Shown here: positions 1 to 24,023 of the stretch, piece by piece | How positions within the stretch are numbered: position 1 is the first letter of the stretch | How the letters are laid out: every line of letters starts with the position of its first letter | Virus record (IMG/VR): IMGVR_UViG_3300025828_000194 | Span: 1 to 24,023 of that record | Direction: 5' to 3' (one strand) | DNA: 24,023 nt | DNA from: a virus | Lineage: Duplodnaviria; Caudoviricetes | The notes under the pieces: generated by a model | Seen by the model: only the letters and a program-made list of their open reading frames with translations | What the model was told of the DNA's origin: nothing | The model's database searches: none | Made by a program: the position numbers and the translations under genes

Positions 1-1
1 A

Positions 2-712
2 AAAATGTTTGCAGGAATCGTAGTCCAGGATGCGTGTGACAAGATACTGCTGCAGAATAAGGACCCAGGTTTTGTCTTTGACCTGGCGCTGCAGAAGTAC
101 ATGGAGTACGAACCCAGGGATTGGGACAACGGCGTTGATGCGGAAGACTGGAGTAACTGCCAGGGCAAGCTGGTCGATGTCATACGCTGCAGCGTTGAAG
201 GTTTGCGTGAAGCGATGAGTCAGGCCGACAGTGTGTTTGGTGAGACCGATCTCAAAGGATGCTTGCCTGGCAACCAGGTTGAACACTTCAACAAGCCTGA
301 CTATGTAGGCTGCGGAGATCTCAAGACCAAGTGGCCGAAGCGCAACACCAGGACAAAGAAAGGATTCTCTGAGGCGTCGCTGCCGAAAGATCTATCAGGC
401 ATGTTCGATATGAACAACGTGTACCAGGTTGCTGGCGGCTGGTGGATCAACGGTAAGAAACCTGTCTGGCTGCTTTACTCGAACGGGAACGACTACACAA
501 TCCTGAGCGAGAAAAACTGCGAGCAGCTGCAGCCTGAGTACCTGGAGCAAATCGTTGCTGAGACCTCACGCATGCATAAGCTGACTGAGAAGATGCTCAA
601 GGCTTCGGAAACTAAAGAGGAGCTGCTTGAATGGGTAGTGCCTAACTTTGACGACCTGGCCTGGAAGGAGCCGCCTGGCTACCTTGAAGAAGCACGAAGG
701 ATTTTCAGGTGA
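2..712 (+). CDS. PD-(D/E)XK-family exonuclease (RecB/lambda-exo-like), probably 5'-truncated by the window
   Basis: KPDYVGCGDLKTKW gives the PD...(D/E)xK motif, followed by a YQVAG helix motif. The frame is open to the window edge (ATG at 5, no room for an RBS). It lies just upstream of an ERF gene. Confidence 0.65.
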   Translation, partial: KMFAGIVVQDACDKILLQNKDPGFVFDLALQKYMEYEPRDWDNGVDAEDWSNCQGKLVDVIRCSVEGLREAMSQADSVFGETDLKGCLPGNQVEHFNKPDYVGCGDLKTKWPKRNTRTKKGFSEASLPKDLSGMFDMNNVYQVAGGWWINGKKPVWLLYSNGNDYTILSEKNCEQLQPEYLEQIVAETSRMHKLTEKMLKASETKEELLEWVVPNFDDLAWKEPPGYLEEARRIFR

Positions 713-936
713 TAGTCAACTTTGGTGAGAAAAATAAAACTTGGCAAGATCAGCACACTCCAGAGCAATGGGAAAAGATTTATGCCAGGAGAAAAGAAAT
801 AGTGCGGCGGAAAGACGCTGGCGAAACAGCTACATCGATTGCCAAAAGTTTAGGTATATCGAGGGAGCGCGTTCACCAAATCTATTGGAAACAAAAGAGG
901 GGAATTTATGATGCAAACATCAGAAAACTTGACTGA
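709..936 (+). CDS. Small helix-turn-helix DNA-binding protein (sigma70 region 4-like)
   Basis: GETATSIAKSLGISRERVHQI is a typical HTH; the GTG start overlaps the upstream TGA (GTGA). Confidence 0.75.
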   Translation: MIVNFGEKNKTWQDQHTPEQWEKIYARRKEIVRRKDAGETATSIAKSLGISRERVHQIYWKQKRGIYDANIRKLD

Positions 937-1651
937 GCTTGGAGCTGCATTGAGCGCGTTCCAGGGCGAAGTCAACAACGTGGCTAAGGATAAAGATGGC
1001 CACAACTACAAGTACGCAGATCTTGCTGCAATCTTGCATGAGGTGAGACCGCTGCTTAAAAAGCATGGCTTGTCTGTCATCCAGATGCCTGGTCATTCAA
1101 GCACTGGCGTAACTGTATCGACCATGCTGCTGCACTCATCAGGACAATGGGTGATGTCAGAGACGCAGCTGCCGATGGAGACTGCAGCCAGGATGTCAGC
1201 AGCGCAGCAAGCTGGTAGCGTGATTACCTACGCTCGACGCTATGCTCTCGCTGCAGCCTTGGGTATTGCCCAGGAAGATGACGATGCTGCGAAGCCTGAG
1301 AGCGGCTGGGAAACTGCGAACAAAGTCGTAAAGGCTGCGCAAACAGCAAAGCCAAAACATGACTGGCCTGGTTTCTGTAAGGCAGGAAAAGATAAGATCA
1401 AAGTGTTCAGCACTGAAGGTCAGCTGCGCGCCTGGGCAGAAGAGAACGACGATCAGCTGCAGACCCTGGCGGTCCAGGACAATGCGCTGTACCAGGATCT
1501 ACTGTCAGCGTGGAAGGAGCGCAAGACTTTCCTGGAGAACCATCCGCAACCAGCGGTTACAACAGGCAGCGAGCCTGATCCAAACCCAGCAGATGTACTT
1601 GCAGATCTCAAAAAGAAAGCAGGTATATCAGACGAAGAGATTCCATTCTAA
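911..1651 (+). CDS. ERF-family single-strand annealing protein (recombinase)
   Basis: Motifs YKYADLAAIL, LKKHGLSVIQ, TMLLHSSGQW and QQAGSVITYARRYALAAALGIAQEDDDA. GAGGGG RBS before tandem ATGs at 908/911. Confidence 0.92.
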   Translation: MQTSENLTELGAALSAFQGEVNNVAKDKDGHNYKYADLAAILHEVRPLLKKHGLSVIQMPGHSSTGVTVSTMLLHSSGQWVMSETQLPMETAARMSAAQQAGSVITYARRYALAAALGIAQEDDDAAKPESGWETANKVVKAAQTAKPKHDWPGFCKAGKDKIKVFSTEGQLRAWAEENDDQLQTLAVQDNALYQDLLSAWKERKTFLENHPQPAVTTGSEPDPNPADVLADLKKKAGISDEEIPF

Positions 1652-1662
1652 GGAGAACCACA

Positions 1663-1992
1663 ATGGCAAAACCACAACTCGGTAACGCAACAGTTACATT
1701 CAAAGAAACGATCCTCCCAGCCAAAGAGTACAGGCTGAGCGGATTCCTCCAGTTCAACAACGGTTGGGACGACCAGGCTAACCGCCCGGTGCCAATGACT
1801 GCCGACCAGGAAGCAGTCGTTGCTAACATCCACAAGCAGATGCTTGCTGCTGGCATCGAGCTGCAGGTTACGATCCAGGAAAAAGCTGGGGATGACTATC
1901 GGAACTGGAAGATTGTCGGACGGCCAAAGCTGCATGTGAATCAACCAGAGCAGCAAGCTGCACCTGCTGCGAGATCAGGAGATTTCTCGTGA
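1663..1992 (+). CDS. Hypothetical protein, possibly ssDNA-binding (from position after ERF)
   Basis: AAGGAG RBS, 109 aa, beta-rich core with a low-complexity C-terminal tail. Function is inferred from context only. Confidence 0.6.
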   Translation: MAKPQLGNATVTFKETILPAKEYRLSGFLQFNNGWDDQANRPVPMTADQEAVVANIHKQMLAAGIELQVTIQEKAGDDYRNWKIVGRPKLHVNQPEQQAAPAARSGDFS

Positions 1993-2138
1993 GCGCTGGG
2001 TCAATGGCTGACACGATCAGGCAATGGTGTAAATCTTTGAAGAGTGAAAACGAATTGAACAAGAGATACACCAGGTCGAAAAGTAAATTTAGTCGTAGCC
2101 CTAGATTTAGGGTTGGGGGTAAAATGAAATCCGAGTAG
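1989..2138 (+). CDS. Small basic hypothetical protein (49 aa, MSAGSMADTIRQWCKSLKSENELNKRYTRSKSKFSRSPRFRVGGKMKSE)
   Basis: Not in the ORF track. The GTG overlaps the upstream TGA (GTGA), AGGAGA lies just upstream, and the ORF ends at the hairpin cluster. Confidence 0.6.
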   Translation: MSAGSMADTIRQWCKSLKSENELNKRYTRSKSKFSRSPRFRVGGKMKSE

Positions 2139-2172
2139 CTCATCGCTATTCATCCTTCACCCCGAAGGACCT

Positions 2173-2206
2173 GGGCAGCTGTGTTCCCTCGCGGCTGCCC
2201 TTTTTT
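2173..2206 (+). terminator. Rho-independent terminator at the convergence of the two operons
   Basis: GGGCAGCTGTG-TTCCCT-CGCGGCTGCCC forms an 11-bp stem with two G-U pairs, followed by TTTTTT. Confidence 0.85.
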
Positions 2207-2501
2207 ATGCCTTCGATTTGTTTCGATTAGAGATTGCTGCTGCCTTCTTCTTGGCGTCAGCTTTGCTGCTTGCTCCCCAGGCACGAAGCGATAGCAGCAG
2301 CCTGGTTGGTTCGCCTTTGCTATCGCGTTCCGGTCCAGGCATGCCGCCCATCCTAGCCAGGAAGCTAGCGCGTCGAGGATTGTCGCCAGACTTTACTGGG
2401 GCCTTCAAAGTTCCGCCCTTATAAGACGCCCGGCCCTTGGCATTGAGTCCGCCCTTGGGATTCTTGCCTTCCTTGCGCTGCCAAGCTGGAGACTTAGCCA
2501 T
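2205..2501 (-). CDS. Small highly basic phage protein (DUF6321-like)
   Basis: MAKSPAWQRKEGKNPKGGLNAKGRAS...RRASFLARMGGMPGP...SLRAWG is a recurrent phage family recognised from memory. Start reassigned to ATG 2501, which overlaps the end of the upstream small ORF. Confidence 0.8.
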   Translation of the reverse strand: MAKSPAWQRKEGKNPKGGLNAKGRASYKGGTLKAPVKSGDNPRRASFLARMGGMPGPERDSKGEPTRLLLSLRAWGASSKADAKKKAAAISNRNKSKA

Positions 2502-2634
2502 CTTTCTTGGCCTTAAATCCACCAGCTTTGCGCTTCATCAACGAATAAGTCTTGTCACTGATCGTTGACTTGCTCTTTGGCCTGGATGTCCCAGCCTTTT
2601 TCCTGGCGTTGATGTTGTCGTACAGTCCACGCAT
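2494..2634 (-). CDS. Small basic phage protein (46 aa, MRGLYDNINARKKAGTSRPKSKSTISDKTYSLMKRKAGGFKAKKDG)
   Basis: Not in the ORF track. TAATG coupling to the upstream ORF; the GLYxNINARKKAGTSR motif recurs in aquatic phages. Confidence 0.8.
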   Translation of the reverse strand: MRGLYDNINARKKAGTSRPKSKSTISDKTYSLMKRKAGGFKAKKDG

Positions 2635-2756
2635 TACTTCTTCCCCTGCTTCTCCACTTTCTGCAAGGTCCCATAGACATACGCTTTTTTGCGCTCGCCT
2701 TTGAGACCCATCTTCGATGCTCGACGCATTAAACTTTCATGCAGCTGCTTCGGCAT
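2634..2756 (-). CDS. Small basic phage protein (40 aa, MPKQLHESLMRRASKMGLKGERKKAYVYGTLQKVEKQGKK)
   Basis: Not in the ORF track. It starts 1 nt after the lysozyme stop with GGAGA upstream, and its stop overlaps the next ATG, filling the gap exactly. Confidence 0.75.
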   Translation of the reverse strand: MPKQLHESLMRRASKMGLKGERKKAYVYGTLQKVEKQGKK

Positions 2757-2757
2757 A

Positions 2758-3180
2758 TCAGATCTCCAGGCTATCCTCAACCATTGCTGTAGCCAGGCGT
2801 GTAGCTCGCTGCCCTACCTGGTCTGCCCACCTAGAATCTAACATTTGCGCTGCGCACTCTTCCCAATTCTGTTCTTCAGCAGCTGCGATCATGTTCTTGA
2901 AATTTAGGAATCGACTGATGCCCAGGTTAAAAACCATATCAACAAAGATGCGCTGCCTAACTTCGCTCATGTCTCTCCACCACGGGAGGTTGTTGTCCAG
3001 TTCCTTCGTCACTCGCAGGATGTCGTTGTCCAGGAGGTACCTGGCTTCGTCTTCGGTGATGCCTAACTCTTCTACGTTGCGCCCGACCCCGAGCGTTATG
3101 AATCCTGCACTGCATTGGTAACTCTTTAGCTCCAGTCCTTCGTGTAGTATCAGCTGATCTTTCAGTTTATCTACGTCCAT
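2758..3180 (-). CDS. Endolysin, T4-lysozyme-like (GH24) muramidase
   Basis: HEGLELKSYQCSAGFITLGVGRN gives E-x8-C-x5-T; also DMVFNLG and MLDSRWADQVGQRATRL. Start chosen by GAGGT spacing (3186 is the alternative). Confidence 0.92.
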   Translation of the reverse strand: MDVDKLKDQLILHEGLELKSYQCSAGFITLGVGRNVEELGITEDEARYLLDNDILRVTKELDNNLPWWRDMSEVRQRIFVDMVFNLGISRFLNFKNMIAAAEEQNWEECAAQMLDSRWADQVGQRATRLATAMVEDSLEI

Positions 3181-3195
3181 ATCCATATACCTCAC

Positions 3196-3591
3196 TTACT
3201 TCGTTAACCCCTTTGCTTTCTCAAAAGATCGCATACCACCAAGCCCCAGCATACCGAGAAGTACAGTCATCAGCGAGTCCATATCGAACGCAGGTAACTC
3301 AGGTATTTCTGCACCAAACCAAGCAACTCCAAATACAATGAATGGAGCAAGCACAAAGTGATATGCCAGCGCGATTCCGCAGACCCATCCGATGAATGGT
3401 CTCCATCCTGCGACGAAGATTGATCGATGCTGGGCTTCTGCCTTGTTGACTTCAACTTGAGCCATAGCTGCTTCATGTGCAGCCTTCTCAGCCATCGTTG
3501 CAATCTCGTGAGCCATTGCATTTTTGGCATCCTTATCTTCGACGAACTTATCAAGCAGTCCGGTTACTGGTCCTATCAATGCTTGTATCAT
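3196..3591 (-). CDS. Holin (3TM 'gene-transfer release' holin type)
   Basis: VNKAEAQHRSIFVAGWRPFIGWVCG...LLGMLGLGGMRSFEK; adjacent to the endolysin; AGGGAG RBS before ATG 3591. Confidence 0.85.
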   Translation of the reverse strand: MIQALIGPVTGLLDKFVEDKDAKNAMAHEIATMAEKAAHEAAMAQVEVNKAEAQHRSIFVAGWRPFIGWVCGIALAYHFVLAPFIVFGVAWFGAEIPELPAFDMDSLMTVLLGMLGLGGMRSFEKAKGLTK

Positions 3592-3712
3592 TGGTCTTCT
3601 CCCTTGTCTTCCGACCACATTTGTCGCACTTGACGACAGGCCGAAATAATAACTTTGATCCGCATCCTGTGTGGTACATCCCCTCTTTAAAGACGTACTC
3701 GCAGACTTTCAT
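3551..3712 (-). CDS. Small four-cysteine (zinc-ribbon-like) protein, 53 aa
   Basis: Not in the ORF track. MKVCEYVFKEGMYHTGCGSKLLFRPVVKCDKCGRK gives C-x12-C-x11-CxxC. TGATG coupling and AAGGA RBS. Confidence 0.65.
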   Translation of the reverse strand: MKVCEYVFKEGMYHTGCGSKLLFRPVVKCDKCGRKTREKTNDTSIDRTSNRTA

Positions 3713-3789
3713 CAGTCATCCTTTGGCGGAATATTCATAATTCCCCAAATAGCCAAGACCGCTAAAATCAGTGCGGCTACGAATTCCAT
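3712..3789 (-). CDS. 25-aa single-pass membrane peptide (MEFVAALILAVLAIWGIMNIPPKDD)
   Basis: Not in the ORF track. TAATG overlap upstream and TGATG overlap downstream; one hydrophobic helix with a polar tail. Confidence 0.6.
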   Translation of the reverse strand: MEFVAALILAVLAIWGIMNIPPKDD

Positions 3790-4106
3790 TAGCTAGCCTT
3801 CTTCGATGCGATTGCTGTACTGCCAAAGAAAGCGGATACAAGGACAGCGATTGAGGCGAAATAAGTGGGAGCTATGTCAGCGATCAATCCCGCCGCTGTA
3901 GCAAGTCCAAATAGATCACATAGAAAAATACCAAAGGGATACAGCAGTAGGCCAAATAGCGCGAACCACGCCATCTTCCTGATCGAATCACGCTGCGCAT
4001 CCTCATCTTCCATCTTACGGCGGCGATCCTCCAGTTCAATAACAGCAAGCTCATCCGGATCGAGAACGCCATTCCCGTTCTTGTCATACTTTTCTAGCTC
4101 CGTCAT
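3789..4106 (-). CDS. EF-hand-containing two-TM membrane protein (holin/antiholin-like)
   Basis: DKNGNGVLDPDE is a canonical 12-residue EF-hand loop; two hydrophobic helices; basic C-terminus; ATGA coupling with a GGAGG RBS. Confidence 0.75.
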   Translation of the reverse strand: MTELEKYDKNGNGVLDPDELAVIELEDRRRKMEDEDAQRDSIRKMAWFALFGLLLYPFGIFLCDLFGLATAAGLIADIAPTYFASIAVLVSAFFGSTAIASKKAS

Positions 4107-4819
4107 ACATAGTCCTCCAATAGTACAGCGCCCATGTATATGGACAATTCGTTTTCACCGCTGCTGCTCTTCGCTTCAATCAAGAAGTCTGTCTTTTCAC
4201 GCACAATGAATGGCACTCGCAGATTAAAGTATACGTCCTGTTGGAAAGTAGATTGCCAGAACCTGTTCTCTACGCCAGTGCTGCTGATGATTGATCCTCG
4301 CGCAGTCATATACTTGTTTGGGTTGACCGTCCCAGAGTTGAATGTGACTTGGTGTATATATAGGGATCGCCCGGCAGGGACCGTGTAGAAAGTTGTTTGG
4401 TGAGTCCCTAGGTCAGGACCGATATAAGCGTATACGGTCCCAGAGTTGCTGATGGATATTGCGCCAACGTTGACTCCTGCTAATGTCCTGGCTGCGTTGA
4501 TTCGGTAAAACTGATTTGTTGTCGTCACCGGAGTTGTGCCGCTGAGCTGCACAATATCGTAGATTTCCTCGTAATCCTCATCCAGGCCAGAGATCAGGAT
4601 TGTTTGAGTATCGTCGGCAGACGTAGAGACGCAGCTCATGGTCAGCGCCTGGCTAGGGTAAACGTACTGACCACCGCCGTTGTTCCAGATTGTTTCGTAT
4701 GTTGTGCTGACAGCAGGATTGAATCCAAAGAAGTGCAGCAGTTGCGCAGATGAATCGCGCTGCTGTCCAATCTCAAGCATGGCGTCAGGGCTGTTGATCT
4801 CTCGCCTAAAGTAAGCCAT
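4103..4819 (-). CDS. Conserved hypothetical phage protein (beta-rich, possibly virion-associated)
   Basis: 238-aa ORF in the operon; FGFNPAVSTTYETIW...YVYP...GLDEDY...YTVPAG motifs are familiar from aquatic phage proteins. Confidence 0.7.
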   Translation of the reverse strand: MAYFRREINSPDAMLEIGQQRDSSAQLLHFFGFNPAVSTTYETIWNNGGGQYVYPSQALTMSCVSTSADDTQTILISGLDEDYEEIYDIVQLSGTTPVTTTNQFYRINAARTLAGVNVGAISISNSGTVYAYIGPDLGTHQTTFYTVPAGRSLYIHQVTFNSGTVNPNKYMTARGSIISSTGVENRFWQSTFQQDVYFNLRVPFIVREKTDFLIEAKSSSGENELSIYMGAVLLEDYV

Positions 4820-4822
4820 CAG

Positions 4823-5281
4823 TTACCTGCCCCGTAAAGATATAAGCCAAAGTAAAAGGGCCACGGCCCCGCCCACCACACCGAGAACAGCAATGCCGAC
4901 AGCAGTATAAAGAAATCCATTCTGTATGGCCTTTTTCTTAGCCAGTTTGCGAGCCTGTTCACGCTCAATCTCTTTCTTCTTTAGAGCCTTGCGATTTTCC
5001 ATGAACTTCTGATAGTCATCCCAAAGTCCTGCGCGACCCTGGTAGATAAACATCTGTTTGATCTCAGCTTCTTTGTTGCGGATATCTTCTAGCGCAAAGA
5101 AGGCATCCATATCACCATCCTTTGCTTTCTTCTCAATCTGCTCTTTTGAATCCGCTAGCTTGGTTAGCTCACCACCCATCTGACCAACAGACTGGATGTT
5201 GCCACACATCTCTTTGATCGCGCCTATGGCTTCATTGGCTGCCTTGATTGCGCTAATTGCCAGGCCGATCTCCGCTAACAT
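4823..5281 (-). CDS. Hypothetical coiled-coil protein with a C-terminal TM helix
   Basis: 152 aa; the ATG directly follows the upstream TAG; charged helical core and hydrophobic C-terminus. Confidence 0.7.
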   Translation of the reverse strand: MLAEIGLAISAIKAANEAIGAIKEMCGNIQSVGQMGGELTKLADSKEQIEKKAKDGDMDAFFALEDIRNKEAEIKQMFIYQGRAGLWDDYQKFMENRKALKKKEIEREQARKLAKKKAIQNGFLYTAVGIAVLGVVGGAVALLLWLISLRGR

Positions 5282-5476
5282 CTAGGTCACCTTCATCAGA
5301 ATCGCAACAAGCATGGCTATGATGCTCCCTGCTGCAGCAATCATCACGCCTTCGATGCGCTTAATGCGGAGGATGGTTTCCTTCCAGCGCTCACCGCACA
5401 CAGCTTCGTGCGCCTCCAGGCGTACCTCAATACTATCGATGCGCTTATGCGCTGAAGACACTGTGCGCTTGTCCAT
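5282..5476 (-). CDS. Small coiled-coil plus TM protein (XhlA/holin-accessory-like)
   Basis: RLEAHEAVCGERW...RIEGVMIAAAGSIIAMLVAIL; GAGG RBS. Confidence 0.7.
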   Translation of the reverse strand: MDKRTVSSAHKRIDSIEVRLEAHEAVCGERWKETILRIKRIEGVMIAAAGSIIAMLVAILMKVT

Positions 5477-5478
5477 TG

Positions 5479-6030
5479 TTAAACCTCATCAGGCCAGTCA
5501 TTGATTGGTGCGTTTCCGGTAGGATTACCGTCGGCATCTACTGGCGCATTATACAACGCCATGAACGCTGCGTGGTCAGCCGCGCCTGTGATCGCAGTTT
5601 CGATGGTATTCGATGCTGTACGCACTGCCGCACGATAGGTTGTGATATCAGCAGGGACAGTGTATCCAGATACCTCCGCCGCCTTGATAACCATCCAATC
5701 AGTCGGAGCAAGCAAGCCGCTAGCAGTCACTTTTGTCTGTGCGATAGCATTGCTCTTGAGTCCTTTAGTGACAACCTGAACACCGTCTTCATCCAGTACA
5801 GGATTGCCGTCCTCGTCTACTGCGTTGACATCATCCAGTGCCTTTGGAACTCCTGCACTCCAGTAGAAGCGATTGTCGAACGGTACAGGCTGTAAGTCCT
5901 GATTCCACACCAGACCTTTAGCGGCCTTCTCCTCGTCTGTCCAACGATTCCACTGTGCAGGGTGCTGTACACCTTCAGCGTCAGTCCACGCCCTGCCTTG
6001 TTTGATGACTCTTCCTAAGTAAGTCCACAT
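5479..6030 (-). CDS. Putative tail-fibre assembly chaperone-like protein
   Basis: LLAPTDWMVIK...YRAAVR...DWPDE resembles the 'L..sDW...YRq.LR...WP' chaperone pattern; follows the fibre genes; AGGAGA RBS. Confidence 0.7.
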   Translation of the reverse strand: MWTYLGRVIKQGRAWTDAEGVQHPAQWNRWTDEEKAAKGLVWNQDLQPVPFDNRFYWSAGVPKALDDVNAVDEDGNPVLDEDGVQVVTKGLKSNAIAQTKVTASGLLAPTDWMVIKAAEVSGYTVPADITTYRAAVRTASNTIETAITGAADHAAFMALYNAPVDADGNPTGNAPINDWPDEV

Positions 6031-6045
6031 TGTTTCTATCTCCTA

Positions 6046-7188
6046 TCAGCGAGCGTTGCTGTACTTAAATGGGTTTTCGGCAAAGGCCATGTAGATGTAT
6101 GTTCCTGACCCATCCCATACAGCATCTGCGTTTCGCAGTTTAAATCCGTTTGACAGAAAATCCACATCGTGCAGAGTACCTGTGTACTCAGTTAAACTGT
6201 CATTCGGATACAAAGTGTTTCGTGTTGGATTGATGGTGCTTCTGGTGCTGTCTTTCACGCCCCATTTGGCTGTACCTGAGTCGATGTTTTTACAAATAAT
6301 CATTGCGGGTCTAAAGCCTGTGTAGACAAAAGCATCTGACCCGCCTTCGTAACTGCCAAACTTGCTGAAGCCTTCAACGCTGTGGAAGCAGTACATGATG
6401 TAAGTGTTGGAGGTAGCGTTCATAAACGCATCTGTACCGTTCAGAGTTACAACAGAACCGTCTTGATCTGCCCAGTTGTAGTTAATACTAGCCGCATCGT
6501 TAGTGCCATTAAGATAAAGCCTGTTTACGTCAGGTGTAGTTACTGCCCAGTTATCTCCGCCAGTTCTACGCTTTACAATAACAACTTCAGGTGCGCTGTC
6601 TAAATGATGCGGGATTGAATGACCTGCCGTTCCATTCCCTGCATATCCAATGATTCCAAATCCAGAAATTGGGCTAACTGATCCAGTATAACTTTGGCTA
6701 GTACCTGACCCAGTAGTCGACCCTGATACAGATGTTCCTGCTTTCCAGTTCCAAGCAACGTATGTGCCACCTGATTGGTTAATGCCTTCTAGCGTGTGGC
6801 TTGGATCACTACCTTTCTGAACAGTAAATCCATCTGTTGTGAACGCATCAATGTCGCCAAAGTTTGTCCAAAATGACCCTGCTTCTGTCCTGCCTTCTTC
6901 TTGTGTTCCATTACTGGATAAAGCATTGAACGAACCGACACCACGAACAGCATCCAATAGCATATGGTCACTACCATTGCTCGATCCGTTTCTACGCTTA
7001 ATCCAAGAGAAGTCGGGTGTGAAGTTAATGTCACCTGTTACACCAGAGCCTCCTGTTTGAATAGTGCGTGTTGCGTTGTCGTCACCAGACCACAACAGTG
7101 TCCCAAAGTAATCCTCTGGACTACTTCCCTGTGCAGGGTCTATCGCAGGATCGGGTAGGTTGGCTGTACTGAGTGATTTAAAAGCCAT
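6046..7188 (-). CDS. Tail-associated beta-rich receptor-binding protein (second half of a split gene)
   Basis: Repeated PDFSWIKRR / HMLLDAVRG / YVAWNWKAG / YIMYCF / TGFRPA / YIYMAFAENPFKYSNAR modules. Start reassigned to ATG 7188, 1 nt after the upstream TGA. Confidence 0.8.
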   Translation of the reverse strand: MAFKSLSTANLPDPAIDPAQGSSPEDYFGTLLWSGDDNATRTIQTGGSGVTGDINFTPDFSWIKRRNGSSNGSDHMLLDAVRGVGSFNALSSNGTQEEGRTEAGSFWTNFGDIDAFTTDGFTVQKGSDPSHTLEGINQSGGTYVAWNWKAGTSVSGSTTGSGTSQSYTGSVSPISGFGIIGYAGNGTAGHSIPHHLDSAPEVVIVKRRTGGDNWAVTTPDVNRLYLNGTNDAASINYNWADQDGSVVTLNGTDAFMNATSNTYIMYCFHSVEGFSKFGSYEGGSDAFVYTGFRPAMIICKNIDSGTAKWGVKDSTRSTINPTRNTLYPNDSLTEYTGTLHDVDFLSNGFKLRNADAVWDGSGTYIYMAFAENPFKYSNAR

Positions 7189-7189
7189 A

Positions 7190-9592
7190 TCAAGAATCCA
7201 GTGAAGTTGTGTGAACGAAAGGCTGTTGACCAAAGTTGGCTGTCAATGTTCCTGACGATGCACCCGATAATGCGTGTAACCAAAATACTTTGTCGTCAGA
7301 AATGCCAGTTACAACAGGACTTCCGCTATTTGCGAGCGTTCCGTTGACTGCATAATACAGTGACCCTGATTTGACATACATCGTAACTACGTCTCCTGCT
7401 GTAAATGAAGAAAACGTACCTTGTGATGACCCGTCATCATAAACAGTGCCGTCTACACCGTAAACAACAGCCCTTGCTTGAGTCGTAGCATACACAGTTC
7501 CTTCATCGGTCTTAAACGTCTCATCAGCAAGACCAATAACCATATTTCCTAGCGTGTTGATAGTGAACTCAGCTTTGTACCCATCAGTATCTTGTGGATC
7601 AAATCCGATAGAGCTAACAATACCGTTGCGATTCGTGTTAACAGTGGACTTCAAATTACCTTCCGACAAAGTAAAATTACCTGCAACGACCCCATTCCAA
7701 GTCGCAAAGTTATCAGTCGGACTGTCTGCAACGGTATCGTTATGGTCTAGGTTGACTGGTTGCCAATCGTTGTCATTACCAGACTGATCTAACCAGAAGG
7801 CCGCTTCTCTTGTGTCTGCAAAGGCGGCATAGATGTAGATATCACCAGAAGTATTGAATACTGTATTTGAATCTTTAAGCTGAAATCCATTGTCTAAAAA
7901 GTCAACAGCAAACCCACCACCATCTGCGTCAGTCCATTCATCAAAACTACCATTGGCAAATAGCGTATTTTCATTTCCGTTTGCGACTGTTCTTGTATTG
8001 TCTTGCAACCACCAGTCAGAACTTTTAGCCGTTCCTCCACTGTCGCTTATCTTTTTGTGGATAATAAAGGCGGGTTTAAATCCATTTGCCCCACCTGCTG
8101 TTCCATCATCCGTTGTATAAATGATCGGGCCAGTAGAAGAACCGTTTCCAGAATAAGTGCCAAATGCGGACAGTCCAGATTTTTGTGTCCAACAGTACAT
8201 GATGTAGTTGTAAGTACCTGAGTTCGTTGATCCTGCATAACCTAAGTTCATAACAGTAGATGTTGGATCGACAGTACCAAAGTTAGAGTTGTCAGTTGTT
8301 ACAACCCCATCATTAGTATTCAATCTAAGATAATGTTGGATGCTTGCTAAACTTGAGTGCCAAACAGCCCAATTTGTAGCGGTAGGAAAATTTCTTGCGG
8401 TAACCAAAACGAAATCCGGCACAGCCCCTAAACCGTGAGCTATCGTTGAATTGTTAGTGTTATTAGCAGTATAAGAAACCACAGAAAATCCGTAGGCAGT
8501 GCTAGCAGAAAGTCTTGTGGCAGGGATAGTACCCGCTAGTGCAGACGTAGAGTCAACGCCATCAATCTTGACACTACCTGCTGTTGGAACATCCCCTGCA
8601 CCTTCTGAGTTATCAACGGTAGGTGCGCCACCTGCTTTCCAACCCCAACCAACGTATTTTTTACCGGACTCGTTTATGGATACGTTTAAATGCCCGTCAA
8701 CAATAAAACCATCGGTAGTTGGTTTTGAATTTGGGAATAAGTCACCTGCCCAGTTTTCTGCAAATGTTTGACTTGATGTAAGATACTTGCCAACCCCACG
8801 AACTGAATCAAATAAAATATGATTGTATGCGCCATCACGAGCTTTTATCCACACTAAGTCAGGCTCAAAGCCCATCCCTGTAACAGAACTTGAGCTAAGG
8901 CCATTACCCCGATACAGCACAGTATTGAATGCTTCAACCGCTGTATCGTCTTGGAACGTCAGGTGAAAGCCATTCGTACCCATTTCAAAGTCTGTGGCTG
9001 TAATGTTCTTTGGAACCCACACACCGTTCTTGGTTTCACCGAAAGCGTCAGCGTTATGGGCTGTGCCGTCAATGAAGAATACTTCGGCTAGGTAGCCGTC
9101 TTGATAATCTGCATTCGCAGGATCACGGCCAATACGATGAGTATATTGATTGCCAATGTACCAACTACCTGAAGGTGAATTAGATGTAGTGAAGTCTGTA
9201 ATTTCTTCACCATTAACATAAATTGCCGCAGATGATCCGCTGACATTAACAACAAAGTGATACCACGCAGACGGATCACGAAACTTGGCAGTTGGCACTC
9301 TGACTGTTGTTGTGTGTTGTACAAACTCTAACTGCCCACTACCGTCAAAACGTATCATATGACGGTTACTACCGTCAGCCGCACCAAATACGACTTCAGT
9401 ACCGCTGTTATTTGCACCAACGCTTTTTTGCCACCAACTAAATGTCCATATAGTAGAGCTAGTCCCTGCATCAATAGGAGTCCATTCTAGGTACGCAGAG
9501 TCATCATCGTTAAACCGTAGCGATCCTTCAATGGTCTTAGGATAGAAGCCCCGTGTAGAGCCTTGCTTTGCATTACCTTGCAATATTGCCAC
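7190..9592 (-). CDS. LamG/ConA-like plus SPRY-like receptor-binding (tail adhesin) protein
   Basis: LamG-type motifs SLRFNDDDSAYL, FRDPSAWYHFVV, DGYLAEVFFIDG and GTNGFHLTF; C-terminal SPRY-like region ending ANFGQ. GTG start at 9592 with AGGAG RBS. Confidence 0.8.
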   Translation of the reverse strand: MAILQGNAKQGSTRGFYPKTIEGSLRFNDDDSAYLEWTPIDAGTSSTIWTFSWWQKSVGANNSGTEVVFGAADGSNRHMIRFDGSGQLEFVQHTTTVRVPTAKFRDPSAWYHFVVNVSGSSAAIYVNGEEITDFTTSNSPSGSWYIGNQYTHRIGRDPANADYQDGYLAEVFFIDGTAHNADAFGETKNGVWVPKNITATDFEMGTNGFHLTFQDDTAVEAFNTVLYRGNGLSSSSVTGMGFEPDLVWIKARDGAYNHILFDSVRGVGKYLTSSQTFAENWAGDLFPNSKPTTDGFIVDGHLNVSINESGKKYVGWGWKAGGAPTVDNSEGAGDVPTAGSVKIDGVDSTSALAGTIPATRLSASTAYGFSVVSYTANNTNNSTIAHGLGAVPDFVLVTARNFPTATNWAVWHSSLASIQHYLRLNTNDGVVTTDNSNFGTVDPTSTVMNLGYAGSTNSGTYNYIMYCWTQKSGLSAFGTYSGNGSSTGPIIYTTDDGTAGGANGFKPAFIIHKKISDSGGTAKSSDWWLQDNTRTVANGNENTLFANGSFDEWTDADGGGFAVDFLDNGFQLKDSNTVFNTSGDIYIYAAFADTREAAFWLDQSGNDNDWQPVNLDHNDTVADSPTDNFATWNGVVAGNFTLSEGNLKSTVNTNRNGIVSSIGFDPQDTDGYKAEFTINTLGNMVIGLADETFKTDEGTVYATTQARAVVYGVDGTVYDDGSSQGTFSSFTAGDVVTMYVKSGSLYYAVNGTLANSGSPVVTGISDDKVFWLHALSGASSGTLTANFGQQPFVHTTSLDS

Positions 9593-9593
9593 G

Positions 9594-11360
9594 TTATGCT
9601 CCTGCGCTTGTGACTGCCGGAGTCGCACTGACCATTACGTTCGTACCATCAGAGTAGTACGACAGGAAGTAAACACCTGCTGTTGAGATGGTAGTGAGGT
9701 CTGCACTGGCAATGTATGTGGTAGCGGCGGCTGAGATAGTGTGGCCGCCAGAGTTGTCTAGCCAGATATTGCCAGACTGTCCGGCTGTAATGTTCGTGAA
9801 CGTCAGCGTACCTGTGCCTGTTGGTGTGCATTTGAAGTAGTTAGATGCGTTCATGTCGAATGACAGATCGTTGTCTGTGGTCAGCGTACCAGTTGCTCTT
9901 CCAGTGACAGCGACTCCTGCTGATGCTGTGGCGAATTTGGCGGAGTTGTCGTAGTAAAGGGATACTGCACCATTTTCATTCAAAACAGCATAGGTTTCAG
10001 ATGCATTAGTATTTGTGAAGCTGACAGCCGCACTTGCTTGAATATATAAGTCACCAGTACCTAAATCTCTAATCTGGCTGTTAGTGCCATCGTGATAAAT
10101 CTGTAAATCCGACCCCGTACCAAAGATAGCCTTGTCGTTGTCGCCAAAGTTCAGATCACCAGTCATGCTATCGCCAGTAACCGCAACAAAGTCTGTGCTT
10201 GCTGATGTGGCCGCAGTGCCTAAGCCAAGGTTTGTTCTAGCTGTTGCAGCGTCGGCGACATCAGACAAGTTGTTTGCTGCAGCCAGGAATGATCCGCCAG
10301 ATACATAAGCAGCAACCCAAGCAGAGCCTGTGTAAAGTTTCATTACAGTATCTGTTGTGTTGAAGTACAAATCCCCAGCATCAACAGTTAAACCGTTGCC
10401 AGTGACGTATGTTTCGGCTGCGCTATCACTTGCGTGAGCGCCATAGTAACGATCATCAAAATCATCAAACGCTGCCAATGCAGCATCTCTTGCAGACTCA
10501 GCAGCAGTCTTGGCTGTCTCTGCATCATCTTTATGACCCTCTGCTGTTGTTGCGTGACCGGATGCAGTTGTCGCATGACCCTCTGCTGTTGTGGCATGAC
10601 CTGAAGCCGTTGTTGCTGATGCCTCTGCATCGTCTGCGTGACCTTCCGCTGTCGTCGCGCTAGCTGCAGCTGCAGCTGCTGATGAAGACGCTGATGCAGC
10701 ATCAACGATCAAGTCCCACTTAGCGCTGTCTGTGTTTGATGTCAGTGGCTGAGAACCGCTAGACGTATGCGCTGTGTTGGCTAGGAAAATGTTGTTGGTG
10801 CTGGTGTCTTTAACCAGGTCACGCGCATTGTATGAAGTTGATGCTGACCAATCTCCCTGGTATGTACCAAGCTCTTGGGTAACAGATAAGTCACCATCGC
10901 CATCAAAAGCGAAGATTTTGTTTGCTCGATCTGCAGCAGAAATCGCAAACTCAGTCGATGAGATGGTGTTTGTAACCGATGCCTTAATAGACCGATCAAT
11001 CTCTTCTTGCATTTGCTGCGTGATAAACGTCAGGCGGTCCAACGCTTCTTCGTGCGATTCAGCAGGGAATGGATCGTTCTCAACGTAGTCTGTACCCTGG
11101 GTAAGCGCTAGCTTACGCTGAATAACCACAGTCTCGCCTGATGCTGGAGCAGTGCCGAATGTGACGTTACCGCCACCATCGACCCCAGCATTAGATACTG
11201 TGTAGTCAGTTGTCAGAGTCTTAAGCGTTTCTGTGCCAGTGGAGCTTCGGATATAAACGTCCAGGTCACCGTCTGCAAAGATCTTGAAAGTGTACTGAAA
11301 AACGGTTGTGGTTCCGTTCCCTGAGTAACTAACCTTGTTGGTTGTACTTGATACCGTCAT
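9594..11360 (-). CDS. Tail fibre protein with a T7 gp17-like N-terminal anchor
   Basis: YSGNGTTTVFQYTFKIF...TTDYTV...QGTDYVENDPFPAESHEEALDRLT anchor; Ala-rich coiled coil; GDLYFNT and NNLSDVADAATARTNLGLG fibre motifs. Confidence 0.88.
   Translation of the reverse strand: MTVSSTTNKVSYSGNGTTTVFQYTFKIFADGDLDVYIRSSTGTETLKTLTTDYTVSNAGVDGGGNVTFGTAPASGETVVIQRKLALTQGTDYVENDPFPAESHEEALDRLTFITQQMQEEIDRSIKASVTNTISSTEFAISAADRANKIFAFDGDGDLSVTQELGTYQGDWSASTSYNARDLVKDTSTNNIFLANTAHTSSGSQPLTSNTDSAKWDLIVDAASASSSAAAAAASATTAEGHADDAEASATTASGHATTAEGHATTASGHATTAEGHKDDAETAKTAAESARDAALAAFDDFDDRYYGAHASDSAAETYVTGNGLTVDAGDLYFNTTDTVMKLYTGSAWVAAYVSGGSFLAAANNLSDVADAATARTNLGLGTAATSASTDFVAVTGDSMTGDLNFGDNDKAIFGTGSDLQIYHDGTNSQIRDLGTGDLYIQASAAVSFTNTNASETYAVLNENGAVSLYYDNSAKFATASAGVAVTGRATGTLTTDNDLSFDMNASNYFKCTPTGTGTLTFTNITAGQSGNIWLDNSGGHTISAAATTYIASADLTTISTAGVYFLSYYSDGTNVMVSATPAVTSAGA
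10533..10658 (-). repeat. Six 21-bp (heptad) coding repeats, consensus ATTA(E/S)GH
   Basis: ATTAEGH-ADDAEAS-ATTASGH-ATTAEGH-ATTASGH-ATTAEGH, with synonymous divergence between units. Confidence 0.85.
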
Positions 11361-13858
11361 CGTGCAAGATCTCCTGCTGCTGCTCCTATGTCAGGCGCTC
11401 TTGATGGGGCAGTTTGTCCAGGTCTCCACCAATAACGCTGACCGTATTCTTTTTTCCTCAATCTCTCAAGTCTTCTCATATTCGATCTTGCATCTGGGTC
11501 TGCCCAAATCCGCATCTGATCGAAGACCATTCTTTCTAACGCTGTCCTCAAATACCAAATACTTGAGCCAGGCGTATACCTTGCTGCAAATGTTAACATT
11601 TCCTTCGCCAATTTTGGATCTTCTCCAGTCAACGCCTGGACAACATTCCCAGAGGAAAGATTCCTTAGATCACTTACAAGGCCACCAATGACTGGTCCAG
11701 CAACAGTTTCTCCAAGCCCTCTGTTGTGCCGATTGACATCAGAAAACAGGAAATCGCCATAAATACCAAAACCACCTCCAGCAAGCATTGCAGCCATCCA
11801 GAAGTCTGGGTCGTCCATTGGACGAGGATCTCTTCCTTTTGCAATTTCTTTAAGCTGCAAACCAAGAGCGCCCATCAGCGTTGTGCTGATAATTAAATCA
11901 GCCATGTACAGCCCTTTGGCTTTTGGCCCAGAGCGCATAGCTGCCCTGGTAAAATGATCGCCAACAACTGTCACGCCAAAGTTTTTGAATTGCGCAAATG
12001 AGCGCAAAATTTCACCTGGCAGCGTTCCTGGTCTACTTTCTCCATACAGCGTATATGCGCCTCTTGCTGAAGATGTAGGGATAGCCGTGTCTGTTTCTGC
12101 ATTGATTGCTTGCTGCCATTTTGTAGAAAGCCTGGTTGCTTCTTCAAAAGACAAATCAGTTCTTTTATCTATCGCTGCAGATGTTAAGAATTCTGCTCCG
12201 TCTTCAACGTATGGCGCAGTCTGCCGTATGGCATCCCAGTCAGCTTCATTGATTCCATGCTTTAACAAAGTCTCTCTGTTTTCTGGTGTCAACTGGTCAA
12301 ATGTTTTTCCTGCAGCGTCCGCATAGTAACTTGTCCAGGACATACCAAAAGCCCATCGACCAGCTGTTGTATGCGGGGAAAGCAACGAAGCGTTCATTGT
12401 GAAGTCAGAAATTCGCCTGGTAATTTCTGTGCCTGATACGTCTCCAATGAAACGCATCTGAGCTGTAGCGACTTGCGCCCATCCGTCAGCAATCAATCCC
12501 TGGGAAATAGCTATCTTTGCTCGCTCTTCGTAACCAAGTGGATTCATGTACTTTAGGTAATCCTTGATTATCGAAGTCTGTGGCAAGCCAGCCATCCTCC
12601 TGGCAATCCGCTGAAAGTTTAAGTCTGTAATCGCAATTAGTGATGTTGCCCCCAGAAATGCACCAGAAATCAACTGACGCATACCTGCAAAAGTTTGCGC
12701 AACTTTAGGGTTTATGGGGCTATTCACTGCTCCAGTTATGTGTTGATACAAACCTCTTGCTTTGTTTATGTCGGATGTATATTTAGCTTTTGCCTTTGGG
12801 TCGGCTCCTGTTTCTCTGTAAGCCACGTTCTCCAGGTAGGCAAGCATTGAGTGTGGGTTGGGGCCAAGAACCTCCATAACGCCAATATCCCTGGACATGG
12901 TTTCAATGTGCTGAACCATCGTTTCAAAAATATTGTCGTTGCCAAATTTTTTTTGGTACTGCAGCCAGGAATCAGCATCTTTAAAAACCAGAAACCTGTG
13001 ATCTGCGCGAGTGTTCCTTAAAGCCTTTTTCCCTTGCCCACGATTGAAACCTAGCGCTGTTCTGCTTGCGTTTTCTGTAACGATTGCTTCGTGCATATCT
13101 TTTAAAGCAATCTCAATCGTCTCCCTGGTAAATGGCAGTCCCGTTGTGGAATCGATCATTTTATCCAGGTCAATGTAATCAAGTAACTCATCGCGCCAAA
13201 TTTGATATCCATCATCCAGGTTCTGAGCAACTGTTCTTATCTTGTCTGCGTTATGTGATGTAGGGAAGTTCCAGTCAGCCCGCTTAGGAATATGTCCTCC
13301 AGCAGCGTTAAACCTACGTCTAAGGTATTCGCTGCCATCAGCCCAGGATGCAGATAGCTCTCGTGCAACAGCGTCACCAGTGTCTTCACCAAAACTTTCT
13401 CTTACTGCATTTTCAAGATTTGCTTTATTTCTTGTTTGCCCTAAAAGATTTCTGTGGCCTTTAGCCAGGATGTTGCTAATCCGCGCATAAGCTAGATTTC
13501 TAACAGCATCAATCTGGCCTTTTACGCTGCCAAATGTTCCAAGATTTAATTTGTCCATCAAAGCAACAATGCCTTCGCTGGCACTATTTTGATTTTTTAT
13601 GGTTTTGTAGCCTAAAATATTTCGCCTGTTTTCCGTGGCCTTTCTAGCCTGGATCAATGCCACACGTTTCTTTTCCTTTGCTTCAAAAGAAAACGCATCA
13701 AATGCCTGTTGACCAGCAATTCGCTCTGCTTCAGCTTTTGGCATCCTTGCAGCATTTTCTTCAACAGCGCCTTCAAATAGATCAGAAATCTTATCTAATC
13801 GCTCCGGGTCGATCTTGCCTTCAGCCCTGGCATTTGCAATACATTGTCTAAAGCTCAT
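11357..13858 (-). CDS. Internal virion (ejection) protein, large
   Basis: Lies before the fibre gene; GEILRSFAQFKNF, LKEIAKGRDPRP, GGGFGIYGDFL and YWWRPG motifs. Start reassigned to ATG 13858 (TAATG coupling). Confidence 0.8.
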   Translation of the reverse strand: MSFRQCIANARAEGKIDPERLDKISDLFEGAVEENAARMPKAEAERIAGQQAFDAFSFEAKEKKRVALIQARKATENRRNILGYKTIKNQNSASEGIVALMDKLNLGTFGSVKGQIDAVRNLAYARISNILAKGHRNLLGQTRNKANLENAVRESFGEDTGDAVARELSASWADGSEYLRRRFNAAGGHIPKRADWNFPTSHNADKIRTVAQNLDDGYQIWRDELLDYIDLDKMIDSTTGLPFTRETIEIALKDMHEAIVTENASRTALGFNRGQGKKALRNTRADHRFLVFKDADSWLQYQKKFGNDNIFETMVQHIETMSRDIGVMEVLGPNPHSMLAYLENVAYRETGADPKAKAKYTSDINKARGLYQHITGAVNSPINPKVAQTFAGMRQLISGAFLGATSLIAITDLNFQRIARRMAGLPQTSIIKDYLKYMNPLGYEERAKIAISQGLIADGWAQVATAQMRFIGDVSGTEITRRISDFTMNASLLSPHTTAGRWAFGMSWTSYYADAAGKTFDQLTPENRETLLKHGINEADWDAIRQTAPYVEDGAEFLTSAAIDKRTDLSFEEATRLSTKWQQAINAETDTAIPTSSARGAYTLYGESRPGTLPGEILRSFAQFKNFGVTVVGDHFTRAAMRSGPKAKGLYMADLIISTTLMGALGLQLKEIAKGRDPRPMDDPDFWMAAMLAGGGFGIYGDFLFSDVNRHNRGLGETVAGPVIGGLVSDLRNLSSGNVVQALTGEDPKLAKEMLTFAARYTPGSSIWYLRTALERMVFDQMRIWADPDARSNMRRLERLRKKEYGQRYWWRPGQTAPSRAPDIGAAAGDLAR

Positions 13859-16800
13859 TACACGCAATCCTTAAATCGTTCGATTAAAGCATCATCCATC
13901 TCAAAATCTTTTTGCATTTCGTCAAATGTTTGCATCCTGGGCTGCATTTGGGCATCCTCATCAACAAATATCCCAGCGGTAGGGAAACCGTCTGGATCAT
14001 TGGTTTCGTTGACCAAATCTGTTACACTGAACTCGGAGGTATTAGAAGTGAGATTTTTCATGGTAGACGGCATATCACTGGCAGCATGGGATGTTGACAG
14101 TGACGTTGTGTCTGTGTGGGACGGACGCGCTGGTGCCTGGAGATCAGGTAAAGGTGCCTCCCGTATATTGATGGACGACAGGTCGCCCGAAATATCAGCA
14201 GCCGAAGCTGCATCTCTTGCGCTCAAACTTGGCACCAACCTCCGGTCAATCTCAAGCGTTGCTAACATGGAATCAAACGTAGAAGGCAGTTCATCAGCGA
14301 CTTCTTGATACAGAGTTCTCATTTCGGTTGACAATCTCTTCTCAACGTCAATGTCTGCTTCGTTAATTAGTTCGCCATCATCGTCACGCTTTAATGCGCG
14401 CCAAAGTTCATAAAGTTTATGCCCGCCAGTATAAGGTTTTGTTTCCCCTTTTTTATTGACGTATGTTGCTTCATATCCAAACCTGGTTAGGTCAGCAGTA
14501 TTTTTAGCGTCAAGCATGCCTGGAGGCCAAAACTGAATTTCAGCAAGCATCCCGTCAGGCATGATAACCAGGGCTTTTGCATCAAAATAACCAACTGGAG
14601 TTTTCCCCCAGCCTTCATCAATGATGTGCCACTTGTAGTCTTCGTTTAGTTTTTTAAGTACGGCCCTGGCATCTTCTGGGCGGTAAACGGTCATGCCAGT
14701 CCTGGCTATGTCTGTAACGTTATACAAAGATGGTAATAAGTTGTCTGGATCAGCTTTGTATTTCTCAACCAGTTTCTCTATTGTAGCATCTGCTTCTTTA
14801 ACTGGAGGGACTAAAAACTTTCCAGCATCGTCTTTCTTTGGTTTAAATTCCAGGCCAAGGTCATTTGCAATTTTCTCAACCGCCTCATTCAGCGCCTGGT
14901 GATTTGCAGCGCCCCTAGTCATCATGCTGTCAAAAGATTCAAACTCTTGGTTATGCAAGACTTCATTCATAAATGAACCAAAGCTCACTTTGTCAGACTC
15001 TTGCTTGTCTACATATCTTGGTTTTTCTTTTGCGCCAGGACGCAGAATATTGGCCATTGCTTTTTCTGATGTGGCAGAAGCAAACTCCTCATCAGTTGTT
15101 ACGCGAATAGGCATGCTCTCCCATCCGCTATCTACAGCAACCGAATAGGTACTATTTCCGTCACGCAGCTCATACGTTCCATCACCAAGATCTTTGGCTT
15201 CAACAGGCATGCGCTTTTCCATGAGGCCTTCTTCGGCCTGAGACATAAACACTTTTGCATTAAATATTCCTTCGCCCCTAGCTCTTATTGGTTTGATATC
15301 ACGCAAAGAAACCATTAAGTAATCGCCAGTCGTATCAAAATACAAAGACGGATCTGGCTTCAGCCTTATGGCAGCCATTTGTCTGAATACTTTCCTGGCA
15401 ACAGCTTCTCCAGCTGCGGTTAAACCACCTGACTGAGCTTTTGGATTTTGGCTGCGATATAAGTAAGAAAGCGTTGAGCCAATCCCGCGCCCCTGGAAAT
15501 CTGTTGCGACTAGACCCTGGACCCCACCTTCGTACCTGCGCCAATACCCAAGGATGAGATCTTCTGTCTCGTGCATAGCAAAGATGTCTGGACCGCTGCG
15601 ATCTTTCATATAAATAACGCCGTCAACCCGAGCTATTTCTACAGTGCTTATTGGAAAGTCAAAGGCTTCGTCCATTGTCAAATCAGTTAACTCAAGCGAA
15701 TCCAAGCGCATTGCTTCAACTTCTGGTACGCGCAGCCCACCTGGGTTGATTAACTCAATATAAGCATCTTCATCAAATTTGCCGATTGACTTAGCAACAT
15801 TCTGCCGAACTTCTTCAAAAGCATCCGCTGCCTGTTTTGTTGCCCCTTCTCCAACTACGTCGTCAAAGAGCGAGAAATCTTCGTCCTGGACAACCTGCGG
15901 GCGTTCTGAGACTTCCGCTTGATTGCGTGAATGTACGAAATCATCTCCGCTTGCGTAGCGATCAAATTCGCCCTCATCAACTGCTCTTCTGACGGACCCG
16001 AGGAATTGTTCGACAGCTCCGTCATACTTTCCTGATTCTCTTGCAATCTTAGCTGCGTCTGTAAGCGCGGACGAGATTGGCCCCCTTGCGTTTGCGAGCG
16101 CTGTGAGGATTTCGAGCGTTTTCTCTTCATCAGTGATACGTCTCCTGTTGTTCTCTTTAATTACAACATTGCCTTCTTCTTCGAGGCGACTAGCGTTTCT
16201 AACAATGTTATTGAAAGCAGCCTTGTCTTTTCTTATTTGTTTCTGCGCTCTATCCAGGATAACTGCGCGCTCCTCAAAATAAGAATCAATAAAGGTTTCT
16301 GCGCCAAACAATCCTTCCTGGGTTACTTTTTCGTAACCAGCAACCTTAACGTCTTTGACAATCTGAGTAGCCTGGAATTCATTGTTCGGCTCAATCCTGG
16401 CTAAAACTTTAAAAGCAGCTTCCTGCATTGCAGCGTCATCAGGAATTAGTTGACCGATAACTGCGCCATAGTTCATTGGAACCAGGCCGTTTATCATATA
16501 AGGCCATAGCTCTTCATTGATTGCCATGATTGCCCTACCCTGCCTAGCAATCGCTGACTCCTTGCCGAAAGATAACTTTTCGATATCTTCCGGGCGCATC
16601 TTAAATACCCTTGCTGCATCCAATGCAGAACCAGTTCCCTGGCGAATATTTTTAATGGCTGCTGAATAACGCAAGTCTTCCGCAGAAAAACCATCTGTTT
16701 CCCGGAAAATAATGACAGGCAGCCTTGGCTCTTGTGCCGGATCTGTATCCATAATTCGCTTAGCAAGGCCCAATCTCTGATGTCCATCGGCAACAAAATT

Positions 16801-18306
16801 GGCCCCGTCAGATCTTTGCCAAACCATAATTGGGTCAGCTGCATTTTGATCCCACTGCGTTACGTCAGCAAACTTGGGTAAGACACCGTACCTATCGCCT
16901 CCAGATTTAAACTGGAAAGTTTCTGCATCAACCTGGATGGACCGCAAATCATCTCCGCCCCAGATTGGGAGGCTGCTTTCTTCTATTGCTTCGTTAATTG
17001 GAGATATTGGTTTTTCGGGAATATTTGGTGCTTTATTGTGAACTACGGCTTCTGTTGCTGCTGCAGATCTTTCCGCATGTTCTAAATTAGCTCTTGCACC
17101 CTGCCATGCCTCATCAATTTCATTCTGTTTTGTTAACCAGTCATCAATGTTTTTTGTGGATTGATCCCATAATTTTTTAATGCCATTGACATCTAAGTCT
17201 TTGGTAATTTGAGCAAGCTGCGCGTTCCTTTCTTCAATAGTAATTTCGCCGCGTTCATAAGCGTCAAGCACTGGTTGCCATAATTCGGCTTGCTGTTTTT
17301 TTACTTCTTCCCAAGATATCTTGTAACCTGCTTCAATATCGAGCAGCCTATCCATTTCTTTTTGCCATCGTGCTAAAGGCAGAGGCAGAGGCAAATCTTC
17401 TAAAGGATTTGTGGTTTGCAGATCTTCAAGTTTTTCAAGAGCAACTTCAGCAGCTTTAGCATCTGCAGATGGTGAGTCGGCAAGGCCGCTATCTTTGTAA
17501 GCCTTAATTCCTTTCTTTACTTGATCCGCAGTTAACTTCATGGTCCCAGAAAAAATAGCGCTAAATGCGCCGCCAGCTGCCGTTCTTGTAACAAAGTCTT
17601 CCCAGCCATACTCATACCCTAGCTCTTCGTACCAGGAAGCAACTCTTGGCTGCAACAATGCTGTTACTCCTGCGCCAACAACAAATTCGCGCAGCAACAA
17701 CGAACCAAGAGTTTTAGCGCCAGCTGAGTAAAGACCAGATGGTAATGTTAGATATGTGAATGGATCATAAGCAGCAGAAGCAACACCAGCGCCCATACCG
17801 ACCAGCCAGTTAGTCGCACCGTATGACCTCCCCTCGACTTCCATGTATTGCTGTCTTTTGCTTCTAGCAAGGTTTTTTGCCTCCTCTTCTATATTCCTGG
17901 ATGCGAAATCTGCAACTTCCGGGAACCGATCCTGGTTATCCAAAATATGCTTTCTAATTTTATTGGCGCGTTCTCCGTAGTCAGATGTTCCGCTATAAGC
18001 AAAAGATGATTCTGGATCAATCATCTCTCCACGCTGTTCAGCTTCATATATTTCTCGTTCAGTTTTCTCCGCAATGATGGAGTCGCCTGGATTGTCGAAA
18101 GTAATTCCGTCACGCTCTTGGATTAAATCAATATATGGCTGCCATGCGTCTTGGTGCGAATACAAGTCAGACACAAACAGCTCATTGTAAATGCTGTCTT
18201 GCAGAGCAAATTCCCAAACTTCAGAAGCGCTTGCGCTAGGTTTGTTGCTCCAGACACTAGGCTGGAATGGAGCTTGCGATTTTTTTTGGAAAAGAAACGA
18301 ACTCAT
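13858..18306 (-). CDS. Polyvalent internal virion protein (ParB-like, GNAT, ParB-like and RelA/SpoT-like domains)
   Basis: 1482 aa in the ejection-protein block. Motifs: VADGHQR (aa ~507), FQGRGIG (aa ~938), LRDGNST (aa ~1049) and PVK...TDIAR...GY...EIQ...HKLYE (aa ~1170-1300). Confidence 0.8.
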   Translation of the reverse strand: MSSFLFQKKSQAPFQPSVWSNKPSASASEVWEFALQDSIYNELFVSDLYSHQDAWQPYIDLIQERDGITFDNPGDSIIAEKTEREIYEAEQRGEMIDPESSFAYSGTSDYGERANKIRKHILDNQDRFPEVADFASRNIEEEAKNLARSKRQQYMEVEGRSYGATNWLVGMGAGVASAAYDPFTYLTLPSGLYSAGAKTLGSLLLREFVVGAGVTALLQPRVASWYEELGYEYGWEDFVTRTAAGGAFSAIFSGTMKLTADQVKKGIKAYKDSGLADSPSADAKAAEVALEKLEDLQTTNPLEDLPLPLPLARWQKEMDRLLDIEAGYKISWEEVKKQQAELWQPVLDAYERGEITIEERNAQLAQITKDLDVNGIKKLWDQSTKNIDDWLTKQNEIDEAWQGARANLEHAERSAAATEAVVHNKAPNIPEKPISPINEAIEESSLPIWGGDDLRSIQVDAETFQFKSGGDRYGVLPKFADVTQWDQNAADPIMVWQRSDGANFVADGHQRLGLAKRIMDTDPAQEPRLPVIIFRETDGFSAEDLRYSAAIKNIRQGTGSALDAARVFKMRPEDIEKLSFGKESAIARQGRAIMAINEELWPYMINGLVPMNYGAVIGQLIPDDAAMQEAAFKVLARIEPNNEFQATQIVKDVKVAGYEKVTQEGLFGAETFIDSYFEERAVILDRAQKQIRKDKAAFNNIVRNASRLEEEGNVVIKENNRRRITDEEKTLEILTALANARGPISSALTDAAKIARESGKYDGAVEQFLGSVRRAVDEGEFDRYASGDDFVHSRNQAEVSERPQVVQDEDFSLFDDVVGEGATKQAADAFEEVRQNVAKSIGKFDEDAYIELINPGGLRVPEVEAMRLDSLELTDLTMDEAFDFPISTVEIARVDGVIYMKDRSGPDIFAMHETEDLILGYWRRYEGGVQGLVATDFQGRGIGSTLSYLYRSQNPKAQSGGLTAAGEAVARKVFRQMAAIRLKPDPSLYFDTTGDYLMVSLRDIKPIRARGEGIFNAKVFMSQAEEGLMEKRMPVEAKDLGDGTYELRDGNSTYSVAVDSGWESMPIRVTTDEEFASATSEKAMANILRPGAKEKPRYVDKQESDKVSFGSFMNEVLHNQEFESFDSMMTRGAANHQALNEAVEKIANDLGLEFKPKKDDAGKFLVPPVKEADATIEKLVEKYKADPDNLLPSLYNVTDIARTGMTVYRPEDARAVLKKLNEDYKWHIIDEGWGKTPVGYFDAKALVIMPDGMLAEIQFWPPGMLDAKNTADLTRFGYEATYVNKKGETKPYTGGHKLYELWRALKRDDDGELINEADIDVEKRLSTEMRTLYQEVADELPSTFDSMLATLEIDRRLVPSLSARDAASAADISGDLSSINIREAPLPDLQAPARPSHTDTTSLSTSHAASDMPSTMKNLTSNTSEFSVTDLVNETNDPDGFPTAGIFVDEDAQMQPRMQTFDEMQKDFEMDDALIERFKDCV
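14000..14040 (+). promoter_or_regulatory. Putative sigma70-type promoter (extended -10) and Shine-Dalgarno for the nested antisense gene
   Basis: TTGGTT (14000-14005), 17-nt spacer ending TGT, TACACT (14023-14028), then GGAGGT (14035-14040) 7 nt before GTG 14048. Confidence 0.6.
14048..14308 (+). CDS. Nested antisense gene, 86 aa; candidate immunity/antitoxin for the RelA/SpoT-like domain
   Basis: Strong RBS and promoter. The sequence is protein-like (MRFFMVDGISLAAWDVDSDVVSVWDGRAGAWRSGKGASRILMDDRSPEISAAEAASLALKLG...) while the overlapping - strand segment becomes Ser/Thr-rich and shadow-like. Confidence 0.6.
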   Translation: MRFFMVDGISLAAWDVDSDVVSVWDGRAGAWRSGKGASRILMDDRSPEISAAEAASLALKLGTNLRSISSVANMESNVEGSSSATS

Positions 18307-20660
18307 TTCCCGTACAGCTCCTGCCAGGCTCTAATATTGATTATCAGAGGATCTCCAAAGTCATCTGTAATCCCTTCGTGATAACCAAAGGAATCACCAC
18401 GAATTAGATAGTATTGGTCTTTACCGTAAGCAACTAATGAATACAGGGCGCTTTCTTCTCTGATGTCTTCAGATAAACCAGGATTAACAACTTGCCCGTC
18501 TGTGACTTCAAAAAATTGCTCATCAGTGACATTCTTTAATAGTTTCTTAACATCATCAGCATCGGTGTTATCTGGCAGGAGTACCATATTGTTCCTTGCC
18601 ATTTCATGGAATCCACCTTTACCTGTAGATTTGTTTTGACCAAATGCTTCTTGAATTGCTTGCGCATAGATTTCTTCATTAAATTCACCTAAACCTTGTG
18701 CTCTGTAGGCATAGATGCCTTTTGCTAATTCGTACCCTGCGGTCATTGACGAAGGGTTGTTTATTAACGACTTTCCTACTGTCTGGTTAAATACTTCTTG
18801 CATTGTTGTTTGGTCGTATTTAACTGGTGCGCCGTTCTTAATAAGGTCTAAACCTTGTAGCGCATCACTAACTACAGAGTGTTTACCGTCAACCAGTAAT
18901 CCGCCAAGGTGCGCGTATTCATCTACATTTTTGGCATCAACAAGTTCGCCCAAGACGATTGGAGCGTCATTACCAAATCCTTGCGCAATACTGGTTAGCA
19001 GCGCATGGCGTGACCCTGCGTCGCCGTTTTTCAATAAATCAGATAACGCTGATCTTTCTGCGTCAGTAGTAAACTGGGGCGTCGTTAAACCAAACTTGTC
19101 TGCTACAAAGTACGCATCGCGACTCCGACGCGCTGCGTTCTGCATCCACTCCTGGCTAACCTGTGGGCGACCATTAACAAGAACTGCTCTGCCTCTATCA
19201 TCACGCTGATACATATCCGCAATCAAAGGACTCGAAACAATAAGATCTCGATTCTGTGCAGCTTCCAGGGCATCACCACTTGCTATCTTGGAACTCAGTC
19301 CAGAAAGCATCTGACGCCCATTCTTGATGACGACAGCCGCTTCCATTGTTACGCCACCTGATTCCTTAGCTTTGCTCTCCATCTCGTCAACTGCTGCAGC
19401 TAGTTCTAAAGGACCCATTTTCCGCATGCCAGTAATGATGTCGTAAGTTGCCTTTAATACGTTTTGAGCCTGGACTAAAGATGCAGGAGCTTGAGTTCCT
19501 AAAGCAGCAATCTGTCTATCTGGGGCTAGAATTGTTGCTACCCCAGGATCAAACCCATCTAACAAAAGCCTTGTTGCGTCTGCTTGCTGCTTCTCAATGG
19601 TTTTCACTACAGCGTTGATTTGGGCTTTCATCGAGCTTATTACGCCTTTACCGTGAGAAATCGTAGCTCTAAAGTCAGACGAAACCATTCCAACCTGGTC
19701 TGGCGTACCCATCATTACATCAAGCAATTTTTTCTTTTTATCCTCAAACGACACTTCTGGATTGTTAAAGTATTGCTCAAGCTCAAGTCTTTGCTCGTCA
19801 GATAACAGCGCTTTAGCTGCTTTATCCAACTGTTTCTGTGTTCTTATTTCACCTTCTATTGCGTTTTTTAGCTGCTTTACTTCTGTAGGCAAAAGATACG
19901 ACAATTCAGAAGCAATATTATCTGGGACCTTCCCTTGCTCGAAATCTGCAAGAAATTTCTCAACAACCTCTACTGGCTGCGTACTACTTAATGCGTCAAT
20001 GTGATTTACGATTCTGTTTTTAGCTACCATTGTCCTGGTAGTCATTGCTCTTGCTGCAGCTTTATCTGGTGATATAAAGCCGTTCTGTATGCCGTTGTCG
20101 TAAAAACTTTTGATGCCATTAGCAGGGTCACCAAATAGTTCTACAGATGCGTTCATGTCACCGCTTGCTGCTGCAAGTTTTAGGCTTTCTTCTCTTTCAA
20201 GCCAGGTAGCTGTGCCGATACTGGCGCGCATAGATCGAGTAAATCTTTGTACATTAGCGGTTTGTTTTTGCGAAGTGGCATCGTACTGTAGAAAAAACTG
20301 TTGCCTGGTGGCGTCGTTCTGAATTGCTTTAGACTGTTTCTCCCGGTGAAAAGTTACACTGTCCTGCCAATACTGATCCGCCTCGTCTGGGTTTCCCCTT
20401 TTTGCCATTTCTTCTGCCATAGCAGCAGATTCACTTAGCATGCGGTTCGACTCATTAAGAGCTTTTAATCGCTCGGTTTCATTGCGCTGCTGAAGCTCAG
20501 CCTTGCCATACTGAAACGCTGCGTCTTCTGCCTGGGCATAAAATGCTTTCGCTGCTTCAGCGCCACGCGCAAACTGCTGAGGGCTTGCTTGTACTGACAT
20601 ACGCTGCCCACCAACTTCAGTGGTCCGCTGAACTTGCTGGGTATAGGTAGGTACTTTCAT
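18303..20660 (-). CDS. Internal virion (ejection) protein
   Basis: 785-aa helical protein starting MKVPTY, located between the gp14-like gene and the polyvalent gene; ATGA coupling. Confidence 0.7.
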   Translation of the reverse strand: MKVPTYTQQVQRTTEVGGQRMSVQASPQQFARGAEAAKAFYAQAEDAAFQYGKAELQQRNETERLKALNESNRMLSESAAMAEEMAKRGNPDEADQYWQDSVTFHREKQSKAIQNDATRQQFFLQYDATSQKQTANVQRFTRSMRASIGTATWLEREESLKLAAASGDMNASVELFGDPANGIKSFYDNGIQNGFISPDKAAARAMTTRTMVAKNRIVNHIDALSSTQPVEVVEKFLADFEQGKVPDNIASELSYLLPTEVKQLKNAIEGEIRTQKQLDKAAKALLSDEQRLELEQYFNNPEVSFEDKKKKLLDVMMGTPDQVGMVSSDFRATISHGKGVISSMKAQINAVVKTIEKQQADATRLLLDGFDPGVATILAPDRQIAALGTQAPASLVQAQNVLKATYDIITGMRKMGPLELAAAVDEMESKAKESGGVTMEAAVVIKNGRQMLSGLSSKIASGDALEAAQNRDLIVSSPLIADMYQRDDRGRAVLVNGRPQVSQEWMQNAARRSRDAYFVADKFGLTTPQFTTDAERSALSDLLKNGDAGSRHALLTSIAQGFGNDAPIVLGELVDAKNVDEYAHLGGLLVDGKHSVVSDALQGLDLIKNGAPVKYDQTTMQEVFNQTVGKSLINNPSSMTAGYELAKGIYAYRAQGLGEFNEEIYAQAIQEAFGQNKSTGKGGFHEMARNNMVLLPDNTDADDVKKLLKNVTDEQFFEVTDGQVVNPGLSEDIREESALYSLVAYGKDQYYLIRGDSFGYHEGITDDFGDPLIINIRAWQELYGK

Positions 20661-21164
20661 TTATGCCATCCCGTACAAAGTTGCTGCTTTTGTTGCGCCA
20701 CTTAGCAATGTTCCAGCTGCGCGATACTCTGATTCTCTAACTGCTTGTTTACCGTAAAGCCTGTTTAAATCAGCCTGTATTCTCTCTTGAACAGCGCCTT
20801 CCAGCACCTGAGCTTGGGCAATAGCTGTATTGTATTGCAAGTTAGCTATGTCCTGGTCAGCTGCTGATGCAGCTTCAATCTGCAACTGCAATCCTGTACC
20901 TGTGTCGGCGTCCCATCCGTTCATCGCCAGGGTACGCTCCTGCATAGCCCGGAACTCTGCGTAACGTCCTTTGATATCCTGGACGTTTAAATCGCTTTCC
21001 CTCTTTATGACTTCAGCGCGCTGCTCAGCGATAACTGCGTTTCGCTCATTTACATTTGCGTTAAATTCCAGAGCAACCTGCTGCGACTTACCAGAGTCAA
21101 TAGCAGCCCCAGCTCCTAAAAGTGAGCTGCCGACTGCTAATATTGCTGCTGCTTCAAAAGACAT
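20661..21164 (-). CDS. Small internal virion protein (T7 gp14-like position)
   Basis: Hydrophobic Ala/Gly N-terminus, helical Ala/Gln core, NGWDADTGT turn and AAGTLLSGA end; immediately after tail tubular B. Confidence 0.7.
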   Translation of the reverse strand: MSFEAAAILAVGSSLLGAGAAIDSGKSQQVALEFNANVNERNAVIAEQRAEVIKRESDLNVQDIKGRYAEFRAMQERTLAMNGWDADTGTGLQLQIEAASAADQDIANLQYNTAIAQAQVLEGAVQERIQADLNRLYGKQAVRESEYRAAGTLLSGATKAATLYGMA

Positions 21165-21168
21165 CTAA

Positions 21169-23451
21169 TCACCTATCAAACGTCTGAAGGCGAGGATAAA
21201 TCGCCAACAATGTCATTGGCAGAGGCTGGCTCTGCTCCACAACGATGAAGCCATCAGTATCGTAGTCTCCATCGAACTCAATATCTTTGTCGCCAGTGAA
21301 CATCGGTACCGCCGTATCCATCGCAGCAGCTGAGCTGCGGAATGGAATAATGTCCAAGGTAGCCTCTTCCGGTCCAACTTTAGCGCCCACCGATCTGTAT
21401 AAGCGTAGTGTAACGTCTCGGATTCGCTTGGTCTTGCCCTGACTGGTGCCTTCTGTGCCACCTGCATCGATTCGCATTGTCTGCAGCCTGGAGGTATATG
21501 GAAGCCCTATGTGTACATCAGACGCGCTACGGTCCAGTGTCACTGCGCCAGATGCCACTGTTTTATCTGCATGAGCGGAACCATCAGCAATAATCGAAAC
21601 AGTCTGCCCTTCCAGGTGATCGAGTCCTGACAGACTGCTTGTTGCGCTGCCTTTGTATGTCAAACCACTATCGAGGAAATGTGCATCCAGGATGTCATCT
21701 CCAAAATCAAAGTTGCTGAAATATTCAACATAGCGAACAGTGCCGCCATCAACCTGACGATTAACCACCAGGTAAACCGCATCTTCATCCAGGTCACCAG
21801 GAATTGTAGCAATCGACTCAACAAAGCCATACGCATAATCAACGCTGTTGACTGTCGAGCTGCCACCAATTTTATGCTCGTGCCAGGCAATGACCTGCTC
21901 TTCACGGCGATAAGTCATGCCAACCAGCTTGCCGTTCTCCAGGACACACCACACCACGTTGTCTGGCTCTTGCTGGAACGCCATCTCTTTGATGCCTGAT
22001 TCAGTGATATGCTCAGAAAGCAGCGTTAAATCTGGCGCGTAGTAAGAGTCAGAGTCAAAGTCATACACCAGTTCCCGGACCTTTCGCTTCGCTCGCTGCA
22101 CAAACAGCGTGACGTTCCCAACAGGAACAGGCTGAATGTTAGCTGCGCCATAACTCGACTGGCGTTTGATCTGCGCATTTGTAGGACTAATCGGTTCAGT
22201 TGTTCCTGACGCAGAAACAGCAAACTCACCTCCAGATGTCCCAACAATCAGAACTCGGCCAGAGGAAAGATACTGGATGACGTTTACCTGGTTTGATCCG
22301 ATAGTGTAAGTCAACGCATCTGCTGCGCCTGTTCCCTGGGTAAAGTTTTCAAAGTCACCGCCCTGGGAGAAAAAGATTGTTTGAGGTTCTTCCTGAGTGT
22401 TTGCAAACACCAAACGCTGCTCGTAAAACGCAACCGTCGCTGGGTAACCAGTAGTCTCAGAGAACGCTCCAAGCTGATAACCTTCGTCAGCTTCGAGGTC
22501 GCCAACCATCGTGACAGTATCCCCGGCAGCTTCATCTGCCAGGTCAACAGATGGTGCAAACAAGATTGTATCGTCAGTGACAGAAACAATAAGTGCGGAT
22601 GTCTTGTTATTGCTGGTGCTTCCAGTAATCGTCATTCTCATGCCGACTTTGAAGCCCTCGTCAATGAAACCGCCAGCACTATCCTGGATTCGGTCGTTAT
22701 GCTCTAAACCTGTTGCACTAGGATCGCCTTCAAAGAACTGGATCGTAGTCGTTGTGTAAGAAGGCATTAACTCGGTGCGACCATCTTCGTTTTCCAAAAC
22801 AGTCGCGCCAACAGATGTCGCGCTGGTGTAGCTAGAGATTGCAGCATACCCATCATGCAGCTTAACGATCCTGCCAACATCTGTACTCGCAAAAGTATTT
22901 ACACTTGCCGTGATTGTTACCGTTCCTGTCCTGGCGCTTGCAGTCAGTGTCGAGCCATCGAGGAGCGGATCTTGGAGCGGCCCGCGACGAAAATCAACTT
23001 CTGTGATCGTCCAAGCAGTATGGCTTGTTCTCGTAATCTTTTGTACAGGATGATCTGGATGGACCAGATACATAACGTCAGCCGATTGCGTGAACTTGAG
23101 ATTTGCCAGCTCTGTGTGCGCATAGGGCGTCGTTACCTCTACTGGGCTGCCGCCCGATACAACAGTGCCTCCATCCTTATGAATCCGGAAATACAAGTCT
23201 CCAAACTCCAGGACGTAAGCCTGTTCAACATTAAACTCAAATGGGATCAATCGGCAGTTGTTAGCACTGTTCTTAACTTCTCGAACAAACAATGTGCCTG
23301 GACGACGGCTTGCACCGCCATGAGGATGGACCACAAAGTTAGATAACTCCTTGCAGCCATTGAAGTATTTACCTAGATCAGTCCGACCGTCCAAGCGCGG
23401 AGACAACTCACCCGCTGTAAAGTTGGCAAAAACTGGACTCGCTTTAGCCAT
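21169..23451 (-). CDS. Tail tubular protein B (nozzle, T7 gp12-like)
   Basis: NFTAGELSPRLDGRTD, HGGASRRPGT, LIPFEF, QSADVMYLVH, GYPATVAFYEQRL, GLDHLEG and QPLPMTLL. Confidence 0.92.
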   Translation of the reverse strand: MAKASPVFANFTAGELSPRLDGRTDLGKYFNGCKELSNFVVHPHGGASRRPGTLFVREVKNSANNCRLIPFEFNVEQAYVLEFGDLYFRIHKDGGTVVSGGSPVEVTTPYAHTELANLKFTQSADVMYLVHPDHPVQKITRTSHTAWTITEVDFRRGPLQDPLLDGSTLTASARTGTVTITASVNTFASTDVGRIVKLHDGYAAISSYTSATSVGATVLENEDGRTELMPSYTTTTIQFFEGDPSATGLEHNDRIQDSAGGFIDEGFKVGMRMTITGSTSNNKTSALIVSVTDDTILFAPSVDLADEAAGDTVTMVGDLEADEGYQLGAFSETTGYPATVAFYEQRLVFANTQEEPQTIFFSQGGDFENFTQGTGAADALTYTIGSNQVNVIQYLSSGRVLIVGTSGGEFAVSASGTTEPISPTNAQIKRQSSYGAANIQPVPVGNVTLFVQRAKRKVRELVYDFDSDSYYAPDLTLLSEHITESGIKEMAFQQEPDNVVWCVLENGKLVGMTYRREEQVIAWHEHKIGGSSTVNSVDYAYGFVESIATIPGDLDEDAVYLVVNRQVDGGTVRYVEYFSNFDFGDDILDAHFLDSGLTYKGSATSSLSGLDHLEGQTVSIIADGSAHADKTVASGAVTLDRSASDVHIGLPYTSRLQTMRIDAGGTEGTSQGKTKRIRDVTLRLYRSVGAKVGPEEATLDIIPFRSSAAAMDTAVPMFTGDKDIEFDGDYDTDGFIVVEQSQPLPMTLLAIYPRLQTFDR

Positions 23452-24023
23452 TAGAACCTCGATCTAATAAATGTATCTGCCTCCAGGCTTCCCGAATCTG
23501 TCACGCTACCGATGCTACCCGGAGTACCTTCAGTTGCATCGACGAACCTAGCCTCTGATAGTTTCTGTTCGTACAAGGCTCGCATCTCCTGGGCCAAAGA
23601 AGTGCTGCCAACCAATGGATAGGCTACGTCAGCTGACAAAGCTGCAGCTAAAGCCTCGATCAACAATGTATCGTACTGCGCTGGATCAGTTACTTTCCCG
23701 ACATAAATCAAGTCAACAGTGTCTTCATCGCAAAGAATCTTGCGCCCTTCAACACGGTGAACAATGTCCAGGTAACGTAAATTCAAAACCCGTAAACAAT
23801 ACGGGTCGGTAGGCAGCGTAAACGCATTGTCGAACTCAAATGCTGGGGATATTGCATCTGGAGCCAGGGTTACCCTGGTAACCAGGCAATTCCAGGGATG
23901 TGCGCGAAACACAGAGTCCCTTACATATTCGTAGCGCTGATTAAGAATCCGCGCTGCTTTACTGTCCTCAGTGAGGGCGATGATATTAGATGCGCCAATT
24001 TGGTTTAACGCACTATTACAAAT
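23451..24023 (-). CDS. Tail tubular protein A (adaptor, T7 gp11-like), 5'-truncated
   Basis: The frame is open to the window end: ICNSALNQIGA...RDSVFRAHPWNC...LPTDPYCLRV...EARFVDATEG...FIRSRF. TAATG coupling to tubular B. Confidence 0.9.
   Translation of the reverse strand: MCNSALNQIGASNIIALTEDSKAARILNQRYEYVRDSVFRAHPWNCLVTRVTLAPDAISPAFEFDNAFTLPTDPYCLRVLNLRYLDIVHRVEGRKILCDEDTVDLIYVGKVTDPAQYDTLLIEALAAALSADVAYPLVGSTSLAQEMRALYEQKLSEARFVDATEGTPGSIGSVTDSGSLEADTFIRSRF

Follow-up and report, generated by a model that had tools for sequence, protein, structure and literature searches.

A phage ejection-protein gene contains, on its opposite strand, a small conserved gene whose 86-aa product is probably an immunity protein of the Tis1/IapK type, one that would bind and switch off the Tas1/Apk-like (p)ppApp-synthetase domain encoded immediately next to it. 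The window, by which we mean the whole 24,023-nt stretch of viral DNA that was analysed, carries this nested gene at 14048..14308 on the + strand, where it is supported by homologue alignment, selection tests and AlphaFold modelling. An earlier note made from the window had read the arrangement as a toxin-immunity cassette, and comparison with relatives at the sequence level supports that interpretation. Those of the note's checks that were made all gave the outcome it predicted, and none of its refuting outcomes was seen.

A polymorphic ejection protein with a predicted synthetase cargo

The carrier is a 1482-aa open reading frame that runs without interruption on the - strand (13858..18306) and that the ORF list and its homologues identify as an ejection (internal virion) protein gene. 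Its place in a T7-like structural module is that of gp16, with genes for tail tubular proteins A and B and an internal virion protein as neighbours, and its product gives PHROG matches over residues 417-773. Relatives of the protein were collected as 22 homologues in one search and 77 loci in another. The N-terminal ~840 aa of the protein are conserved and include a ParB-like region. A variable cargo region follows, and then a C-terminal end (..FDEMQKDFEMDDALIERFKDCV; 13861..13989, - strand) that is conserved across all cargo types and bounds the swapped cassette on its downstream side. Cultured phage records gave no match to the DNA of the region or to the Tas-like C-terminus, and a search of two near-complete relatives turned up no integrase.

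In the window, the cargo is a Tas1/Apk-like (RelA/SpoT-type) synthetase domain spanning residues ~1101-1344 (14275..15006, - strand) by the extent of the family HMM. Its core, residues 1161-1306 (14389-14826, - strand), matched residues 275-413 of Tas1 (PDB 6ox6_A) with E=1.4e-5 in a phmmer search against the PDB; a Pfam search of the ejection protein returned no RelA_SpoT match. The motif AEIQFWPPGM pairs with GEIQVNSPEM of Tas1, and 12 homologues agree without exception at D1199, R1202, Y1240-K1244, E1256, Q1258-M1264, G1294-H1296 and Y1299. These conserved synthetase motifs include the catalytic ExQ. From homology, we predict that this domain is active as a toxin, using up ATP and making (p)ppApp.

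The ejection protein is a polymorphic virion protein whose cargo is swapped between a Tas1-like synthetase, a second synthetase type and a Zeta toxin. Loci L009 and L018, for example, are 74-96% identical over the N-terminal 750 columns and 89% identical over the last 35, with a cargo that is 0-43% identical; across L009, L018 and L014 the two flanks are 74-98% and 89% identical, again with 0-43% in the cargo. The Zeta type comprises 26 distinct proteins labelled by their P-loop pattern, and Pfam Zeta_toxin was confirmed in 15 of the 19 non-Tas tails tested.

The nested gene has its own conserved expression signals

The nested gene starts with GTG at 14048, stops with TGA at 14306-14308 and lies opposite sense residues 1334-1420. 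A Shine-Dalgarno sequence, GGAGGT (14035..14040, + strand), is located 7 nt 5' of the GTG, and is itself preceded by a sigma-70-type promoter (14000..14028, + strand) made up of TTGGTT (14000-14005), a 17-nt spacer and TACACT (14023-14028), with a TGt before the -10 hexamer that gives an extended -10. Promoter, GGAGGT, GTG and the 86-aa ORF all lie where the earlier note had placed them.

These signals are kept among the relatives. In all 32 of the 32 viral loci found by scan, a Shine-Dalgarno core of at least 5 nt is positioned 4-8 nt 5' of the start, and the start codon, be it ATG, GTG or TTG, occupies the same position; the sense identities in these loci are 26-47%, and the sense residues under the Shine-Dalgarno sequence vary (TS, AS, SS, PP). 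When distinct upstream regions were counted, the Shine-Dalgarno sequence was present in 51 of 56, and a TTGNNN-16..18-TANNNN promoter ending 10-24 nt 5' of the start in 48 of 56, where chance would give 0.05 per region. Promoters of the relatives approach consensus, as in TTGACA-17-TATATT, and TTGGTT-17-TACACT marks the promoter position of the family. The window's own copy was not flagged by a generic promoter scan. It is weak (7/12), and this weakness and the GTG start are observations that speak against an immunity function. Conservation thus extends to promoter, ribosome-binding site and start alike, and no homologue has a stop inside the nested ORF. In locus L005 an in-frame TAA lies immediately 5' of the GTG, which fixes the start at that GTG. 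An RNA library contributed one unstranded contig of 175 nt at 14294-14462, outside most of the nested ORF.

A promoter so strongly conserved, which would give a transcript complementary throughout to the late mRNA, could also be explained as an antisense promoter making a regulatory RNA against the ejection-protein mRNA, with the ORF incidental. We consider this very unlikely, as it leaves unexplained the conserved Shine-Dalgarno sequence and start, the selection seen at the amino-acid level and the confident predicted fold, and as homologues exist that are free-standing and have no antisense target.

Frame-specific selection separates the nested gene from a chance open frame

The sense and antisense frames share third codon positions, as had been proposed and as coordinate arithmetic confirms; stops in the + frame can therefore arise only where sense NNT is followed by TAN, NNC by TAN, or NNT by CAN. 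The + frame is open from 13844 for 154 codons. Within the last 129 sense codons there are 7 such at-risk contexts and 0 stops, compared with 38 stops in 113 contexts over the remaining gene, and the probability of finding zero stops in 7 contexts is about 0.055. The same type of antisense frame in neighbouring genes has open stretches of 164, 122, 111 and 101 codons, and open antisense stretches of 100-164 codons occur in most large genes of the window, so that the open + frame alone is unremarkable. Its openness is, by itself, not beyond chance. That open frames as long as this are no rarity in the window is a further observation against the immunity reading.

With only 7 at-risk contexts in the last 129 codons, and with open stretches of 100-164 codons common in the window and found also in Zeta-type tails, the nested ORF might be taken for a shadow ORF, in which a Tyr-free Ser/Thr/Ala sense linker yields no antisense stops and is mirrored into Asp/Glu/Val/Ala/Gly. 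Such a mirror in composition follows from the genetic code. The earlier note had argued from the folded-protein look of the + frame; that argument falls, the look being largely the code mirror of a Ser/Thr/Ala/Pro linker, and the conclusion drawn from it was nonetheless correct. What decides the matter is comparison with relatives, which confirms at the level of aligned homologues that the nested ORF is more than chance. Promoter, Shine-Dalgarno sequence and start are conserved at sense positions that are synonymous or variable, an invariant Trp is maintained through the third base of a sense codon that itself varies, changes are biased towards antisense-synonymous ones with the sense frame relaxed, an AlphaFold model reaches a pLDDT of 90.5, and homologues exist outside any nesting. 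The shadow-ORF explanation is already contradicted by these comparative data, and we regard it as scarcely tenable.

The selection tests were carried out on 13 representative homologues, whose 78 pairs are related and so not phylogenetically independent, and counts were conditioned on codon boxes; the unconditioned third-position test is confounded by composition. At sense four-fold sites that fall in split codon boxes of the antisense frame, the ratio for antisense-synonymous third-base differences was 65:33 in the overlap and 89:282 upstream. The reciprocal test for the sense frame gave 77:101 in the overlap versus 603:287 upstream. Amino-acid identity in the overlap was 0.335 for the antisense and 0.299 for the sense frame, and in the upstream control 0.317 and 0.354, respectively. 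Within the overlap, purifying selection acts on the antisense frame, with constraint on the sense frame relaxed; the flip in polarity between the two frames that had been noticed in the window alone is thus real across these 13 homologues.

Individual positions can be followed in the alignments. Met1 and Trp31 are invariant among 24 distinct nested products, and the sense codon before a conserved Gln ends in C in 24 of 28 cases while encoding L, A, P, D, F, R, V or I, with the other 4 of the 28 (the L073 group) shifted there by one alignment column. The relaxed sense segment is a Ser/Thr/Ala-rich, Tyr-free linker (residues ~1351-1420; 14047..14256, - strand), and it sits opposite the folded part of the nested protein.

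The nested gene is exchanged together with the synthetase cargo

A nested antisense ORF of 65-87 aa was present in 30 of 30 complete Tas-type viral loci. Of 52 metagenome loci, found by a scan with subfamily alignments in a collection that may have contigs in common with the viral one, 42 likewise have it inside an ORF that bears a synthetase. In three further loci (L018, L019 and L074), the cargo is of a second synthetase-like kind (family HMM E 8e-5 to 4e-4), and the nested protein is of a second type as well. The nested gene is conserved in about fifty distinct marine phage sequences. In the tails of Zeta-type loci, an antisense ORF with Shine-Dalgarno sequence and start was not found. The ORF therefore accompanies RelA/SpoT-type domains and is missing from family members with a Zeta toxin, which is the distribution expected from the original proposal. 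The swapped segment includes the nested gene, whose type changes together with that of the synthetase. As an observation on the other side, the existence of toxin-bearing (Zeta) versions of the ejection protein that have no nested gene weighs against the immunity reading.

Relatives of the nested gene also occur outside ejection-protein genes. Locus L123 has a stand-alone synthetase gene (HMM E=5.7e-45) that ends without the tail, and the small gene is convergent with it, overlapping by 40 nt at the 3' ends and thus almost un-nested. A copy on the chromosome of a Marivivens MAG lies beside tRNA-Ser, with homology to the phage loci limited to 9998-10260 of L080, and L121, a 65.9-kb contig, encodes a tandem two-domain protein. 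L124, L125, L128, L129 and L099 are free-standing copies as well, and among these non-nested relatives are orphans in bacterial-type contigs.

Predicted fold and function of the nested protein

The nested product is predicted by AlphaFold to fold confidently, with a pLDDT of 74.6 and pTM of 0.58 for the protein from the window and 90.5 and 0.80 for the WDGRPA subfamily; the two models have a similar order of secondary-structure elements. Residues 72-86, opposite the end of the synthetase domain, are disordered (pLDDT <50). Neither the nested protein nor its relatives matched Pfam, PHROGs or NCBIfam, the nested protein had no match in the protein Atlas, and Foldseek against the PDB gave none at E<=0.001. 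Known immunity families showed no sequence similarity to it, and Tis1 (6ox6_B) was not listed when profiles A2, A4 and A7 were run against all PDB sequences with E up to 10. Tis1 did rank 2 of 48,161 chains, but the match is weak. The suggestion that the ISxxEA ending recalls small immunity proteins is unsupported.

Evidence that the gene is real does not disclose what it does. A translated product could instead serve as a chaperone or packaging adaptor, as an anti-defence or superinfection-exclusion factor, or as a regulator of the late operon acting through convergent transcription and a small protein. The weak Tis1 match, the lack of sequence similarity to known immunity families, and the orphan copies in bacterial-type contigs, which are compatible with any role, would allow for this. 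Against it stand the strict linkage to synthetase cargo and absence from Zeta-type cargo with the same flanks, the joint swapping of nested-protein type and synthetase type, the L123 gene, which keeps its convergent place by the synthetase gene even without the ejection-protein tail, and the second place of Tis1 among 48,161 chains. We therefore judge another role to be rather unlikely.

On the toxin-immunity interpretation, the synthetase cargo would be ejected with the virion protein into the infected cell and there consume ATP. Host RNA polymerase would transcribe the small gene from its own promoter, and the small protein would neutralise the synthetase through direct binding, either as new ejection protein builds up before packaging or after the injected copies have finished their work. 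Because the cargo must sit upstream of the essential C-terminal end, nesting would keep toxin and antidote together; this geometry suggests that a cargo so placed can keep its immunity gene only within itself. A phage that kills its host may need no antidote, which is an observation against an immunity function.

In the window's own virus, an Aph1-like hydrolase may help through degradation of (p)ppApp. The record G001 is of the same virus, its DNA agreeing with the window at every position over 10,258 nt, and residues 8-150 of a protein it encodes match residues 10-142 of the (p)ppApp hydrolase 7smg_A (E=3.8e-27). The score for Pfam HD_4 is 24.4 bits, under the cut-off of 27.2. The gene is outside the window, about 16 kb away on the + strand, and among the records searched, 2 of 9 of the synthetase type and 0 of 5 of the Zeta type yielded such a hydrolase.

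More tentatively, it is possible that the antidote acts as a timer that stops the injected (p)ppApp synthetase when the host has been subdued, that the two genes form an inseparable two-strand cassette (~200-260 bp) moving among abundant marine podoviruses, and that bacteria have captured free-standing copies as anti-phage defence.

Relation to known toxin-immunity systems and antisense genes

In pore-forming colicins and colicin-M-like bacteriocins, the immunity gene is a neighbour of the toxin gene, lies on the other strand and has its own promoter. The nested gene resembles these in being transcribed against its toxin gene from its own promoter; theirs adjoin the toxin gene, whereas here the gene is embedded in the coding sequence. 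To our knowledge, bacteria and phages have very few antisense protein-coding genes that are deeply conserved, and most of the antisense genes proposed lack both a function and a comparative signal. Literature searches on nested or antisense immunity genes found none.

The closest parallels to the proposed pair are (p)ppApp systems. Tas1 (Apk1) of Pseudomonas aeruginosa is a (p)ppApp-making type VI effector whose immunity protein, Tis1, occludes its active site (PDB 6ox6; PMC10083569). There, delivery is by a PAAR/T6SS module and the partner gene is downstream on the same strand; here, delivery would be by a phage virion ejection protein, the toxin is an internal cargo followed by a conserved C-terminal end, and the partner gene runs antisense within the 3' part of the toxin gene, encoding a protein without sequence similarity to Tis1. 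The Apk2 MuF polymorphic toxins of temperate phages are described with IapK (Tis1-like) and Aph1 immunity genes downstream (PMC12226406, PMC10083569). The present system is similar in pairing a phage virion protein bearing an Apk-type domain with a small non-enzymatic partner, and in the Aph1-like hydrolase of this virus, which is variably present where the small partner is always present. It differs in that the carrier is the gp16-position ejection protein of HTVC010P-like podoviruses, that the small gene and the toxin gene overlap in antisense orientation, and that the hydrolase gene is ~16 kb away on the + strand rather than in an operon. The Zeta-toxin sister ejection proteins have the same N-terminal ~750-840 aa and C-terminal end and likewise a toxin-type cargo, and differ in that no nested antisense gene with Shine-Dalgarno sequence and start was found in them.

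Embedded antisense genes with their own expression signals and signs of purifying selection are described in E. coli O157:H7 and Pseudomonas aeruginosa, where they are reported to be of recent evolutionary origin or restricted distribution and to have no clear function (PMC9927249, PMC8850804). Compared with these cases, the nested gene is conserved across proteins that are only 26-47% identical, and it has free-standing homologues and an evident partner. It thereby offers an unusually clean, testable model of dual coding, whose value rests on conserved signals, frame-specific selection, a predicted fold, free-standing homologues and an obvious partner. With the proposed function, the ejection proteins of HTVC010P-like marine podoviruses would join type VI secretion and MuF prophage proteins as settings for (p)ppApp toxin-immunity biology. 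Nested genes of this kind are missed by standard gene callers; searches of a database of 5.8 billion clusters returned only about 20 such small proteins as called genes.

Genomic context of the nested gene

The minus strand of the window carries a T7-like podovirus structural module comprising tail tubular proteins A and B, internal virion proteins and tail fibres and ending with a holin (3196-3618, minus strand) and an endolysin-like gene (2758-3195, minus strand); an Erf-like annealing protein/recombinase is encoded on the plus strand (908-1651). Tail tubular protein B shares ~54% identity with its counterpart in HTVC010P-type pelagiphages. Across 10,258 nt, the window DNA is identical to part of viral record G001 (37,240 bp; 100% complete according to CheckV). 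Neither G001 nor a second record, G004 (99% complete), yielded a tyrosine integrase, and a search for T7-type RNA polymerase was uninformative, as it returned zero matches even in controls.

The 1482-aa ejection protein (13858-18306, minus strand) occupies the gp16 position and includes a ParB-like region, with PHROG matches to residues 417-773. Similarity to the Tas1 toxin domain (PDB 6ox6_A, E=1.4e-5) spans residues 1161-1306, with the ExQ-type motif aligned. This synthetase domain was undetected by Pfam; its motif residues are invariant across 12 homologues with 41-47% identity in the C-terminal part. We infer that it is catalytically active, making (p)ppApp, and that it is delivered together with the ejection protein. 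Elsewhere in the protein, residues 918-946 (15468-15554, minus strand) gave a weak match to Pfam Acetyltransf_7 (E=0.007, below the cut-off), and one homologue is named "GNAT superfamily N-acetyltransferase" in one source; this GNAT-like region could be a second enzymatic cargo. A homologue of the ejection protein, P0009, is filed under a public MAG labelled Candidatus Poseidoniales archaeon, a placement that is probably a binning artefact.

Signals of the nested gene and their conservation

The elements that the earlier note had named are all present on the plus strand: a promoter (TTGGTT at 14000-14005, a 17-nt spacer and TACACT at 14023-14028), the Shine-Dalgarno (SD) sequence GGAGGT at 14035-14040, and an ORF opening with GTG at 14048 and closing with a stop at 14306-14308. 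The note's argument from the "protein-like" look of the plus frame carries no weight by itself, as a Ser/Thr/Ala/Pro linker mirrored through the genetic code gives just such a composition. Since the two frames have their wobble positions in common, plus-strand stops can arise only where a sense Tyr, His or Gln stands in a certain context, and the Tyr-free sense tail offers only 7 contexts able to yield one. Most large genes of the window contain open stretches of 100-164 codons in the same type of frame, and relatives without the nested gene also have long open antisense stretches in their tails. Openness and composition therefore prove nothing. A wobble-sharing open antisense frame of 164 aa lies within the neighbouring 785-aa gene (18715-19209, plus strand) and shows that long shadow ORFs are common in the window.

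Scanning viral contigs with a protein-family alignment gave 365 related stretches, from which 77 loci were kept. Besides the window's own virus (L001-L003), 31 of these have a Tas-like C-terminal part; 31 synthetase-type ORFs were examined, and 30 of them are complete. All 30 contain an antisense ORF, 65-87 aa long, whose frame is related to the sense frame as in the window. The promoter and ribosome-binding site, whose conservation the earlier note had proposed as a check, are also retained. An SD core of at least 5 nt stands 4-8 nt before an ATG, GTG or TTG in every one of the 30 loci, at the position of the window's GTG, and is kept across differing sense codons (ACC TCC, GCC TCC, TCC TCC or CCT CC(T)). 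In one locus, L005, an in-frame TAA immediately precedes the GTG. The pattern TTGNNN-16..18-TANNNN was found at a fixed upstream distance in 48 of 56 distinct viral and metagenomic upstream regions (chance expectation, 0.05 per region); seven of the eight regions without it belong to non-nested copies. Many relatives' promoters are near consensus, for example TTGACA-17-TATATT, and the small gene would be transcribed by host RNA polymerase. Gene callers seldom annotate the small proteins (14 and 12 matches in two database searches, nearly all on short contigs).

The antisense frame is under selection

Aligning 24 distinct antisense products revealed an invariant Met1 and Trp31. Trp31 is encoded by TGG because the sense codon preceding the conserved Gln1390 ends in C, which it does in 24 of 28 sequences, despite encoding eight different residues; the other four (the L073 group) are shifted by one column in the alignment used. 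We compared substitutions among 13 representatives (78 pairs, which are not independent) at sense four-fold sites falling in antisense split codon boxes. The antisense-synonymous ratio of third-base differences was 65:33 in the overlap versus 89:282 upstream, and in the reciprocal test sense-synonymous and non-synonymous differences stood at 77:101 in the overlap and 603:287 upstream. Both tests indicate that constraint within the overlap acts on the antisense frame, with the sense frame forming a relaxed linker, bearing out the polarity flip described from the sequence. The stretch downstream of the plus-strand start has extra identity at synonymous sites with no synonymous bias (6:15), as would be expected of promoter and SD sequence. 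An RNA-only role, which a conserved promoter would also suit, is very improbable beside this coding constraint, and a mere shadow ORF, for which the commonness of open frames might speak, is more improbable still.

The nested gene travels with the synthetase cargo

The ejection-protein family is polymorphic. We sought Zeta_toxin matches in the last 450 aa of sister ejection proteins and found this Pfam domain in 15 of the 19 non-Tas tails tested; in L010, L014, L021, L024 and others (E 1e-14 to 1e-22) it takes the place that the synthetase domain has in Tas-type proteins. No Zeta-type locus has an antisense ORF with SD and start in its tail; the co-occurrence proposed for checking is seen in 30/30 complete Tas-type loci. 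In three further loci (L018, L019 and L074) the cargo is of a second, distantly synthetase-like kind (family HMM E 8e-5 to 4e-4; motifs IRDSYRF, GWRIIAFD, LVEWYLP and GHxxFEEWR) and is accompanied by a second type of nested protein. Between L009 and L018, identity is 74-96% in the first 750 alignment columns and 89% in the last 35, with 0-43% in the cargo; these conserved flanks around divergent cargo indicate that a cassette, nested gene included, has been swapped between them.

When metagenomes were scanned with the small protein's WDGRPA subfamily, 52 loci were recovered, 42 of which have the small ORF nested in a long antisense ORF matching the synthetase HMM, including proteins with other C-termini. 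The synthetase-bearing ORFs that enclose the small gene in L130 (2543 aa) and L131 (at least 1637 aa) are much larger and lack the family's C-terminal motif at their end. The synthetase gene of L123 (HMM E=5.7e-45) has no tail, and the small gene lies convergent just past it with a 40-nt overlap.

The window's virus and its relatives carry a conserved, selected, promoter-bearing antisense gene that is tied to the synthetase cargo and swapped with it. Nesting would keep an immunity gene linked to a cargo bound to lie upstream of an essential C-terminal end. Toxin-immunity logic is already known; full-text literature searches turned up no toxin whose immunity gene is nested or antisense. The novelty lies in an architecture of opposite-strand dual coding that has been kept across deep divergence, and in its carrier, the ejection protein of HTVC010P-like podoviruses.

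A candidate immunity protein and a variable hydrolase

AlphaFold modelled the window's small protein (24 sequences) with pLDDT 74.6 and pTM 0.58 (pLDDT ~83 over residues 1-70); the last 15 residues, opposite the end of the synthetase domain, are disordered. The WDGRPA subfamily (31 sequences) reached pLDDT 90.5 and pTM 0.80, and the elements of both models follow one another in a similar way: four strands, helix, strand, helix. Foldseek returned no significant match for the small-protein model, and the sequence profiles did not reach Tis1, the immunity protein of Tas1. The fold comparison with Tis1 (6ox6_B) gave a score that the tool itself would class as weak; the chain's rank, second of 48,161, is notable because Tis1 had been the hypothesis beforehand. 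A real protein with another function, for which these nulls leave room and against which the pairing with synthetase cargo speaks, is an unlikely but not negligible alternative. As an immunity protein, the product would bind and inhibit the synthetase domain. It might spare the cell while late synthesis is under way, silence the toxin once it has been injected, or do both.

G001 also encodes a (p)ppApp hydrolase-like protein of ~160 aa (L136:1477-1953, plus strand), ~2.5 kb before the window's first base, which shows full-length similarity to the (p)ppApp hydrolase 7smg_A (E=3.8e-27). The hydrolase recurs in G002, a 46%-identical relative, and had no match in seven other synthetase-type or five Zeta-type records. 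This constant small partner and variable hydrolase mirror the published Apk2 MuF toxins, for which tis1-like genes are described as always present and aph genes as variably so (PMC10083569). Acceptor-site occlusion is described as the mode of action of IapK (PMC12226406).

Free-standing copies

The available DNA of six loci with the small gene (L099, L121, L124, L125, L128 and L129) contained no recognisable synthetase-like sequence; three of these loci (L099, L124 and L129) are on contigs of <2 kb. L121, on a 65.9-kb contig with bacterial housekeeping genes, including MetRS- and TatD-like ones, encodes a 247-aa protein consisting of two tandem copies of the small-protein domain (4614-5354, plus strand). 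An intact copy of the second nested-protein type is present on a Marivivens sp. MAG chromosome (L080:10001-10243, plus strand), adjoining a tRNA-Ser (9720-9809). Only 9998-10260, the ORF itself, is homologous there to the phage loci, and this copy may be an orphan immunity gene.
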